From the NCBI GenBank assembly GCA_945861155.1, contig CAMATN010000004.1, positions 3,237-67,236 of the forward strand: a stretch of DNA of 64,000 nucleotides, in the 5' to 3' direction. The notes beneath the pieces are model-generated. The model did no database searches, was not told where the DNA came from, and saw nothing but the letters and a program-made list of their open reading frames with translations. Below, piece by piece: positions 1 through 64,000 of the stretch. Each line of letters starts with the position of its first letter. Within the stretch, counting starts at the first letter, position 1. Made by a program: the position numbers and the translations under genes. This DNA is from Rhizobium sp. Q54. Its GTDB lineage: Bacteria > Pseudomonadota > Alphaproteobacteria > ATCC43930 > CGMCC-115725.

Positions 1-351
1 CGCGGCGAAGCGCCAGTTGCTGCTTTGCCTGGTCGATGTCGTCTCGCTTCAGAGAATCCCACATCGGAACACCTCCCCGATTTCACGGCTACCGCCCAGC
101 GTAAACCAGAATCAACCGGCGCACATCGGCTAACGAATGGGATTATTTATGTATTTGTCATGACAGTTCGAGTCATTCCATGCGGTGGCGCGAAACGGCA
201 AGATTTTTAGAAAAACCTTCGCTAAAATGGAAGCTGTTCATCTTGCTTTTCCGGGCGACCGATAAATACGCTGAGGGCATGAAATCCTGATATGAGGTGC
301 TGTGCCATTTGAACGAGATCATGGTTTCAGCATGTGAATGAGGGGTTCGCG

Positions 352-999
352 ATGAGTTCGTTCGAGTGGATGGAGCTGCATGCCCTTACCAGCGAAATCA
401 ATGCCTCGCGAACTCGATTGTCGGCGGCCAGGGTCAATAAAGACAGCCGTCTCGCGCGGGTATTGGAGGAAGAGATCGCCGGGGCCGAACAGCGACGCAC
501 CCGCCTCCTCGCCCATATCACCACCCACCTTGCCAGCGTTCCCGAAGGTTCGCCGCCGGCCGAGGCAATCGAAGAAGCGAACCCCGGTCAGGCCTTGGCC
601 CAAATCGAGGAGATCGCCGATCAGGCGGCGGCAGAACAACCGCTCGCCGAAATCGGCGATCGGAGCATTGGAAGCGCCGCTCCGTCACCCGCCGCCGCCA
701 TTCCCCAGGCCGACAATTCAGGAGGCATCATCGTGTGGGATCAACTGAGCTTCGGAGACATCGAGCGCGAAACAAACCAACTTGGGGTGCGCCGCGCCGA
801 AATGCTGGCGCGGCACGCCGAGGAGCTGAAAGCGCTGGAGGTCGATCAGACCCAACTCGATGCCCTGGAACAGGCCATCGAGGCTTTTGTGCGACGTTTC
901 GGCCCGTCATCCCCCGAGGACGCACAACAGAGCGCCCCAGGGAGCGCAATCGTTGTGCTCGGCGAGGAACGCGAGTCGCGCCTGCAGGGCCGCGCCTGA
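352..999 (+). CDS. hypothetical Ala/Glu/Gln-rich helical protein
   Basis: ORF 334..999 starts at a GTG. An in-frame ATG at 352 is preceded by GAGGGG. No family motif recognised. Confidence 0.45.
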   Translation: MSSFEWMELHALTSEINASRTRLSAARVNKDSRLARVLEEEIAGAEQRRTRLLAHITTHLASVPEGSPPAEAIEEANPGQALAQIEEIADQAAAEQPLAEIGDRSIGSAAPSPAAAIPQADNSGGIIVWDQLSFGDIERETNQLGVRRAEMLARHAEELKALEVDQTQLDALEQAIEAFVRRFGPSSPEDAQQSAPGSAIVVLGEERESRLQGRA

Positions 1000-1028
1000 G
1001 CCCGAGCGCTTGCCGCGGCGACCGTCGG

Positions 1029-2480
1029 TCAACCCTCGACAGATAACCGGCGACCCGCCTTGAGCAGGCTTTGCGGCTCGTCGAACGAAAGCGGCGCACC
1101 GGTAAATTTGCTGTTGGCGAGCAGGTAGGTCGCCTTGTTGGTTTCGATGTTGAACTCGGGAAAACCACGCCGCGGGCTGAATTGCGGACGCGCGGCGAGC
1201 CGCTCGGCGAGTTCGAGGTGATTGCCGATATCGAAAAACTCGATCGCGTTTTTGTGGTATTCGGCGAATTCCAGGAACGTATGGGTCCGCGAGGCGATGA
1301 TCCGGCAGCCAAGTTCGAGCGCTTGCGATATCGGACCCGACGATGATTGCCCGACTTCGAGATACGGAAACACGACCGCATCGCAGATTGTCATGCCGCT
1401 GAGGAAATCTGCTTCGGCAAGCGCCCCCATGAAGTGGATGCGCGCCGACAAATCGCGCGGATGGCTCCCCAACAATTCGCCCAGCCCCCGGTCGGCGGTT
1501 ACCACCAGCGGAGGTCCGCCGTGAGGAGCGCTCAACCGGTCGTACAGCGTCGTATCCATGTAGGCGTGGCCGAATAGCGAGGTGATATACGGGTGCCGCG
1601 GCTGACGCGGCGCGATCTCCTGCGGGTGCACCCCGCCGAAGATCAGCAGGTGATGATTTTTCGGCAGATATTGCAGCGCCTCAATTGCCGTCTCGATACC
1701 TTTGTATTCGTTTAGAAAACCGAAGACGCCGATCAGCACCGCATCGGCCGGCAAACCGTCCAGCATCGCAAAGCGCGGCCGCGCGGCGCCGCTCCGGATC
1801 GCCTCGGCCTCACTCGCCGCGAGATAGGAGAGCGGGTGATCGAATACCTGCCGGACGCCGTATAGATAGCGGGCGTCGTGCAGGTCGCGCCGGTTGTGCA
1901 CGATCGCGCTGACCTGCTTGTAGGTCTGCGCCCGGCGCAGCTGGCGGGCGATCCCATGCGAGAGCAGGTGGGTGCGGCGGAATTCCGCCTGCATCCGCGC
2001 CGCCGCCTTGAACTTCAGCGTCACGAGCGCCTTGGCGAAACCGGTCGCGTCGAAGGCGGGCGGCATCGGCAGCGTGTGGAAGGTGACCGACAGACGCGGC
2101 GCGGCATCGGTGAGCCAGCAGAACCGACGGTAGATGTCGGCGCCTTGCCGGCCCAGCGTGCCGTGTTCGAGCTGCAGGTTGACGACATCGAACTGCCGCA
2201 GCGCGCGGCAGATCGACTTGACGTGACGGTCGGCGAGCTTGCGGACGCGGCGGTTCGGGTTGCGCAGCAGGTATTGGTTCAGGTCGAACACGGTAATGTC
2301 GAATGCCCCGTCGAGCTGCCGCCGCAGGGCGGCGGTATAGGCGGCGATGCCGCACAATTTGCTGCTGGTCGAGACGATCGCGAGGGTTTCCTTGCGCGAC
2401 GGCGGTGCGGCTGCAAGCGGCTCCAGGTCCACCCGGTCGGGGTAGAGCGCGGCGGGGGAGCGGAACGCGAACATCGCCAT
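1029..2480 (-). CDS. glycosyltransferase (GT1/GT4-like), capsule locus
   Basis: 483-aa ORF directly downstream of kpsE. The C-terminal half has the GT-B type pattern (LLIFGGVHPQE ... FPYLEVGQSSSGPISQALELGCRIIASR). The long opposite-strand ORF is Arg-rich shadow. Confidence 0.65.
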   Translation of the reverse strand: MAMFAFRSPAALYPDRVDLEPLAAAPPSRKETLAIVSTSSKLCGIAAYTAALRRQLDGAFDITVFDLNQYLLRNPNRRVRKLADRHVKSICRALRQFDVVNLQLEHGTLGRQGADIYRRFCWLTDAAPRLSVTFHTLPMPPAFDATGFAKALVTLKFKAAARMQAEFRRTHLLSHGIARQLRRAQTYKQVSAIVHNRRDLHDARYLYGVRQVFDHPLSYLAASEAEAIRSGAARPRFAMLDGLPADAVLIGVFGFLNEYKGIETAIEALQYLPKNHHLLIFGGVHPQEIAPRQPRHPYITSLFGHAYMDTTLYDRLSAPHGGPPLVVTADRGLGELLGSHPRDLSARIHFMGALAEADFLSGMTICDAVVFPYLEVGQSSSGPISQALELGCRIIASRTHTFLEFAEYHKNAIEFFDIGNHLELAERLAARPQFSPRRGFPEFNIETNKATYLLANSKFTGAPLSFDEPQSLLKAGRRLSVEG

Positions 2481-2519
2481 GGTGCTCTCCTCAAAATGCG
2501 TAATCGGGACACCGCGCCG

Positions 2520-3830
2520 TCACGACAGGTGATCGCGCACGGATTGTGCCGCCAGCCCGCCGATGCCCCAGAACGCGAGTGCAAGCAGCGCGAGGGTGCC
2601 GAGCGATCGCCAGCGACGGGGATAGATCGCTTCTTCCGGCAGGCTCGGCGGAATGAAGCTGGCGATAAAGACATGCTGGCGATCGGCCGTGGCGCGGGCC
2701 TGGTCGACCCCGCGCAGCGCGAGCTGGTAGGCCGCCTCGGCGAATTTCCGCGTGCTCTCCAGCTGTTCGTAAGCGCCGAGGGTCCGCGACAGCGTGTCGG
2801 GACGCGTCTTGTCCGGATCGGTCAACTCATCGGACAGGATTCGCCGCTGGGCCTCGAGCGATTTGATACGCGCGGTCAGAACCTTGATCGAGGGCGCATC
2901 GTCGCGCATGTAGCGCTTCAGCGTCGCCCGTTCGGCGTTCGCCCGAATCAGTTCGTCGCGCAGCCGGGTCGCGAGGAGCCCGGTCGCCTCGGCTGTCCTC
3001 GCCGGGTCGATCATCCCCTCCCGGTCGCGGAATGCGCGGATCTCTCCGAGTACCGATTTGAGCCGGGTTTCGGCTTGCGCCAACTCCGCCTCGGCGCGCT
3101 GCGCTCCGTCGCGCCGCGCCCGCCGCGACAGCTCGTTGACCAGCTTTTCGCAAGACGCGACGATCGCCTCGGACAGGCGCAGCGCGTCGGCCGGCGCAAA
3201 GGCGCGGACTCGGACCGTGACCGAGCCGTAGGCCGGGTCGTAAAACGGATCGACCTGCCCCTTCCAGTACCGCACCAGCGCTTCGATCGAGGCTGGAATC
3301 GTCAACCCCGACCACCAATCGGCCTGCGGCGGCGAGAAAAACCGACGAAGGTCGAGCGTCGCGTCGATCTCGTCGACGATCGCCCGGCTGGTGATGTACT
3401 GGACGACGATCTGCGACTCCAACGCCACCGGAGATTGGATCGGGTTGCCGGCGAAGAGCGACATCGGGTCGAAGCGCGGCGCGTCGACGCTGTTGAGCGT
3501 AAAGCGGAACTCCGCGACGTACTGGTCGGCCGCGACGGCAAAATAATAGACGGACGCCGCGGCTATCGGCATCGCCACCAGCGCGGCAAACGACAGGACG
3601 CGCAACGACAGGAATCGCAGCGGCAGAATGCTCCAGGATGGGCGGCCGCCGGGACCGGCCGCGCGCTCGACCGCCAGCGGCGTGCGCAGGCCGCGCGCGC
3701 TTGGCACGAGCAGCCCGCCGGCCTGCGCCGGCAGGGCAGGCTCGGACGGAGTACCGACCGGTTGGTAATCCTCGGGCGATCGCGGCGCGGCCAACTCCGG
3801 CGCGCGCGTCAGTCGGGGCGCGAATCGCAT
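2520..3830 (-). CDS. kpsE: capsule polysaccharide export inner-membrane protein, KpsE/CtrB (PCP-3) type
   Basis: N-terminal TM segment (FAALVAMPIAAASVYYFAVAADQYVAEFRF), a long coiled periplasmic region and a C-terminal TM. It lies directly downstream of kpsT. I chose the ATG at 3830 (MRFAPRL) rather than the ORF maximum at 3932. It overlaps the kpsT stop by 22 nt. Confidence 0.7.
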   Translation of the reverse strand: MRFAPRLTRAPELAAPRSPEDYQPVGTPSEPALPAQAGGLLVPSARGLRTPLAVERAAGPGGRPSWSILPLRFLSLRVLSFAALVAMPIAAASVYYFAVAADQYVAEFRFTLNSVDAPRFDPMSLFAGNPIQSPVALESQIVVQYITSRAIVDEIDATLDLRRFFSPPQADWWSGLTIPASIEALVRYWKGQVDPFYDPAYGSVTVRVRAFAPADALRLSEAIVASCEKLVNELSRRARRDGAQRAEAELAQAETRLKSVLGEIRAFRDREGMIDPARTAEATGLLATRLRDELIRANAERATLKRYMRDDAPSIKVLTARIKSLEAQRRILSDELTDPDKTRPDTLSRTLGAYEQLESTRKFAEAAYQLALRGVDQARATADRQHVFIASFIPPSLPEEAIYPRRWRSLGTLALLALAFWGIGGLAAQSVRDHLS

Positions 3831-4492
3831 GAGGGCGGCTCCGCGAGGGTGCGCCGATAGTACTGGAACGCGCTCGCGACATCGTCGAACAGCTGCAAGC
3901 GGCCGCCCGCGAGAACGGCTGCGCGATCGCAATACTGGCGTATCGTATGGTGATTATGGGTCGCGAGGATGACGTCGGAGCGCCGCAGACGCTCGCGAAA
4001 CGCAGCCGCGCATTTGCGGCGAAAGCGCTCGTCGCCGATCTCCGTTATCTCGTCGATCAGATAGACGTCGAAATCGATCGCCAGGCAGGCGCCGAAGGCG
4101 AGCCGCGCCCGCATTCCGGCCGAATAGGTGTTGACGGGCATCTCGAAATAATCGCCGAGTTCGGCGAATTCATCGACAAAATCGGTCGTCTGGCGCACCC
4201 CGGCGCCGTACACCCGGGCGATGAACGCGACATTTTCGCGGCCCGACAGGGCGCCGTGGAAGGTGCCGCCAAACCCGAGCGGAAACGACACGAGGACATC
4301 GCGGCGAATGGCGCCGCGATCGGGCATCTCGGACCCCGCCAGCAACCGGATCAGGGTCGACTTGCCGGAGCCGTTGGCCCCGAGGATGCCGATATTATGG
4401 CCGGACGGAAAATCGACGGTCGTATGGTCAAGGAGGAGCCTGCGGCCGGAGGCGGTCTTGTAGGTCTTCACGACGCCTTCGAGGGCGATCAC
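3809..4492 (-). CDS. kpsT: capsule polysaccharide export ABC transporter ATP-binding protein
   Basis: Walker A GANGSGKST, signature YSAGMRARL, Walker B YLIDE. Collinear with E. coli KpsT as I recall it. The GTG start overlaps the kpsM stop (GTGA). Confidence 0.9.
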   Translation of the reverse strand: MIALEGVVKTYKTASGRRLLLDHTTVDFPSGHNIGILGANGSGKSTLIRLLAGSEMPDRGAIRRDVLVSFPLGFGGTFHGALSGRENVAFIARVYGAGVRQTTDFVDEFAELGDYFEMPVNTYSAGMRARLAFGACLAIDFDVYLIDEITEIGDERFRRKCAAAFRERLRRSDVILATHNHHTIRQYCDRAAVLAGGRLQLFDDVASAFQYYRRTLAEPPSCDSRPD

Positions 4493-5060
4493 AACGGCGC
4501 GCTCAACTTGCGGTGCGACAAGCGGTGCAGCGCGAGCCCGCCCAGGAGCGCCAGGATCGCAACGACGACCAGGTACGATTGGTCAAGCCAATGCGGCTGG
4601 TAGCTCGCGAAGAACCCGGCGCGGAACCAGTCGATCGCATGCAATAACGGGTTCCACACGAGGATCTCCCGCGCCCACTCCGGCATCATTCCCGGCACAT
4701 AGAAAATGCCCGAAATGAAATACAGAACGCGGGTCAACTGTCCGTAGATCTTTTCCCATGACCGCCAGAACACGGTGACGACGGCGTTGATACAGCCGAT
4801 CCCGCAACCCAACGCCGCGATAACCAGCAGCGCCATCGACGGCGCCCACCAATCATCCGGCATCGCCGCCATGCCGATCGCCGCGAACCCCGCCAGCAGG
4901 ATTACCGCGACAATGATGTCGGTCGTGACTTCGAGGATGCCGCGCGCGGCGATCACATCGAACGTCGTGACCCGCGGCAGTTGCAGCAGCGGCGCATTAC
5001 CGACGATGGCATGGCTCATCCCGCTGCTGGCGTGGACGAACACATGATAGGGAATGAGGC
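4489..5060 (-). pseudogene. kpsM: 3-prime fragment of kpsM (ABC-2 capsule export permease), cut by the IS insertion
   Basis: Multi-TM ABC-2 sequence (…TGLIPYHVFVHASSG…WNPLLHAIDWFRAGFF…). The first 8 residues of ORF 4489..5088 are encoded by the IS end. The true N-terminus lies at 11964..12171. Confidence 0.85.
5053..5060. repeat. 8-bp target-site duplication, left copy (AATGAGGC)
   Basis: Identical octamer at 11956..11963, each directly abutting a terminal inverted repeat. Confidence 0.85.
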
Positions 5061-5083
5061 CGGTATTATGGCGCAAATGGGAC
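5061..5083. repeat. left terminal inverted repeat CGGTATTATGGCGCAAATGGGAC
   Basis: Perfect reverse complement of 11933..11955. Confidence 0.9.
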
Positions 5084-5162
5084 CACACGATCTGGTGCTT
5101 GAAACCCCGCCTCAGTAGCTACATATAGTGAGGCGATCCTAAAATGCCCGTGGCCTTTGCTC

Positions 5163-5996
5163 ATGCGCACGAACTATCGAACGATTGCCCGACAGGCATT
5201 GAAGCGGGCCAGAGCCGAAACAGCGAGCGGTGATCCCGAGCGGCTTGCCTACGCGGCTCTCGAATTGCGGAACGCACTGGAAGCGGTGACGTATGACAGG
5301 GCACAACTATATAAGGACGAGGTTTCCGCCGACGTATATCGGACATGGCAGCCACGGAAGGTCATCAGATACATGGCCGAGATCGACCAGATGGTGTCTT
5401 TCAAAAGTTGGGAAGTATTGTTCAAGCCGCAGCACAAACCCGGCGAACCTGAGAACCGTTGGATTTCTTTCGGCACAGAGACCCTTCTGACTCAGAAGAA
5501 CCTCAAAGATCACTATGATGCCTTGGGGAGTTTCCTACACGTTCCTACCCCTCATCAAATTGCCAACAATAAAGAGCCAGACAATGAACGTCTTAGAGAA
5601 CACTGCGAAGAATGTATTGCCATTCTCGACAGAGTTCTGAAATCTCCTGTATCCAAGGTCACGTTCAGTGTGTCTTCCAAAGGGGAATGTCAGCGATGTG
5701 GTCATATTGTCATAAAGCGAACCCCACCGAACTCAACAGTACCTTTTGAAGCTCGTTGTTTCGAGTGTGGTGCCGGATACGTGGTGACGCATGAGGGTCC
5801 AAATACAGTGAGATGGATTCCAAAAACATGTCCGATAGGATGTCAAACTCCCGGCTGCGACCAGGAAATAGAGCTATGGGAGGACGAGATTCGGCCTGGT
5901 GTCACATGGGACTGCGAGGGGTGTGGGGAAAGCTATGCGCTCCATCTAAGGATAATGCAGAAAATCAGAACTGACATAGGGACGGTCGAAACATGA
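5163..5996 (+). CDS. hypothetical protein: helical N-domain plus tandem zinc ribbons (cargo gene A)
   Basis: ORF 5157..5996 starts at a TTG; the first ATG is at 5163. The C-terminal third has several Cys pairs (CQRCGH, CFECG, CPIGC..CDQE, CEGCG). Its stop overlaps the next start (ATGA). Confidence 0.6.
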   Translation: MRTNYRTIARQALKRARAETASGDPERLAYAALELRNALEAVTYDRAQLYKDEVSADVYRTWQPRKVIRYMAEIDQMVSFKSWEVLFKPQHKPGEPENRWISFGTETLLTQKNLKDHYDALGSFLHVPTPHQIANNKEPDNERLREHCEECIAILDRVLKSPVSKVTFSVSSKGECQRCGHIVIKRTPPNSTVPFEARCFECGAGYVVTHEGPNTVRWIPKTCPIGCQTPGCDQEIELWEDEIRPGVTWDCEGCGESYALHLRIMQKIRTDIGTVET

Positions 5997-6529
5997 TTAA
6001 ATTGGTATTGGTGTGGAGTGGGGTGGCACTCGGCGGGGTTATTCTGATCGCGGTGTATTGGAACTTTTCACCGACCAATACGGCTAAACAGAATCTTGGC
6101 ACGTTTGGTCTCCTTGGAGATTGGTCATTCGATTGCGCTAGTAAGGGACGGACAACGTTTACCGCGCCATTTTTCGGTAATCCCACTGGCATTTCGACTG
6201 ATGGCAATGAAAACACATATTCAGCGGCGGAGATTAAATCCGCTACAAGGCTCACCGACGACAAACTCAAAATCGTATCTCTGATTACGAAGGTGCCGGA
6301 CGCAAATAAGAAGAACGATGCCGCTCGACAAGAAGGTGAGATTTGGCAAACGGTTTATGAACGAATTGGCAAGAAGATGCGGGTTATGGAGATTGAACGA
6401 GAAGATGGAAAGAAAGTCGTGGTCAAGAACGGTTATTTTTACGAAACCCGCGAAGGAAAAGAGCCGACAAAGACCACTAATTTCGCACTTTTCCTTGAAA
6501 AGTGTCTCAACTGGCACTGTTGCCATTGA
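5993..6529 (+). CDS. hypothetical membrane-anchored protein (cargo gene B)
   Basis: N-terminal TM helix LVLVWSGVALGGVILIAVYW followed by a Lys/Glu-rich soluble domain. Translationally coupled to gene A. Confidence 0.6.
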   Translation: MIKLVLVWSGVALGGVILIAVYWNFSPTNTAKQNLGTFGLLGDWSFDCASKGRTTFTAPFFGNPTGISTDGNENTYSAAEIKSATRLTDDKLKIVSLITKVPDANKKNDAARQEGEIWQTVYERIGKKMRVMEIEREDGKKVVVKNGYFYETREGKEPTKTTNFALFLEKCLNWHCCH

Positions 6530-6612
6530 TCTGACCGCACAGCGTCAGTAATGAAGGAGTTCTTTTTCGTATATAGTAGTGTAACGTTTTTCAGTTGAGG
6601 GAGGGTAATCAA

Positions 6613-6984
6613 ATGCCCCACATTGAATCTCTATACGAGGTTGAGTTCGGTGATGTTGCAGACGGCGGTGCCAGCTACCGTAATGGCGGCGAATTCGTCC
6701 TGGAAGCCAACCGAATTTTCGGCGGCGATAGCGGCTATTACTACAACGGCACGTTCTCATGCGATGGTGAACAGATCGCAGCCGACGTGAAGATCGTCAA
6801 ACACAACCCGAATTGGGGCAATGCATTTGGCGATGCTGCACAATCTTTCAATGTGCGGCTCCAAGGAACCGTCAACAACACCGTGATCGAAGGCTCTATG
6901 GAAAGGCTGGATCGACCGGGAATACGTTTGCCGGTCAGGTTGACATGGAAAGAAGATCTTCCCTGCGAGATACCGCCACCATAA
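6613..6984 (+). CDS. GrlR-like small beta-barrel protein (cargo gene C)
   Basis: The ATG at 6613 has a strong SD (GAGGGAGGG). The pattern LYEVEF..G....GGEFVLEANRIFGGDSGYYYNGTF...DG.QIAADVKIVKHN resembles the GrlR family as I recall it. Not verified. Confidence 0.5.
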   Translation: MPHIESLYEVEFGDVADGGASYRNGGEFVLEANRIFGGDSGYYYNGTFSCDGEQIAADVKIVKHNPNWGNAFGDAAQSFNVRLQGTVNNTVIEGSMERLDRPGIRLPVRLTWKEDLPCEIPPP

Positions 6985-7010
6985 CGAGAGGATTATGAAC
7001 GGAGAGGAAT

Positions 7011-7952
7011 TTATTGCAGATCAGGCGCGTATGACCAACCATTCTTCTCGGTTTTGACCCAACGGCAAGCACTGGTATTTGAGATTTCATGGTGTCGTGC
7101 GGCACTTGCACAGGTCGGAAACGGGCCATCCGGCGTGTTGACAGCCCGGTGGTTGTGATCTTTCGGCGAGAGGATGAATTTCTCGACGACGACATGGGCG
7201 TAAATATAGCGATGTTTGATACCCCACACGGTAGGAACAGATACTCCATATTGGGCACTGATTTCCTTGTAATATCGGGCGTCAGCACAGATCGCTCGAA
7301 TGTCGTCATCCGATAAGTTACCCATCTGGTGTCCTTTCTGGAATGATGCGCGCGGTCGGATGAACACTTCCTCGCAATATACATGATCATAGGCAAGTCC
7401 ATGCTTGATACGTTGGACCATCGAAGCTGTGATATCGTACTGCTCGCCGATTTCTCTGTATAATCGTTTATCTACACAAACCGCGCGAATTTCCTCGTCA
7501 GATAATTTTCCAGGAGTCCCGAACTCACCAAGTAAGATACGGAGATTTATGCGTGTTCGCGCCGCCGCCTTATATTCCTCTGATCGATGGGTTCCCAATA
7601 CCGCCTCCTGAGCCGCAGCTATCGAGGTAATTCGTTGAAGTCGGCGTTTTGGGTGGTTGGACGAGCACCGCTTGCTGCAAAACTGTCGTTTAGCAAAGGT
7701 CGTAATTTGTTCTTTCTGGCGTCGTACAAGGGACTTTTGGCATAATGCACAATGTCTATCGGGCACAACCCGTCTGTGGCCGTGCCCCGCACATCGCACG
7801 TTGCAATATTTTCGTCTTATGTAGAAATAACGATATTCGTTCCAACGTTGGACGAGTTTCTTCTGACAGAAAGCACACTGTCGGTCATCGTCAACGATAA
7901 TCTGTTTCCGTCCCATTTTCCCTATTCTCTTTTGAGAACGATGAGGGAGCAC
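7011..7952 (-). CDS. modular DNA-binding protein: 2x Cys4 zinc finger, 2x HTH repeat, NUMOD1-like C-terminus (cargo gene D)
   Basis: GTG start. Internal duplications: CAFCQKKLV..YCNVRC with CALCQKSLV..FCSKRC, and LSDEEIRAVCVDKRLYREIGEQYDITASMVQRIKHGLAYDHV with LSDDDIRAICADARYYKEISAQYGVSVPTVWGIKHRYIYAHV. C-terminal GPFPTCASAARHHEISNTSACRWVKTEKNGW. Confidence 0.65.
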   Translation of the reverse strand: MLPHRSQKRIGKMGRKQIIVDDDRQCAFCQKKLVQRWNEYRYFYIRRKYCNVRCAGHGHRRVVPDRHCALCQKSLVRRQKEQITTFAKRQFCSKRCSSNHPKRRLQRITSIAAAQEAVLGTHRSEEYKAAARTRINLRILLGEFGTPGKLSDEEIRAVCVDKRLYREIGEQYDITASMVQRIKHGLAYDHVYCEEVFIRPRASFQKGHQMGNLSDDDIRAICADARYYKEISAQYGVSVPTVWGIKHRYIYAHVVVEKFILSPKDHNHRAVNTPDGPFPTCASAARHHEISNTSACRWVKTEKNGWSYAPDLQ

Positions 7953-7973
7953 TGCCCCCTCATTGTGTCCAGG

Positions 7974-8885
7974 TCAAGCAGCTTTCCGAGTTTCAACGTC
8001 CCCGAAAGGCCAGTCTGCTTCGCCCAGACCGTATTGCTCAACAATGTGCAGCCACCGGTTGAACGTTTCTTGCAAGAGATCGCGACGCTGCCGGGCCGGC
8101 ATCGCGTCAAGCCATGCTGCGTCCTTCTCCGCTTGAACATCATCGACCGAGAGGTCGGGCTTACCATCCCGATAGGTTTGCACGAGGCATGCTCGTGCGT
8201 GCTCAACGCCGAGACCGGCGGGTCGACTTACCGGCATAAACATCCGCTGGTCGAGCATGGGGTACGCCAGATCGCCGAGGAACTCCATCACCTTCTTCCC
8301 GGACACCCGCGATGTTCTGGTTGTCGTGGAAGGCTCGATTGGTGGTGTATCTGATGGCTTGCGACCGTTGAGTGGGAACCGCTCTCGCAACTGCTCGATT
8401 AGATCGTCAACCGTATTCTCTAAACAGAGCCGCAGAATTTCCTTCACATGCTGCGGGTGCTGCATAACCCACGGGACCGCCTTACGAGCCTTCGTAAGTC
8501 CGCCCGACTGAGCGATCAGATCGACGATCTCGGGGTCGTTGAACTTCGCGTAGGCGTCGTAGACATCTACGCGGGTGAGGATGTCATTCCGCGTGTAGCA
8601 ACGGTGCGGGAATCGTTGCTGCACAAAAAATATGAAATGGTCCACGGTTACAATCGGGGACTTGATGCCCGCCATCCATTCGGTCGGGCGATGATATAGG
8701 CTCGAAAAGAAATAGCAGCTTTCCCATAGGTAGGTCGCATAATTGCTAACAGAAGAATCGAGTGCATTACACAATTCGTCGAGAGTTATTTTGCTGGCGT
8801 CAGCTTTAACGCCGACGCGTGGCACAGGGTTGTTGATGAATATACGCTTGGACACTGAAATCTCTCCTTTATAATCCGCCGACAA
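7974..8885 (-). CDS. hypothetical protein, 303 aa (cargo gene E)
   Basis: TTG start. It lies 21 nt upstream of gene D on the same strand. No motif recognised. Confidence 0.55.
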   Translation of the reverse strand: MSADYKGEISVSKRIFINNPVPRVGVKADASKITLDELCNALDSSVSNYATYLWESCYFFSSLYHRPTEWMAGIKSPIVTVDHFIFFVQQRFPHRCYTRNDILTRVDVYDAYAKFNDPEIVDLIAQSGGLTKARKAVPWVMQHPQHVKEILRLCLENTVDDLIEQLRERFPLNGRKPSDTPPIEPSTTTRTSRVSGKKVMEFLGDLAYPMLDQRMFMPVSRPAGLGVEHARACLVQTYRDGKPDLSVDDVQAEKDAAWLDAMPARQRRDLLQETFNRWLHIVEQYGLGEADWPFGDVETRKAA

Positions 8886-8959
8886 TCGTTGGATAATCTG
8901 GATATAGTCCAGAGACCAATCTTCATCAAGGGCAGGAGAGGACTTTTAACGAGGCGACT

Positions 8960-9277
8960 TTAACCTTGCTCTGGTATGCCGGCGCGCATTCTGTTGATTT
9001 TCTGCCGAACCTCAATGAGCTTATGTTTTATATCGGGCTGGACGGAAATACCTGTTCCATTTCCATATTCGTCCGTCTGAAAAGTCACGCCGACTTCCTC
9101 GAATATTTTGCGTATATGTTCGAGGATGACTGGCATCGTCTTACGCTTTCCTTTTTCCAAATCTTTAATCGTAGACAAGCCGACATTAGACAAGTCCGCC
9201 AGATCCTCCTGGCTCCATCCCAGCCATGCGCGGGCCGCTCGGCACTGTTCGCCGGTTATCGGTGCGTCATCTGGCAT
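8960..9277 (-). CDS. XRE-family helix-turn-helix transcriptional regulator (cargo gene F)
   Basis: ITGEQCRAARAWLGWSQEDLADLSNVGLSTIKDLEKGKRK is a classic XRE HTH. The ORF maximum reaches the GTG at 9319; I prefer the ATG at 9277 (MPDDAPITG…) by analogy with homologues. Confidence 0.7.
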   Translation of the reverse strand: MPDDAPITGEQCRAARAWLGWSQEDLADLSNVGLSTIKDLEKGKRKTMPVILEHIRKIFEEVGVTFQTDEYGNGTGISVQPDIKHKLIEVRQKINRMRAGIPEQG

Positions 9278-9347
9278 CTCATACTCGCAAACATCCTTAA
9301 CAGTCCCGGAATCTAGCACCCGTTCAGGCTGACTTCAACCATTTCAG

Positions 9348-9384
9348 TTGACCAACGCCGCCGTGTCAGCTAATATCGCTGACA
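9348..9384 (+). promoter_or_regulatory. sigma70-like promoter with overlapping palindromic operator upstream of the transposase
   Basis: TTGACC (9348-9353), a 17-nt spacer and TAATAT (9371-9376), 22 nt before the ATG at 9398. TGTCAGC (9364-9370) and GCTGACA (9378-9384) form a 7-bp inverted repeat bracketing the -10. Confidence 0.45.
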
Positions 9385-9397
9385 TAGGCCACAACGG

Positions 9398-10408
9398 ATG
9401 ACGCAACACTTCCTCATATCCCCCGCAGCGCGGACGCTCTCAGTCCGTCAAGTCGCCAGAATGACCGATGAGGAAGCCTTCGATATCTTCCGCACTATCC
9501 GCTTTGCCGCCAATGGTGGCGAGCCGTTCTGCCCTCACTGCGGTTGCCCAAAGATCTACCAGCTAAACGAGACGCCAATCCGCTGGAAATGCGCCGATTA
9601 CCGCGATTGCGGAAAGAAATTCTCGGTCACGTCGGGCACCCTCTTTCACTCCCGTAAGCTGCCGATCCGCGACTACCTCGCCGTCATCGCCCTATTCGTG
9701 AACGGCGTCAAAGGTGTCGCCGCGCTCCACCTGTCGAGGGACATGAACATCCATTTCAAGTCGGCTTTCGTGCTGCTCCACAAGCTGCGCGAGGCGATGG
9801 GTGCTGAGGTTCATGGGGTTGACCAGCTTGGCGGTCCCGATGAGCCGGTCGAGATCGACGGCACCTATATCGGTGGCGATGTCCGCGCCCCCAACCAGGA
9901 AGCCGATAAGCAACAGGACTGGTGGAAGGCCAGGAAGGGCAAGACGGAGAAAAACACCGTCTCCATCGTGGTCGCCCGGGAACGGACGGGCAGGGCTATT
10001 CCTTGGGCCGTGCCGAGCGAGCGTGATGCGGTCGAGATTATCCGTGCTCACGTCGCGCCGGGCACGACCATTCACGCCGACCAGGGCCAGCATTGGAACA
10101 GCCTGCGCCGCACGCATCCGATGATGCGGGTCAATCACCAGATCGAAAAGCGGGCCGATAATGGCGCGAACATCAATCAGGCCGAGAGTTATTACGCCCG
10201 CTTGAAACGCGCCGAGTTCGGCATTTACCACCGCATCGCCGGGCATAAGAACTCCAAGACCCAAGCCTACGCCGACGAAATGGCGTGGCGGGAAAATCGC
10301 CGCCGTCAGGCCAATGGCACTCATTGGACGGCGATTACGACGCTCGCCCTGACGCTCCCCAAGAGCATCAGGTGGGCGGGTTATTGGCATCCCCGCGTAG
10401 CGGTGTAA
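9398..10408 (+). CDS. IS1595-family (ISXO2-like) DDE transposase
   Basis: N-terminal zinc ribbon (CPHCGCPKIY…WKCADYRDCGKKFSVTSGT), then a DDE-type core (VEIDGTYIGG … IHADQGQHWNS … NINQAESYYARLKR). 336 aa is the typical size. Confidence 0.85.
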   Translation: MTQHFLISPAARTLSVRQVARMTDEEAFDIFRTIRFAANGGEPFCPHCGCPKIYQLNETPIRWKCADYRDCGKKFSVTSGTLFHSRKLPIRDYLAVIALFVNGVKGVAALHLSRDMNIHFKSAFVLLHKLREAMGAEVHGVDQLGGPDEPVEIDGTYIGGDVRAPNQEADKQQDWWKARKGKTEKNTVSIVVARERTGRAIPWAVPSERDAVEIIRAHVAPGTTIHADQGQHWNSLRRTHPMMRVNHQIEKRADNGANINQAESYYARLKRAEFGIYHRIAGHKNSKTQAYADEMAWRENRRRQANGTHWTAITTLALTLPKSIRWAGYWHPRVAV

Positions 10409-10452
10409 TGCCTTCGGCAGCATCCCCGAAACCAGAACAGGAGGACAGCAGT

Positions 10453-10926
10453 ATGAGCGATGATGGCAGCAACCACCAGTCCAACAAGATCACGTCGAAC
10501 GAGTTGATTCGGCGTCGAAAAGATTTGATCTTCGAGATTGCCGAGGATGAGAAGTCGCTTCAACGCAAACGAGACATTCTTTTTCATATTACTGACACGA
10601 TTAAAGCGATTGATCCGAGGGTTAGATTGGAAGCAATACCCGCACGGCATCGGCGCGGAACGAAATCACCATACTTTGCGCATGGTGAGATTAGTGGATT
10701 TATTTATGATGCCGGTCGAGAGGGTGCGGATCACACATTTACCAGCAATGAGGTTGCGACATTGGCGATGCGTGCTAAAAGTCTTGACCCCGAAACGAAG
10801 CTCGCCGAGTTCAAGGATTTCGAGAACCGGATACGCCTGCAACTCAACGCGATGCGGCGCGATCAGACTGTTGAGAAGCTGGATGGTCGTGGTCGCGAGG
10901 CGCGCTGGCGTCTGTTGAAAACCTGA
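10453..10926 (+). CDS. hypothetical coiled-coil plus probable winged-helix protein (cargo gene H)
   Basis: The ATG at 10453 follows AGGAGGA (10439-10445). The C-terminus (…VEKLDGRGREARWRLLKT) looks wHTH-like. An intrinsic terminator follows. Confidence 0.6.
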   Translation: MSDDGSNHQSNKITSNELIRRRKDLIFEIAEDEKSLQRKRDILFHITDTIKAIDPRVRLEAIPARHRRGTKSPYFAHGEISGFIYDAGREGADHTFTSNEVATLAMRAKSLDPETKLAEFKDFENRIRLQLNAMRRDQTVEKLDGRGREARWRLLKT

Positions 10927-10950
10927 TCGTCGCTATCAGTCCACACCGAG

Positions 10951-10986
10951 AAAAACAAGCGAAGCAGATTGCCTCGCTTGTTTTTT
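10951..10986 (+). terminator. rho-independent terminator after cargo gene H
   Basis: AAAAACAAGCGA … TCGCTTGTTTTT forms a 12-bp stem with an 11-nt loop and ends in a T-run. Confidence 0.7.
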
Positions 10987-11001
10987 GATCTATATGGTTA
11001 A

Positions 11002-11026
11002 TATCCCTATCCGGTTAAGAACAGGT
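11002..11026. repeat. internal inverted repeat, left copy (TATCCCTATCCGGTTAAGAACAGGT)
   Basis: The reverse complement recurs at 11870..11893: 16 nt perfect plus ACAGGT after a 1-nt indel. Confidence 0.7.
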
Positions 11027-11171
11027 AAATAGGACAGAACATATAATTTGAGAGCGACGGTGATGCTGATAAGAAACAAGGAAATGTCAGGTGTTATTTA
11101 CGATTTACCCGAACTATGTGGTTCGAGAGACATTAAAATGCTCTCGATAGTTAGATTGATCGGAGAGGGGG

Positions 11172-11399
11172 CTATGGTATTTCCGCGAGGTCTTTCCCAA
11201 ACTGAGTTAGTTGAGCCGCCGCAACCTGTTCATCGTTTTTGAGGTCTCCCGTCCAGGGAACACTAACTTCTATTGTCGGAGCAATCGTCGAACCGGACGT
11301 GATCTTGTAGATGAATGTCGCTACCGGAATTGTTTGTCCGGTCGTCGTATCGGTCCCTGCCCCGAATTCGATGCGTAATATCTCTCTGACCATCGTCAT
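11172..11399 (-). CDS. hypothetical 75-aa protein (cargo gene I)
   Basis: ORF only. It lies inside the module bounded by the internal inverted repeats. Confidence 0.35.
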   Translation of the reverse strand: MTMVREILRIEFGAGTDTTTGQTIPVATFIYKITSGSTIAPTIEVSVPWTGDLKNDEQVAAAQLTQFGKDLAEIP

Positions 11400-11489
11400 C
11401 CCGCACCCTCCGGTCGCAAGCCGCCGACAAGCTCGGCATAGGTGATCGTGCGCCGCGATACCGCCCGACGCAAGACGAAGGTATCCAAC

Positions 11490-11774
11490 TCAAGAATTGT
11501 GGCGTTCTGCTAGATAAACATTCCTTTGATAAATTACCGCAGACGGTGATACATCTAATGCCCGCGCTATATCTGAGGGAATATGTCCTGCATCTAGCCA
11601 TTCTCGTAGTTTAGCGACACCAAACTCCGTTAGCCGCATTCCGTCTTTGACAGCTTTGACAGGTTGGTCGGCCTCCGCATTGGTGGCGTTTTCAGCCATC
11701 GCACGCAGGGATATCAGCTTCTCTCTGAGCCGTTCTAAATCATCGAGAGCAGCGGTGATGAGAGCGAGTGTCAT
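11490..11774 (-). CDS. small HTH protein, 94 aa (cargo gene J)
   Basis: SD AGGAGA before the ATG. C-terminal HTH-like GHIPSDIARALDVSPSAVIYQRN. A perfect TTGACA -35 lies upstream. Confidence 0.5.
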   Translation of the reverse strand: MTLALITAALDDLERLREKLISLRAMAENATNAEADQPVKAVKDGMRLTEFGVAKLREWLDAGHIPSDIARALDVSPSAVIYQRNVYLAERHNS

Positions 11775-11799
11775 GGGACCATCTCCTTTTTATGATCCC

Positions 11800-11829
11800 A
11801 TTTTAATATCAATGTTAAATATATGTCAA
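11800..11829 (-). promoter_or_regulatory. sigma70-like promoter for cargo gene J
   Basis: On the minus strand: TTGACA (11829-11824), an 18-nt spacer and TAAAAT (11805-11800), about 25 nt upstream of the start at 11774. Confidence 0.4.
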
Positions 11830-11869
11830 CACATATCTCGTCCCCACTCAAACGCCCACAAAATCCCGA

Positions 11870-11893
11870 ACCTGTGCTAACCGGATAGGGATA
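11870..11893. repeat. internal inverted repeat, right copy
   Basis: ACCTGTGCTAACCGGATAGGGATA is the reverse complement of the 11002..11026 motif. Confidence 0.7.
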
Positions 11894-11932
11894 ATGGTTA
11901 AATATGTATAGCCTGTGATGGCGAAATATTTA

Positions 11933-11955
11933 GTCCCATTTGCGCCATAATACCG
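11933..11955. repeat. right terminal inverted repeat GTCCCATTTGCGCCATAATACCG
   Basis: Perfect reverse complement of 5061..5083. Confidence 0.9.
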
Positions 11956-11963
11956 AATGAGGC
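11956..11963. repeat. 8-bp target-site duplication, right copy (AATGAGGC)
   Basis: Identical to 5053..5060. Confidence 0.85.
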
Positions 11964-13353
11964 CGGTGTAATAGAAGACGAAGAAATGCGTGCCGATCGG
12001 CGGCCGGCTTTGCATCAATACGGCGAAGGTCGCCGACAACAGCGCGATGTGCAGGACGGGCTCGATCAGCGCCCAGCCATAGCCCAGCCGCGATTCGGCG
12101 TACCGGGTCCGGGTCTCGCGGATGATCAGGGCGCGGATCACCCGGCGCTGACTGCGCAGACGGTCGAGCACGCCGGGAGCGGGGCGCCGCTTCCGCGGTG
12201 GTCTGCCCGCGCCGTCGGCGAGCACGACGTACTCGCCGTCGATCGTGTCGAGACGGTGATTGAGCAGGTGCAGCACGGCCTCGGCCGACGGCCGGTCGTC
12301 CGGAAAATTGTGCAGCAACTCGCCGCCGGCAACCGTCGCCTGCCTTGTCAGGCCGGCGGCGAGGTAGAGGCTCAATTGCGCGCGCTTGATGTCGCTGCCC
12401 GTCGGATCGAGCGCGCCGGCGCGCTCGAATGCCAGCGCGGCACCGGACAAATCGCCAAGCCGCCACAGCAAATGCCCGCGATGCAGGTGGTATTCGGCGA
12501 CATCGGGTGCGCCGGCGAGGGCGCGGTCGATCGCGGCGAGCGCCGCCTCCCAGTTTCCCCGCAGCATCTGCGCCGTAGACAATACCCGCAGCAGCCGCGG
12601 GTCGGCGGCAGTTGCTGCAGCCGACGATGCGGCGCGCCCGAGAAGCTCGGCGGCCTCGTCCGCCCGGTCGCAGCGCATCAGCAATTCCGCGGCATCGACG
12701 AGGATGCGGTTGTCGCCGGGCGCCAGATCGACCGCGCGCAAAATCAGCGCGGCGGCCTCTTCGCCCTGGCCAAGCGCATGGCGCGCCGCGGCCAGGTCGC
12801 ACAGCGCGCGCACATTGTCGGGTTCCGCCGCGACCGAACGAGCGAGATAGCGCAGGGCCGCGTCATCGTGTCCCGCCGCGAGCAGCAGGACCCCGGCATG
12901 ATGGGCGAATTCGGGATTCGCGGGCGCCCGCTCGCTCGCCGCAGCCGCATGCGCGATCGCCTCGTCGATCCGTCCGATCGCCGCGAGCGAGGCGCTGGCG
13001 TGCCGATGGCCCTCGATCCAGTCCGGACACAGCTCGATCAGCCGGACATAGACCGAAGCCGCAACGTCATGACACGCGCAGTTGCTGAACACCCACCCGC
13101 AGATCGCCAGCATCGCCAAATCGTCGCCCGCCGCCGGCAAGGCGCGCGACACGCATTCGAGCGCCGTCTCGCGCCGTCCGTCGTGCAACAGCGCTTCGGC
13201 CAGCCGGCAATTCAGTCCCGCGTCGAGATCGGCGACGGCGTTGGCTCGTCTGACATAATGGAGACACGCATCGAGGTCCCGCCGGTGGAGCGCCGACAAG
13301 AACGAATCAGCATCAACTACTCGTTGAAGGAGAAGATTATCTGTTTGTCTCAA
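11964..13353 (-). pseudogene. kpsM: 5-prime part of the disrupted gene: TPR-repeat region (about 390 aa) in frame with the KpsM N-terminus
   Basis: …RRVIRALIIRETRTRYAESRLGYGWALIEPVLHIALL… matches the KpsM N-terminal signature (E. coli LFLREIRTRFGKFRLGYLWAILEP). Upstream in the same frame are Ala/Leu-rich TPR-like repeats with no stop. An internal GTG at 12171 would give a 259-aa KpsM once rejoined. Confidence 0.8.
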
Positions 13354-13602
13354 TTATTACGCGTAGTTGAGGGTCAGGGGGAACTCTATAGGCGAACGAT
13401 AACGCGCACCTGGATCAGCGTCCAACGAGCATTATGGCATTCGACCCTTTTGAATTGCTGGCGCTGGATCGCGCAAGACCACCGGCGCCTCGTCGCGCAG
13501 CCGCACCCTTTGCCGCATATCACATTCGGCGACCACCCGATTGCCGGCGCGGCTTAAAAGCGTCACCCTTGCGCCGTTAGAGCGCAGGGAGGAGCGGCGA
13601 CA

Positions 13603-15078
13603 ATGAATGATGAGCCTCGGGCACCCACCACTCTTATCGAACCCTATTTCGACCGGACGCCGCAGCCCTTCGGCGATGGATTGCCGGACCCGGTAGTGTA
13701 CGACGCCTCGCCGCTCGCGCTGCGCCAGCGCACCGTAAATTTTGCCGCCAAGCGTTTCGCCGATATGCGTTACGTCAGCGCTCTCGACCGCGCGACAGCC
13801 GAGCGGCATCTGCGTTGGCGTCCGGCGGTCGCACCCGGCGGGCTCGGCTTCCGGGCGGCGCCGGACGGCCAGGCGCAGCTGGTCGCCGCCCATCGCGACG
13901 GCAGCATCGTCATCGACATGGACGATGCCGACCGCCGAGTCGCGGTTCGCTGGAACGATTCGGGCTTCGGCGAGCCGGTGATCGGCGCGGCGATGGCTCG
14001 CCCGGGATATGGCGGCATCGTGCTCGGGACGCATGCGGGGCTCAGCTTCGACCCGAAGCCGATCGCGCGCCGGCAACCTGATAGCGGTCGCGCCTGGCCG
14101 TTGGGCGGAGCGGTCGAAACGCCGTCGGCTGCGCCTGTTGAACTCACCCGCGCGCTTGATGCGTTTTTCGCCGGCTCGACCGGCGCCTACGGCGTCCTGA
14201 TCGCCACCCCGGAGCGGGTGTTGTGCGAGCGCTACAGCGAATTCGGCGCGCCCGACCGCGCAACCCCGAGCTGGTCGATGACCAAGGCGATTACCTGCAC
14301 CGTGATCGGCCGGCTGATCCGGGAGGGCTGGCTTGCCTCGGTCCATGATCCGGCGCCGGCGCCGCTGTGGCGCGACCCGCGCGGGGTCCACCATCTGATC
14401 ACGTTAGACCATTTGCTGCGCATGCGCTCGTGGCTCGGCTTTCCGGTGGTGCACGGCGACGGCAGCGCGACGATCGGTTTCGAGAACAGCGCGGTGTATC
14501 AGGATGCCGGCGACGCCTTCGCGATGGCGCAGCGTTCGGTCGTCGCGACTGTGCCCGGGTCAGTCTTTCGCTACATCAATAGCGGCCTCAACGTGCTCGG
14601 CGCGATCGTCCGCGACCAAATCGAGCGGCGCGGGATGCCGTATCACGAGACGCTGTACGGCCTGCTGGTCGACCGGCTCGGCATGGCGAGCTACCAGCAT
14701 TCGGCCGACATCGCCGGCAATCTGATCGCTTCCGGCGCCGGTTTCGCGACGTTGCGCGACTATGCCAAGCTCGGCGTCCTGTACCTGCAAGGCGGGATGT
14801 GGGACGGCGAGCAGCTGTTGCCGCCAGGCTGGGCCGATTACGCGCTAAGCGCGACCCATACCGGCACCAGTTATGCCGCGTGCTTCCGCTCCAATATCGA
14901 CCGGCTGTTCCCCGACCTGCCCGCGGACACGGCATGGGCGTCGGGCGCCTCCGACCAGCGCATCTTCATTCTGCGCCGTCACCGCCTGACCGTCGCGGTC
15001 AGCAACGAGACCGATCACCCGATGGACCTCGCGGCGCTGAACCGCGTCATCGCGACCGCGGTCGCTACATTGACATAG
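13603..15078 (+). CDS. serine hydrolase (beta-lactamase/transpeptidase-like fold) with a long N-terminal extension
   Basis: SxxK motif (SWSMTKAITCTVIGRL) about 215 aa from the start. General class C beta-lactamase-like layout. Confidence 0.65.
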   Translation: MNDEPRAPTTLIEPYFDRTPQPFGDGLPDPVVYDASPLALRQRTVNFAAKRFADMRYVSALDRATAERHLRWRPAVAPGGLGFRAAPDGQAQLVAAHRDGSIVIDMDDADRRVAVRWNDSGFGEPVIGAAMARPGYGGIVLGTHAGLSFDPKPIARRQPDSGRAWPLGGAVETPSAAPVELTRALDAFFAGSTGAYGVLIATPERVLCERYSEFGAPDRATPSWSMTKAITCTVIGRLIREGWLASVHDPAPAPLWRDPRGVHHLITLDHLLRMRSWLGFPVVHGDGSATIGFENSAVYQDAGDAFAMAQRSVVATVPGSVFRYINSGLNVLGAIVRDQIERRGMPYHETLYGLLVDRLGMASYQHSADIAGNLIASGAGFATLRDYAKLGVLYLQGGMWDGEQLLPPGWADYALSATHTGTSYAACFRSNIDRLFPDLPADTAWASGASDQRIFILRRHRLTVAVSNETDHPMDLAALNRVIATAVATLT

Positions 15079-15114
15079 GAACCGCACGGGCGCCGAGCGC
15101 GGAGGCCTGACGGT

Positions 15115-17295
15115 TTATCCCAAGGCGCCCGATCGATGGAGCGCGGCGATTTCGTCGGGGGAGAGGTTGAGCACGTCGCGCAGCACCGCATCGGTGTCGG
15201 CGCCCAGCCCGGGGGCCGGCCCGGAAACCCGGCCGAAGCTGGCGCGCCACGGCAGGCCGGGCAGAACGTCGGCGCCGTTCGGGTCCCAAAAGCCGCGCTC
15301 GCGCAAATGGTCGCTGCCGACCAGATCGCGAGAAGCGGCAAGCGCCGCCGCCGGGATGCCGGCCCGCCGCAATTCCTCGGCGCAAGCGGCGGCGGCAAGC
15401 GGCCGTGCCCAGGCCGCGAGGGCGTCGTCGATCGCGTGTCGCCGCTCCAGCCGCTCGCCAAGGCCGAGCCCGGCCAGCGGCGACAACCCCTGCACGATGG
15501 CGCACAGGCCACGCCATTGCTCGTCGTTCGCCACCGCGAGGCTGATCCATTCGTCGTCGCCCTTGCAGCGGTAGGCGCCATGCGGGGCGCACCCGCCGGC
15601 ATCGTTACCGGCCGGTTGCGGCGGGGCGCCGAGCTGCGCCGCGAGCAGCGGTTCGGCCATCGTCCACAGCATCGCCTCGAGCATCGAGAAGTCGATCCGC
15701 GCCACGCCGCCGGTGCGTCGCCGGTGCCACAGCGCGGCGGCGGCGACGAAGGCGAGCATCAGGCCGCACATCGGGTCCAGCCACGCCAGACCGACCCGCG
15801 GCGGCACGTCCGGGTGGCGGTTGAGCCCGGCGAACCCGGCATAACATTGCAACAGCGTACCGTAGGCGACCGCGCGCGATTCCGGGCCGGTGCGGCCGAG
15901 ACCGGAGGCCGAGACATAAACCAGATCGGGATTGACCGATTGCAAGGCATCCGCGCCGAGGTCCAGCCGGTCCATGACCCCGGTCGCGAAATTCTCGACC
16001 AGCACATCCGATCGGGCGGCCAGCGCGCGGGCGATGGCGATGGCGTCCGGCTTTTTGAGGTCGAGCACGATGCCGCGCTTCGCCTGGCCGAGAACGGTGT
16101 GCAGTTCGGAGGTGCGGCCGGGGTCGCCGCGGCCCGGCGCCTCGACCTTTACGATCTCGGCTCCCATCGCGGCGAGATAGCGCGTCGCGGTCGGGCCGGC
16201 GATGACCCAGCTGAAATCGAGTACGCGAATGCCGGCTAGCGGCATCGGTCCGGCCTCGGGGTTGCGCACGGCCGCACCGCGCTCGGGCGCCGCGATGCGC
16301 AGTCCGAACGGCGGTCCGGGCGCCTTTACTGTCCGCCCGGCAATGTCGAGCTTCCGGTAGAAGCCGCGATGCGCGAGCTGCGCGGAGTCGAGCTGTTCGA
16401 TCGGCTCGCGCAGCGGGAAGCTCGGCACATGCGCGGCCTGGGCCATATCGGCGATCGCCTGCTTGTCGTGCGCGCGGCTCCACTCGGACAGCAGCGCGTA
16501 TAGCGCGTCCCAATTGGCGACCCGGTCGGGCTTGGTCGCGAAGCGCGGGTCCGTCCCCAAATCGGGCGACCCCATCACCTCAAGCCAGGCCGCCCATTGA
16601 TGGTCGTCGCGCGGCGAGATCGCGGCGTAGCCATCGCGTGCCGGCAGGATGCAGACGGTGGCTCCGTTGCCGTCGGTCAACCGCCGGCGAGACCAGCTTT
16701 TTCCGGTGGTTCCGGCGCGCGCCAGTTCGGTGATCGCGATCGTCGCCAGCGCTTCCTCGATCGACACGTCGATCATAACGCCCGGCTCGGCGGCCATGAC
16801 CGCGTGCATGCCGGCGCAGGCGGCGGCAATTCCGCCGATAAAGGCCGATTGTTCGCCGACCGGGCGGATCGGCGGCTCGGCCAGGTCGCTGACTTGGCCG
16901 GTCAGCATCCGCGCGATTCCGCTGGCGAAGAACAGCGTCAGATCGGTCGCCGGATCGTCGGCTTTCGGCCCGGTCTGTCCGAACGGCGAAATCGCGACCA
17001 GCGTCGCGCGCGGGTTGATCCGGCGCAGCGTGTCGGGATCCTGCCCCCAAGCGCGCAGGTCCCGAGGGCCGCCTTCGCAGACGATCAGATCGGCCGCCGC
17101 TATTGCATCGCGCGCCGCCGCCGGCTCGGCCGCGACGATCGTCTTGCCATGGTTGAGATGATACGCGAGGGGTCCCGACGCATTCGGTTCGATGCAGCTG
17201 ACCGAGGCGCCGACATCGGCGAATAGGCGACCGCACACCGCGGCCGCCAAACCGCCGCCGATTTGCACGATGTTGAACCCAACCAACACTGACAT
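15115..17295 (-). CDS. two-domain family-III CoA-transferase (CaiB/BaiF-like)
   Basis: The C-terminal domain is canonical (GIRVLDFSWVIAGPTATRYLAAMGAEIVKVEAPGRGDPGR). The N-terminal domain is a diverged second copy (FNIVQIGGGLAAAVCGRLFADVGASVSCIEP). I chose the ATG at 17295. Confidence 0.7.
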   Translation of the reverse strand: MSVLVGFNIVQIGGGLAAAVCGRLFADVGASVSCIEPNASGPLAYHLNHGKTIVAAEPAAARDAIAAADLIVCEGGPRDLRAWGQDPDTLRRINPRATLVAISPFGQTGPKADDPATDLTLFFASGIARMLTGQVSDLAEPPIRPVGEQSAFIGGIAAACAGMHAVMAAEPGVMIDVSIEEALATIAITELARAGTTGKSWSRRRLTDGNGATVCILPARDGYAAISPRDDHQWAAWLEVMGSPDLGTDPRFATKPDRVANWDALYALLSEWSRAHDKQAIADMAQAAHVPSFPLREPIEQLDSAQLAHRGFYRKLDIAGRTVKAPGPPFGLRIAAPERGAAVRNPEAGPMPLAGIRVLDFSWVIAGPTATRYLAAMGAEIVKVEAPGRGDPGRTSELHTVLGQAKRGIVLDLKKPDAIAIARALAARSDVLVENFATGVMDRLDLGADALQSVNPDLVYVSASGLGRTGPESRAVAYGTLLQCYAGFAGLNRHPDVPPRVGLAWLDPMCGLMLAFVAAAALWHRRRTGGVARIDFSMLEAMLWTMAEPLLAAQLGAPPQPAGNDAGGCAPHGAYRCKGDDEWISLAVANDEQWRGLCAIVQGLSPLAGLGLGERLERRHAIDDALAAWARPLAAAACAEELRRAGIPAAALAASRDLVGSDHLRERGFWDPNGADVLPGLPWRASFGRVSGPAPGLGADTDAVLRDVLNLSPDEIAALHRSGALG

Positions 17296-17417
17296 GTCGA
17301 AACATCCGAACCGACATCGATCGCCGGTTTTCGCCGAAGGCGCCGCAAACCGCAATGCCTTGCCGCCGCGGCGGATCTGGGCTGGGGTGAGGACGCACGC
17401 TTCCCATATAGGACTGC

Positions 17418-18329
17418 ATGACTTCGGTCCCGACCTATGCCACCCGGGCGAGCTTTCTTGGGATCGAGCGCGGCGATGCCGGGGCGGCGATCTGCGTCGC
17501 CGGCATTCCCTATGATTTCGGCACGTCGAACCGGCCGGGAGCCCGTTTCGGGCCCGCGGCGATCCGAGCGGCGAGCCGCATGCTGGTCGATGGCGATCAC
17601 CCGATCGCCGGGGTAGCGCCGGCCGATTCCGACATCGCCGATATCGGCGATTTCCGCCTCGTGCATGGCGACATCCTGGGCTCGCTCGCCGCGATCGAGG
17701 CGCAGGCGAAGCCGCTCAACCACCTCGTCGCGCTCGGCGGCGACCACACGATCACGCTGGGCTTGCTGCGCGCCCTGGCCGCCCGCGGCGGACTGAGCGC
17801 CCCGCCGTTGGCGCTCGTTCATTTCGACGCGCATGTCGATACCTGGCCGGACAGTTTCGGCCAGCGTTTCGGGCACGGATCGCCGTTCTACCACGCGATC
17901 GAGGAAGGGCTGATCGACCCGCACCGCACGGTGCAGATCGGCATCCGATCGCCGATGGAAAAATCGGTGCGGGACTGGACGGTGGCCAAGGGCGTCACGA
18001 TCCTGTTCGCCGAGGCGGTGCATGAAGAGGGGCCGCGGGCGACCGCGGAGCGCATCCGCGAGGTGGTCGGCGACAGACCGGCCTATCTGAGCTTTGACAT
18101 CGACGCGCTCGACCCGGCTTTCGCGCCGGGCACCGGCACCCCCGAGATCGGCGGCCTTTTTACGTGGCAGGCGCAGGCGATCCTACGCCGCCTCGCCGGC
18201 CTCAAGTTCCAGGGCATGGACGTCGTCGAGGTATCGCCGCCTTACGATGTCTCCGAGATCACCGCGCTCGCCGCCGCAACCTTTGCCTGGGAATACCTCG
18301 CGCTGCTCGCGCCCCGCGCAAGTCTTTGA
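17418..18329 (+). CDS. speB: agmatinase / ureohydrolase family protein
   Basis: Arginase-family motifs: GIPYDFGTSNRPGARFGP, LGGDHTIT, HFDAHVDTW, SFDIDALDPAFAPGTGTPE. Confidence 0.8.
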   Translation: MTSVPTYATRASFLGIERGDAGAAICVAGIPYDFGTSNRPGARFGPAAIRAASRMLVDGDHPIAGVAPADSDIADIGDFRLVHGDILGSLAAIEAQAKPLNHLVALGGDHTITLGLLRALAARGGLSAPPLALVHFDAHVDTWPDSFGQRFGHGSPFYHAIEEGLIDPHRTVQIGIRSPMEKSVRDWTVAKGVTILFAEAVHEEGPRATAERIREVVGDRPAYLSFDIDALDPAFAPGTGTPEIGGLFTWQAQAILRRLAGLKFQGMDVVEVSPPYDVSEITALAAATFAWEYLALLAPRASL

Positions 18330-18641
18330 CTCACCGAAAAAATTCCTTGAATAGCCGGCACAACGGCCCATCTATCGCCACCTGACGCAATCGCACGTGC
18401 CTAGAACCCCGCCACGGGGTGCTGCTACGACGTAACGCGTCTCTTTCGGCAGAGCCGGTCTCTTGTGGGCTGGCATCCTTAAGGGAACGGATATGGCTCG
18501 GCACGCGATGCGAAAACCTCGCACGATTGTTTGACCTCCCGGAGCGCATCGCTCCGAGGCGTCATTCACCCTGACTTGTCGCCGGCGCCGTGCCGTTATC
18601 GCGGAGCCGGGGTCGCCTCCTTTGCTTGGGAGGGTCGTGCC

Positions 18642-19880
18642 ATGGCGAAAACCCGTCTTGTTTCAGTACACCCGGCTGGGCGCGACGCTCTGCCGTCGGT
18701 CGATGCCATCGTCGGACGCGACCGCCCGTCGGAGCCGCTGCTGTGCCTGCGCCCGGCGACGATCGCCGCGGCGGCGCGGGATTTTGTCCGGTCGTTCCCG
18801 GGCGACGTGCTCTATGCCGTCAAGTGCAACCCGGAGCCGCGCGTGCTGCGCGCCGTGTGGGCCGGTGGAGTGCGCCATTTCGACTGCGCCTCCTTGCCCG
18901 AGATCGCGCTGGTGCGCCGGCTGCTGCCGGGGGCAGAGGTGCATTTCATGCATCCGGTCAAGGCGCGTCCGGCGATCCATGCCGCGTTCCACCGGTACGG
19001 CGTCACCGATTTCGCCTTCGACAGCGCCGATGAACTCGAAAAGATCGTGCAGGAGACCGTGCCGGTGGGGCTGGTTGGCGCGCCCCTGGTTTTGGGCTTG
19101 TTTGTGCGGCTCGCCGTCGCGCAAGGCGGCGCCTACGATCTGTCGGGCAAGTTCGGCGTGCCGGCGATGGAGGCGGCCGCGCTGCTGCGCGCGGCGCGTC
19201 CGCATGCGGCGCGGCTCGGCATCTGCTTTCACGTCGGGTCGCAATGCCTCGACCCCGGCGCCTATGCACGTGCGATGGCGCTGGCCGCCGAGGCAGTCGC
19301 GCTGTCGGGGGTGGCGGTCGACATCGTCGATGTCGGCGGCGGCTTTCCAGTCAGCTATCCCGATGCGACGCCGCCGCCGCTCGATCACTATGTCGGCGCG
19401 ATCGGCGACGGCGCGGCGCGGTTCGGCGCGGCCGGGCTCGGCGCGACCGGGCTCGACAATGGCGTGCGGCTGTGGGCCGAGCCGGGTCGGGCGCTTGTCG
19501 CCGGCGGCGGGTCGGTCGTCGTGCAGGTACAGCTGCGCCGCGGCGACGCGCTCTACGTCAATGACGGCGTCTACGGCAGCCTCAGCGATGCCGGCCGCCC
19601 GGGCTTCCTTTTCCCGGCCCGGCGCATCCCGGTCGATCGGGCCGAGGCGGAGGACGCGCCGCTGCGCGAGTTCGCCCTCTATGGGCCGACCTGCGACAGC
19701 GCCGACCATATGAAGGGGCCGTTCCTGCTGCCCGCCGATATCGAGGAAGGCGACTGGATCGAGCTGGGCCAGCTCGGCGCCTATGGTGCGTGCCTGCGCA
19801 CCCGCTTCAACGGCTTCGACGGGGCGGTGACGATCGAAGTCGCCGACCCGCCGATGCTCGCGACGCCGGGGTACGGTTGA
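18642..19880 (+). CDS. PLP-dependent decarboxylase, Orn/Lys/Arg/DAP decarboxylase family 2
   Basis: YAVKCNPEP (PLP lysine), HVGSQ, GGGFP. The ATG at 18642 follows GGGAGGG. Confidence 0.8.
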   Translation: MAKTRLVSVHPAGRDALPSVDAIVGRDRPSEPLLCLRPATIAAAARDFVRSFPGDVLYAVKCNPEPRVLRAVWAGGVRHFDCASLPEIALVRRLLPGAEVHFMHPVKARPAIHAAFHRYGVTDFAFDSADELEKIVQETVPVGLVGAPLVLGLFVRLAVAQGGAYDLSGKFGVPAMEAAALLRAARPHAARLGICFHVGSQCLDPGAYARAMALAAEAVALSGVAVDIVDVGGGFPVSYPDATPPPLDHYVGAIGDGAARFGAAGLGATGLDNGVRLWAEPGRALVAGGGSVVVQVQLRRGDALYVNDGVYGSLSDAGRPGFLFPARRIPVDRAEAEDAPLREFALYGPTCDSADHMKGPFLLPADIEEGDWIELGQLGAYGACLRTRFNGFDGAVTIEVADPPMLATPGYG

Positions 19881-19886
19881 ACCGCG

Positions 19887-20357
19887 TCAGCGGCCCCACG
19901 GCATGATCGGGACGGTCGAGATCGAGTTTTGCGGCGAGCCTTCGACGATCTTGTCACTGATCGCGATGTAGACCAGCGTGTTGCGCTTGGCGTCGACGAC
20001 CCGATAAACGTGGGTGCGCTTGAAAAACACCGAGGTGCGCGCGGAATAGACCGATTCTTCTTCGGGCAGCTTGGCGGCGTCGATAGCGATCGGGCCGATC
20101 TGGCGGCAGGCGATCGAAAACCGCGACGGATCCTCGGCCAGCCCCAAACCGCCTTTGACGCCGCCGGTGCGGGCTTGGCTGATATGACAGGCGACGCCCG
20201 GCACCTTGGGATCGTCAAACCCGCTGACGCAGACCTTGTCGTTCGGCCCGATCAGCCGGAATGTCGTGCTGAGGCACGCCAGATCGTCGGCCCGCGCCGG
20301 CTGCGGCGACAACGCCGCGCCGGCCAGGATCAGGGCGAACAGGCGGCTAACATGCAT
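19887..20357 (-). CDS. creA: CreA family protein (signal peptide)
   Basis: FRLIGPNDKVCVSGFDDPKVPGVACHISQARTGGVKGGLGLAEDPSRFSIACRQIGPI matches the CreA pattern. The start is at MHVSRLFALILAG. Confidence 0.75.
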   Translation of the reverse strand: MHVSRLFALILAGAALSPQPARADDLACLSTTFRLIGPNDKVCVSGFDDPKVPGVACHISQARTGGVKGGLGLAEDPSRFSIACRQIGPIAIDAAKLPEEESVYSARTSVFFKRTHVYRVVDAKRNTLVYIAISDKIVEGSPQNSISTVPIMPWGR

Positions 20358-20401
20358 AACGGTTCCGCTCCGCGATGGCCATTTCGGTAACCAGGCTGTG
20401 T

Positions 20402-20827
20402 TCAATAGTAGAGAAACGTGTTGTGGAAGTGCTGGGCGCACACTTGGCGCAGATCGAGCACGACCGCGACCGGCCGGCGACCGCCGACCAGCGACACCGC
20501 GACGCTGATCCCCTTCAACTGCTCGCCATGATGGGGCGAGGACCGGCTGATTTCGGGGACTGCCGACACGGCCCGGACCGCGCCGCGCGGGGACGACGAG
20601 ACCACCGCCACGACGACTCGGCCGATGCTGCCGGTCGCGACAAAGCTGCGCAGTTCGTCGCCGCGCTCATCGACGAGGTCGCCGGCATCGAGCCTGATCT
20701 GCGCGCTGCGCGAGGGCCCGGCTGGGTCGTACTCGTCACAGGGAGCGGCCGACGCCATCATTGGGCAGCAGAGAGCAAAAAGCCCGGCGCCGCAGGCCGC
20801 CGACACCGATTTTCCCAAGCGCCGCAT
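20402..20827 (-). CDS. hypothetical secreted protein
   Basis: The ATG at 20827 has an SD (GGAGA). Signal-peptide-like MRRLGKSVSAACGAGLFALCCPMMASA. Confidence 0.45.
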   Translation of the reverse strand: MRRLGKSVSAACGAGLFALCCPMMASAAPCDEYDPAGPSRSAQIRLDAGDLVDERGDELRSFVATGSIGRVVVAVVSSSPRGAVRAVSAVPEISRSSPHHGEQLKGISVAVSLVGGRRPVAVVLDLRQVCAQHFHNTFLYY

Positions 20828-20842
20828 CGGTTCTCCTCGCGC

Positions 20843-20875
20843 CAATCCCGCCGGCAATCCCGCCGCCAATCCCGG
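20843..20875. repeat. 2.75 tandem copies of a 12-mer (CAATCCCGCCGG)
   Basis: CAATCCCGCCGG CAATCCCGCCGC CAATCCCGG, 16-48 nt upstream of the 20827 start codon. Confidence 0.8.
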
Positions 20876-21100
20876 TTGATATAACGCAGTTCGTTCGCCC
20901 CGGCGCATCGAAAACGTGGAGCGCTCGATGCCCGCGGTCTCTCCCTACGGCGGTCTCTCCCTACGATGGTGTTCGGCGGTCCGGCGCCTGGCGGATCGCT
21001 GATTGCAACTCCAGCGAATTTCGTGGACAAGCACCCGGACTGGCCCACCGATCGAACGAACCCACCGGAGGTTCGATCGACATCTCAGGAGATTTTGCGA

Positions 21101-21358
21101 ATGATGCGGATCGCTTTCGCCATACTTCTTGCCGCCGCCCTGGTGAGCCCTGCTTTCGCCGGGCCGGACGATGTCAAATGGGTCGCGCAATGCGTCCAGG
21201 ACAACAAGGATGAAAAAGTCGCCGTGGAGGTGATCACCAAATACTGCACCTGCATGAACGACAAGATGAGCGACAACGAGACCCAGTCGATCACGCAGTG
21301 GGAAAAGACCCATCCGACGGAACGCAGGGCCTGCGACCGCGAATCGGGCTGGCGCTAA
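21101..21358 (+). CDS. small secreted Cys-containing protein, 85 aa
   Basis: The ATG follows AGGAG. Signal peptide MMRIAFAILLAAALVSPAFA. Confidence 0.5.
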   Translation: MMRIAFAILLAAALVSPAFAGPDDVKWVAQCVQDNKDEKVAVEVITKYCTCMNDKMSDNETQSITQWEKTHPTERRACDRESGWR

Positions 21359-21578
21359 CAGCGGGGTTGCGTCCGGCATGCACGATCGCGCGATGGTCGT
21401 GCCGGCCGCGGCCACCCTCCCCTGCCCCCGCTCGCGGGGAGCGGATCGGACCTATCCTAATCCGCCAAGCGCAATGCAGGTCTGTTCGCGGAAATCAGCG
21501 ATTTCCGTCAACCGCTCTGTGCGGTATCGTCGCGCGACGGATTTGCCGCGAAATACCGCGTTGGAGGAGAGTCGGAGA

Positions 21579-22817
21579 ATGAGTGGAAATTACGCGCCGC
21601 TTAGCTGCCTGAATGGCGTTCGGGTCGTCGATCTGACGCAGTTTGAGGCCGGCCCCACCTGCACCGAGGCGATGGCATGGCTCGGTGCCGAGGTGGTCAA
21701 GATCGAGAACCCGATGCGGGGCGACCCCGGCCGCCAGGTCACCGGCATCGCCGCGAACGCCAGCGATTCCTATTACTTCAAGATCCTCAACGCCAACAAG
21801 AAATCGGCGACGGTGGATCTGAAGACCGCGCGCGGCATCGAGCTCGTCAAGGACATGGTCAAGAAGGCCGATGTCTTCATCGAGAACCTGGCGCCCGGCA
21901 CGATCGAGCGCTTGGGGCTCGGCTATGACGTGCTGAAGGCGATCAATCCCGGCATCATCTATGCCCAGGTCAAGGGCTTCGGCGAGGGCAGCCCGTACGA
22001 GCGCAGCCTCGCCTTCGACATGATAGCGCAGGCCGCCGGCGGCACGATGAGCGTCACCGGCGAGCAGGGTCAGCCGCCGGTCAAGCCCGGCTGCACGATC
22101 GGCGATACCGGCACCGGCATGCTGATGGCGATCAGCGTCCTCGGCGCGCTCTATGAAAAGCGCGAGACCGGCAAGGGCCGCCGCCTGCAGCTGGCGATGC
22201 AGGATTCGGTGATGCATTACATCCGGACCTCGTTCGCCGCGATGGCGAAGGAAGGCAGCACCAAGCCGGCACCGCGCATGGGCGCGCAAAGCACCTCCGG
22301 CGCGCCGGCCCCGTGCGGCATCTTCCCGACCAAGCCCGGCGGCTATAACGACTACGTTTATATCTTCTGCAGCCGCGCCAACCCCGAGCATTGGGATCGG
22401 CTGTTGAAGGTCATCGGCCGCGAGGATCTGCTCGGCGACCCGCGCTTCGCCTCCAACGACGAGCGCAACAAGCACGAGGGGCTGATCAACGAGATCCTGA
22501 CCGAGTGGACCAAGGAGCACACCAAGGAAGAGGCGATGCAGATCATCGGCGCGGCTGGTGTGCCGGCCGGCGCCGTCCACGATACGCTCGAACTGCAGAA
22601 CGACCCGAGCTTCGAGAAGCGCGGCATCATGCAGGTCATGGATCACCCCGACGGGGCGTGGAAGTGCGAGACTTGGCCGGTGCGCTTCGACGGCAAGCCG
22701 CCCGAGTTGAAGCCGTCGCCGAAGCTCGGCCAGCACACCGACGAGGTGTTCGCCAGCTGGCTCGACATGAGCGCCGGCGACATCAAGGCGCTGCGCCAGG
22801 AAAAAATCATCGGCTAG
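21579..22817 (+). CDS. family-III CoA-transferase, formyl-CoA transferase-like
   Basis: GVRVVDLTQFEAGPTCTEAMAWLGAEVVKIENPMRGDPGR. Collinear with Frc as I recall it. SD GGAGGAGA before the ATG at 21579. Confidence 0.8.
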   Translation: MSGNYAPLSCLNGVRVVDLTQFEAGPTCTEAMAWLGAEVVKIENPMRGDPGRQVTGIAANASDSYYFKILNANKKSATVDLKTARGIELVKDMVKKADVFIENLAPGTIERLGLGYDVLKAINPGIIYAQVKGFGEGSPYERSLAFDMIAQAAGGTMSVTGEQGQPPVKPGCTIGDTGTGMLMAISVLGALYEKRETGKGRRLQLAMQDSVMHYIRTSFAAMAKEGSTKPAPRMGAQSTSGAPAPCGIFPTKPGGYNDYVYIFCSRANPEHWDRLLKVIGREDLLGDPRFASNDERNKHEGLINEILTEWTKEHTKEEAMQIIGAAGVPAGAVHDTLELQNDPSFEKRGIMQVMDHPDGAWKCETWPVRFDGKPPELKPSPKLGQHTDEVFASWLDMSAGDIKALRQEKIIG

Positions 22818-22916
22818 AACGATCCAAACCAGCGGCGCACCTCGGTGCGCCGCTTCGGTTTTGGGCGTAAGGCTGCCCTGCGCTAGGGTAAAAAATTCGT
22901 TGAGAGGATGCCTCAC

Positions 22917-24563
22917 ATGGCGGAACTGACCGGTTCGGAAATCATCGCGAAATGCCTCAAAGCCGAGGGCGTCGAGGATGTATTCTACATCATGGGCGGC
23001 CCGATGCTGCTCACCGAGTCGAAATGCATCGAGCAGGGCATCCGCATGATCGACGTGCGCCACGAGCAGGCGGCGGCGTTCTCGGCGCAGGCCTATAGCC
23101 GGCTGCGGCAGAAACCCGGCATCTGCATGGCGGCGAGCGGCCCGGCGGCGATCAACCTGTCGACCGGGCTCGCCAATGCCCTGATAGATTGCTGCCCGGT
23201 GATCGGTTTCGGCGGCGCCAGCCCGATCAGCCAGTACGGCCGCCAAGTCTTCCAGGAAATCGACCAGATGGCGATCATGCGCGGCTGCGTCAAATACGCC
23301 GACCGCGTCGTCAACATCAAGCGCATCCCGCAACAGATCAATTTCGCCTTCCAGAAGGCGATGACCGGCAAGCCGGGACCGGTCTATCTCGATTGGCCGG
23401 GCGATGTGCTCTATCAAAAGATCGAAGAGTCGCAGGTCGACTGGAGCTATGCCGGAAGGCCGATCGTCGCGGCCCGGCCCTATGCCGAGCCGAAGGCGAT
23501 CAACGCGCTCGTCGACGCGATCAACAGCGCCAAGCAGCCGATCATCGCCTCGGGCGGCGGCGTGATCTGGTCGCAGGCCTGGAACGAGATGCGGCAGTTC
23601 GTCGAAAAGGCCGGCATCCCGTTCTTCACCACTCCGCAAGGCCGCGGCGTGGTGCCCGACGACCATCCGTATTCGTACCTGACGATGCGCTCGACGGCGT
23701 TCCGCGACGCCGATCTGATCATCGTGCTCGGCACCAGGATGAACTACATCATCGGCCATGCCGCGCCGCCGCGTTTTGGCGCCAACGCCAAGATCGCCCG
23801 CATCGAGATCGACGCCGAGGAACTCGGCATGTCGGCGCGCAACGTCGACATCCCGATCGTCGGCGATTGCAAATCGGTGTTGCAGCAGCTGATCGACGCG
23901 ATCCCGGCCAAGACCGCCGAGCGTTTCTCGGGGTGGCGCCAGAAGCTGGCCGACGGCGAGGCGGCCAAGCGCACCGGACCGGGCGGCAACTACCCGACCG
24001 ATGGCGACATCCACCCGCTGCGCCTCTTTGAAGAGGTCAAGAACTTCATGAAGCGCGACGCGATCCTCGTCGTCGACGGTCAGGAAACCTTGAATTTCGG
24101 GCGCCAGTCGATGCCGACCTTCGAGCCCGGCCATCGACTGAATTCGGGTCCGTTCGGCACGATGGGCGTCGGCCTGCCGTTCGCCGTCGGTGCCAAGGCG
24201 GCCTGCCCCGACAAGCAGGTCATCTGCTGTCATGGCGACGGATCGTTCGGCCTCAACGCGATGGAACTCGATACCGCGGTGCGGCACAATCTGCCGATCC
24301 TCGTCGTGATCAGCCTCAATGGCGGCTGGACCGCCGACCCGGAGCGCAACAAGCCCGGCCGCGACCTCGGCTACACCCGCTACGACAAGATGGCCGAGGG
24401 CCTGGGCTGCTACGGCGAATATGTCGAGAAGCCGGAAGACATCCGCCCGGCGCTCGAACGCGCCGGGAAGCAGGTCGACGAGGGCCGCGTCGCCCTGGTC
24501 AACGTCAAGACCGACTACCGCGCCCGCGCCGGCACGGTGCAGTTCTCCGACTACTCGACCTGA
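22917..24563 (+). CDS. thiamine-diphosphate enzyme, oxalyl-CoA decarboxylase / 2-hydroxyacyl-CoA lyase / acetolactate synthase family
   Basis: Three-domain ThDP layout (HEQAAAFSAQAY…, central domain, C-terminal GDGSFG…N motif). The ATG at 22917 has better SD spacing than 22908. Confidence 0.8.
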   Translation: MAELTGSEIIAKCLKAEGVEDVFYIMGGPMLLTESKCIEQGIRMIDVRHEQAAAFSAQAYSRLRQKPGICMAASGPAAINLSTGLANALIDCCPVIGFGGASPISQYGRQVFQEIDQMAIMRGCVKYADRVVNIKRIPQQINFAFQKAMTGKPGPVYLDWPGDVLYQKIEESQVDWSYAGRPIVAARPYAEPKAINALVDAINSAKQPIIASGGGVIWSQAWNEMRQFVEKAGIPFFTTPQGRGVVPDDHPYSYLTMRSTAFRDADLIIVLGTRMNYIIGHAAPPRFGANAKIARIEIDAEELGMSARNVDIPIVGDCKSVLQQLIDAIPAKTAERFSGWRQKLADGEAAKRTGPGGNYPTDGDIHPLRLFEEVKNFMKRDAILVVDGQETLNFGRQSMPTFEPGHRLNSGPFGTMGVGLPFAVGAKAACPDKQVICCHGDGSFGLNAMELDTAVRHNLPILVVISLNGGWTADPERNKPGRDLGYTRYDKMAEGLGCYGEYVEKPEDIRPALERAGKQVDEGRVALVNVKTDYRARAGTVQFSDYST

Positions 24564-24582
24564 GGTCAGCCCTTCCTTTTCT

Positions 24583-24607
24583 CCCTCCCCCGCCGCGCGG
24601 GGGAGGG
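24583..24607. repeat. GC-rich REP-like hairpin (CCCTCCCCCG / CGGGGGAGGG)
   Basis: 10-bp perfect stem with a 5-nt loop and no T-tract. Related motifs occur at about 21416-21440 and 27723-27748. Confidence 0.6.
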
Positions 24608-24689
24608 TTGAGGCAGGGCCGACACGAAAAGGGGCGCCTCCGAGTTCTGTGCTTTCAGGAATTCGGCGTGGCCAATCACGGAGAGCCCA

Positions 24690-25853
24690 TTGTTCCCGAC
24701 CCTGACCGACGAGCAGCGCCAATTCGTCCACACCGTGCGCGAATTGGCGCAGAGCGAGTTTCGCGAGCGCGCGCCGCGCTACATGGACGGCACCTTTCCG
24801 TGGGAGAACATGAAGGCGCTCGCCGAACTGGGCGTGCTCGGCATGGCGGTGCCGGAGGAATATGGCGGGCTGGGCCTGCCGGTGTTCGACACCGCGCTGG
24901 TGCTCGAGGAGATCGCCAAGGTCTGCTACGTAACCGCGATGGCGGTATTGGGCGAAGTCGGGGTGCAGACCCGCATCATCTCGGCCTATGCGCCCGAGGC
25001 GATCAAGCGGCGCATCCTGCCCGACGTGTGCAGCGGCGAGTGCCTGCTGGCGATCTGCATGACCGAGCCCGACGCCGGCACGGACGTTGCCAATTACAAG
25101 ACCAATGTCGACCGCATCGGCAACCGGCTGCGCCTCAACGGGGTCAAGACGTTGATCAGCCGCGCCGAGGAGGCCGGCATGTTCGTCGTCTTCACCCGCA
25201 TCGACAAGAAGCCTGGGCGCGAGGGCACCGGCTGCGTGCTGGTCGAGAAGGGCACGCCGGGTTTCACCGTCACCGGCACCTATCACACGATGGGCGGCGA
25301 GAATCTGCACGAGATCCGTTTCGAGGATTGCGAGTTGCCGCCCGAGAACCTCGTGCTCGAAGACGGCTTTCGCAAATTGCTGTCGGCCTTCAACACCCAG
25401 CGCTGCCTGAACCCGAGCATATCGCTCGGGCTCGCAGAGGGAGCGTTCGAGGAGGCCGTCAAATACGCCAAGGAGCGCCAGGTATTCGGTCGCGCGGTCG
25501 CCGATTTCCAAGGCATCCGCTGGAAGATCGCCGAGATGTACCGCGACATCGAGGCGAGCCGCTCGATCCTCTACCGCGCCTGCGCCACCGCCGACCCGTT
25601 CCCCGACCCGCTGCTGGCCGCCGCCGCCAAAGTCACGGTCAACGAGATGGCGCTGCGGGTCACCAGCGACGCGATCCAGGTGCATGGCGGCTATGGGTTT
25701 ACCGACGAGTACCCGGTGTCGCGGTTTTATCGCGGGGCGCGCTACGGCACCCTGGGCGGCGGCACCTCGGAGACCTTGCGCGACCTGATCGGCAAGCGCG
25801 TCATCGCCGGGGTCGACCCGGTCGACGGGATCTTCGGCCTCGGTGCATTCTGA
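24690..25853 (+). CDS. acyl-CoA dehydrogenase
   Basis: TTG start after GGAGAG. ACAD pattern throughout (LAICMTEPDAGTDV…, YRDARI-like region, C-terminal helices). Confidence 0.85.
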   Translation: MFPTLTDEQRQFVHTVRELAQSEFRERAPRYMDGTFPWENMKALAELGVLGMAVPEEYGGLGLPVFDTALVLEEIAKVCYVTAMAVLGEVGVQTRIISAYAPEAIKRRILPDVCSGECLLAICMTEPDAGTDVANYKTNVDRIGNRLRLNGVKTLISRAEEAGMFVVFTRIDKKPGREGTGCVLVEKGTPGFTVTGTYHTMGGENLHEIRFEDCELPPENLVLEDGFRKLLSAFNTQRCLNPSISLGLAEGAFEEAVKYAKERQVFGRAVADFQGIRWKIAEMYRDIEASRSILYRACATADPFPDPLLAAAAKVTVNEMALRVTSDAIQVHGGYGFTDEYPVSRFYRGARYGTLGGGTSETLRDLIGKRVIAGVDPVDGIFGLGAF

Positions 25854-25878
25854 CCCCTCACAGCCCGGCGCGGCGCCG

Positions 25879-26676
25879 TTACACAGCCAGCTCCAGCGGC
25901 CCATAAAGCCAGGCCAGCCAGATCGCCGCTGCGAGATAGGGGCCGAACGGGACTCGCGTCGCCGCCGACAGCGGAACCCGCCGCAACAGGTGCACCGCCA
26001 GAACGACCGTCAGCGCCAGCGCCGCCGCCGTCAGGACGATCGCGGGCAGCGCCTGCCAGGAGAGCCAGGCGCCGCCCGCGGCCAGCAGTTTCGCGTCGCC
26101 GAGCCCCAACCCCTCGCGCCGGCGCAGTATCCGGTAAAGCCACCCGATCCCGGCCAGCGCGCCATAACCCAGCGCCGCGCCGAATACATGGTCTTGCAGC
26201 GAAGCGGGCGAGACCCAGGCGATTACGGCGAGCCCGGCGAGGAGGGTCGGCAATGTCAGGAAATCGGGCAGCCGATAGCAGCGCAAATCGATCAGGCTTA
26301 GCGCCAGGAGGGTCCAGCCGAGCGCGCAGCTGACCCACAGCAGCCAGCCCGACGCCACGGTCGCTGCCCAGAGCGCGATCCCGGCGGCGGCGAACTCGAC
26401 GGCGGGATAATGCCAGCCGATCACTGCCGCGCAGTCGCGGCAGCGGCCCTTCAACAGGACCCAGCCAACAATCGGCACGAGGTCGCGCGCCGCGATCGGC
26501 GCGTGGCAGGCAGGACAGGCCGAGCGTCCGAATGCAACGCCGTCCAGCCCGGGATAACGCAACACCGTCACCAGCACGAAACTGCCGATAAAGGGGCCCA
26601 GGATGACGGGAAACAAATCGGCTGCGATCACTGAACGAGCGCCTTGACGACGCGCCGGGCCAATGGCCGAGCGCAA
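25879..26676 (-). CDS. A24-family prepilin peptidase (PilD/GspO type)
   Basis: N-terminal Cys box (CPACHAPI…GRCRDC), multiple TM segments and the GLGDAKLLAAGGAWL catalytic Asp motif. Confidence 0.8.
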   Translation of the reverse strand: MRSAIGPARRQGARSVIAADLFPVILGPFIGSFVLVTVLRYPGLDGVAFGRSACPACHAPIAARDLVPIVGWVLLKGRCRDCAAVIGWHYPAVEFAAAGIALWAATVASGWLLWVSCALGWTLLALSLIDLRCYRLPDFLTLPTLLAGLAVIAWVSPASLQDHVFGAALGYGALAGIGWLYRILRRREGLGLGDAKLLAAGGAWLSWQALPAIVLTAAALALTVVLAVHLLRRVPLSAATRVPFGPYLAAAIWLAWLYGPLELAV

Positions 26677-26950
26677 TCGATCTTACAAACATCCCCGGCC
26701 CGACCGCCAGAGCCGGAGGTCGCCAACCTCGACCGCATCGAATACGGATGGCCGGCGCGCCCACCATCATCGGATGTCCCCAGCCGGGCAGGTGAATTTC
26801 ACTAAAATACAAAATAAAATCATCCGCAAGACTATTCAAATACCTGTTGTATTGCTTCAAGATATTTGGCGAAACGCGGCCTTGTTAACGAAACCCACAA
26901 TACTTGCCCGCGATATGATTGCTCGTCAGGGAATTGAACGAGCGAGCAGC

Positions 26951-27364
26951 ATGTACCCGGATCAGAATCACATACTCGTGATCGACAGCGAAACGACACG
27001 CCGGCAATTGACCGAGCGGGTTTTGCTGCAGGAGGGCTTCGTCGTCACGGCGGTGTCTGAGGGATTTTCCGCGATACGCGCCGCGAGCTGCCATCGGTTC
27101 GCGCTAGCGCTCACCGCGGTGCAATTGCCCGGCACGCTCGACGGCGTCGTCACCGTGCGTCAGATCCGGGCGGGCCAGCCCCGGCTCAAGGCCCTCTATA
27201 CCGGCGAGGCCGCCCGGCGGCCGGCGTTGCCCGATCTGGGTCGCGACGATTTCATTGCCTCGCCGTATCTGGGACGCGAACTGCTCGGCTGCGTGTTCGA
27301 ATTGCTGCAGCGCGACCCGTCGCGAGAGGCCGCCGGGCTGCGCTATCGTGGCCGCGCCGGGTAG
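26951..27364 (+). CDS. response-regulator receiver-like domain lacking the phospho-acceptor (pseudo-receiver)
   Basis: ILVIDSE…FALALTAVQLPGTLDG…ALYTGEA…DDFIASPY aligns by eye to REC, but the Asp acceptor position is Thr and the conserved Lys position is Ser. Confidence 0.55.
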   Translation: MYPDQNHILVIDSETTRRQLTERVLLQEGFVVTAVSEGFSAIRAASCHRFALALTAVQLPGTLDGVVTVRQIRAGQPRLKALYTGEAARRPALPDLGRDDFIASPYLGRELLGCVFELLQRDPSREAAGLRYRGRAG

Positions 27365-27404
27365 CGCAACAGCAGCGTCCCCGGAGGGTCGTCCGTATTA
27401 CGGG

Positions 27405-27716
27405 CTAGCTGCGCTTGCGGCGCGGCGCGTGCGCGGCGGGCCGCGCCGACGGTTTACGGCGGGTGGACGCAGCTCGAGGCTTCGCCCCCGCTTTTTTGGG
27501 TTTGCGCCGCGAGAGCCGCCCGGCGATCCAGGCCAGCGCCACGGGACCGCGGCCGTCGGCGAACAGCGCCACCGGAATCGACACGAGCCCGAGCGCCATG
27601 ACCGCCGCCGCCGTGCGCTCCCATTCCGAGAATTCGCCGACGACGATCGCGAACCCAAGGACCAGCCCGAGACCGAAGACCAGCAGCGCGGACTTGGTGT
27701 AGCGCATTTGCGTCAT
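27405..27716 (-). CDS. small membrane protein with a basic C-terminal tail
   Basis: MTQMRYTKSALLVFGLGLVLGFAIVV… has two TM segments followed by an Arg/Lys-rich tail. Confidence 0.4.
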   Translation of the reverse strand: MTQMRYTKSALLVFGLGLVLGFAIVVGEFSEWERTAAAVMALGLVSIPVALFADGRGPVALAWIAGRLSRRKPKKAGAKPRAASTRRKPSARPAAHAPRRKRS

Positions 27717-27722
27717 CACAGA

Positions 27723-27748
27723 CCCTTCTCCCGCGGAGCGGGAGAGGG
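27723..27748. repeat. GC-rich REP-like hairpin
   Basis: CCCTTCTCCCGC … GCGGGAGAGGG, between the VOC gene and the small membrane-protein gene. Confidence 0.55.
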
Positions 27749-27759
27749 AATCATATCGT

Positions 27760-28350
27760 CTATTCCGCCGCCGGCGCTTTCGCGGTGCCGAAATGCGGGT
27801 AATTGGTATCGTCGACGAAGGCTTCGTCGCCCTCGGTCGGCACCGGCTCCGCGTAGTCGATCGCGCCCTGGATGTTGTCGCCCCACACCTCGCGCGGCAA
27901 TTCGTACAGCACCTCGACGCCATACCCGTTGGGGTCGCTGATATAGAGGCTGTGGGTCATGCCGTGATTGACCCGGCGGTGGAACTTGACGCCGTTCTGG
28001 CGCAGCCACGCCATTTGCTTAAGCCAGGCTTCGCGGTTCGGCATCGTGATTGCGATGTGGTTGATCGCGACCGGCATGTCGAACATCTGCCAGTCGGCCG
28101 GCGGCTTCGGCAGGTTCGGGTTCTCCACGAGCGCGATGTCGTGGTGGTTCATCTGCCCGCTATGGTCGCCGCTATAGAAGCGCATCGGGCGGCGGCTCGA
28201 CGCGCCGACCTGCTTGAAGCCGAGTATCTCGGTCCAGAAGCGGTGCGACTCCTCGATGTCGCGCACGTTGATCACCAGATGGTTGATGCCGCCCGGGGTC
28301 ACCGCTTCAGCCGGGGCCGGGGGAGCGATAGGGGAAGTCCCGTCCGCCAT
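27760..28350 (-). CDS. VOC (glyoxalase / extradiol dioxygenase) family protein
   Basis: Two beta-alpha-beta-beta-beta modules (INHLVINVRDIEESHRFW…; INHIAITMPNREAW…HSLYISDPNGYGVEV). Confidence 0.7.
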   Translation of the reverse strand: MADGTSPIAPPAPAEAVTPGGINHLVINVRDIEESHRFWTEILGFKQVGASSRRPMRFYSGDHSGQMNHHDIALVENPNLPKPPADWQMFDMPVAINHIAITMPNREAWLKQMAWLRQNGVKFHRRVNHGMTHSLYISDPNGYGVEVLYELPREVWGDNIQGAIDYAEPVPTEGDEAFVDDTNYPHFGTAKAPAAE

Positions 28351-28414
28351 GATCTTGTCTCCCAATGTGTTCCAGTAGTATAGGGCTGCGCCGCGCGCTT
28401 TGCGAGGCGGCAAA

Positions 28415-29368
28415 TCAGCGGTTGAGCCAGCGGCGCGCGAAGCCGAGCAGGCCCTGCGGCATGAAGATGACCATCGCGATAAAGATGATGCCGACCGGGA
28501 TCAGGTAGAACTCGGTGAAAAACCGCGACAGCACCTCGCGCAGCAGCAGAAAAAACGCGGCGCCGACGATCGGACCCACGAGGGTGCCGATGCCGCCGAT
28601 CACGTTGAAGATGACGACCTCGCCCGACACGAGGAAAAACACGAAATCGGGGGAGGCAAAGCGGTTCTGGACCGCGTAGAGAACCCCGGCGAGGCCGGCG
28701 AACAGCCCCGACAGCATCACCGCGACGATCTTGTAGCGCTCGATCGGGTAGCCGATCGCGCGGGTGCGCGCCTCGTTCTCGCGGATCGATTGCAGCACCA
28801 TGCCAAACGGCGACTGGGTGATGCGGCGCAGGATCAGATAGGACAGCACAACGACCGCGAGCACGAACCAGTGCAGCGTTTCGGTGGTGAACGGGACCGA
28901 GAACAGGCCGGGGAAATCGAGCCGCGGGCGGCTGAAGGTCAGCCCGTTCTCGCCGCCGGTCACCTCGGTCCAGGTGAAGATGATGACATAAAATATCTGC
29001 GAGAAGATCAACGTTGTGATCGCGAAATAGATGTCGCGCAGCCGCGTCGAGAAATAGGCGACACAAGCAGCCACCGCCGCCGACGCGACGAGCCCATAGG
29101 GCAGCGCAACCCACAGGCTCGGCGGGCTGACGGTCAACAGCGCCGCCGCCGCGCCATACATGCCGAGCCCGAAAAACGCCGAATGGCCGAACGAAACGAG
29201 CCCGACATAGCCGATCAGGATGTCCGACGACATCGCCAAGAGGCCCCAGATCAGGATCTCGGTCAGGAATCCGGCCCAGAACTTGGGCAGACCCAGCGGC
29301 GCGACGGCGAGCAATGCGACGATAGCGCAGAACCCGGCCCAGAACAGGACGGAGTGACGGATTCTCAT
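28415..29368 (-). CDS. branched-chain-amino-acid-type ABC permease (LivM-like)
   Basis: Multi-TM protein. The start ATGA overlaps the LivH-like stop. The 538-aa ORF in the track is an artefactual 5-prime extension. Confidence 0.85.
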   Translation of the reverse strand: MRIRHSVLFWAGFCAIVALLAVAPLGLPKFWAGFLTEILIWGLLAMSSDILIGYVGLVSFGHSAFFGLGMYGAAAALLTVSPPSLWVALPYGLVASAAVAACVAYFSTRLRDIYFAITTLIFSQIFYVIIFTWTEVTGGENGLTFSRPRLDFPGLFSVPFTTETLHWFVLAVVVLSYLILRRITQSPFGMVLQSIRENEARTRAIGYPIERYKIVAVMLSGLFAGLAGVLYAVQNRFASPDFVFFLVSGEVVIFNVIGGIGTLVGPIVGAAFFLLLREVLSRFFTEFYLIPVGIIFIAMVIFMPQGLLGFARRWLNR

Positions 29369-30258
29369 TTCGGAGTCGGCACAAAGAGGCCGGTCGGCCG
29401 AAACAACAGGGTCAGGATCAGCACGACAAACGACACGATGACCGCCTGGGAGGGGGGCACAAACAGCGAGGCGTAGGCTTCCAACAGACTGATGAAGATC
29501 GCGGCGAGGATCGAGCCGCCGAGATTGCCCATGCCGCCGACCACGACGACGATAAAGGCCCTCAACACCCAATCGAGCCCCATCGCGTGGTTGACCCCGA
29601 CCAGCGGTCCGAACAAGACGCCGCTTGCCGCGGCCATGCCGGCGCCGATCGCGAACACCGCGGTCAGCACCCAGGGCACCGGGATGCCCATCGCCTCGGC
29701 CATGACCCGGTCCTGCGTCGTCGCGCGGATCCAGATCCCGTAAGTGCCGAATTTCAGGAACAGCCACAGCGCCGCGATGATCGCCGCCGCGAGGCCCGCG
29801 ATGACCAGCCGATACCACGGGTATTGCAGGTAGAAGAACGCGAACTGCCCGGTGAACGGCTCCTGTATCTTGCGCGCCACCGGGCCGAACTGCCACAGCG
29901 CGTAATTCTGTAAGACCAGCGAGAGGCCGAACGTCGCCAGGATCGTCGTCAGCGGATCGCGCCCGATCAGCGGGCGCAGCGTCGTCAGGTGGATAACAGC
30001 GCCGAGCAGCGCGATCAGCAAGGAGGCGCAAACCAGCGCGACCCAGAAATTGCCGGTCGCCGCCAAGGTCAGCACGCCAACATAAGCGCCGAGCATGAAC
30101 AATTCGCCATGCGCGAAATTGACCACGTCCATGATGCCGAAGATCAAGGTCAACCCCGAGGCGACCAGCGCCAGGATCATGCCGGTAACGATGCCGTTGA
30201 CCGTCTGGATTAGCAGCTGGTCGAACGGAATCGCGGCAAAGAACGCGTCGAGCCCCAC
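29365..30258 (-). CDS. branched-chain-amino-acid-type ABC permease (LivH-like)
   Basis: 297-aa multi-TM protein (NFAHGELFMLGAY…). Confidence 0.85.
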   Translation of the reverse strand: MGLDAFFAAIPFDQLLIQTVNGIVTGMILALVASGLTLIFGIMDVVNFAHGELFMLGAYVGVLTLAATGNFWVALVCASLLIALLGAVIHLTTLRPLIGRDPLTTILATFGLSLVLQNYALWQFGPVARKIQEPFTGQFAFFYLQYPWYRLVIAGLAAAIIAALWLFLKFGTYGIWIRATTQDRVMAEAMGIPVPWVLTAVFAIGAGMAAASGVLFGPLVGVNHAMGLDWVLRAFIVVVVGGMGNLGGSILAAIFISLLEAYASLFVPPSQAVIVSFVVLILTLLFRPTGLFVPTPK

Positions 30259-30259
30259 C

Positions 30260-30976
<717 letters not shown>

Positions 30977-31095
30977 CGGCAACCCGCTAGAACCGTCGTC
31001 GGCGGCAACATGCGTGCGGAACGTCGTCCCCAGTGCGGCATCAGATTGCTTTGCTTTCGCTCGCAATGTTCGAGGCTGAATCCGGTGTTCTTGAC

Positions 31096-32055
31096 TTACC
31101 GGACCGCCACCGGAGAGACGGTCGAGCCCGTCCCGCCCTGGATCTTGAGCGGCTGCATGATGAAGGCGAATTCGTGGACGTTTTTGGCGGCCGCCTCATC
31201 GAGCTTCAGGTTCTCCAGCAGATGCACCCCGTTGACGACCAGCGCGATCTAGTGGACCGGCGCCGATAACGCCGGATCGGGGTTCGGGGTTACCTCCACC
31301 GGGAAGGTGTCCGAGCCCAACAGGATCGGATCCTTCGCGATCAGCCACTCGGCAGCCTTGACGCCGATGCCGGGGGCGGACTTGGTGTAGCGCGCGTTAT
31401 CCTTGCCGTACAGCTTGCCCCGGCCGGTGTGGATGATGATCGCGTCGCCCGGCTGCAAGGTGAGGTTTTGCTTCTTCAGTGCCCCCTCGAGATCCGCGAC
31501 CGTAATCTCGTAAGTGTCGTCGAGCATTTCGACGCCCTTCAATCCGGCGACGTCGATCAATACGCCGCGGGTGATGAAGGTCCCGACCTTGTCAATGCCG
31601 AGCTTGGTGAAACCCGTGCGGGTCCCGATCTCACTGACCTTGAAACAGTTGTATAGACTGTCGCGGTGGGTCTGGTGGGCAAAGCCATCGAGCTGCGTGC
31701 CGACCTGCCCGATCTCGGAGACGACGAGCTCCTCGTTGCTGCCGCGCTCGTTTGACGCGGTGTTCATGAACGTCCGCTTGACGTGCACATCGAAACGCCT
31801 GGTGCCGAAGAACGGCATCGCGCCGCTCAGCGGGTGAGCGAGCTCGGTCGCCTCGCCGGTCTTGATCAGTTTTATGGCGTTGAGCACGGTCTGCGGCTTC
31901 ATGTGGTTGCCCGAGCCCCGCTCGTCGCCCGCTCCCCACTTGGAAGGGCAGCGCACGCTGTCTGGCGGCGGCGACCACGACGGCGCCTGAGCTGCCGCCG
32001 GCATGACACCCAGCAGCAAGACCGAAACGGCGAAAGTGAATGCGATCGGTTTCAT
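31096..32055 (-). pseudogene. cyclase-family (kynurenine-formamidase-fold) secreted protein with an in-frame TAG at 31249-31251
   Basis: Signal peptide MKPIAFTFAVSVLLLGVMPAAAQA. The ORF stops after …LSAPVH, yet the same frame continues for 50 conserved-looking codons (IALVVNGVHLLENLKLDEAAAKNVHEFAFIMQPLKIQGGTGSTVSPVAVR) to the TAA at 31096. Confidence 0.6.
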
Positions 32056-32120
32056 TGATCCCTCCCTACCTCGCATATTGCATGCGCGTGCGTCCCACGT
32101 CGCCTTTGCGGCGATTACCC

Positions 32121-32915
32121 TCATGTCTTCAGATAAACCTCCAGCACACGCGGGTTCTGCTGGATCTCCGCCGGGGTTCCCTCGGCCAGGATCTCGCCGT
32201 AATGGAGCACGGTGATGCGGTGCGCCAGCTCCATCACGACGTGCATGTCGTGCTCGACAATCAGGATGGTCAGGTTGCGGGCGATCTGGCGCACCAGCGC
32301 CATCGTCTCGCGCGTTTCGGCGGCGCTCATCCCGGCGGTCGGCTCGTCGAGGCACAGGAGCTGCGGTTCGGTCGCCAGCGCGATGCCGATCTCCAAATTG
32401 CGCTGCTCGCCATGCGACAGATTGGCGGCCAGCTCGTCGGCCTTATCCGCCAACCTGACCTCCTGCAACACCGCCTGGGCCTTGTCGATGATGTCGCGAT
32501 AGGCGCGGTGGTGGGTCAGCATGCTCCAGGCGTGGCGGCGCGACTGGGCGGCGATGCGGACGTTTTCGAGGACGCTCGCATTGGGCAGGATGTTGGTGAT
32601 CTGGTACGAGCGGGCGATGCCCTTTTGCGAGATCCGGTTGGGCGGCAGGCCGGCGATCTCCTCGCCGTTGAATAGAACGTGCCCGGAGGTCGGCTTCAGC
32701 ACGCCGGTCAGGCAGTTGAAAAAGGTGCTCTTGCCGGCGCCGTTCGGGCCGATCACGGCGCGAATTTCGCCGCGCTGAACCGCGAAATCGACGCTGTTGA
32801 GCGCGGTCAGCCCGCCAAAGCGGATGGTCAGCCCCCGGGTGCGCAGGATCGGCTCGGCAGCGTCGCCGGGCGCGGTACTCGCAGGAGAGGCTTCGGCCAA
32901 AGGTTCGACAGGCAC
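32121..32915 (-). CDS. ABC ATP-binding protein (LivG-like)
   Basis: GPNGAGKST, LSHGEQRNLEIGIAL, LCLDEP. GTG start. Confidence 0.85.
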   Translation of the reverse strand: MPVEPLAEASPASTAPGDAAEPILRTRGLTIRFGGLTALNSVDFAVQRGEIRAVIGPNGAGKSTFFNCLTGVLKPTSGHVLFNGEEIAGLPPNRISQKGIARSYQITNILPNASVLENVRIAAQSRRHAWSMLTHHRAYRDIIDKAQAVLQEVRLADKADELAANLSHGEQRNLEIGIALATEPQLLCLDEPTAGMSAAETRETMALVRQIARNLTILIVEHDMHVVMELAHRITVLHYGEILAEGTPAEIQQNPRVLEVYLKT

Positions 32916-32929
32916 GGGTGATCCCTACC

Positions 32930-33046
32930 GCTGTCGTCCCGTGGGCCTTCAGCCCACGGACTTGTTCCGTGGGGAAAGCCGGGACCCATTCATCGACCGC
33001 TCGACCGGGTGGCGGGATGGGTCCCGGCTTTCGCCGGGACGACAGC
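32930..33046. repeat. MITE-like nested palindromic repeat, copy 1
   Basis: Outer arms GCTGTCGTCCC / GGGACGACAGC. Inner arms GGGGAAAGCCGGGACCCAT / ATGGGTCCCGGCTTTCGCC. Same family as 36035, 47672 and 53639. Confidence 0.75.
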
Positions 33047-33059
33047 TCATGTTAAAAAT

Positions 33060-34337
33060 TCAGACGAATTTGCAGGCCGGCGGGAAGACCGTCTTTTCTT
33101 TCGGGACGATTTCGAGGATCCGATACTTGCCGTCGCGGATTTCGTAGATGAACTCGCGGATGAAGGCTTGGTGATCCTCCTTGCGCAGGGTCTTGTCGCC
33201 TTGCGGGAAATCGTCGCCCTCCTTCATCTCCAGCCCTTCGAGGGCGGCGATCAATTTGTCGGTGTCGGCGCGGCCCTGAAAGCCCGATTTCTGGATGCCG
33301 AGCTTCAAGGCGTTCATCGCCTCGAAATTCGATTGGACGTAGCGGTCGGGGACCGTCGCGTTCGGATCGACCGCCTTGAGCCGGGCCGAGGCGTCATCAA
33401 AAAACTTCTTGTGGTGCGGCGTGTCGAGCGGCCCTTCGAGCAGCGGCACGTAGCGGTTGATGCCGACAAACCCCTCGATCTTGTTGCCGAGCGCCGGCAA
33501 ATTGGTGCTCTCGGCGAGCGCGCCGTCGCCGGCGAATTTGTATTTCTTGGTCAAGCCGAGATCGAACGCCTGATTGCCGATTGTCACCCCGTCCTTGCCG
33601 AAAAAGATGCCGAACAAGCCGTCGAAATCGCCGGTGATCTTGGACAGAAACGGCGTCATGTCGGCCGTGCCGATCGGGATGCCGGTGGTGCCGACGACCG
33701 TGCCGCCAGCCTTCTTGATCTGCTCGGCATAGGCGTCGCGGGTCGACTGGCCCCAGGCGTAGTCGGCAAACGCGATGTGCCACTTCTTGCCGATCTTGTT
33801 GACCAGATACGGCGCGAACGCCACCGCTTGCGCCGGCGCATAGTCGAACGGCCGGAAAGTGTAACGGCTGCACTTCGTCGTCGTCATCGTCGTGTCGAGG
33901 CAGACGCCGACCATGTTGACGATCTTGTGTTCCTCCCAGACCGGCATGCAGGCCAGGCACACATTCGAGAGGACGCCGCCGACATGGGCATCGATATTGT
34001 CCTCGACGGCCAATTTTTCGGCTTTGCGCCGGCCGACATCGGGCTTGGATTCGTAATCGGCGACAATCAGCTCGATCATCCGGCCGTTGATGCCGCCCGA
34101 TTTGTTGATGCGGTCGGTCGCCATCTGGACCCCGACCAGCGCCGTCTTGCCGATGATCGCGGCGGCGCCCGACAACGGCTGCAGCGTGCCGATCCGATAG
34201 GGCTTGGCGGCTTGCGCCAGCGCCACCCGCAACGGCAGTGGCGCCAGCAGCGTCCCGCCCAGCACCGCGGCGCTATTCGCCAGAACCCGGCGCCGCGTGA
34301 TGATTCCTCGCCCGTTCTGGGCTGTGTTGTGCGCCAT
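33060..34337 (-). CDS. ABC substrate-binding protein (LivK / type-1 PBP) with a Tat-like signal
   Basis: ITRRRVLANSAAVLGGTLLAPL… followed by the PBP1 pattern. The ATG at 34337 follows GGGGAGGGG. Confidence 0.8.
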   Translation of the reverse strand: MAHNTAQNGRGIITRRRVLANSAAVLGGTLLAPLPLRVALAQAAKPYRIGTLQPLSGAAAIIGKTALVGVQMATDRINKSGGINGRMIELIVADYESKPDVGRRKAEKLAVEDNIDAHVGGVLSNVCLACMPVWEEHKIVNMVGVCLDTTMTTTKCSRYTFRPFDYAPAQAVAFAPYLVNKIGKKWHIAFADYAWGQSTRDAYAEQIKKAGGTVVGTTGIPIGTADMTPFLSKITGDFDGLFGIFFGKDGVTIGNQAFDLGLTKKYKFAGDGALAESTNLPALGNKIEGFVGINRYVPLLEGPLDTPHHKKFFDDASARLKAVDPNATVPDRYVQSNFEAMNALKLGIQKSGFQGRADTDKLIAALEGLEMKEGDDFPQGDKTLRKEDHQAFIREFIYEIRDGKYRILEIVPKEKTVFPPACKFV

Positions 34338-34373
34338 CTCACCCCTCCCCATTTGTTCGTTGTCGCGGGAGCC

Positions 34374-35867
34374 CTAGGCCGGCCTCGCAACATAGCCGTA
34401 GCGCAGATTGCTGCGGCCCGGGCCGTTCGCGACGTAATCGGCCTTCAGCTCGGCAAAGCGGTCGGTCCGGGTCAGCTCGGCCTGCTTTTCGAGCCCGTAG
34501 AGCCGCGCCGAGTTGCCGCTGAAAATCGCGGTCTTGACCGGCCCGTCGGCGGCGCCCAGCGGCTTGAAGCCGTATTTCTTCTGCATCTCCGCGGGGATTT
34601 CGAGGCGGCGCAGGCCTTCGATCTGCCATTGCGGCGCGCCGGTCCACACCGCATCGGTCCCCCACAGGACGCGGTCGGGGCCGAGCCCCTTGACCAACAT
34701 GCCCATCAACGCCGCGGCGAGACGCGGCTCGGCAACGGTCGTCCAGGCGAAGATCTGCCCGAGATCGCCATAGACGTTGGTGACCCCGTATTTCTCCGGA
34801 ATCTCGGCGAGGTCGCTCGTCCACGAGCTGCGCCCGGTCTGGTCGAACTCCGCCATGCCCTCGGACGGCTTGGCGCCGACCCAGCGATAGGCCGAGTGGT
34901 AGATCAGGAAATTGAGCTGCGGCCAGTCCTTCGCCGCCTTGCCGACGTCGCGAACATCGGCATAGGGGCGCAGCCGCGCAAAGCGCTCTTCGGTCGCTGG
35001 CGCGAACAGCCCCTTGTGGATGCAGACGTTGCGAATGCCCGACTTCACCGCCTTCTCATAGAACGGGTACATCAGTTTTTCGTCGTCCGCATGCCAGGGG
35101 TGGGCCAACTCCTTGTTGGTGTTGTCGCCGACGGTGTAGCCCTTCCACGAATCCGGCTTAAAACGCTCGACAGCCTCGTCGACCTGGTCCAACCAGCCCG
35201 GCCGGCCCGGAGTGATTGTGAAATGGGCCAGCATGCGCCGATTGCCCGCGTTCCGGTTTACCTCTTCGCGGGTCTTGAACACCTGCTCCTGCGGGATGAA
35301 CCAGTCCTGGGGCACCTCTGACGCCGAGTTCGACAACAGCGCCACCTTGGTGTCGCTGTCCATGTATATCTCTTTGATATAATTGTCAAATTTCAAATCT
35401 TCGATGGTCTGTTCCTTGTCGGCCAGGGCCTTGTTCCAGCCCCATTTGCCGACATTCTCGCGCCCCCGGACGAAATTCGTTCGTGTGGTGTCGTCGCGCA
35501 GGAAATGGGTGTGCCCGTCGATCACCATCTGCCCCGAAAGCGCCTGGGCGCGCTGCTCGGCCAGTTCGGGGGTCGCCGCTTCGGCGATGCTGGCCTCGAA
35601 CACGCGGCCAAACACCTGGTTCAGCGCTACGAACGAGGCGGCCATGCCGGCGGCGGTCTGAAAGAAGCGCCGGCGCGACAGCCCCTGGCGTTTCGCGAGG
35701 GCGTCGCTCATTTCCGTCAGCCTGGCCTCGACCTCGCGCTGTCGCGCGGTCTGCGGGACCGGCAAATATTCGTCGCTCGAGACGATCTGGGTCGGCACCG
35801 GCGACGGAAACGATGCGGTTTCGGCCGGCAGCAACCCGGCCAGTTGTTTCTCGGTCAGGAATTTCAT
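34374..35867 (-). CDS. amidohydrolase-family metal hydrolase with a Tat signal
   Basis: SRRRFFQTAAGMAASFVAL, then VIDGHTHF and an Amidohydro_2-like layout. Confidence 0.7.
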   Translation of the reverse strand: MKFLTEKQLAGLLPAETASFPSPVPTQIVSSDEYLPVPQTARQREVEARLTEMSDALAKRQGLSRRRFFQTAAGMAASFVALNQVFGRVFEASIAEAATPELAEQRAQALSGQMVIDGHTHFLRDDTTRTNFVRGRENVGKWGWNKALADKEQTIEDLKFDNYIKEIYMDSDTKVALLSNSASEVPQDWFIPQEQVFKTREEVNRNAGNRRMLAHFTITPGRPGWLDQVDEAVERFKPDSWKGYTVGDNTNKELAHPWHADDEKLMYPFYEKAVKSGIRNVCIHKGLFAPATEERFARLRPYADVRDVGKAAKDWPQLNFLIYHSAYRWVGAKPSEGMAEFDQTGRSSWTSDLAEIPEKYGVTNVYGDLGQIFAWTTVAEPRLAAALMGMLVKGLGPDRVLWGTDAVWTGAPQWQIEGLRRLEIPAEMQKKYGFKPLGAADGPVKTAIFSGNSARLYGLEKQAELTRTDRFAELKADYVANGPGRSNLRYGYVARPA

Positions 35868-36034
35868 GAGCCCTCCCCCCGGCTGCGGCCCCAGCGTCAG
35901 CCCTGGCGCTTCACGCGCCTTACGGCAATCGTAACCCGATTGCCGGGCTGCCGGCCAGCGTCGTGTAACCGCGGAAATTCAGACCCTGAAGCACGATCGG
36001 GGGCGCATAGGCGTTAACTTTGGCGCCTCTCAAC

Positions 36035-36137
36035 TGTCATTCCGGGGCGCCGCGCAGCGGCGAACCCGGAATCCATATTCCAGAGGCCCGTGTTTATGGA
36101 TTCCGGGTTCCACCCTTCCGGCGGCCCCGGAATGACA
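36035..36137. repeat. MITE-like nested palindromic repeat, copy 2
   Basis: TGTCATTCCGGGGC … GCCCCGGAATGACA, with inner GAACCCGGAATCCAT / ATGGATTCCGGGTTC. Confidence 0.75.
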
Positions 36138-36167
36138 ATTAGATGGTTGACACACCATCCCGGTGCT

Positions 36168-36392
36168 TCAGCCCCGACGGCGCAGCCAGATGGCGGCGCT
36201 GCAGCCGAGGGCCAGTCCGGCGGCGAGCAGCAGCAGCGTCCGTCCGTAGTCGAACTCGCCCGCACCGACTCGGAACGATACCGGCTGGCTTGGGTTGGTG
36301 TCGCCCGAGGCAATTGCGGCGACGACTTCGGGCTCGGTTTCCGGGGTCGTCGCCGTCGAGGTCTGCGCGCGATCGGCGATGCTCTGGTCCAT
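36168..36392 (-). CDS. hypothetical tail-anchored small protein
   Basis: ORF only. C-terminal TM plus RRRG (LLLLAAGLALGCSAAIWLRRRG). Confidence 0.3.
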   Translation of the reverse strand: MDQSIADRAQTSTATTPETEPEVVAAIASGDTNPSQPVSFRVGAGEFDYGRTLLLLAAGLALGCSAAIWLRRRG

Positions 36393-36556
36393 GGCGATAT
36401 GTCCGTGGTTGCGTGGTGCCTATTCAACAGCGCCGGCCGGGATCGGTTCGCCTGATTCGTAACGCGGTCGCCCTGCGGTTGACGCCCCGCCCAACCAACC
36501 ATAGCCTCGGCGGCGCTCGGTCAGGGTCAGTCGATCAGGTTTAAGGAGTTGGGGCG

Positions 36557-37093
36557 ATGAAGGGTTGGCGGGTCGGTATGTTGGGAATTGTCTGCCTCGG
36601 CGCCGGCGCGGGGGCCGCTGCATCGGCGGAACTGCGCGCGGAAATGCGGCTGGCAACGGCCACCGGGTCGGGCGACGCTGTCGGTTCGCTCACGATCGCC
36701 GACAACCCGGCCGGCGCCGCGGTCACGACCTCGCTCAGCAAACTGCCCCCTGGCCTGCACGGCTTCCACGTCCATGAGAACGGGTCGTGCCAGCCAACCA
36801 CCCCGAGCGGCGGTCCGCCGGTCCCGGCCGGCGCCGCCGGCGGTCATTTCGACCCGCAGAAAGCCGCCAAGCACGCTGGCCCGCAAGGCGCCGGCCATCT
36901 CGGCGATCTGCCGGTGCTGCAGGTCGCGGCCGACGGCAGCGCGACTCAGAATTTGACCGCGCCGCTGATTAAGGATGTCGCGGCCTTGCGCGGCAAGGCG
37001 GTGGTTATCCATGCCGGCGGCGATAATTACAGCGACCAGCCCGCACCGCTCGGCGGCGGCGGCGCCCGCCTCGCCTGCGGAATCCTCCAATAG
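36557..37093 (+). CDS. sodC: periplasmic Cu/Zn superoxide dismutase
   Basis: GFHVHENGSC, GGHFDP, GHLGDLP, VVIHAGGDNYSD, GGGGARLACG. Signal peptide present. SD AAGGAG. Confidence 0.9.
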   Translation: MKGWRVGMLGIVCLGAGAGAAASAELRAEMRLATATGSGDAVGSLTIADNPAGAAVTTSLSKLPPGLHGFHVHENGSCQPTTPSGGPPVPAGAAGGHFDPQKAAKHAGPQGAGHLGDLPVLQVAADGSATQNLTAPLIKDVAALRGKAVVIHAGGDNYSDQPAPLGGGGARLACGILQ

Positions 37094-37109
37094 ACGGGAT
37101 TGGCGCCTT

Positions 37110-38171
37110 CTATCGAGCGGGGGGTGGAAACAGCGCGAAGCATTTGTCGGAGTTGAAGATGTAGCTCTCGACATAGTCGATGATGACCGGCTCGCGGCCC
37201 AATGCGTGCATCGCACCGCCGAGGCACACCCAGTTCAGGAATTCCTGCTGGCCGGCATCCTCGATCTCCGCGGTCGAGAGATCCCGCCAGCGGGAGAGCT
37301 TGCCCGAGCACAATTCGTCGAAGCGGGCGCGGTCGCTGGCATTGTCGGGATAGAGGTAGTGGTTTTTCGGGGTCAGGAAGGCGTGCGACCAGCTTGACGA
37401 GGCGACCAGCGCCACCCGCCACGGGCTGTCGGCCAGCATCCGCGCTACCGCTCCGCCGATATCGAAGCAACGCCCCGGGTTGGGACCCGGCGGATCGACC
37501 AAATTGGGGTCGGCCTCGCCCGTCAGATGCGCGGTGCTGCCGCGCTTGGCGATGACCGACGAGCCGTAGCAGTTCACATGGAACGGCACGACCGGGTACG
37601 GAAACCCCTTCCGATCGTAATCGAGGTAGAGGATCGTATTGATAAAGGCATGCGGCAGCCCGTTCTCGTAGCGCATGCGGTAGGCGTAGCTGACATCGTA
37701 ATCGGCCTTGATCAGGCCGGCCGCGATGGTCGAGGCGGCGGTATGATGGCCCTTGGTATGAAAGACCGTGTCCTTCCCTTCGCCCCAGACATTGGCGTTG
37801 GCTCCGGCATAGCGCGCGTAGGGGCGCGACTCGATGCCGTCCAGCGCGAACAGGCAGAACGACGGCACCCCGTCCTCGCGGAAATTCTCATACTGGTCGT
37901 CGCCCCAGATCAGCACGAAATCGGGGTCGAACGCGTCGAGCGCCTCGCGCACCTTGCGGAACCCGCCAACGAGGCGCCGGCGGTGCTCGGTCGCCGCGGC
38001 GAGCGGATCGGCCCATTCGCGGCGCATCGGTTCGGGCCAGCGCGCCGGGTCCTTCAGCGCCGCCGGCACCTGGTCGCTGTTCAGCGTGCGGTCGAGAAGT
38101 CCGGCCATCTGCTGGTCCGGCTGGATCAGTCCCGGATAATGCGTGACGCCGATACCGAGAATGTCGCCCAT
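37110..38171 (-). CDS. class III extradiol dioxygenase-fold (LigB family) protein
   Basis: MGDILGIGVTHYPGL… and DFVLIWGDDQYENF are typical of LigB-type subunits as I recall them. Confidence 0.6.
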   Translation of the reverse strand: MGDILGIGVTHYPGLIQPDQQMAGLLDRTLNSDQVPAALKDPARWPEPMRREWADPLAAATEHRRRLVGGFRKVREALDAFDPDFVLIWGDDQYENFREDGVPSFCLFALDGIESRPYARYAGANANVWGEGKDTVFHTKGHHTAASTIAAGLIKADYDVSYAYRMRYENGLPHAFINTILYLDYDRKGFPYPVVPFHVNCYGSSVIAKRGSTAHLTGEADPNLVDPPGPNPGRCFDIGGAVARMLADSPWRVALVASSSWSHAFLTPKNHYLYPDNASDRARFDELCSGKLSRWRDLSTAEIEDAGQQEFLNWVCLGGAMHALGREPVIIDYVESYIFNSDKCFALFPPPAR

Positions 38172-38344
38172 CGTGCCACTCCCTTGCTGGGCGGCGATCG
38201 GCCGCCAGTTTCAATGATTATACCAGATACCGCGCGCCTTTGTTATCTCGTCAAATCAGAACGGTCCGTTGAGAGTGGAAGCGGCTTGCTTAACCAGCCA
38301 CGTTTTTATATGTGACTATGGTAGATAACCATGGGCGGGCTGAG

Positions 38345-38593
38345 ATGGACAACGAGCTTCGCCGGATCACCGCGGCCGAGTTCAAGGCAAACTGCCTGCG
38401 GCTGATGGACGAGGTCGCGCAGCGGCGCACGCCAATCGTCATCACCAAGCGCGGGAAGCCGGTCGCCAAGCTGGTGCCGATAAACGAGGAGCCGATCGAC
38501 ATCTTCGGCCGCATGGCCGGAACGATAAAGATTTGCGGCGACATCATAGGCCCGCTCGATGTCGAGTGGACCGGCGATGCCGAGAACCTCTGA
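38345..38593 (+). CDS. Phd/YefM-family antitoxin
   Basis: ITAAEFKANCLRLMDEVAQRRTPIVITKRGKPVAKLVP. I chose the ATG at 38345; the ORF maximum starts at the GTG at 38312. Confidence 0.75.
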   Translation: MDNELRRITAAEFKANCLRLMDEVAQRRTPIVITKRGKPVAKLVPINEEPIDIFGRMAGTIKICGDIIGPLDVEWTGDAENL

Positions 38594-39014
38594 CGCACAA
38601 TCGCGGCCGCTTCTTCTCGACACTCACGTCTGGCTCTGGCTTGAAGCCGGCAGCGATGAGCTGTCTCCAGGCACTCGCGGCGCAATCAGCGGCGCGCTCG
38701 GCGCCGGTCTGCTCCGTATTGCGGCGATTTCGCTCTGGGAACTCGCATTATTGGCATCGCACGGGCGCGTCGTCTTGGGAAAGCCAACAAATCTGTGGCT
38801 CGAAGCGGCTTTGGCCGAGCCCGGTCCGGTCGTCGAACCGCTCAGCGCGCGCGTAGCGATCGAAACCTATGATTTACCAGGCGACTTTCATCGCGATCCG
38901 GCTGACCGAATGATCGTCGCGACCGCACGCGTGACCAACGCGATCTTGATGACGCGGGATCGGCAGATTTTGGCTTACTCCGAACTTGGCCACCTGACTG
39001 CAATAGCCGCGTGA
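38577..39014 (+). CDS. vapC: PIN-domain toxin (VapC family)
   Basis: LLLDTHVWLW…ISLWELALL…DPADRMIVATAR. It overlaps the antitoxin end by 17 nt. Confidence 0.75.
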   Translation: MPRTSDAQSRPLLLDTHVWLWLEAGSDELSPGTRGAISGALGAGLLRIAAISLWELALLASHGRVVLGKPTNLWLEAALAEPGPVVEPLSARVAIETYDLPGDFHRDPADRMIVATARVTNAILMTRDRQILAYSELGHLTAIAA

Positions 39015-39025
39015 CAACGCGCTAA

Positions 39026-40477
39026 TTACCGCGGCAGTTTGCTCGATCCCATCAGGAATTCGTCGATCGCGCGGGCGCATTGCCGGCCCTCGCGGATCGC
39101 CCAGACGACCAGCGACTGGCCGCGCCGCATGTCGCCAGCGGCGAAGATTTTCGGCGCGCTGGTGCGGTAGTCGAGCGTGTTGGCGGCGACGTTGCCGCGC
39201 GGGTCGAGCGTGACGGCGGCTTCCTCGACCATGCCAACGCGGCGCGGCCCGACAAACCCCATCGCCAGCAGCACCAGATCGGCCTTCAGCTCGAAATTGC
39301 TGTGCGGCATCTCCTGCATCGCCCAGCGCCCGTCCGGCCCCTGCTGCCACTCAACGCGGACGCATTCGAGCGCCGCGACGCGGCCGTCCCGCCCGAGGGC
39401 GCGCTTGGTCAACACCGCCCAGTCGCGCTCGCAACCTTCCTCCTGCGACGAGGAGGTACGCAGTTTCATTGGCCAGTCCGGCCAGACCAGCGCCTTGTTT
39501 TCGTGGTCAGGCGGCTTTGGCAGGATTTCGAGCTGGGTGATCGACAGCGCGCCCTGCCGGGTCGAGGTGCCGATGCAATCGCTGCCGGTGTCGCCGCCGC
39601 CGATCACGACGACGTGCTTACCGGAAGCGCTGATCGTGCCGCCCGGCGCGGCTGTTGCCTCGTCGTCGCCGGCGACGCGCTTGTTCTGCTGCGGCAGAAA
39701 ATCCATCGCGAAATGGATGCCGGCGAATTCGCGGCCGGACACTTCGAGGTCGCGCGGCAATTCGGCCCCACCGGTCATCGCCACCGCGTCGTATCGGTCG
39801 AGCAGTGCATCGACGCCGAGGGTCACGCCAATTTCGACCCCGGCGCGGAACGCGACGCCTTCCGCGCTCATCTGGTCGACCCGGCGGTCGATCAGCCCTT
39901 TCTCCATCTTGAAATCGGGGATGCCGTAGCGCAGCAATCCGCCGATGCGATCTGATTTCTCGAACAGGGTCACCCAATGCCCGGCGCGCGCCAATTGCTG
40001 GGCGCAGGCCATGCCGGCCGGCCCCGACCCGACCACCGCGACCCGCCTGCCGGTGCGGTGCGCCGGGATCTGGGGCGCGATCCAGCCCTCCGCCCAGCCG
40101 CGATCGACCACGGCGCATTCGATGGTTTTGATCGTCACCGGGTTGTCGTCGATGTTGAGGGTGCACGCCGCCTCGCACGGCGCCGGGCAGATCCGGCCGG
40201 TGAATTCGGGAAAGTTGTTGGTCGAGTGCAGCATGACCAGGGCTTGGCGCCACTGGTCGCGATACACCAGATTGTTCCAGTCCGGGATCAGATTGTTGAC
40301 CGGGCAGCCGTCATGGCAAAACGGGATGCCGCAATCCATGCAGCGCGACGCCTGGGCGCGCAGCGTCGGGTCGGGCAGCGGGCGCACGAACTCAGCCCAG
40401 CTTTTCTTTCGCGCCGCCGGCTTCTCATAGCCGCGCTCGACCCTCTCGACCTCCAGAAACCCGGTCGGCTTGCCCAT
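39026..40477 (-). CDS. gltD: glutamate synthase small subunit
   Basis: [13 protein letters not shown]…CMDCGIPFC…CPVNN…[22 protein letters not shown]. The 732-aa ORF is an artefactual extension. Confidence 0.95.
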
Positions 40478-40651
40478 GCTTGCGCCCTTAAACCCGGCCC
40501 GGCCGAGGGTGGTCAACATTACTGACTTATATCGAACAGCCCCGCCGGATGCCAAGCAACGATAACGCAACGGGCCGCGGCAGGCAGCGGCTTTCGGCCC
40601 GCTTTGTTGATATTGCTCGCGGCCCATCAACAGATGTGTTGATATATCGCG

Positions 40652-40849
40652 ATGACCAGCCGCGAGGTTCTTCGCCGCCTTCGCCGTTTCGGGGCCGAGA
40701 TCGTCCCCGGGCGCGGCAAGGGCGGTCACGTGCTCGTGCTGCTCGACGGGCGGCGCACTGTGGTGCCGACCGGATCCGGCGAACTGCCGCCGGGTACGCT
40801 CGCCACGATCCGACGGCAGCTTGGGCTGAACCGCGACCAATTGCCTTGA
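40652..40849 (+). CDS. hicA: HicA-family mRNA interferase toxin
   Basis: 65 aa: [27 protein letters not shown]…TVVP. Confidence 0.8.
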
Positions 40850-40861
40850 GAGGAGGCCCCG

Positions 40862-41302
40862 ATGCAAAAGATCCCCGCCGATTCGGCTTATCCCGCCCGG
40901 CTCGCTGCTGAGCCTGAAGGCGGCTTCACGGTGACCTTTCCCGATTTCGAGTTCGGCGTGACCTACGGCGCGACCCGCGAGGAGGCGTTGCGTCAGGCCG
41001 CCGATCTGTTGGAGACGATCGTCGCCAATTGCCTGGCCGAAGGCTGGGACGTGCCCCTGCCCTCGCCGGCCAGGGGCCGCCCGCTCGTCCCGCTCGAACC
41101 GCTCGTCGCGGTCAAGGTCGAGCTTTATCGCGCGCTGCGCGCCGCCGGGATCACCAAGGCCGAGCTGGCGCGCCGCATCGGGATCGCGCCGCAGCAGGTA
41201 CAGCGGCTGTTCGACACCAACCACGCCTCGCGCCTCGACCAGCTCGCCGCCGCCTTCGCCGCGCTCGGCCGCCGCTTGGTGATCGGCAGCGAAGCGGCAT
41301 GA
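40862..41302 (+). CDS. hicB: HicB-family antitoxin with a C-terminal HTH
   Basis: [32 protein letters not shown]… followed by [21 protein letters not shown]. Confidence 0.8.
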
Positions 41303-41314
41303 ACTCGCGCCGCC

Positions 41315-42294
41315 TCACTCGATGACCTCGTCGGCGCGGGCGAGCAGCGCTTGCGGCACGGTGAGCCCGAGCGCCTTGGCGGTATTGAGATTGATCACCA
41401 GCTCGAAACGGGTCGGCTGCTCGACCGGCAGATCGGCCGGCTTGGCGCCCTTGAGGATCCTTCCGGCGTAAATGCCGAGCTGGCGAAAGACAGACGTGAA
41501 ACTCGCTCCGTAGCTGATCAGGCCGCCGGTCGCGGGGAACTCGCGCCCCTGATAGATTGCCGGAACGGCATGGCGTGATGCCAGCGCCACGAGCAACTCG
41601 CGCCGGCTGTTGAAGAACGGATCACTGCCGACGAGGAGCGCGCCGGCTTGCAATTGGACGAGGGTCGCGAAAGCGGCGTCGATCTCGCTTTCGGTGCTGG
41701 CCTCCAGGATATGGATCTGCACCCCCTTCGAGCGCGCCGCTTCCTGCACGTCTGGAATGACGCGCGCAGTCTCTGGAAGGTTCGGGTTCACCAGCAGGGC
41801 GATCACCTTGGCCTGGGGAACCAGTTCGGACAGCAGTTCGAGCCGCTTGGGATACAGCTCGACGACCAGGAAGCTGACCCCTGTGAGATTGCCGCCCGGC
41901 CGGGCAAGACTGGCGACCAGCCCGGTCGCGACCGGGTCGTCGCCGCTGGCGAAGACGATCGGGATCGTCGAGGTCGCGCTTTTCGCCGCTCGCGCCGAAG
42001 GGGGGCCGCCGCTCGCCACGATCAGGTCTACCTTGCGGCTGACGAGGTCGGTGGCCAAGGCGGGCAGTCGATCATAGCTTCCCTCCGCCCAGCGGTATTC
42101 GATCGAGACGTTTTGACCCTCGACGTAGCCGGTTTCGCTCAGCCCCTGGCGGAACGCGACCACATTCGGTGCAGACGGGCCGGGCAAAGAGCCGCTGAGG
42201 TAGCCGATCACCGGCATCGCCTTCTGCTGCGCGCGGCCTGCGAGCGGCCAGGCAGCCGCCACCCCGCCGACGAGCGCTACGAAGGCGCGGCGGT

Positions 42295-42298
<4 letters not shown>
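41315..42298 (-). CDS. ABC transporter substrate-binding protein (ABC_sub_bind / PF04392-like)
   Basis: [10 protein letters not shown]…[12 protein letters not shown]…[12 protein letters not shown]…NLTGVS…[18 protein letters not shown]…ADEVIE. The GTG start overlaps the gltB stop (GTGA). Confidence 0.8.
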
Positions 42299-46959
<4,661 letters not shown>

Positions 46960-47132
46960 CCGGGGTAGCTCTTTTTTTGCATGTTGGACGGGGACGCGAC
47001 GCCCCTGCGCGCACCGCGAGTCGCGGAGCGCCGTATCGCCAGTATGCATGAGTTAATTTGCGAACGCGAATCGAGCCTGCGAAATCCGGGCCGTTTTCTG
47101 TTGGGGATCGAGCGGTTTTGTTGGGTTTTCGA

Positions 47133-47648
47133 TCAGATCGAGCGCCGCGAAATTGTCGCAGCCACCTCCGGGGGCTGTCGCAGCGTCTGCAAGACGACGC
47201 AATAGCGCTCGGTCAGCTTAAGGAGGGTGTCAACTCGCTCCGGCGGCTCGTCGGTGTCGAGATCGAAAGCGAGGCGGATCGCGCCAAAGCCGACCGGCGC
47301 GGTGCGCTCGACCCCGAGAGTGCCGCGGAAATCGAGGTCGCCCTCGGCGCGGACATGGCCGCCTCGCAAGCGGAATTCGAGCGCCGTCGCGACCGCCTTC
47401 AGCGTGACCCCGGCGCAGGCGACGAGCGCCTCCAGCAGCATGTCGCCCGAGCACGCCTCCAGCCCGCTGCCGCCGGTCGCCGGGTGCAGCCCGGCCTCGA
47501 TCAGCGCGCGCCCGGTCGCGACCTTGCACGCGATCCCGTCCGCCGCGAGATCGCCCTGCGCCGTCAACGTGACCAGCGCGGCGTCAGCGCTCTCGCGGTA
47601 TTTCGCCTTGAGCGGCGCCTGCACCTCGCGCAATGCCGTCGCATCCAT
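47133..47648 (-). CDS. OsmC/Ohr-family protein
   Basis: …GLHPATGGSGLEACSGDMLLEALVACAG… and CVVLQTL. Confidence 0.7.
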   Translation of the reverse strand: MDATALREVQAPLKAKYRESADAALVTLTAQGDLAADGIACKVATGRALIEAGLHPATGGSGLEACSGDMLLEALVACAGVTLKAVATALEFRLRGGHVRAEGDLDFRGTLGVERTAPVGFGAIRLAFDLDTDEPPERVDTLLKLTERYCVVLQTLRQPPEVAATISRRSI

Positions 47649-47671
47649 GTCATTACCTCTCCGCGCCACCC

Positions 47672-47738
47672 CTTGTCATACCGCCGAAAGCCGGTATCCA
47701 TGACGGCAATGGATACCGGCTTTCGCCGGTATGACAAG
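47672..47738. repeat. MITE-like palindromic repeat, copy 3 (short form)
   Basis: CTTGTCATACCGCCGAAAGCCGGTATCCAT / ATGGATACCGGCTTTCGCCGGTATGACAAG: 30-nt arms with 1 mismatch. Confidence 0.8.
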
Positions 47739-47813
47739 AAGGGAACGGCGCACCCCTCCGGTATTGAAGCCTGGTAAGCTCAACGAAGATGCATGGAATA
47801 AAAGGAAACGCCA

Positions 47814-48974
47814 ATGGGACCGCTTGAAGGGGTCAGGATCGTCGAACTGGCTGGGATCGGCCCTGCGCCGTTTTGCGCGATGCTGCTGTCGGACATGGGC
47901 GCCGAGGTGATCCGGGTCGATCGCGCCGCCAATGTCGGGCGCGACGTCGGCCGCGAGGGTGAGGACCCCCGCTTTGCCCTCCTACAGCGCGGCCGTCGCA
48001 ACATCGCGGTCGACCTGAAAAACCCGGCCGGGGTCGAGGCGGCGTTGCGCCTCATTGACCGGGCCGACGCGCTGATCGAGGGCTTTCGCCCCGGGGTCAT
48101 GGAACGGCTCGGCCTCGGCCCCGAGATCTGTCGCCCGCGCAACCCGAAACTCGTCTATGGCCGGATGACCGGCTGGGGCCAGGACGGGCCGATCGCGCAC
48201 ACCGCCGGGCACGACATCAACTACATCGCGTTGTCGGGCGCGCTCTATTCGATCGGGCCGGCAGGCGGGCCACCGGTGCCCCCCCTCAACCTGATCGGCG
48301 ATTTCGGCGGCGGGGCGCTGTATCTTGCGATGGGGGTGCTGGCCGGCATCGTCAGCGCCCGCACGAGCGGCCAGGGCCAGGTCATCGACTGCTCGATGGT
48401 CGAGGGCTCAGCCTCGCTGATGATGATGATGTACGGCGCGCTCGCCGCCGGCGCCTGGAACGAGAAACGCGGCAGTAACCGCACCGATGGCGGCGCGCAT
48501 TACTACCAGGTCTACGAGACCCGTGACGGCGAGCATGTCGCGATCGGCTCGATCGAGCCGCAATTTTATGCGCTGCTGCTGCAGCATACCGGGCTCGAGG
48601 GCGAGCGGGTGCCGGAGCAGACCAACCGCAGCACTTGGCCCGACATGCAGCAGCGCCTCGCGCGCATCTTCAAAGAAAAGACCCGCGCCGAATGGACCCA
48701 GATCATGGAGCAGACCGACATCTGCTTTGCGCCGGTGCTGCGCATGTCGGAAGCGATGGACCACCCGCACAACCGCCACCGCGGGAGCTTCGTCGAAGTT
48801 GCCGGCATCGCGCAGCCGGGACCGGCGCCACGCTTCCTCGGCACCCCGACACGGGTGCAATCCCCGCCGGCCCGGATCGGCGAGCACACCGATGCGATCC
48901 TCAAGGATTGGGGCTTTTCCGGGGACGAGGTCGCGGGCTTGCACCGCGCCGGCGCGGTGGCGTCTGCGACGTGA
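47814..48974 (+). CDS. family-III CoA-transferase, alpha-methylacyl-CoA racemase-like
   Basis: GVRIVELAGIGPAPFCAMLLSDMGAEVIRVDR…GHDINYIALSGAL. Confidence 0.8.
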   Translation: MGPLEGVRIVELAGIGPAPFCAMLLSDMGAEVIRVDRAANVGRDVGREGEDPRFALLQRGRRNIAVDLKNPAGVEAALRLIDRADALIEGFRPGVMERLGLGPEICRPRNPKLVYGRMTGWGQDGPIAHTAGHDINYIALSGALYSIGPAGGPPVPPLNLIGDFGGGALYLAMGVLAGIVSARTSGQGQVIDCSMVEGSASLMMMMYGALAAGAWNEKRGSNRTDGGAHYYQVYETRDGEHVAIGSIEPQFYALLLQHTGLEGERVPEQTNRSTWPDMQQRLARIFKEKTRAEWTQIMEQTDICFAPVLRMSEAMDHPHNRHRGSFVEVAGIAQPGPAPRFLGTPTRVQSPPARIGEHTDAILKDWGFSGDEVAGLHRAGAVASAT

Positions 48975-49075
48975 GCCGACATCGTCGGCGAACGGTTCAG
49001 CGCGCGTGACCTGTTGATCCCGGTCGGGAGTTTCCAATACGATCGCCCATCCACCCGAAGGAGGAAGCGAGAGAC

Positions 49076-49276
49076 ATGACGAAATTTAGCTGCACGATGA
49101 CTTCCGGTAGTTATTTATATTATGTTACGTTGGTTGCGGAAGATGAAAATCAGGCAAGGGAAATGGCCTTTGCCGAGACAAAGAGAAATCGTCTAACGGA
49201 CTGGAGCGTTGCAGTTCTTGAAGCCGGGGTGCCGGGACCGGCGCAACTCCTGGCCAGCGGCTCCCGGGAGTTGTGA
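49076..49276 (+). CDS. hypothetical 66-aa protein in a small AT-rich pocket
   Basis: The ATG follows GGAGGAAGCGAGAG. Locally low GC. No motif recognised. Confidence 0.35.
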   Translation: MTKFSCTMTSGSYLYYVTLVAEDENQAREMAFAETKRNRLTDWSVAVLEAGVPGPAQLLASGSREL

Positions 49277-49334
49277 CGCAGGGTCGACAATTTTCGCGCT
49301 GCTTGATCGCTCCGACGGCTCATTCCCCGGTGCT

Positions 49335-50045
49335 CTAGAAATTTTCGATCCACGGGCGCAGTTCGATTTCCCAAGCCCAGGCGCTGCGGGGTTGCCGGTG
49401 CAACTGCAGATAGGTCTCGGCGATCGCGTCGGGATCGAGAAGGCCGTCCGGGCCGCGCTCGTTGGCGCGCGGGTCGCCGGCGCGGCCGATGCCGCCGTCG
49501 ATGACGATATGCCCGACATGGATGTTCTGCGGCTGCAGTTCGCGTGCCAAGCTTTGCGCCAGCCCGCGCAAGGCAAATTTGCCCATCGCGAACGAGGACG
49601 AGCGCGGATAGCCCTTGACGCTGGCGCTGGCGCCGGTGAACAGGATCGTGCCGCTTCCCTGGCGCACCATGCGTAGCGCCGCCTGCTGCGCCACCAGAAA
49701 GCCGCCAAAGGCGGTGACCCTGATCGCCGCGTCGACCGCCGCCGGATCGAGCTCGGTCACCGGGCCGCGCGCGCGCCCGCTGGCATTATAGACGACAAGG
49801 TCGAGGCGATCGGCGCCGGCGCCGCCCCCGGCATCGAGTGCGGCGAATAGACGCTCGACCTCCTCGGCGCGGCTGGCGTCGCAAGCGATCGTCACCGCCC
49901 CGGTTTCCTCCGCCAAGGCGGCGAGCTTTGTCGTGTCGCGCGCCGCCAATACAACCGACATTCCCTCGCGGGCGCAGCGACGCGCCAAGGCCGCGCTCAG
50001 CCCCGCCCCCGCACCGACGATCAACGCGCGCTCGCCTGCCGCCAT
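49335..50045 (-). CDS. SDR-family oxidoreductase
   Basis: LIVGAGAGLSAALARR (TGxxxGxG-like). Rossmann layout, 236 aa. Confidence 0.8.
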   Translation of the reverse strand: MAAGERALIVGAGAGLSAALARRCAREGMSVVLAARDTTKLAALAEETGAVTIACDASRAEEVERLFAALDAGGGAGADRLDLVVYNASGRARGPVTELDPAAVDAAIRVTAFGGFLVAQQAALRMVRQGSGTILFTGASASVKGYPRSSSFAMGKFALRGLAQSLARELQPQNIHVGHIVIDGGIGRAGDPRANERGPDGLLDPDAIAETYLQLHRQPRSAWAWEIELRPWIENF

Positions 50046-50589
50046 AGGAGATCTCCTGTAAACCCGGTTCGGTTATCGCGCAAATCCATCGTGCGATGCC
50101 AGGCTTAAAAAGCCGGGCGACCGGTCGAGACGGCATGGCGCTGTGCAGCTCTATCCGCCACCTGTGGTCGCGACCGCAAGATGTGCCGCCGCCAGCACGC
50201 CCGTCCCCAACAAATTGTTTTACCGAGCCTCTATTGGTCCTGCCGTGCCGCTGTATATGCGGAAGCCATGAAAGGCGATTTGTGGATATACTTGCGGCTC
50301 AAGAATTAGGCTGCGTGATCATTTTCTGAACCGTACCAGGATAGAATTATCTGATGACAAGCAAAGATTATTTTCTGACTTGAACCCGTTGCGGCATTTC
50401 ATGCAGGTATGGGTTGACAATCTGTCGAGTAGCTCATTAGGCTGGCTCTGCATTTTCCCCTGTCCAACCCGGGCGCCCCCCCTTGCCATAGACCCGGGCC
50501 GGCAACCGCAAACCGCCCTTCTCTCGCCACAGACGGCGCCCGTCCGGGCGACCGATCATGGCGCATTCCCGCTAACCACATGGAGATTC

Positions 50590-51405
50590 ATGCGGATGAG
50601 GATGCGAAAGACGATCGGCCTGTCTTTTGTGCTGCTAGTCGCGTCGACCGCGGCAATCGCCCAGCAGGCCCAGTCGCCCCCGCACCAGCCGGGGCCCGCC
50701 ATCAAGGCAAAACCCGCAAAGATCGCACCGGCGGCCAACAAGTCCAACAAGGACACCGCCGAGCGTTACCGCGCCGGCGCGGCGGGACGCTCCGAGCGCT
50801 CGGAGAGCCGCCGAACTGGGCCTGAGCCACAATACGCTGGCGCGAGCGCGCCAGCCGATCAATACCTCGGCCAAATGCGAGCGACCGGCCAACGCGAAAT
50901 CGGCTCGGCCGCATGGTATGGCGGCCGCCATATTGGGCGGCGCACCGCGAGCGGCGATTTGCTCGACGCGGTTCGTCCGACCGCGGCGCACCGTACCCTG
51001 CCGCTGCACTCGCTGGTGCGCGTGACGAATTTGAGCAATGGGCGCTCGGTTATCGTGAAGATCACCGATCGTGGCCCGGTCAGCAGGTCCCTGATAATCG
51101 ATGTGTCGCCCAGGGTCGCCGACGATCTCGACATGAGGCGCGCCGGAATCGCGAGGGTCGCCATCGAGCCGGTTGCCCCGGCGACGAACCCGGCGCTTCA
51201 ATCCGCGGCCGCGCTCCCGCAATATCAACCCCCGCAATATCAACAACCCGTGGCGGCCCCATCGTCTCAGGCCGCGGCGGCGATCCAGCCATCGTCGGCC
51301 AGGCCGGCCCCGTTGCCGTATCAAGCCCTGGCGGCAACCCCGGCTCATCAGGCCGCGGCAGCATCGCTGCCATATCAGGCCCACGCGGCGACCTCGCCGC
51401 GTTAG
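50590..51405 (+). CDS. rlpA: RlpA-family septal ring lytic transglycosylase-like lipoprotein
   Basis: DPBB domain GSAAWYGGRHIGRRTASGDLL…TAAHRTLPLHSLVRVTNLSNGRSVIVKITDRGP. Signal peptide present. Pro/Gln/Ala-rich tail. Confidence 0.8.
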   Translation: MRMRMRKTIGLSFVLLVASTAAIAQQAQSPPHQPGPAIKAKPAKIAPAANKSNKDTAERYRAGAAGRSERSESRRTGPEPQYAGASAPADQYLGQMRATGQREIGSAAWYGGRHIGRRTASGDLLDAVRPTAAHRTLPLHSLVRVTNLSNGRSVIVKITDRGPVSRSLIIDVSPRVADDLDMRRAGIARVAIEPVAPATNPALQSAAALPQYQPPQYQQPVAAPSSQAAAAIQPSSARPAPLPYQALAATPAHQAAAASLPYQAHAATSPR

Positions 51406-51740
51406 CCAAGGCAGGCCCCCTGCCGATCTGACGAAACCGTCGGTTTCATGGCTGTCCCCTTTTTGCCACTGTTGCCGAAACGGCACAATGGATGCGAAAA
51501 GCCGGCATAGACGCCGGCCTCAATTGACTCCGAATCGACGCTCGATTGTAGTCTCCGGGTCGTGCCTGCCCACGGACTGTATCGACCCGGAATTCGTAAA
51601 GTAGTCGTCAACAATCAACTCCTTCGGTTCGCTTGGCTGCCGGTCGCGGCGCAGGAATGGGGACGCTCGGCCACTATTGGTCGAGGGCGAGGACGATGGG
51701 GACAATTCCCGCCTCTTGGCGGGTTCGATTTGGGGGCAAC

Positions 51741-52202
51741 GTGTCTGAGACGACCAACGTCATACCGTTTCCGTTGATGGTTCGAACGAGACGGTCGACA
51801 GCGAATTGCATGCCGTATTCGGGGCCCGGCGAATACGAGTTCACCGAGAGAGAGTTGGGGGCGCTGTGCCGCTGGTTTTCGGCGATGAAATACGCGTTCC
51901 CCGGCACCGAGGGGGTGATGATCGTCAGTCACCAGGAGGGCTATTCGGCCGTCGGCCTCTATAACCCGGCGGGGGGCGCGCCGAACTGTCTCGTCGCCAA
52001 GCACGAGGCAGGAGGGATCACCCGGTTTTTCTGGTCGACCGAAGGCGACCCGCCGCAAGTCATCAATAATCTGGCCGAGATCACCGACGCGCATATCCGC
52101 GCGATCGAGCCGCCGGGCAATGAAAAGGGCTGGCTCGACCCGACCGGCTGGATGGGGGTTTACGCTGCGCGGATGATCGCGACCGCCGTACAAGTGGTCT
52201 GA
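51741..52202 (+). CDS. hypothetical protein
   Basis: ORF 51633..52202. I prefer the GTG at 51741 (VSETTNVIPFP…) after GGGGG. No family recognised. Confidence 0.35.
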   Translation: MSETTNVIPFPLMVRTRRSTANCMPYSGPGEYEFTERELGALCRWFSAMKYAFPGTEGVMIVSHQEGYSAVGLYNPAGGAPNCLVAKHEAGGITRFFWSTEGDPPQVINNLAEITDAHIRAIEPPGNEKGWLDPTGWMGVYAARMIATAVQVV

Positions 52203-52450
52203 CGACACAAGTGGTTTGACTACCTGCGGTCGAACCGGCACGGTAGCGACCGCGGCGGCCGGTTGAGCGCGGCCGCCGCTTCGACGGGACCATGGCCGCG
52301 CCGGCGCAGCGGAGGAACCTCGCCACACCAAACCCGACTGGCCAGCGATAGCCGGAAACACGCTCCATGTTGGAGTGTTATCCGACGCTCGGTCACGTGG
52401 GTCTTTGTCCAACGCACGCAACCACAGCGCTTAACCAGAGTCGGGGGGCG

Positions 52451-53605
52451 ATGAAACCAGTCGCGGTTGTCGGTTTGCTTGGCTGCCTGCTGGCCGGATG
52501 CTCGGCTCTGCCGACCGCGGGGCCGACCGCGAGCGATGTCAGGCGCCAGGAGGTCGAGAACAACCAGATCCGCTTCGATCTGGTCGATATCGACGACAAC
52601 GTCGTGGCCGCCTTGCGGGCCGCACCGGGCGAAAGCTTACAGGCTCGCTTCAAGAAATACGGCGCGCCGCCGCAAGCCAGGATCGGCATCGGCGACAGCG
52701 TCGTCGTGTCGATCTGGGAGGCCGCCGGCGGTGGCCTGTTCGGCGCCTCCGCGACCGATCAGGTATCGACCGGGTCGCGCAGCGTCACCATTCCCGAGCA
52801 GGTGGTCGGGCGCGACGGCGGGCTCAGCGTCCCGTTTGCCGGCCGCGTGCCGGTCGCCGGACGGCTCCCCATCGAGGTGCAGCGAGCGATCGAGCGTCGG
52901 CTCGCCGAAAAGGCCATCGAGCCGCAAGTCATCGTCAGCGTCACCAAGAGCCTCGCGAACAGCGTGACGGTCACCGGCGAAGCGGTGTCCGGCGCGCGGG
53001 TGCCGCTGTCGGTCAGAGGCGACCGCCTGCTCGATCTGATCGCCGCGGTCGGCGGCACGCGATCGCCGGTTTACGAAACCTTCGTGCGGCTGTCGCGAGG
53101 CGGCGTCACCGCGACGATCCCGATGGAAGCGCTGGTCTCGAACCCCGCCGAGAACATTTATGCCCAACCGGGCGACGTTTTGACGCTGGTGCGGCTGCCG
53201 CAATCCTTCACCGCCTTTGGCGCGACCGGCGCCAACGCGCAGATCCCGTTTACCGCCGAGAAAATGACGCTCGTCGAAGGCCTCGCCAAGGCCGGCGGAC
53301 TGCAGGATCAACGGTCCGACCCGGCCGGGGTTTTCCTGTTCCGTTTCGAGCCGCCCGGAATCGTCAACGCGCTGGGGCGGCCGCAACTGCGCACCGGGCC
53401 CGACGGATCCTCTCCGGTGGTCTATCGGCTCGACCTGCGCAATGCCAAATCCTATTTCATGGCGCAGCGCTTCCCGCTCCACGACAAGGACATCATCTAC
53501 GTCGCCAATGCCGATCTGAACGAATTGCAGAAATTCTTCGGCCTGCTGAATACGCTGACCGGACCGGTTATTTCCGGAATCGTGGTGAAGGGCGCGGTGC
53601 CCTAG
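52451..53605 (+). CDS. polysaccharide export outer-membrane lipoprotein (Wza/KpsD/GumB family)
   Basis: Lipobox LLAGCS. Poly_export pattern (IGIGDSVVVSIWE…) and SLBB-like repeats (PGDVLTLV, DKDIIYV). Confidence 0.8.
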   Translation: MKPVAVVGLLGCLLAGCSALPTAGPTASDVRRQEVENNQIRFDLVDIDDNVVAALRAAPGESLQARFKKYGAPPQARIGIGDSVVVSIWEAAGGGLFGASATDQVSTGSRSVTIPEQVVGRDGGLSVPFAGRVPVAGRLPIEVQRAIERRLAEKAIEPQVIVSVTKSLANSVTVTGEAVSGARVPLSVRGDRLLDLIAAVGGTRSPVYETFVRLSRGGVTATIPMEALVSNPAENIYAQPGDVLTLVRLPQSFTAFGATGANAQIPFTAEKMTLVEGLAKAGGLQDQRSDPAGVFLFRFEPPGIVNALGRPQLRTGPDGSSPVVYRLDLRNAKSYFMAQRFPLHDKDIIYVANADLNELQKFFGLLNTLTGPVISGIVVKGAVP

Positions 53606-53638
53606 ACGTGGTGCTATTCAGACACTTCCCACCCAACC

Positions 53639-53703
53639 CGTCATCCCGGCGCAGGCCGGGATCCATGTCTGGCGTGGATCCCGGCCTTCGCCGGCATGAC
53701 AAG
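53639..53703. repeat. MITE-like palindromic repeat, copy 4 (short form)
   Basis: CGTCATCCCGGCGCAGGCCGGGATCCAT … TGGATCCCGGCCTTCGCCGGCATGACAAG. Confidence 0.8.
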
Positions 53704-53857
53704 CTTATGGGTATGTTGCGTGAGGTGTTACCACTAGACGCCGTTCCCGGCTCGCTCGGAGCGGCGGCTGTCCCAGCCCTCTGCTGGCGGGGTAAGTTCG
53801 CGTAGCGCCAAATTCGCGCCGCGCTCAAAATCCCCGACTTGGACCCGGCTTTTTGCA

Positions 53858-55126
53858 ATGATCGCTCTCGACCTGTCACGGCTCTTGTCGCGCGCCGGGC
53901 GGGGCACCCCGACCGGGATCGATCGCGTCGAACTCGCCTATGCCGAGCACCTGATCGCGAGTGGTGCGCCGGCCTCGTTCACGGCGGTCGGCGCCCACGG
54001 CGGACTCGCCTTGCTGACCCGGCGGATAGCCGACGACTTCGTCGCCGAGATCGGCGCCGCTTGGCGTGGCGGGAGCGATTCCCTGGCGCAAATGGGACAG
54101 GACCGGCGCGTCCGCCAGCTCGCGCGGCACGCCCGGATGGCGCTCCTCGCCGGAAGCGGGCGGGTGCTGCTGTCGCGGCTGCGCGCCAGCGCCGCGCCGC
54201 CGGTCTATTTGCTGGTGTCGCACCACCACCTCGAAAAGCGCCGGCTGATTGCGCGCCTCAAAGAACGCAGCCCGGCGCGTTTCGTCTGCCTGATCCACGA
54301 TCTGATACCGATCGAGTTTCCCGAATACGCCAAGCCCGGCCAGGCCGAACACCATCTCCGCCGGATCGAGACGGCGGCCCGGTTCGCCGACGCGCTGATC
54401 GTCAACTCGGCGGTGACGCGCGAGGCGCTGCAGCCGCATCTCGATCATGCCGGGCGCAACCCGCCGGTTCTGGTCGCGCCGTTCGGCGCCGATTTGCCGC
54501 CGGCGTCGCGCGCCGAGGGGCCGCCCTTCGAACGGCCGTATTTTGTTTATGTCAGCACGATCGAAGCCCGCAAGAACCACCTGCTGCTGCTCAATGTGTG
54601 GCGCCGGCTGGCGACGGAAATGGGCGATCGCGCGCCGCTGTTGGTGCTGGTCGGGCAGCGCGGCTGGGAGACCGAGAATGTCGTCGATATGCTCGATCGC
54701 TGTCCGGCACTGCGCGGCTCGGTGATCGAACACAACACTTTGCCCGATGCGGCGATGGTGGGGCTGCTCAAGGGCGCCTGCGCGTTGCTGCTGCCGTCCT
54801 TCGCCGAGGGTTTCGGGTTTCCGCTGATCGAAGCGCTGCAACTCGGCGTCCCGGCGCTGTGCAGCGACATCGCCGCGTTGCGCGAGACCGGCGACACGGT
54901 CCCGGAATTCCTCGACCCGCTCGACGGGCCGGGCTGGCGCACCGCGATCCTCGACTACGCGACGCCGGGCTCGCCCCGACGCGCGGCTCAGCTCACCCGT
55001 CTTGCGGGCTGGGACCCGCCTCGCTGGGACGCCCATTTCGCCATCGTCGACCGCTTCATCGCGGCGGCCGCCGGCAACCCCCGTCCCGATCGGCAATCGA
55101 CGACGTGTGTTGCTCAGGCGACCTGA
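53858..55126 (+). CDS. glycosyltransferase family 1/4
   Basis: …YFVYVSTIEARKNH…LLLPSFAEGFGFPLIEALQLGVPALCSD (E-x7-E region). Confidence 0.8.
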   Translation: MIALDLSRLLSRAGRGTPTGIDRVELAYAEHLIASGAPASFTAVGAHGGLALLTRRIADDFVAEIGAAWRGGSDSLAQMGQDRRVRQLARHARMALLAGSGRVLLSRLRASAAPPVYLLVSHHHLEKRRLIARLKERSPARFVCLIHDLIPIEFPEYAKPGQAEHHLRRIETAARFADALIVNSAVTREALQPHLDHAGRNPPVLVAPFGADLPPASRAEGPPFERPYFVYVSTIEARKNHLLLLNVWRRLATEMGDRAPLLVLVGQRGWETENVVDMLDRCPALRGSVIEHNTLPDAAMVGLLKGACALLLPSFAEGFGFPLIEALQLGVPALCSDIAALRETGDTVPEFLDPLDGPGWRTAILDYATPGSPRRAAQLTRLAGWDPPRWDAHFAIVDRFIAAAAGNPRPDRQSTTCVAQAT

Positions 55127-55192
55127 ACGCGAGACGATAGCGGTCATCGCCCGCGGATAATCCGGGGCAAAACCGTTTGGGGAATACGGACG

Positions 55193-55645
55193 ATGCTGGA
55201 AAACCGAGAGGGCGGTTGCCATTGCGGCCGGGTACGGTTTCGCGCCCGGGTCGATTTGGACCGGTTGTCGCAGTGCAACTGTACCGTTTGCACCAAGAAG
55301 GGGATCCTTCACCTGCCCATCGCGCCGGAGGATTTCGAATTGCTGCGGGGCAAGACCTCGCTAACCACCTATACTTTCGGCACCGGGGTGGCGCAGCACA
55401 GTTTCTGCTCCAATTGCGGCATGCACGCGTTTTACGTGCCGCGCTCGCAACCCGACAAGATCACCGTCAACGCGCGCTGTCTCGACGGCATCGACGGGCC
55501 GAGCCTTAAGCCGACCCGGTTCTTTGAAGGCCGCCACTGGGAGGAAGCCCAGCGCAGGCGGATCGCGGAAGAAGGGCGCGCGCCCGCAACCGGGTTGAAC
55601 GGGGCGGTGACGCTGCAGGGCATCCTGGACCGCGCGCCCGAATAA
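55193..55645 (+). CDS. GFA (CENP-V / glutathione-dependent formaldehyde-activating) family protein
   Basis: GGCHCGRVRF…CNCTVC…FCSNCG zinc-binding Cys pattern. Confidence 0.8.
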   Translation: MLENREGGCHCGRVRFRARVDLDRLSQCNCTVCTKKGILHLPIAPEDFELLRGKTSLTTYTFGTGVAQHSFCSNCGMHAFYVPRSQPDKITVNARCLDGIDGPSLKPTRFFEGRHWEEAQRRRIAEEGRAPATGLNGAVTLQGILDRAPE

Positions 55646-55858
55646 CTTCGCCCGCGACCAGCGCGTTGCAACAACGGTAACGAGAGGTGGCGGAGGGGAT
55701 GTCCGCATCATTATCAAAAATTGTCGCGCGATATCCGTTGGTTATATTTCAGAGTGGCACCAATTCCCCCACTCATTCCCCCTTCAGCATCGCGCTTGAC
55801 CGATACCGCATGATGCAGCGGGATACAAGCTATGCACAGCGCGCAGGCGGTTGTCACC

Positions 55859-56061
55859 TCATCGCGTCGCCCCGCTGACAACGAAATCGATCTCCCGCCC
55901 GCCGCAGGCCGAGCACCGCAGCCGCGCCGCCCAATCGATGACGGTCGTTGCCTCGCCGTGGTGCTCAGCTTGGTCGGCGACGTCGGGCTCGGCGCGGTGC
56001 CCACACCCTTGCACCACACGAGCAGCCGGACCTTTGCGGCGAGCGCCTGGCCCAGCGTCAT
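55859..56061 (-). pseudogene. small zinc-ribbon protein gene with a 1-nt deletion in a G-run
   Basis: MTLGQALAAKVRLLVWCKG (frame 1) continues as CGHRAEPDVADQAEHHGEATTVIDWAARLRCSACGGREIDFVVSG (frame 2). The junction is at the CCC run 56006-56008. Confidence 0.5.
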
Positions 56062-56106
56062 CGGCGCCGACTCGCCCTCGCTTCGATTGCGCCTCATAAT
56101 CCTGCA

Positions 56107-56284
56107 ATGACGCCCGATCTCACCGACGACGACAAGGGCGATCCTCGCCGAGCTGCTGCGCGAGACGATCGAGCGCGACCGCTACCCGCTGTCGCCGCGC
56201 ATCCGCAGCCTGAAGGCGATCCTCGGCAAGCTCTCGCCGCGGGGCGGAGATGACCCATTTGGCGAGGCTCAGACGCGGCGTTAG
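56107..56284 (+). pseudogene. small conserved alphaproteobacterial protein gene with a 1-nt insertion in a G-run
   Basis: ATG-frame MTPDLTDDDK, then the +1 frame AILAELLRETIERDRYPLSPRIRSLKAILGKLSP…, which has no start of its own. The junction is at the GGG run 56136-56138. Confidence 0.5.
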
Positions 56285-56405
56285 GGCGGGGCGTTGGCGA
56301 AGAAGCAGCGGAGGGTGCCGGCCGCTGTCGACGATTAACCCACTCGAAAGAGATTCCGTGTAATTTGGCCTACTCGTTGGGACACACCCCTATTGGAGCA
56401 GTCAG

Positions 56406-56567
56406 ATGATCAGCACCTTGAGGCAGCTATTTAAGAACGAAAACGGAGCCACCGCGATTGAGTACGGCCTGATCGCCGCGTTGATCGCCGTCGCCGCGAT
56501 CGCCGCGTTCCAGCTCGTCGGCACCAACCTGAGCAGCATGTTCAACACCGTCGCCGGCCAGCTGTAA
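56406..56567 (+). CDS. flp: Flp-family type IVb pilin (53 aa, below the ORF-track cutoff)
   Basis: MISTLRQLFKNENGATAIEYGLIAALIAVAAIAAFQLVGTNLSSMFNTVAGQL carries the G/ATAIEY Flp signature. SD GGAG upstream. Confidence 0.85.
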   Translation: MISTLRQLFKNENGATAIEYGLIAALIAVAAIAAFQLVGTNLSSMFNTVAGQL

Positions 56568-57133
56568 TCCCGCTGCGCTCCGGCATATCGCGCTCGACGG
56601 GCTCCCGGCGGCCGATATTAGCGCCAGGAGCGGCATTTTCCCGCGCCGAGCGGCGCCAGCCATGGCAGTAATCACCACGGCTGGCGGCCGTCAGACCGAA
56701 AGGGGGTCGTCAATAGTGGACACCCTTGGCGCCCAGGGCGCTCAGCGCGGATCGGTGCCGCCCGGACCGTAGGCGGCCCGGCGCCGGTCGAGCCATTCCT
56801 TCATGCTGTGCTTATTGAGCCATGCAGCGGCGGCGGCAAGCGCGGCGGCTTGGTGGAAGCGTCTTTCTCGTCGCTGACCGGGCCGCCCTCGCGCAGCACG
56901 TCGCCGCTCAGCTTGTCCGCCGCGATCACGCCCGCGAACTCGACCAGGGCCAAGATCGCGTCGGCCGTGCTCGGTGTCTCCCAGAGCCAATCATCAACGG
57001 CAAGCCCTGCACACAGCGCCTGAGACAATTTAGCGCCGAGGCGAACGCATCGAATACCGACTTGTCCGCGTTTGCCTCAACGGACGCGGACAAGCCCCGC
57101 CCTCAGCGCAACGTGTTCAAAAGGTTTCTCACA

Positions 57134-57397
57134 ATGAATGTTTCGATGAAGATCGATCCCGACAGGGCGCTGAACGGCGATTTCGGCGAAAATTCTGACC
57201 GCCCTGGCTGGGTACAAGGCTGGGGTGTCATTAAGGGGCCGCCCGAGGATCGCGAATTTGCCGGTATCTTTGTGAACCGGGATGACGCCGAAGCCGAAGC
57301 CGAAAGGGCCGGTCCCGGCTTCGAGGCGCGATGGGGAAGTTTCTACAAGAGCGAGAGCGACTTCATCACCGGCGACACGGACGCCCCGGTGCCCTGA
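57134..57397 (+). CDS. hypothetical 87-aa acidic protein
   Basis: Internal ATG of ORF 56822..57397. No motif recognised. Confidence 0.35.
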   Translation: MNVSMKIDPDRALNGDFGENSDRPGWVQGWGVIKGPPEDREFAGIFVNRDDAEAEAERAGPGFEARWGSFYKSESDFITGDTDAPVP

Positions 57398-57589
57398 CCG
57401 CCAGGCAAGCCCACGGCCTCCGCGCAATGGGGTCGGCCCTTCTGACCTACGCGTCCGCCCGGGATGGCCCTGCTGGAGCCCGTTACACGCACGAAAGCCC
57501 CGGACCCTCCCCCCCACAGTCCGACAGCGAACAGCGCCACAGGCGCTCACCGTTCGTGGGTTGCCGGGGCTTTAGCAGGACGATGCACC

Positions 57590-58082
57590 ATGGCCTTCCG
57601 CTTTTCGCGACGCATCAAGATCCTGCCCGGGCTCTCGCTCAAACCTCGGCAAGCGCGGTGCCTCCGTCTCGGCCGGCGTGCCGGGCGCGCGGTTCACGGT
57701 CGGCAGCAGCGGGGCGCGCTCGACGATCGGCATACCCGGAACCGGGCACAGCTACACGATGACGCAAGGCGGGCGGCGCACGCCCGAGCCTGTGCCGCCC
57801 AGGCGTCCAGAAGCGATCCGCCGGCTGATCGAGATTGCGCTCAAATCAACAGTCGCCATGATTATTTGCGCGCCTCTTGCATTGGCCGCGGCTACGGGCA
57901 ACGAATCTCACGATCGCCTGACCGCCCTATCCCCGAGAGAACAAGCCCTTTTGTTGGGCTCACTGGACCCGGATGGACGGTGCATCGGAACGTACGCATT
58001 CACTCAAACTCAGCTACATGGAGCGTCCGTTGCGCAAGGAAACACTGAAATAAGGCGTCTTTTCGCCGCTCGCATCGGGTAG
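57590..58082 (+). pseudogene. DUF4236-type protein gene with a 1-nt insertion in an A-run
   Basis: MAFRFSRRIKILPGLSL, then after AAA (57641-57643) the +1 frame gives LGKRGASVSAGVPGARFTVGSSGARSTIGIPGTGHSYT…, the usual DUF4236 continuation. Confidence 0.55.
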
Positions 58083-58116
58083 AATCGGCTGGTTCGTGGG
58101 GGTCGGGGGCGGGCCG

Positions 58117-58370
58117 ATGGAGCGGCAGGGGAGCTTTTTGCAGGCGGAATACGCCGGCAAGAAGAGGCAGACGCGGCGCGACAAGTTCTTGGCCGAGATG
58201 GAGGCGGTGGTGCCGTGGGCGCGGCTGGTGGAGCGGCTGCGGCCGCTACCTGCCGCTCGACCCATCGCGAACTCCCCTATCGATACGTTGTTTCGGCTCC
58301 GAGGCGCTTCACTCGCATCGATTCGAGGGATTACACTGCGTTCCGGCGCCGCCCAGCGCTGGATTAGCAG
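58117..58370 (+). pseudogene. IS5-family transposase N-terminal remnant
   Basis: MERQGSFLQAEYAGKKRQTRRDKFLAEMEAVVPWARLVERL matches the N-terminal (DUF772-like) region of IS5-group transposases. The sequence then degenerates and no DDE domain follows. Confidence 0.55.
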
Positions 58371-58600
58371 AACGAGTCGAGATACTGAAGGAACTCATGC
58401 CGCCGAGCATGCGGGATGTTCCGGTGATCTTCGCCGCCTTGCACTTTATCGTATCGTAGGCACCAGAGATGGACCGGCACATACTCCCGGATGAGCTGAC
58501 GAATAACGATCTGGTTTAGCCCGCGATGTTCTTTGTTGTTGATCGCTTCGGCCAAAGCCTCGTCCGTGATCGTACTAGACGGCGGTACCACTTTGACTTC

Positions 58601-58762
58601 TCAGAGGCCGTTTGCGGCATTGCTGAAGAACCCCGTGACCGAGGTGCCAATCGACATCAGCAAGGCTATGAGAAGCAGCGCGATGAACAACACGATCATC
58701 GCGTATTCGATAGCAGTGGCCCCGGATCGGGCAGTCAGGAGCCGAATTAAGGTGATCTGCAT
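58601..58762 (-). CDS. flp: Flp-family type IVb pilin (53 aa, below the ORF-track cutoff)
   Basis: MQITLIRLLTARSGATAIEYAMIVLFIALLLIALLMSIGTSVTGFFSNAANGL. Confidence 0.85.
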   Translation of the reverse strand: MQITLIRLLTARSGATAIEYAMIVLFIALLLIALLMSIGTSVTGFFSNAANGL

Positions 58763-58807
58763 GACAATTTGAAGCCGGAAAATCGGAGCATTTCTGTATC
58801 CCTTCGT

Positions 58808-59284
58808 CTATTCGATGCAGCTGCTGAACGCACCGAACGCCAGCCGCACGAGTGCGCCATCGTCGGCGGTTAGCGGTATGAACGCGGCGCGATACAGTTC
58901 CCGCCGGCCGTCCTCCCGCTCCACCGCCCCCTCAAGCCGCACGGGAGCGTCCCCAGCGACGGCATCCCGGCAGCCGCGCAAGAATACGTCCGAAAACCGC
59001 TTCGGCACTTTTCGGGTGAGCGCCCGCGACGGCGTCTTTCGCGGAAGCATTTCGAGCAGGCGGCCAAAATCAGCGCCGTGAAGCAATAGCGCCGTATCCT
59101 CAATGTCTGGACCGATGGCGAGGATAAATCGATGCGACCAGTCCTCAGTATGGAGGGCTTCGAGATCGAGCGCGGCGATCGTCGCATTTCCCTTAAGCGC
59201 GGTCACCCTGTCCCGCCAATAGGCGATGGCACGTTCGGGTATGCGCCGCTCCTGTCCCTGAAGCCGCTCCTCGACAACTGTCAT
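58808..59284 (-). CDS. hypothetical protein, possibly a PAS-like sensor fold
   Basis: ORF 58808..59311 starts at a TTG; the ATG is at 59284. AIAYWRDRV…HRFILAIGPD… vaguely resembles PAS_5-type proteins. Weak call. Confidence 0.4.
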   Translation of the reverse strand: MTVVEERLQGQERRIPERAIAYWRDRVTALKGNATIAALDLEALHTEDWSHRFILAIGPDIEDTALLLHGADFGRLLEMLPRKTPSRALTRKVPKRFSDVFLRGCRDAVAGDAPVRLEGAVEREDGRRELYRAAFIPLTADDGALVRLAFGAFSSCIE

Positions 59285-59709
59285 TGTAATCCGCCGCGGT
59301 CGCGTCGACAATCCATCATGCTACCGCGGAGCCGTTAACGTCATGTTACTCGACGCTTGGATCACTCAAGGTGTTGACGGAGATGCTGGCTCGATCAGTA
59401 TGCCCCTGGGCGCTGATTTGGCCCCTCGACAGAGCGGCGCCGCCGCTTCACATTTGCCCCCCGCTGCGCCCGATCGTGCGACGCCTCAGACTCCTATCGA
59501 TCTCGCCCCCTTGGTCGTCCTGCCGGGATCATTGCCGCTGGCGGGCCGCGCACTCGAGGCGAAGTCTCGTAAAGAGTCCCGAAAACGCGCGCACGTTCTA
59601 TCCGATTTCAGGACCTTCACACATTTAATGAATTAGTAAGAAAAACCCCGCAAAATGATGCGGGCCATCGGGTACCAACCTTCTGCCGTGAAGGAGCGGC
59701 TCGATTGAG

Positions 59710-61107
59710 ATGATGAACAAAATTTCGCGTTTACGCGCTCTGGCGCGACATTTCGTTGACGATCAGCGCGGTGTAACCGCGATCGTAACAGCCATTGGCC
59801 TGCTCGTGATATTGGGTTTTGCCGGGTTGGCAATCGACGTCGGTTATTGGCAAGTCGCGTTGTCCAGAATGCAGAAGACAGCCGATAGAGCCGCCGCCGC
59901 CGGGGCCACGGCGCTGTTGGCCGGAGGAAGCGGCTCCAACGCAATCCTTCAAAGCAGGGCCATCGCGGCAACCTCCGGATTCGTCCACAACACCGACGGG
60001 ACAACGGTCGCCGTCAACATGCCGCCGAGTGCCGGCCCCAATCAGAGCAACTCCTCCGCCGTTGAGGTCATCATCACGCAGCCACAACCGCGTTGGTTCA
60101 CCCGTTTCTTTGTCGCAACGGCGCCGATTGCGCGGGGGAGAGCGGTGGCGATGCCCGGAGCTTCCGCAGCCGCCTGCATACTGGCCTTGCATCCGACCGC
60201 TCCCAACACGATAGATGTCTCCGGAAATCCGACGATCAGTGCGCCTGATTGCGTGGTCGTGTCGGACTCGAACAGTACTAGCGCAGTTCACCTCCAGGGC
60301 AGCGCCAGCCTGACCGCCGCGACGGTCGTCACTCCCGGCCAGATCGCCTTCACCGGCAATGCCTATACCCTCACTTTGGGTTCTCCAGCGCAGACCGGCG
60401 CACAACCCGTTCCCGACCCCTACGCCAGCACGCTGACCCACGCTGCGCTGACGGCGGGCATGCCGACCACCCCCGCCTGCACCAGGAGCGGCAACACGTG
60501 GTCCGGCAATTGCGTTGTTCCTGGCGGTTCGATAGGGAACGGGCGCACACTTTCCGCCAATACCCGCATTTCCGGCGGATTGTCGATCAAGAATACGACG
60601 GTGAACTTGTCGCCGGGGACTTATTGGGTCACCGATGGCGACTTGGAGCTTGATAGCGGAAGTGGGGCAACCCTCAGATGCCCGACCTGCACGCCGGGCG
60701 GAGCGGGGGTCACGATCATTCTGACAACGGCCCAATCGAGCGGCGGGACAGTCGGCACCTTAGAACTGAAGTCCAATGCGAACCTGAATCTGAATGCGCC
60801 GAGTTCAGGCACCTTCGCCGGTAAGGTCATAATCCAGGACTCTCACAGCTTGCCGGCCGGCACGACCATGCATACCACAAGCAACGCGCAGGCTAATGCC
60901 ACGGAGACCCTCGGCGGGCTCGTCTATTTCCCGAAAACGGCCATAACCTTTCAAGGAGGTCCTGGTGCCACAGGGCCAAAATGTTTGGTCCTCGTTGCGA
61001 ATACAATTGGGTGGCAGGGGAATCCGGGCTTTGTCACGTCCGGGTGCGCAAGTGTCGGACTCACAACCCTGCCGCAGGTCCCAAGCGGCACCCGCGTGGT
61101 GGAATGA
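59710..61107 (+). CDS. TadG-like Flp pilus assembly / pseudopilin protein
   Basis: N-terminal DDQRGVTAIVTAIGLLVILGFAGLAIDVGYWQ (Tad/TadE-G-like membrane anchor), then a Thr/Gly/Ser/Asn-rich beta-rich region. Confidence 0.7.
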   Translation: MMNKISRLRALARHFVDDQRGVTAIVTAIGLLVILGFAGLAIDVGYWQVALSRMQKTADRAAAAGATALLAGGSGSNAILQSRAIAATSGFVHNTDGTTVAVNMPPSAGPNQSNSSAVEVIITQPQPRWFTRFFVATAPIARGRAVAMPGASAAACILALHPTAPNTIDVSGNPTISAPDCVVVSDSNSTSAVHLQGSASLTAATVVTPGQIAFTGNAYTLTLGSPAQTGAQPVPDPYASTLTHAALTAGMPTTPACTRSGNTWSGNCVVPGGSIGNGRTLSANTRISGGLSIKNTTVNLSPGTYWVTDGDLELDSGSGATLRCPTCTPGGAGVTIILTTAQSSGGTVGTLELKSNANLNLNAPSSGTFAGKVIIQDSHSLPAGTTMHTTSNAQANATETLGGLVYFPKTAITFQGGPGATGPKCLVLVANTIGWQGNPGFVTSGCASVGLTTLPQVPSGTRVVE

Positions 61108-61145
61108 GGCTGGCAATCAGATTGAGGAGTGGTCCCAATGGCGGG

Positions 61146-61907
61146 TCAACCGACCTCCACATGAATTCCACAGTCCCTTCGCCGAGCGCGCCGGCGATAG
61201 TTCCCCCACTTCCGGCCGTACCTAAATAACAACCGCTCTAGCGGCTGAGGACATTCGTGATCAGCTTGCCCCCGATCGCGAGAACGCCTATTAATGCGCC
61301 GGCATACGTGAAAGGATAGGCTTGCGGCGCGGAACCGGCCCCAAAACCAACCAGCACTAGCTTGCTGCTCACCCTTCAATTCGATGTGAGCTAGGACACC
61401 CACCAAAAGCACTAAAAAGGCCAGTAAAATTGGCGTTAGCAGGCTCACTGCCAATATAAAAAACAGAAAGTCGATGATTTCCAGAACCGAAATCATTGTA
61501 AAAATTACGAGAGCTTCAATCAGGAGAGTGAGAACGATCGTTAGCAATGGGCTGGAGTATTTTATGGCCGACCATCGGCTGTTGTAAATGCGTCGAAATA
61601 TACCCCTCAAAAGCAGGAAGACATGGACTGGAGCAACGACGACTAGGGCGATACAGAAGGCAAATTCAGCGTATTGTATCCATGCGGCGGACCCCAGACT
61701 CCGCTCGACAGCACCGAAACGCAAGGATAGTGATGTGGCGATTTTTAGAATAGGATCTCCTACAAGGAGCAGCGCCCAGGAAACAATGATTAGATTGCCA
61801 GCTAAGAGCAACGAGCTTAGAAACACCCCAATTCTTTTATTAGGCCGTAATACCGCAGTAAAAATTCGCCGCGGTGCATCCAATACCGAAATTGACCTCC
61901 ACCGCAA
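61146..61907 (-). CDS. hypothetical polytopic membrane protein in a low-GC patch
   Basis: TTG start. At least 5 hydrophobic segments. Local GC is clearly below the flanks. Confidence 0.45.
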   Translation of the reverse strand: MRWRSISVLDAPRRIFTAVLRPNKRIGVFLSSLLLAGNLIIVSWALLLVGDPILKIATSLSLRFGAVERSLGSAAWIQYAEFAFCIALVVVAPVHVFLLLRGIFRRIYNSRWSAIKYSSPLLTIVLTLLIEALVIFTMISVLEIIDFLFFILAVSLLTPILLAFLVLLVGVLAHIELKGEQQASAGWFWGRFRAASLSFHVCRRINRRSRDRGQADHECPQPLERLLFRYGRKWGNYRRRARRRDCGIHVEVG

Positions 61908-62302
61908 TAAATGCTTGAACTAGCCACAGGCCAACCGTTTGTTTCGCGCCCAGGAAGAAGCTGGATTTGTCCAGGACCTTCCCAATTATTACTGCTAGGC
62001 ACGCCACGGTTATCACTTGAAACCATCCAGACATCTCGTACCGGCTTATTTATCCGAAAGTGGGTTGAATGTCTTGGTCATCGTAGCACGACACTCAGTA
62101 GGTTTCGGCCTACAGGTGCAGGCAGAATCGACGAGGCGACTGTTGAGCCAGCTGTGGTGGCCTTTGAGAGTACGTCGGTTAAATATATGCCACCGGACGC
62201 GACGGAAGAAAAGGTGACATTCTCCCCAGTAATCTATCGGCCCTCCGACAGTCAATCAGCGCGGACGGTGCTCTGCCCTATCCCTTAAATCCGCGTCATC
62301 TC

Positions 62303-62328
62303 GTGCTACCCGGCCGGCCGGGTAGCAC
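62303..62328. repeat. perfect 26-bp palindrome GTGCTACCCGGCC|GGCCGGGTAGCAC
   Basis: 13+13 nt arms with no loop, intergenic, at the edge of the low-GC patch. Confidence 0.85.
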
Positions 62329-62540
62329 GGAGAACCGTTTGCCGGTGCGGTATCCCCGAACAGGCCTTCAGACAGGTTTTTCGCCTGACAGCTCGTATCT
62401 CCTGGAGGGAACTTGCCCTGGCCCGGCGGGGCGTTTCCAGGGCGGATCTCGGCGTGTTTCCGCTCGTCCGCAAAGTTAACGTTTCCTGCGGGGGCATACT
62501 ATAGTATGCACATCACTTCTCGTTGATCCAGGAACGACCG

Positions 62541-62747
62541 ATGTACAAGATAGAGTTGACGAGGGGCCAGGGATGGAACGCCCCGGTTATCGAGATGCAT
62601 TCCGTGATAGCCAGCACCCACATGGCTGAGGTGGAACGGATGGCGGAAAGGCTGCTCGCCGAGGCTCGGCGCAAACCACGCGGGCCGGATGGGTACCGGA
62701 TCGTTGATTCGGCCGGAAGGCATCTTAAGGCTAACACCCCGCGATGA
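62541..62747 (+). CDS. hypothetical 68-aa protein
   Basis: The ATG lies 8 nt after AGGA. No motif recognised. Confidence 0.3.
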   Translation: MYKIELTRGQGWNAPVIEMHSVIASTHMAEVERMAERLLAEARRKPRGPDGYRIVDSAGRHLKANTPR

Positions 62748-63028
62748 TCGCGTGTCGGGAACTCGCTCGGCGAAAGGCTGTCTTTTTGCCCGCACATACT
62801 CAGAATTAACTGCGGACTCAATCCGGTCCAGAGATCGCTCGCCGGCCTCACGCCATGGGGAATCGGCAGGTCGACCAGGTCGGGAATGAGTCACGGGCGA
62901 TCCTTCAGTTGCGGTCTCGCGACCGCTTTACGGCTATCGCGCGAAATTGTAATTTAATGCTTTCGAAAGGGAGCGGTGCCAGTGTTCCTCTCACTCAGGC
63001 TCTGGTGAGGGTGGACTAAGGACCGTCG

Positions 63029-63592
63029 GTGCGAAGGATGAGATGCATTTTTTCTCAAATGCGGCGGGCCCCGCGTCGCCAGCGTCCCTTGGGGATCTTC
63101 GCGACCGCCGGCCCGGGCGGCGCCAAAAGTCTCCTGGCGCTGGCATGTCGCGCCGTGCTCAATCTGCGAGGGGACCGCGGTGGCACCAGCGCCGTCGAGT
63201 TCGCCCTGATTGCCCCCTTGCTGCTGCTGCTGGCGGTGGGAACGGTCCAATTCGGCCTCACATTGAATAATTATATCCTGCTGACCGAAGCGGTGCGCAC
63301 CGGCTCGCGCCAGTTTGCCGTCAGCCGTGGCAGCAGCGTGAAGCCCTACACCGACTCGATCAACTCGATGCACAGGTCGGCGCCCACCCTCGACCGCGCC
63401 AGCCTGACAATCGCGATCCAGGTCAACGGGGCCTCGTGCTCCGGCGATACAGCCTGCACCAGCGCATTGGCAGCCGCGCAAGGTCAACCCGCGACCGTTG
63501 CCGCGTCCTATCCCTGCAAACTCGTCGTGATGGGGTACGACTTCGCACCGGGCTGTACGCTGGCTTCCTCCACGACGGAGCGCATAGAATGA
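63029..63592 (+). CDS. tadE: TadE-family pilus assembly protein
   Basis: GGTSAVEFALIAPLLLLLAVGTVQFG is the TadE-like N-terminal motif. The start is uncertain (GTG 63029, ATG 63038 or 63059). Confidence 0.75.
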   Translation: MRRMRCIFSQMRRAPRRQRPLGIFATAGPGGAKSLLALACRAVLNLRGDRGGTSAVEFALIAPLLLLLAVGTVQFGLTLNNYILLTEAVRTGSRQFAVSRGSSVKPYTDSINSMHRSAPTLDRASLTIAIQVNGASCSGDTACTSALAAAQGQPATVAASYPCKLVVMGYDFAPGCTLASSTTERIE

Positions 63593-64000
63593 ATGAGAAG
63601 CTGAAATCCGTTCTGAGCCGCCTCCACCACGACCGGCGCGGCTCGATGGCTGTCATGATGGCGGCCGCGACGCTTCTTTTTGTGGGGATCGGCGCCGTGG
63701 TCGTCGATATCGGATATCTTTTTCACGTTCGCAGCATCCTCCAGGCATCGGCCGACAAGGCGGCATTGGCGGGCGCCCAGGACATCAACTGCTGCAAAAA
63801 TTCGCCAGGTAAGGCGGTGACTACAGCAATTTCGTACAGCGCGGTCAAGGGCAACATGAACGCCGATCCGAAGCTGAACATCACAATGGAGAGCGGGTAC
63901 CCCTCATTGCGATGCTTCACGAGCACCGGGATTCCGTGTTCCGGGCCCGATTCCGCCAACGGAATCGTGGTGAAGCAGCAAACGGATGTTCCGGTATTCT
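63589..64000 (+). CDS. TadG-like pilus assembly protein, partial (runs off the window)
   Basis: The ATG overlaps the tadE stop (ATGA). RRGSMAVMMAAATLLFVGIGAVVVDIGYLF is the Tad membrane-anchor motif. Open to the window end and absent from the track. Confidence 0.7.
   Translation, partial: MNEKLKSVLSRLHHDRRGSMAVMMAAATLLFVGIGAVVVDIGYLFHVRSILQASADKAALAGAQDINCCKNSPGKAVTTAISYSAVKGNMNADPKLNITMESGYPSLRCFTSTGIPCSGPDSANGIVVKQQTDVPVF

What the first reader, a model, noticed from the sequence alone, without database searches (positions are those of the whole stretch)
5053..11963. 6.9-kb IS1595-family cargo transposon inserted cleanly into kpsM
Seen in the sequence:
- Perfect 23-bp terminal inverted repeats: CGGTATTATGGCGCAAATGGGAC at 5061-5083 and its reverse complement at 11933-11955.
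- Each repeat abuts an identical octamer, AATGAGGC (5053-5060 and 11956-11963).
- Deleting 5061-11963 (6903 nt, a multiple of 3) rejoins the two gene halves in frame as …FVFYYTGLIPYHVFVHASSG….
- The interior is visibly AT-richer (sampled lines 38-55% GC against about 65% in the flanks).
- It encodes one transposase with an N-terminal zinc ribbon and a DDE core, plus nine other ORFs on both strands.

Established knowledge: IS1595-family elements generate 8-bp duplications. From my memory of the ISfinder family table, one subgroup (ISNha5-like) reaches several kb by carrying passenger genes.

Inference: this is a recent single-step insertion, since the TSD and IRs are undegraded. None of the cargo looks like resistance or housekeeping genes, so this is the most likely place in the window for an undescribed mobile-element-borne system.
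Basis: partly seen in the sequence, partly recalled or inferred. Interest (0 to 1): 0.85.

Follow-up and report, generated by a model that had tools for sequence, protein, structure and literature searches.

The report
Cargo transposon hitting a capsule-gene hotspot
A 6.9-kb IS1595-family "transporter" insertion sequence has split a capsule-export permease gene, and relatives of it have hit the same nucleotide position of that gene independently in many soil bacteria, which points to target-site choice not reported for this family in the papers searched here.

Summary
Perfect 23-bp inverted repeats (5061-5083 / 11933-11955) and an 8-bp duplication AATGAGGC bound a 6895-bp element. It carries one IS1595 transposase and nine other ORFs. 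Removing it restores a TPR-KpsM ABC-2 permease gene.

It is a transporter IS of the ISNha5 type. The core is an XRE regulator, the transposase and a winged-helix accessory protein.

The cargo is not a coherent system. None of it recurs in related elements, o5 has no detectable homologue, and o9-o10 sit in a separate nested 892-bp cassette with its own repeats and duplication.

The unexpected result concerns the target. Diverged relatives (transposase 52-89% identical, different repeat tips, different cargo) sit at exactly the same kpsM codons (T-G|L-I|P-Y) in diverged hosts. They occur in both orientations, each with a perfect duplication specific to its lineage. About 40% of the 120 closest KpsM homologues are truncated there. 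Interrupted and intact alleles are interleaved on the tree. A sister IS type uses a second, similar site in the same gene.

This is best explained as sequence-directed target choice, probably amplified by selection for capsule loss. The mechanism is inferred, not shown.

The parts
5053..5060 (.). left copy of the 8-bp target-site duplication AATGAGGC (kpsM sense strand GCCTCATT, codons G-L-I)
5061..5083 (+). left terminal inverted repeat, CGGTATTATGGCGCAAATGGGAC
   Evidence: The same 23-mer ends related elements in metagenomes.
5163..5996 (+). o1, 277 aa. N-terminal helical domain with weak HEPN-like fold, plus two C-terminal CxxC zinc ribbons. Member of a large unannotated family.
   Evidence: 782 representative clusters at E<=1e-3. 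Invariant L33 R36 E40 Y44 W62 Y118 H126 and 8 Cys. Model pLDDT 92.8. HEPN hits have probability up to 0.97 but E>=0.04. No Pfam, PDB or PADLOC hit.
5993..6529 (+). o2, 178 aa, with an N-terminal hydrophobic helix. Overlaps the o1 stop by 4 nt, so probably the same operon. Function unknown.
   Evidence: only a weak PADLOC PDC-M16A hit, E 0.0023
6613..6984 (+). o3, 123 aa, function unknown
   Evidence: (weak phrog_2483, E 0.0012)
7011..7916 (-). o4, 301 aa, Cys-rich repeats plus several helix-turn-helix motifs. Putative DNA-binding protein.
   Evidence: HTH_28 at 25.4 bits (cut-off 25) and HTH_23. Matches the DNA-binding part of phrog_59.
7974..8855 (-). o5, 293 aa, orphan
   Evidence: Only itself found among 5.8 billion proteins. 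No family hit.
8960..9277 (-). o6, XRE-type HTH regulator, divergent from the transposase gene. Part of the conserved core.
   Evidence: PF01381 at 2.5e-8. Homologues lie next to the transposase in L011, L026 and L035.
9398..10408 (+). IS1595-family DDE transposase, 336 aa, with an N-terminal zinc ribbon
   Evidence: Promoter-like TTGACC-17-TAATAT at 9348-9376.
10453..10926 (+). o8, 157 aa, conserved accessory protein. About 50-residue N-terminal helix plus a C-terminal winged-helix fold.
   Evidence: Homologues accompany the transposase in L005, L006, L007, L011, L026, L033-L037 and L041. Model pLDDT 78.7. Forkhead/H1/Zalpha hits have probability 0.95-0.99 and E 0.01-0.2.
10951..10985 (.). 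16-bp stem hairpin after o8, terminator-like
   Evidence: (I7)
10994..11901 (.). Nested non-autonomous cassette of 892 bp (11002-11893). It has perfect 16-bp terminal inverted repeats TATCCCTATCCGGTTA and an 8-bp duplication ATGGTTAA (10994-11001 / 11894-11901).
   Evidence: I6; 2 matches, 0.16 expected. Relative L012 has only about 115 nt between the o8 stop and the right repeat.
11172..11399 (-). o9, 75 aa, inside the nested cassette. Function unknown.
11490..11774 (-). o10, 94 aa, weak HTH/DNA-binding similarity, inside the nested cassette. Promoter-like TTGACA-18-TAAAAT lies upstream at 11829-11800(-).
   Evidence: (phrog_664, 9.8e-5)
11933..11955 (-). right terminal inverted repeat
11956..11963 (.). 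right copy of the 8-bp target-site duplication
4489..5060 (-). C-terminal part of the split TPR-KpsM permease gene. An in-frame GTG at 5088 inside the left repeat gives the leader MWSHLRHNT.
11956..13353 (-). N-terminal part of the split gene (TPR repeats, first membrane segments). It reads on into the right repeat as ...GLI-RYYGANGTK...
4702..4709 (.). Second kpsM hot spot (codons S-G|I-F|Y-V). Empty in this window, occupied by the sister IS type in relatives.
   Evidence: L033 and L011. Proteins P0078, P0107, P0114 and P0120 end ...SGIF-RYYVA...

Best explanation
The element is a 6895-bp transporter IS of the IS1595 family, ISNha5-like.

Its mobile core is two identical 23-bp terminal repeats, a zinc-ribbon DDE transposase, a divergently transcribed XRE regulator (o6) and a small coiled-coil plus winged-helix accessory protein (o8). 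Everything else is exchangeable passenger DNA of lower GC. That includes a separate 892-bp cassette (o9-o10) that inserted into the element with its own repeats and duplication.

The transposase cut the host TPR-kpsM gene with an 8-bp stagger at codons Gly-Leu-Ile inside a membrane helix. This splits the permease of the capsule/polysaccharide ABC exporter and presumably abolishes export (inferred).

The site is not accidental. This IS lineage repeatedly chooses ...TAyTAyACCG|GCCTCATy|CCnTAyC... in kpsM. A sister lineage chooses the similar ...TTCCG|GCATCTTC|TAC... 116 codons downstream. Both flanks of the target resemble the repeat tips (CGGTATTAT, or CCCTATTCC in one lineage).

My proposal is that the transposase, possibly helped by o8, docks on this repeat-tip-like pseudo-palindrome. 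Selection for loss of capsule export then raises the frequency of such insertions.

Shown: anatomy, family, repeated independent same-site insertion. Inferred: the recognition mechanism, the loss of capsule and the role of o8.
For: Anatomy and family.

Conserved core versus variable cargo. A minimal 1.7-kb two-gene relative sits on a Skermanella plasmid.

Perfect 8-bp duplications bound seven complete related elements; an eighth (L007, AAGGCTTG) was read by eye from the same output.

Same-site insertions with lineage-specific perfect duplications (kpsM sense strand):
- window: GCCTCATT
- L026: GGCTGGTG, repeat tip CCCTATTCC
- L035: GCCTCATC, opposite orientation
- L011+L034: GCCTCGTC, though these two junctions come from two contigs of one sample and I did not test that the contigs join
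- single junctions in L012, L015, L024, L025 and L031

Frequencies:
- 3 of the 10 distinct repeat junctions found in JGI metagenomes are this site.
- 51 of the 120 best KpsM homologues start at the site (at least one, P0133, is probably only a contig-end fragment).
- 19 of those carry a leader peptide encoded by diverged repeats: WSHLRHNT, WSHLRPNT, WRLLPNT, NLLHNA....

Independence of events:
- Interrupted and intact alleles are interleaved, with at least 31 state changes on the tree against 38.6+-2.8 for shuffled labels.
- A 176-aa fragment is 99.4% identical to an intact allele.
- Transposase and KpsM identities are incongruent: L035 78%/57%, L026 52%/63%.
- dN/dS is 0.13-0.33 between interrupted alleles, the same range as against the intact allele L030 (0.18-0.31), at dS 0.4-2.3.

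Sequence dependence:
- The clade with TGII (ATC in place of the CTN Leu codon) is almost never interrupted, 1 of about 28.
- In L011 the second site was used twice. The B element's duplication AAAAATGC directly abuts an older repeat remnant.
Against: - No experiment. The recognition mechanism is inferred from about ten junctions.
- Elements of the same lineage also sit at unrelated sites with no evident motif (L005 beside a tRNA gene, L006 after a dksA-like ORF (my reading of the translation), L013, L014, L016, L019, L022, L023). Specificity is therefore a strong preference, not absolute.
- Most of the 176/184-aa fragments are classed as interrupted from protein starts alone. DNA was checked for only two (window, L025).
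- The resemblance between target flanks and repeat tips is 6-8 of 9-10 bases and could be coincidence.
- ISNha5 itself could not be compared, because ISfinder was not available.
Confidence: 0.8

Rival explanations
1. One ancient insertion. The element entered kpsM once in an ancestor and has been inherited vertically, so the shared position is shared ancestry and not targeting.
For: Transposase and KpsM divergence are of the same order in some pairs (window vs L011/L034: 86-89% and 75%). A decayed copy exists (L025: transposase pseudogene, one repeat lost), so some insertions are old.
Against: - The two copies of the duplication are identical within each locus but differ between loci (GCCTCATT, GGCTGGTG, GCCTCATC, GCCTCGTC).
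- Both orientations occur (window and L026 versus L035).
- Transposase and host identities are incongruent.
- Interrupted and intact alleles are interleaved.
- The split halves show purifying-selection signatures.
- A near-identical intact/interrupted pair exists.
Confidence: 0.04
2. Selection only. The elements insert more or less at random. kpsM knock-outs are strongly favoured (for example escape from capsule-dependent phages or a cost of capsule), so they are the ones seen.
For: IS knock-outs of capsule genes do accumulate under selection in other bacteria (wbaP in Klebsiella, PMC5001619). Both hot spots lie in the same gene. Further elements pile up in already broken copies (L011, L035).
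Against: Selection alone would favour hits anywhere in kpsM, kpsT or kpsE. Here the breaks fall at two single-nucleotide positions with related sequence ([AT]CCG|GC[CA]TC[AT]T[TC]). The TGII clade, which has the same gene, is spared. In L011 the same 8 bp was reused next to an existing repeat end.
Confidence: 0.1
3. The cargo (o1-o5, o9-o10) is a coherent, undescribed element-borne system such as phage defence or toxin-antitoxin, and delivering it is the point of the element.
For: - Cargo of relatives includes a PADLOC defence candidate (PDC-M32A, 3.5e-121, L007), a SocA/Panacea antitoxin (L006), a DUF2779/Cas4-like nuclease (L011), NYN (L005) and DUF2130 (L037).
- o1 has a weak HEPN-like fold.
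- Operon-like arrangement: o1-o2-o3 and o6-o5-o4.
Against: - None of the window's cargo genes recurs in any related element.
- o1 relatives on plasmids and short contigs do not show o2/o3-like neighbours by gene size and annotation; this was not tested by sequence.
- o5 is an orphan.
- There is no significant PADLOC hit.
- o1 lacks the Rx4-6H HEPN motif.
- GC and contig-break patterns indicate a patchwork.
Confidence: 0.12
4. Reversible switch. The insertion is one state of an on/off capsule switch, with frequent precise excision restoring kpsM, as IS492 does for exopolysaccharide in Pseudoalteromonas.
For: Precise removal restores the reading frame. Near-identical intact and interrupted alleles coexist. 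States are interleaved on the tree. The IS492 precedent is cited in PMC2536512.
Against: No excision junction, circle or mixed-population read evidence was available. DDE cut-and-paste elements normally leave the duplication behind. The interleaving is equally explained by repeated insertion. Decayed copies (L025, L033) show that many insertions are permanent.
Confidence: 0.12

Closest known systems
ISNha5 subgroup of the IS1595 family ('transporter IS', Siguier, Gagnevin & Chandler 2009)
   Same: - IS1595-type zinc-ribbon DDE transposase
- 8-bp duplication
- several-kb length caused by passenger genes
- passenger transcription regulators (PMC11891212)
- repeat tip CGGnnTT (from my memory of ISfinder)
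   Different: No target preference is described for this group, to my knowledge and in the papers searched. Here there is a nucleotide-precise hot spot in kpsM, a conserved winged-helix accessory gene, and a nested non-autonomous cassette. Direct comparison with ISNha5 was not possible.
IS492 (IS110 family) in the eps locus of Pseudoalteromonas atlantica, and IS insertions in capsule genes generally
   Same: A mobile element sits at a defined site in a surface-polysaccharide gene and switches production off (PMC2536512). IS knock-outs of capsule genes are selected (PMC5001619).
   Different: IS492 uses a DEDD recombinase, a 5-bp site and high-frequency precise excision within one species. Here a DDE IS1595 transposase makes 8-bp duplications, carries cargo, and the same site is hit across many diverged hosts. 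Reversibility is untested.
Site-specific DDE transposons with a dedicated target selector (Tn7 with TnsD at glmS, and Tn7-like elements)
   Same: A DDE element repeatedly found at one conserved position of a conserved host gene in many hosts. It carries variable cargo, some of it defence-like, and encodes a small DNA-binding accessory protein.
   Different: There are no TnsABC/TniQ homologues. Tn7 inserts downstream of glmS without damaging it, whereas this element destroys its target gene. Both orientations are used, and the preference is not absolute.
IS elements that target sequences resembling their own ends or host repeats (IS30 repeat targeting; IS1397/ISKpn1 in REP; IS4321/IS5075 in Tn21 repeats)
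   Same: Target flanks resemble the element's own terminal repeat. In L011 the new insertion lands exactly next to an existing repeat end.
   Different: Different transposase families. Here the mimic is a protein-coding motif (YYTGLIPY) of a housekeeping-type transporter. The comparison rests on my own knowledge (IS4321/IS5075 are cited in the reference list seen).
IS1016 (IS1595 family) flanking the Haemophilus influenzae cap locus, with the IS1016-bexA deletion
   Same: An IS1595-family element associated with ABC capsule-export genes (bexA/bexB are counterparts of kpsT/kpsM). This is from my own knowledge and was not checked here.
   Different: IS1016 is about 0.7 kb without cargo and forms a compound transposon around the whole locus. 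It shows no site-specific interruption of the permease gene.

Membership tests
IS1595 family | DDE transposase of the ISXO2/IS1595 type | tested here: met
   PF12762 at 1.3e-30 over 150 of 153 profile positions. NF033547 at 121 bits against a cut-off of 75.
IS1595 family | N-terminal zinc-ribbon domain in the transposase | tested here: met
   PF12760 at 1.4e-8, 35 bits against a cut-off of 25.4
IS1595 family | terminal inverted repeats and an 8-bp target duplication | tested here: met
   23/23 repeats and 8/8 duplication. Perfect 8-bp duplications also bound six related complete elements; a seventh (L007) was read by eye from the same output.
ISNha5 subgroup (transporter IS) | length of several kb due to passenger genes, including transcription regulators | tested here: met
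   6895 bp with nine passenger/accessory ORFs, three to four of them HTH proteins. Relatives are 3.3-6.8 kb. The definition is partly from PMC11891212 and partly from memory.
ISNha5 subgroup (transporter IS) | repeat tip CGGnnTT (ISfinder table, from memory) | tested here: met
   The tip is CGGTATT. Some same-site relatives have CCGTATT or CCCTATT.
ISNha5 subgroup (transporter IS) | transposase clusters with ISNha5 rather than ISNwi1, ISPna2 and the other subgroups | not testable with these tools
No Nitrobacter record appeared among the plasmid hits.
KpsM-type ABC-2 capsule export permease (the target gene) | ABC2_membrane domain, adjacent cognate ABC ATPase, orthologues intact across the break | tested here: met
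   PF01061 at 3.3e-10 over 406-614 of the rejoined protein. ATPase gene at 3809-4492(-). 69 homologues span the site, many named capsular polysaccharide transport permease by JGI. The N-terminal TPR fusion is atypical for classical KpsM.
Tn7-like site-specific transposons | TnsA/B/C core plus a TnsD/TniQ target selector | tested here: not met
   No such domains were found in any ORF of the element.
Known anti-phage defence systems (PADLOC) | significant match of cargo proteins to defence-system models | tested here: not met
   Only generic HTH hits and one weak hit (PDC-M16A, E 0.0023)
HEPN domain (for o1) | four-helix HEPN fold with the Rx4-6H motif | tested here: inconclusive
   Fold hits to HEPN structures have probability up to 0.97, TM about 0.5-0.6 and E>=0.04. 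No Rx4-6H motif appears among the invariant residues.
Phase-variation IS (IS492-like behaviour) | frequent precise excision restoring the gene | not testable with these tools
   This needs read-level or culture data. The only pointer is a near-identical intact/interrupted allele pair.

The most novel reading that the evidence does not exclude
This branch of IS1595 has evolved dedicated, sequence-specific targeting of a conserved coding motif (YYTGLIPY, and SGIFYVP for the sister branch) in the capsule-export permease gene. Targeting would be mediated by the transposase together with its winged-helix partner o8. The elements would then act as population-level capsule off-switches, possibly reversible, that at the same time bring in exchangeable defence or toxin-antitoxin-type cargo. 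That would be a cargo-carrying single-transposase DDE element homing to one site inside a gene, for which I know no precedent.
Probability: 0.2. Interest if true: 0.85.

Novelty: new variant of a known kind. Interest (0 to 1): 0.62.

Why it matters
Simple DDE insertion sequences are usually treated as near-random mutagens. Strong target choice is known mainly for elaborate systems such as Tn7 and its relatives, or for other chemistries such as IS110/IS492 and IS200/IS605.

A one-transposase IS1595 lineage that hits the same nucleotide of a conserved gene across hosts would give a compact, testable model of target recognition. The model has only three parts: transposase, 23-bp ends and a 150-aa winged-helix partner.

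It would also mean that capsule export in a widespread group of uncultured soil Alphaproteobacteria (Stellaceae-like) is routinely switched off by a mobile element. That bears on phage sensitivity, on soil polysaccharide production and on how metagenome bins are annotated, because many 'short KpsM' proteins in databases are IS-truncated fragments.

For the original claim, the result is sobering. The cargo is a patchwork of orphans, not a recognisable new system.

Tried and rejected
- ISfinder and TnCentral could not be queried. Siguier 2009 and the 2015 'Everyman's guide' are not held. ISNha5 is mentioned in only three held papers.
- The viral-contig scan for the repeat found nothing.
- Rfam found nothing in 4000-13000.
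- PDB sequence searches for o1, o3, o4, o8 and for the o1 and o8 profiles gave nothing meaningful.
- The fold search of o1 against viral models gave nothing.
- o5: no homologues at all.
- Context of o1 relatives on short contigs and two plasmids was uninformative.
- A possible internal repeat remnant at 7910-7925 (GTCCCATTTTCCCTAT) would have made the left cargo a separate unit. I rejected it: at 3 mismatches such matches occur at the chance rate (12 found, 12.2 expected).
- An exact 14-nt repeat core at 54085-54098 lies inside a long GC-rich ORF without a repeat tip or composition change. I judged it chance.
- Orientation-specific insertion was considered after three loci agreed, then rejected when L035 showed the opposite orientation.

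Full report
**1. The observation**

- A perfect 23-bp inverted repeat (CGGTATTATGGCGCAAATGGGAC, 5061-5083 and 11933-11955) is the longest inverted pair in 4500-12500.
- It is flanked on both sides by AATGAGGC.
- The direct repeat reads as 13 nt, because the target flank happens to continue like the repeat tip. Only an 8-bp duplication is compatible with symmetric ends.
- Removing 5061-11963 (6903 nt) yields a single 653-aa minus-strand ORF. It has TPR repeats in front of a PF01061 ABC-2 permease domain, and an ABC ATPase gene follows. JGI names the homologues 'capsular polysaccharide transport system permease'.
- GC is 0.47-0.61 inside against 0.62-0.73 outside.
- The same junctions occur in independent assemblies, so this is not an assembly artefact.

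**2. What the element is**

ORF 9398-10408 is an IS1595-family transposase. It passes the curated cut-offs of Pfam (PF12762, PF12760) and NCBIfam (NF033547).

I fetched relatives in genomes and metagenomes. All are bounded by related repeats, either CGGTATTA[T/G]GGCGCAAATGGGAC ('A type') or CGGTATTATGTAGCAAGC ('B type'). All complete ones have perfect 8-bp duplications.

Three genes recur:
- the transposase;
- a small regulator transcribed divergently from it (XRE in the A type, DUF6471 in the B type);
- a protein of about 150 aa like o8.

The predicted o8 structure is a roughly 50-residue helix followed by a winged helix. The model has pLDDT 78.7, and forkhead/H1/Zalpha folds match with probability 0.95-0.99 but E 0.01-0.2.

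A 1691-bp element on a Skermanella rosea plasmid has only the transposase and an ORF that matches the o8 pattern by eye (N-terminal coiled coil plus C-terminal domain). A BLASTP against the window's o8 found nothing, so that link is tentative. It looks like the minimal form.

Length, the CGGnnTT tip, the 8-bp duplication and regulator passengers match what is described for the ISNha5 'transporter IS' subgroup. This rests on PMC11891212 citing Siguier 2009 and otherwise on my memory of ISfinder. I could not compare with ISNha5 itself.

**3. The cargo**

None of o1-o5, o9 or o10 is found in any of the related elements.

- o5 has no detectable relative among 5.8 billion proteins.
- o1 belongs to a large unannotated family, with 782 representative clusters.
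  - It has invariant L33 R36 E40 Y44 W62 Y118 H126 and four CxxC pairs.
  - Its confident model (pLDDT 92.8) has an N-terminal helical domain that weakly resembles HEPN folds, and two zinc ribbons.
  - The Rx4-6H motif is absent, and the relatives I looked at showed no obvious o2/o3-like neighbours (judged by gene size and annotation only).
- o4 is a multi-HTH, Cys-rich protein.
- o2 has an N-terminal hydrophobic helix, and o3 is small and unassigned.
- No cargo protein reaches a PADLOC model.

o9 and o10 lie in a nested unit.
- 11002-11893 has perfect 16-bp terminal inverted repeats (2 matches in the window, 0.16 expected).
- The direct repeat ATGGTTAA flanks it.
- A relative whose o8 is 82% identical has only about 115 nt where the window has about 1 kb.

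Contigs of independent assemblies break at about 9330, the boundary between the cargo/XRE side and the transposase module. This fits a modular, patchwork element.

Cargo of relatives includes a PADLOC defence candidate (PDC-M32A), a SocA/Panacea antitoxin, a DUF2779/Cas4-like nuclease, NYN and DUF2130. The family may therefore often carry conflict-type genes. For this window that is only a hint.

**4. The unexpected part: the insertion site**

A related contig (L011) aligned across the junction. Its kpsM is 80% identical, and it carries the identical 23-bp repeat at the same position.

A metagenome scan for the repeat gave 13 loci with 10 distinct junctions. Three of them are this kpsM position.

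At DNA level the site is occupied in the window, L011/L034, L012, L015/L035, L024, L025, L026-29 and L031. The duplications, read on the kpsM sense strand, always cover G|GN-CTN-RTN|. They are perfect within a locus but differ between loci:

| Locus | Duplication (sense strand) |
|---|---|
| window | GCCTCATT |
| L026 | GGCTGGTG |
| L035 | GCCTCATC |
| L011+L034 | GCCTCGTC |

The L011+L034 pair comes from two contigs of one sample, and I did not test that they join.

Further features of these insertions:
- Repeat tips differ (CGGTATTAT, CGGTATTAG, CGGTATTCG, CCGTATTCG, CCCTATTCC).
- Cargo differs.
- L035 is in the opposite orientation.
- Transposase and KpsM identities are incongruent: L035 78%/57%, L026 52%/63%.

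Among the 120 closest KpsM homologues, 51 start at the site; one of these (P0133) is probably only a contig-end fragment. Of these, 19 begin with a peptide that is the translation of a diverged repeat (WSHLRHNT, WSHLRPNT, WRLLPNT, NLLHNA...). Most of the others are exactly 176 or 184 aa long. I confirmed the 176-aa class by DNA in two cases (window, L025).

On a tree of the region all of these proteins share, interrupted and intact alleles need at least 31 state changes. Shuffled labels need 38.6+-2.8. One interrupted allele is 99.4% identical to an intact one.

dN/dS between interrupted alleles is 0.13-0.33 at dS 0.4-2.3, the same range as against the intact allele L030 (0.18-0.31). The genes therefore diverged under selection and were interrupted later.

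A single ancient insertion is thus excluded.

**5. Targeting rather than selection alone**

- The breaks fall at single-nucleotide positions, not anywhere in the operon.
- B-type elements use a second position, S-G|I-F|Y-V (L033 duplication GCATCTTC, L011 GCATTTTT). Proteins ending ...SGIF-RYYVA.. mark the same site.
- The two targets are alike: [AT]CCG|GC[CA]TC[AT]T[TC].
- In L011 the B element's 8-bp target directly abuts the end of an older A-type repeat, so the same 8 bp was used twice.
- The clade whose motif is TGII (ATC instead of a CTN codon) is almost never interrupted, 1 of about 28.
- The flanks of site 1 (reverse complement of the left flank CGGTGTAAT/CGGTATAAT, right flank CCnTAyC) resemble the repeat tips of the elements found there. 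From this I propose that the transposase, perhaps with o8, docks on a repeat-tip-like pseudo-palindrome. This step is inference.
- The preference is not absolute. The same lineage also sits beside a tRNA gene, after a dksA-like ORF (my reading of its translation) and at other sites without an obvious motif.
- Selection for capsule loss, documented for IS hits in other bacteria (PMC5001619), probably adds to the frequency. It would also explain why both hot spots are seen in this gene.

**6. Consequence for the host (inferred)**

The break lies within the second predicted membrane segment of the permease.

The N-terminal part runs on into the right repeat (...GLI-RYYGANGTK...). The C-terminal part can only start from codons inside the left repeat (GTG at 5088).

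Export through this ABC transporter is therefore presumably lost. Whether the insertion reverts is unknown. The IS492 precedent for exopolysaccharide switching (PMC2536512) makes this worth testing. Decayed copies (L025, L033) show that many insertions are permanent.

**7. Comparison and novelty**

As an object this is a new member of a known kind: an IS1595 transporter IS of the ISNha5 type.

Three things are not described in the held literature I searched:
- the nucleotide-precise, cross-lineage hot spot in kpsM;
- the parallel second hot spot of the sister type;
- the conserved winged-helix partner.

I therefore rate it a new variant of a known kind. It works somewhat like site-preferring elements (Tn7-like, repeat-targeting IS) but is not a member of those families.

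**8. Verdict**

- Observation: confirmed.
- Interpretation: partly supported. The element and family calls are right. The 'cargo system' expectation is not supported, and the element is a mosaic.
- The real interest is the recurrent target. Interest is 0.62.
- Confidence is 0.8 in the overall explanation, about 0.95 for anatomy and family, about 0.8 for genuine target preference, and about 0.35 for the repeat-mimicry mechanism.

Noticed in passing
window 10994-11901: Nested 892-bp non-autonomous cassette (11002-11893). It has perfect 16-bp inverted repeats TATCCCTATCCGGTTA and an 8-bp duplication ATGGTTAA, and carries o9 and o10 with their own promoter-like site. The repeat resembles the CCCTATTCCGG tip of the L026-type IS.
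   Followed up: partly
window 4702-4709 (empty); L033 10556-14092; L011 168-3639: Second kpsM hot spot (S-G|I-F|Y-V), used by a sister IS type with repeat CGGTATTATGTAGCAAGC. It is unoccupied in this window.
   Followed up: yes
L011 137-167 and 3615-4021: Pile-up of elements. An older A-type right-end remnant, then 8 bp (AAAAATGC), then a complete B element, then the same 8 bp, a 360-bp kpsM fragment, and another A-type element. The same 8-bp target was used twice.
   Followed up: partly
window 54085-54098: Exact 14-nt match to the repeat core GGCGCAAATGGGAC, inside a long GC-rich ORF that I read as glycosyltransferase-like from its translation (no family search run). There is no repeat tip and no composition change. 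My estimate of the chance of one such match in 128 kb is about 5e-4, yet nothing else marks it as an element end.
   Followed up: partly
L025 7469-9965: Fossil copy at the same kpsM site. One repeat is intact, the transposase is reduced to frameshifted fragments (9061-9925), and the other repeat is deleted.
   Followed up: partly
window ~9330-9334 (ends of contigs L003, L004, L010): Three independent assemblies break at the same point between the XRE gene and the transposase gene. Similarity to L011 starts at 9366. This looks like the boundary between a shared transposase module and exchangeable cargo.
   Followed up: no
window 5099-5130; L014, L017, L024 just inside the repeat: Shared motif about 40-50 nt inside the left end (TTGAwr - 17 nt - CATATAG, e.g. 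GCTACATATAGTG) in elements with unrelated cargo. It may be an inward promoter for the cargo. The consensus scan did not flag it.
   Followed up: no
proteins P0038-P0105 (leaf order): KpsM alleles with TGII instead of TGL[IV] at the hot spot are almost never interrupted (1 of about 28). This acts as a natural mutant series for the target sequence.
   Followed up: partly
window 5163-5996 (o1) and P0146-P0295: o1 defines a large family (782 clusters at 50% identity) of proteins of about 270 aa. They have a conserved N-terminal helical (HEPN-like) domain and two zinc ribbons, with no Pfam or NCBIfam model.
   Followed up: partly
L036 4872-10912 and L034 1-7359: The kpsM N-terminal half lies inverted relative to its usual upstream neighbours (BTAD, DUF6065, EamA) in L036, compared with L034. 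This suggests an IS-mediated inversion at the locus.
   Followed up: no
L007 12141-13379; L006 9175-9627: Related elements carry a PADLOC defence candidate PDC-M32A (E 3.5e-121) and a SocA/Panacea antitoxin next to a small ORF with a weak membrane-transporter hit.
   Followed up: partly
L005 8490-8570: The closest genome relative (Stellaceae MAG, transposase 63% identical) sits just downstream of a sequence that looks like a tRNA 3' end (…GGTTCGAATCC…CCA; no tRNA scan was run), not in kpsM. Its right flank (AGATATTCGGGC) again resembles a repeat tip.
   Followed up: no

Follow-up and report, generated by a model that had tools for sequence, protein, structure and literature searches.

An 8-bp target duplication is typical of the IS1595 family of insertion sequences (ISfinder). 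Members of this family that carry passenger genes, for instance ISNha5, are documented in PMC11891212, which cites Siguier, Gagnevin & Chandler 2009. Two protein families and one gene arrangement are also relevant to the locus described here. The HEPN superfamily has Rx4-6H as its catalytic motif, the Arg of which is missing in some accepted HEPN families; fusions of HEPN domains to zinc ribbons are listed by Anantharaman et al. 2013, and many HEPN proteins are found among the toxins of toxin-antitoxin (TA) systems (PMC3710099). One type of two-gene abortive infection (Abi) or defence pair combines a cytoplasmic sensor or enzyme with a small membrane protein.

GrlR represses LEE, the type III secretion island in EHEC and EPEC. 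In brief, the GrlR homodimer sequesters the HTH of its partner, and a grlA-type HTH gene is co-transcribed. An EDED surface motif of GrlR is required for the binding of GrlA, and the pI of GrlR is reported as 4.83 (PMC1868957).

The window analysed here is the whole stretch of 64,000 nucleotides from contig CAMATN010000004.1 of Rhizobium sp. Q54, in which three genes, here called A, B and C, occupy positions 5163-6984. The analysis covers gene structures, folds, transposon boundaries and the co-occurrence or absence of genes, and from these the biochemical and biological functions suggested below are predicted.

Gene layout and carrier transposon

All three genes are on the plus strand, with the coordinates and the common direction given in the initial annotation (Table 1). 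A, B and C are all real genes. Many homologues were found for A and C, at 35-70% identity, and two for B, at 67-68%. The overlap of A and B by ATGA, noted in the initial annotation, was recovered at 5993-5996, and the spacer between B and C, described there as 83 nt with a strong Shine-Dalgarno sequence, is exactly 83 nt with GAGGGAGGG as that sequence. No terminator-like fold was found in the B-C spacer (z = 0.6), and a promoter and terminator scan together with RNA folds of this spacer and of the 3' end of C gave results no better than shuffles. Since the three genes share a strand and no terminator-like structure lies between B and C or past C, co-transcription and a local functional link of A, B and C may exist in this particular element.

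The initial annotation had been unable to match the trio to any named TA, defence or secretion module, and searches of Pfam, NCBIfam, PADLOC and PHROGs agree with this, as none gave a significant match for A, B or C. The sole matches in the profile libraries were weak, to phrog_13799 (6e-4) and phrog_2483 (1e-3), both function-unknown families, along with a weak match of gene B to PDC-M16A (2e-3). Sequence and profile searches of the PDB with A, the N-domain of A, B and C returned generic zinc-ribbon or chance matches only.

An IS1595-family transposon of 6,895 bp spans positions 5061-11955 and has a single IS1595 transposase inside; A, B and C are the first three of its passenger genes. That the trio rides on a transposon had been proposed before, and the transposase, the inverted repeats and the 8-bp duplication bear this out. 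The 23-nt terminal inverted repeat occurs in two copies in the whole window, at the element ends only, and 23-nt inverted repeats were obtained in 0 of 100 shuffles. When positions 5061-11963, the element plus one copy of the duplication, are removed, a kpsM-like permease ORF is regained in frame, with the junction ...FVFYYTGLIPYHVFVHA.... The transposon thus split a kpsM-like capsule-export permease gene on insertion.

As an IS1595 transporter IS that carries passenger genes, the element is nothing out of the ordinary. It resembles the ISNha5 / ISNwi1 type (PMC11891212) in its single DDE transposase with an N-terminal zinc ribbon, in its terminal inverted repeats and 8-bp target duplication, and in several kb of non-transposition passenger genes, regulators among them. 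It differs in that its cargo, with A, B, C and the remaining passenger ORFs, was found together nowhere else, and in that the GC3 of the cargo (0.41-0.62) departs from that of the transposase (0.76). The GC3 values of A, B and C (0.50-0.57) are similar to one another and unlike those of the host. The same transposon is present in three metagenome contigs. Among 178 fetched loci, the inverted repeat was not found outside copies of this same insertion, and when the DNA of the entire element was compared with plasmids, the matches were confined to short parts of the transposase gene.

Among the remaining passengers, gene D is convergent with gene C and was absent from the surroundings of A and C homologues at other loci. 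A C-D pair similar to GrlR/GrlA was considered; a comparison of D with GrlA gave no similarity, and such a pair is therefore unsupported by homology. Gene E was found in copies of this element only.

Table 1. Features of the IS1595 element and its ends, in positions of the window
Feature	Position	Strand	Basis or remark
Left target-site duplication AATGAGGC	5053..5060	.	identical octamer at 11956-11963
Left terminal inverted repeat CGGTATTATGGCGCAAATGGGAC	5061..5083	+	100% complementary to 11933-11955
Gene A, 277 aa	5163..5996	+	ATG 5163, TGA 5996
Gene B, 178 aa	5993..6529	+	ATG 5993
Shine-Dalgarno-like GAGGGAGGG upstream of C	6597..6605	+	7 nt before ATG 6613, read from sequence
Gene C, 123 aa	6613..6984	+	ATG 6613
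Gene D, basic (pI 9.8), two CxxC...CxxxC fingers, repeated HTH motifs	7011..7952	-	weak Pfam HTH_28 and HTH_23 matches
Gene E	7974..8885	-	ORF without Pfam, NCBIfam, PADLOC or PHROGs match
Gene F, XRE-type HTH regulator	8960..9319	-	Pfam HTH_3, E = 2.5e-8
IS1595-family DDE transposase, N-terminal zinc ribbon	9398..10408	+	PF12762 1.3e-30, PF12760 1.4e-8, NCBIfam transpos_IS1595 NF033547 5e-35
Small passenger ORF	10453-10926	+	ORF and gene calls
Small passenger ORF	11172-11399	-	ORF and gene calls
Small passenger ORF, HTH-like	11490-11774	-	weak HTH matches only
Right terminal inverted repeat	11933..11955	-	perfect 23-nt inverted copy of left repeat
Right target-site duplication AATGAGGC	11956..11963	.	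8-bp direct repeat

Gene A

The initial annotation described A as an all-alpha N-domain with Cys pairs, and both parts were found. The AlphaFold2 model of A (pLDDT 88) consists of helices to residue 159, including one beta-hairpin inserted at residues 82-107, followed by beta-rich zinc ribbons; the architecture is an N-terminal helical domain (residues 1-165) and two Cys4 zinc ribbons. Eight Cys in four CxxC-type pairs, C176/179, C199/202, C227/232 and C251/254, are invariant in an alignment of 30 homologues, in which TWQP and HY[DN]A[LI]G..LH are conserved as well. In the helical domain, E40, E53, Y59, W62-Q63-P64, Y118 and H126 are invariant, and H117 is nearly so (at least 90%).

A structure search, one of the checks proposed with the initial annotation, was run on the models of A and C and led to a weak HEPN likeness for A and to GrlR for C. 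HEPN proteins make up 8 of the 22 top PDB matches of A in Foldseek (3o10, 1wol, 6m6u, 2q00, 8xeh, 1wwp, 1jog and 8xdj), all of them weak, with E values of 0.06-2 (best 0.06) and target-normalised TM scores of 0.48-0.57. A fold search of BFVD gave nothing. Searches of Pfam, NCBIfam and PADLOC with A and its 30 homologues gave generic zinc ribbons only, with no HEPN or DUF4145 match, and no HEPN chain was matched in PDB profile searches. PF26832, precomputed for one homologue of A (P0163), was not reproduced in the profile scans.

The likeness of A to the HEPN superfamily (sacsin 3O10, HepT 6M6U and 2Q00) thus consists of a helical bundle that Foldseek matched repeatedly, a conserved His-containing motif in the region of helix 111-123, the fusion to zinc ribbons, as in the listed fusions (PMC3710099), and the occurrence of the family in defence, restriction-modification, TA and mobile contexts. 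The differences are the inserted beta-hairpin, the lack of a profile match, the weak fold scores and the lack of the Rx4-6H motif: in the A-family alignment no conserved His is preceded by a conserved Arg at a distance of 4-6 residues, and H117-Y-x-A-x-G-x-x-L-H126 is found in place of the motif. Going by its model, the helical domain appears weakly HEPN-like, and it may belong to another fold family.

A has at least 154 homologues, and its N-domain is common to at least 925 clusters (50% identity), nearly all of 260-290 aa and with a fixed architecture of ~270 aa. We found no model for this family in Pfam, NCBIfam, PADLOC or PHROGs. The 80 genomic loci come from Proteobacteria, Cyanobacteria, Planctomycetota, Gemmatimonadota, Chlorobi and Nitrospirales, and no neighbour of A is conserved across them. 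The immediate neighbours (n=126) belong to 81 Pfam families, among which are integrase, Fic, HipA, RelB, Mrr, XamI and ThsB. At least a dozen of these 126 are defence components, and many neighbours are housekeeping genes. Matches to PADLOC among the neighbours include PD-T4-5, QatD, ThsB, DpdJ, BrxH, HamB, SngC, restriction enzymes and CARF, among others, and the genes downstream of A homologues include TIR_2, HEPN_RiboL-PSP and DUF3644. A plasmid search gave two full-length matches to A, in copies that adjoin TA genes and integrases, and a phage search gave one match among 50,697 phage records. A more remote A-like protein, which aligns to 60% of A at 27% identity, adjoins an 'abortive infection family protein'.

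Across bacteria, A mostly stands by itself in variable islands, beside integrases, TA and known defence genes. This context suggests that A probably has a role in defence or abortive infection, in which it would act largely alone. Its zinc ribbons might recognise a trigger, either a nucleic acid or a protein, and the effector chemistry could take place in the conserved cleft of the helical domain.

Gene B and the A-B pair

B was annotated as a protein with one N-terminal transmembrane helix and a charged soluble domain. In agreement with this, residues 4-22 form a hydrophobic segment (mean hydropathy 2.35), which is followed by a charged domain; the pI is 8.8. Among 5.8 billion proteins, only two homologues of B were found (P0186 and P0187). 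Each is encoded 11-15 nt past an A homologue, and these are the two closest metagenomic homologues of A. The flanks of the two loci are unlike one another and unlike those in the window, and the A-B pair therefore occurs in three independent contexts: inside the IS1595 element, near BrnT/BrnA and near a serine recombinase. The pairing is limited to these contexts in one small clade. It is absent from 80 other genomic A loci; B is missing beside the homologue that is 79% identical to A (L009) and beside the next-closest relatives, and a B profile HMM matched none of the ORFs in the surroundings of the other A and C homologues.

Compared with two-gene Abi or defence pairs, the locus is similar in that a soluble zinc-ribbon protein is translationally coupled to a single-pass membrane protein, and in that the gene after several further A homologues (L028, L035, L046, L056 and L058) encodes an unrelated small protein whose N-terminus has a hydrophobic segment. 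It differs in that A-B has no homology to any PADLOC system and the A family has no family-wide partner. We infer from the sequences that B partners A in this lineage only, perhaps as its effector or anchor at the membrane, and that it would have travelled with one small A clade through three genomic contexts as a tightly linked downstream gene.

It may instead be that A, B and C are three functionally unrelated passengers that accumulated at the transposon end, A acting alone and the adjacency of A and B reflecting shared descent of a small segment. A is solitary almost everywhere, the 79%-identical homologue included, and B has two homologues only. Divergence across the three A-B loci is similar for both genes (63-64% identity for A and 67-68% for B), so A-B could be one inherited block. 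Against this, A and B have stayed intact, with an overlap or a gap of <=15 nt, while the surroundings differ in the three contexts, a pattern usual for functional pairs. We consider unrelated passengers a possible explanation, though a rather unlikely one.

Another explanation is that A-B is a TA or addiction pair that stabilises the element, with the toxin being either B at the membrane or A via its HEPN-like domain, and the other protein neutralising it. The tight two-gene arrangement with translational coupling, the mobile context and the frequent presence of TA genes near other loci (BrnT/BrnA, HipA, RelB and PemK) fit such a pair, as do the many HEPN proteins among TA toxins (PMC3710099). 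In nearly all genomes, however, A is found without B or any conserved partner, which is hard to reconcile with an obligate role as toxin or antitoxin; moreover, no TA family model was matched and the protein sizes, 277 and 178 aa, are atypical. An addiction function of A-B is in our opinion improbable, and we prefer to see B as a lineage-specific partner of A.

Gene C

The initial annotation assigned C, by eye, to the GrlR-type barrels. The AF2 model of C (pLDDT 90) is an 8-stranded beta-barrel, and the first three ranks in Foldseek are all GrlR (4kt5_A, 4kt5_B and 2ovs_A; E 6e-6 to 1e-5, TM 0.71-0.77), the next match being about 160-370 times weaker; the assignment was thus correct as regards the fold. 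At the level of sequence, the C of the window gave nothing at E <= 1 against the Pfam model GrlR (PF16518), which matches 19 of 35 C homologues (best E 2.5e-5). These homologues bear the source name 'GrlR family'. An hhalign comparison of the C family with EHEC GrlR gave a probability of 1.3%, and BLASTP of C against EHEC GrlR gave a local match of 30 aa (E 0.003) that spans the motif N.I.GGD..Y.G.

The features that C shares with GrlR (2OVS, 4KT5 and PF16518) are its size of 123 aa and 8-stranded barrel, the N-x-I-x-GGD...Y-x-G motif and an acidic pI (4.59 against 4.83 in PMC1868957), the last of which is in keeping with partner sequestration of the GrlR type. C differs from GrlR in several respects. 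Identity in the structural alignment is only 16-18%, and the C of the window falls below the Pfam model. The EDED of GrlR (residues 46-49) aligns to C50-D51-G52-E53 of C, a column that is variable in 35 homologues, and the motif is thus not conserved in the C family. No grlA-like gene, T3SS or LEE genes were found in the element or its flanks, and the host, an environmental bacterium of high GC content, is no enteric pathogen. C is not an orthologue of the LEE regulator GrlR. By analogy with GrlR, C would most likely bind and thereby sequester a partner protein, or else bind a hydrophobic ligand inside the barrel.

The neighbours of C homologues include a STAND ATPase with an integrase, Abi_C, a resolvase with DUF6680 and Abi_alpha, DUF4145 and RelA_SpoT, and more distant relatives of C immediately precede RelA_SpoT genes. 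Neither the plasmids nor the phages searched contained C. It should be noted that most metagenomic contigs with C homologues are short, and some partners of C may therefore lie out of view.

Do A, B and C form one system?

The initial annotation suggested that A, B and C could be a self-contained accessory system. In such a system A might, for instance, sense in the cytoplasm, B act as effector at the membrane and C regulate. The common strand, the ATGA coupling, the 83-nt spacer with its strong Shine-Dalgarno sequence, the lack of a terminator-like hairpin between B and C and the similar GC3 of the three genes, unlike that of the host, are what such a system would predict. The neighbourhood search proposed at the same time gave a divided answer: A and B do co-occur elsewhere, at the two further loci, and A, B and C do not. 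C is absent from both of those loci, and no B or C homologue was found by tblastn or profile HMMs within about 6 kb of the 80 genomic A homologues, in which A is solitary. Conversely, the same methods found neither A nor B near 84 C-homologue loci, and cross-searches of the A and C loci with each other's HMMs gave nothing. A, B and C are no conserved three-component system, and the idea of a self-contained module thus largely falls; that the trio works as one system in this element is quite improbable. Our best reading is that C is an independent GrlR-fold protein and not part of A-B.

That A binds DNA via its zinc ribbons to assist or regulate the transposon itself, and is not host-level cargo, would suit its position 80 nt inside the left inverted repeat and the frequency of zinc ribbons in transposition proteins, and is very improbable given the heterogeneous neighbours of A, an inverted repeat confined to copies of this element and an IS1595-transposase match at only one of 80 other genomic A loci (L027), itself marginal (24% identity over 91 residues, E 1.5e-6) and about 5.5 kb upstream of A.

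We therefore suggest, with moderate confidence, that the region consists of passengers of an IS1595 transporter IS, namely an A of the solitary type, its lineage partner B and an independent GrlR-fold protein C, with no conserved trio. More speculatively, A could represent an undescribed, mostly single-gene anti-phage or Abi family, with A-B as a variant to which an effector anchored in the membrane has been added and which an IS1595 transposon spreads, and GrlR-fold barrels outside pathogens might be general partners of defence or alarmone-synthetase (RelA_SpoT) genes. We put this wider scenario forward only tentatively.

Implications

The tempting reading of the locus as a new three-gene system is corrected by these observations: it is an IS1595 transporter IS that knocked out a capsule-export permease. 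The A family is large and phylogenetically scattered, and as it has no model in the four libraries searched and is found among known defence genes, it is a reasonable candidate for a defence-island gene. Its invariant residues are clear targets for mutagenesis. To our knowledge, GrlR-fold proteins are known only as LEE virulence regulators, whereas here they are found in environmental bacteria on mobile elements. The more distant relatives upstream of RelA_SpoT genes hint that the GrlR fold may be a partner-binding module with a broader role.

The IS1595-type carrier and its insertion site

The DNA around the candidate module of genes A, B and C has a GC content of 47-55%, against 65-70% in the flanks, and this low-GC block breaks up a kpsM-like ABC-2 permease gene. 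A repeat search found a perfect 23 nt inverted repeat, CGGTATTATGGCGCAAATGGGAC, at both ends; these are the only copies in the window (0 in 100 shuffles), and both arms are flanked by the octamer AATGAGGC. Joining 5060 to 11964 in silico brings back the permease reading frame, as ...FVFYYTGLIPYHVFVHA... Between the repeats lies a single transposase gene, for an IS1595-family DDE enzyme that has an N-terminal zinc ribbon. Based on the repeats, the flanking octamer, the restored frame and the single IS1595 transposase, the element is a 6,895-bp IS1595-family transposon that moved as a single unit. The identical insertion was seen in three metagenome contigs. IS1595 members with passenger genes, such as ISNha5, are called 'transporter IS' in a passage of PMC11891212 that cites Siguier et al. 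2009, and the carrier adds a member to this already known kind.

In brief, the cargo comprises the plus-strand genes A, B and C, three minus-strand genes (encoding a zinc-finger/HTH protein, a protein of no assigned family and an XRE regulator) and, past the transposase, three small ORFs. GC3 is 0.41-0.62 in the cargo and 0.76 in the transposase, which is near the host genes (0.81-0.83), which suggests that the cargo originated from DNA poorer in GC than the source of the transposase.

The interrupted permease gene belongs to a capsule-export cluster with kpsT-like and kpsE-like genes, and its upstream part is an in-frame read-through from a long TPR-repeat ORF. The insertion has probably knocked out capsule export in this strain.

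Features of the transposon and the interrupted capsule-export cluster (window positions)
Feature	Position	Strand	Remarks
kpsE-like gene	2520-3932		capsule-export cluster
kpsT-like ATPase	3809-4492		adjoins split permease
Split kpsM-like ABC-2 permease gene	4489-5088 and 11848-13353	minus	
Octamer AATGAGGC	5053-5060 and 11956-11963		
Inverted repeat CGGTATTATGGCGCAAATGGGAC	5061-5083 and 11933-11955		
Gene A	ATG 5163 to TGA 5996	plus	277 aa
Gene B	ATG 5993 to 6529	plus	178 aa; start shares tetranucleotide ATGA with A stop
GAGGGAGGG upstream of C	6597-6605		7 nt before C start
Gene C	ATG 6613 to 6984	plus	123 aa; begins 83 nt past B stop
Passenger gene convergent with C	7011-7952	minus	27 nt from C
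IS1595-family transposase	9398-10408		

Genes A, B and C are not one conserved module

A, B and C are real genes, with more than 150, 2 (67-68% identity) and 64 homologues, respectively, and the initial annotation had placed the three ORFs exactly. It had also proposed that they could form one self-contained accessory system. The trio was never found together outside this element, the outcome that the annotation itself had named as counting against the idea; the A-B part of the proposal holds to a limited extent, in three contexts. Since a terminator-like structure was found neither between B and C nor downstream of C, co-transcription of the three genes in this particular element is conceivable.

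Gene A, a mostly solitary gene, probably of defence islands or the mobilome

In an alignment of 30 homologues (A1), the N-terminal domain of A has the invariant residues E40, E53, Y59, W62-Q63-P64, G104, Y118, A120, G122, L125 and H126, within the motifs TWQP and HY[DN]A[LI]G..LH. Eight Cys are likewise invariant; they are arranged as four pairs and make up two Cys4 ribbons. AlphaFold2 modelled A with confidence (pLDDT 88): helices span 5-21, 25-50, 64-79, 111-123 and 141-159, residues 82-107 form a hairpin, and beta-rich ribbons come after these.

Foldseek gave no significant PDB match for this model. HEPN domains account for 8 of the 22 top PDB matches, all non-significant: sacsin 3o10 (E = 0.06), 1wol, HepT 6m6u, 2q00, 8xeh, 1wwp, 1jog and 8xdj, with target-normalised TM of 0.48-0.57. 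We did not find the Rx4-6H motif in the 30-homologue alignment, searches of Pfam, NCBIfam and PADLOC gave no match beyond generic zinc ribbons, and PDB profile searches were negative. We therefore call the modelled N-domain only weakly HEPN-like and withhold a firm HEPN assignment. It should be noted that accepted HEPN families without the Arg exist, as do HEPN-zinc-ribbon fusions (PMC3710099). With a profile built on the N-domain alone, 925 clusters (50% identity) were retrieved among 1.84 billion representatives; nearly all have members of 260-290 aa, which indicates a fixed architecture.

Scanning one genome per species gave 80 A loci, from Alpha-, Beta-, Gamma- and Deltaproteobacteria, Cyanobacteria, Planctomycetota, Gemmatimonadota, Chlorobi and Nitrospirales. 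Neither B nor C was found within about 6 kb of these loci by tblastn and profile HMMs, and clustering of all ORFs revealed no conserved neighbour; a HipA/HTH pair is the commonest (6 loci), followed by integrases (4 loci). Among the 126 immediate neighbours, 81 Pfam families are represented, including integrase, resolvase, Fic, HipA, RelB, Mrr, XamI, ThsB-TIR, DUF932 and RadC, and housekeeping genes are also among them. At least 12 of the 126 neighbours are defence components according to PADLOC (PD-T4-5, PDC-S04, QatD, ThsB, DpdJ, BrxH, HamB, SngC, type II and type IV restriction enzymes, CARF). TIR_2, HEPN_RiboL-PSP and DUF3644 proteins occur downstream in single cases, plasmid copies adjoin PemK/Phd and an integrase (L182), and A was found in 1 of 50,697 phage records. 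The lack of a conserved neighbour, the varied defence and mobile neighbours and the near absence from phages are typical of a gene that stands alone in defence islands or the mobilome.

Remote relatives of the N-domain (27-35% identity, residues ~5-185) on Rhizobium leguminosarum pRL31b3 (L181) and a Roseibium aggregatum plasmid (L183) belong to an operon of several genes, downstream of one with a UvrD-helicase domain; in L183 the A-like protein follows an annotated 'abortive infection family protein' by 12 nt.

The A-B pair and other coupled genes

In B, residues 4-22 are hydrophobic (hydropathy 2.35) and a charged domain has pI 8.8; the protein matches no family or PDB entry. A search of 5.8 billion proteins found just two homologues of B, encoded 11-15 nt downstream of the two metagenomic A homologues that are closest to A (63-64% identical), in flanks unlike each other and unlike the window (BrnT/BrnA versus a serine-recombinase fragment). 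In three contexts, then, A and B are tightly linked. Beyond these the pairing is lost: an A homologue of 79% identity (L009) is followed by a different gene, and the next-closest relatives, P0071 and P0072, also have other genes downstream.

Elsewhere, A homologues overlap different downstream genes by 4-14 nt, and other A clades therefore seem to have coupled partners of their own. In acetic-acid bacteria and Methylobacterium (L023, L024, L030, L031) the coupled gene encodes a conserved protein whose sequence starts MIRIDVHHLL.. and which has no Pfam match; this protein is 265-279 aa in three of the four loci and shortened to 146 aa in L031. In L067 it encodes a DUF3644 protein.

Gene C, a GrlR-fold protein

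The C model is an eight-stranded barrel (pLDDT 90). Its best three PDB matches are all GrlR (4kt5_A, 4kt5_B, 2ovs_A; E 6e-6 to 1e-5, TM 0.71-0.77), and the E-value of the next is about 160-370 times weaker. Pfam GrlR PF16518 is touched by 19 of 35 C homologues, and some bear the source name 'GrlR family'. Against the product of the authentic EHEC grlR gene, BLASTP gave a local match of 30 residues (37% identity) across N-x-I-x-GGD...Y-x-G, the same motif that had been noticed in the sequence by eye.

The EDED motif of LEE GrlR is essential for GrlA binding (PMC1868957), whereas C has C-D-G-E in this column, which is variable across the family. No grlA-like gene was found near C, nor the T3SS that forms the context of LEE GrlR. 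C thus belongs to the GrlR-fold family without being a GrlR orthologue, and adds a member to an already known kind.

The passenger gene convergent with the acidic gene C encodes a protein of pI 9.8 with two CxxC-x(17-19)-CxxxC fingers and three repeated HTH-like modules (LSD[ED][ED]IRA[IV]C...). This charge pairing is reminiscent of GrlR/GrlA, but the protein shows no similarity to GrlA.

Neither A nor B was found at any of 84 C-homologue loci. Neighbours there include a STAND ATPase with integrase and resolvase, Abi_C, a resolvase followed by DUF6680 and Abi_alpha, DUF4145 and housekeeping genes. In 12 loci, more distant relatives are followed by a RelA_SpoT gene at a distance of 6-26 nt, an arrangement that suggests a two-gene unit made up of the barrel and a small alarmone synthetase. 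We found no paper connecting GrlR with alarmone synthetases. In these metagenome loci (L148, L152-L155, L158, L159, L166-L169, L171) the GrlR-like proteins are 27-32% identical to C and the RelA_SpoT-domain gene encodes roughly 381 aa (PF04607, E 1.8e-13).

C homologues in L004-L007 (around 6700-9700) and L174-L177 (around 3700-7100) occupy the same slot of prophage-like elements, divergent from a serine resolvase. What follows them differs between the two sets: a STAND/AAA_16 ATPase in one, DUF6680, a 77-aa ORF and Abi_alpha in the other. The slot looks like a variable hotspot of defence cargo in which the GrlR-like gene comes first.

Proposed roles

The genomic and structural statements here are tool results; all functional ones draw on context and analogy. 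We suggest that the region is the first passenger-gene stretch of an IS1595 transporter IS and that it would carry a lineage-specific A-B pair, in which B would be a recruited membrane partner, next to a GrlR-fold protein, C, presumably unrelated to A-B. C probably acts by binding either a protein partner or a hydrophobic ligand. For A, the probable role is that of a defence or abortive-infection protein which, as a rule, works by itself. None of the four profile libraries searched contains a model of the A family, and no solved structure matches it significantly; this makes it the one lead with some potential, and it is possible, if rather unlikely, that it represents a new single-gene defence family.
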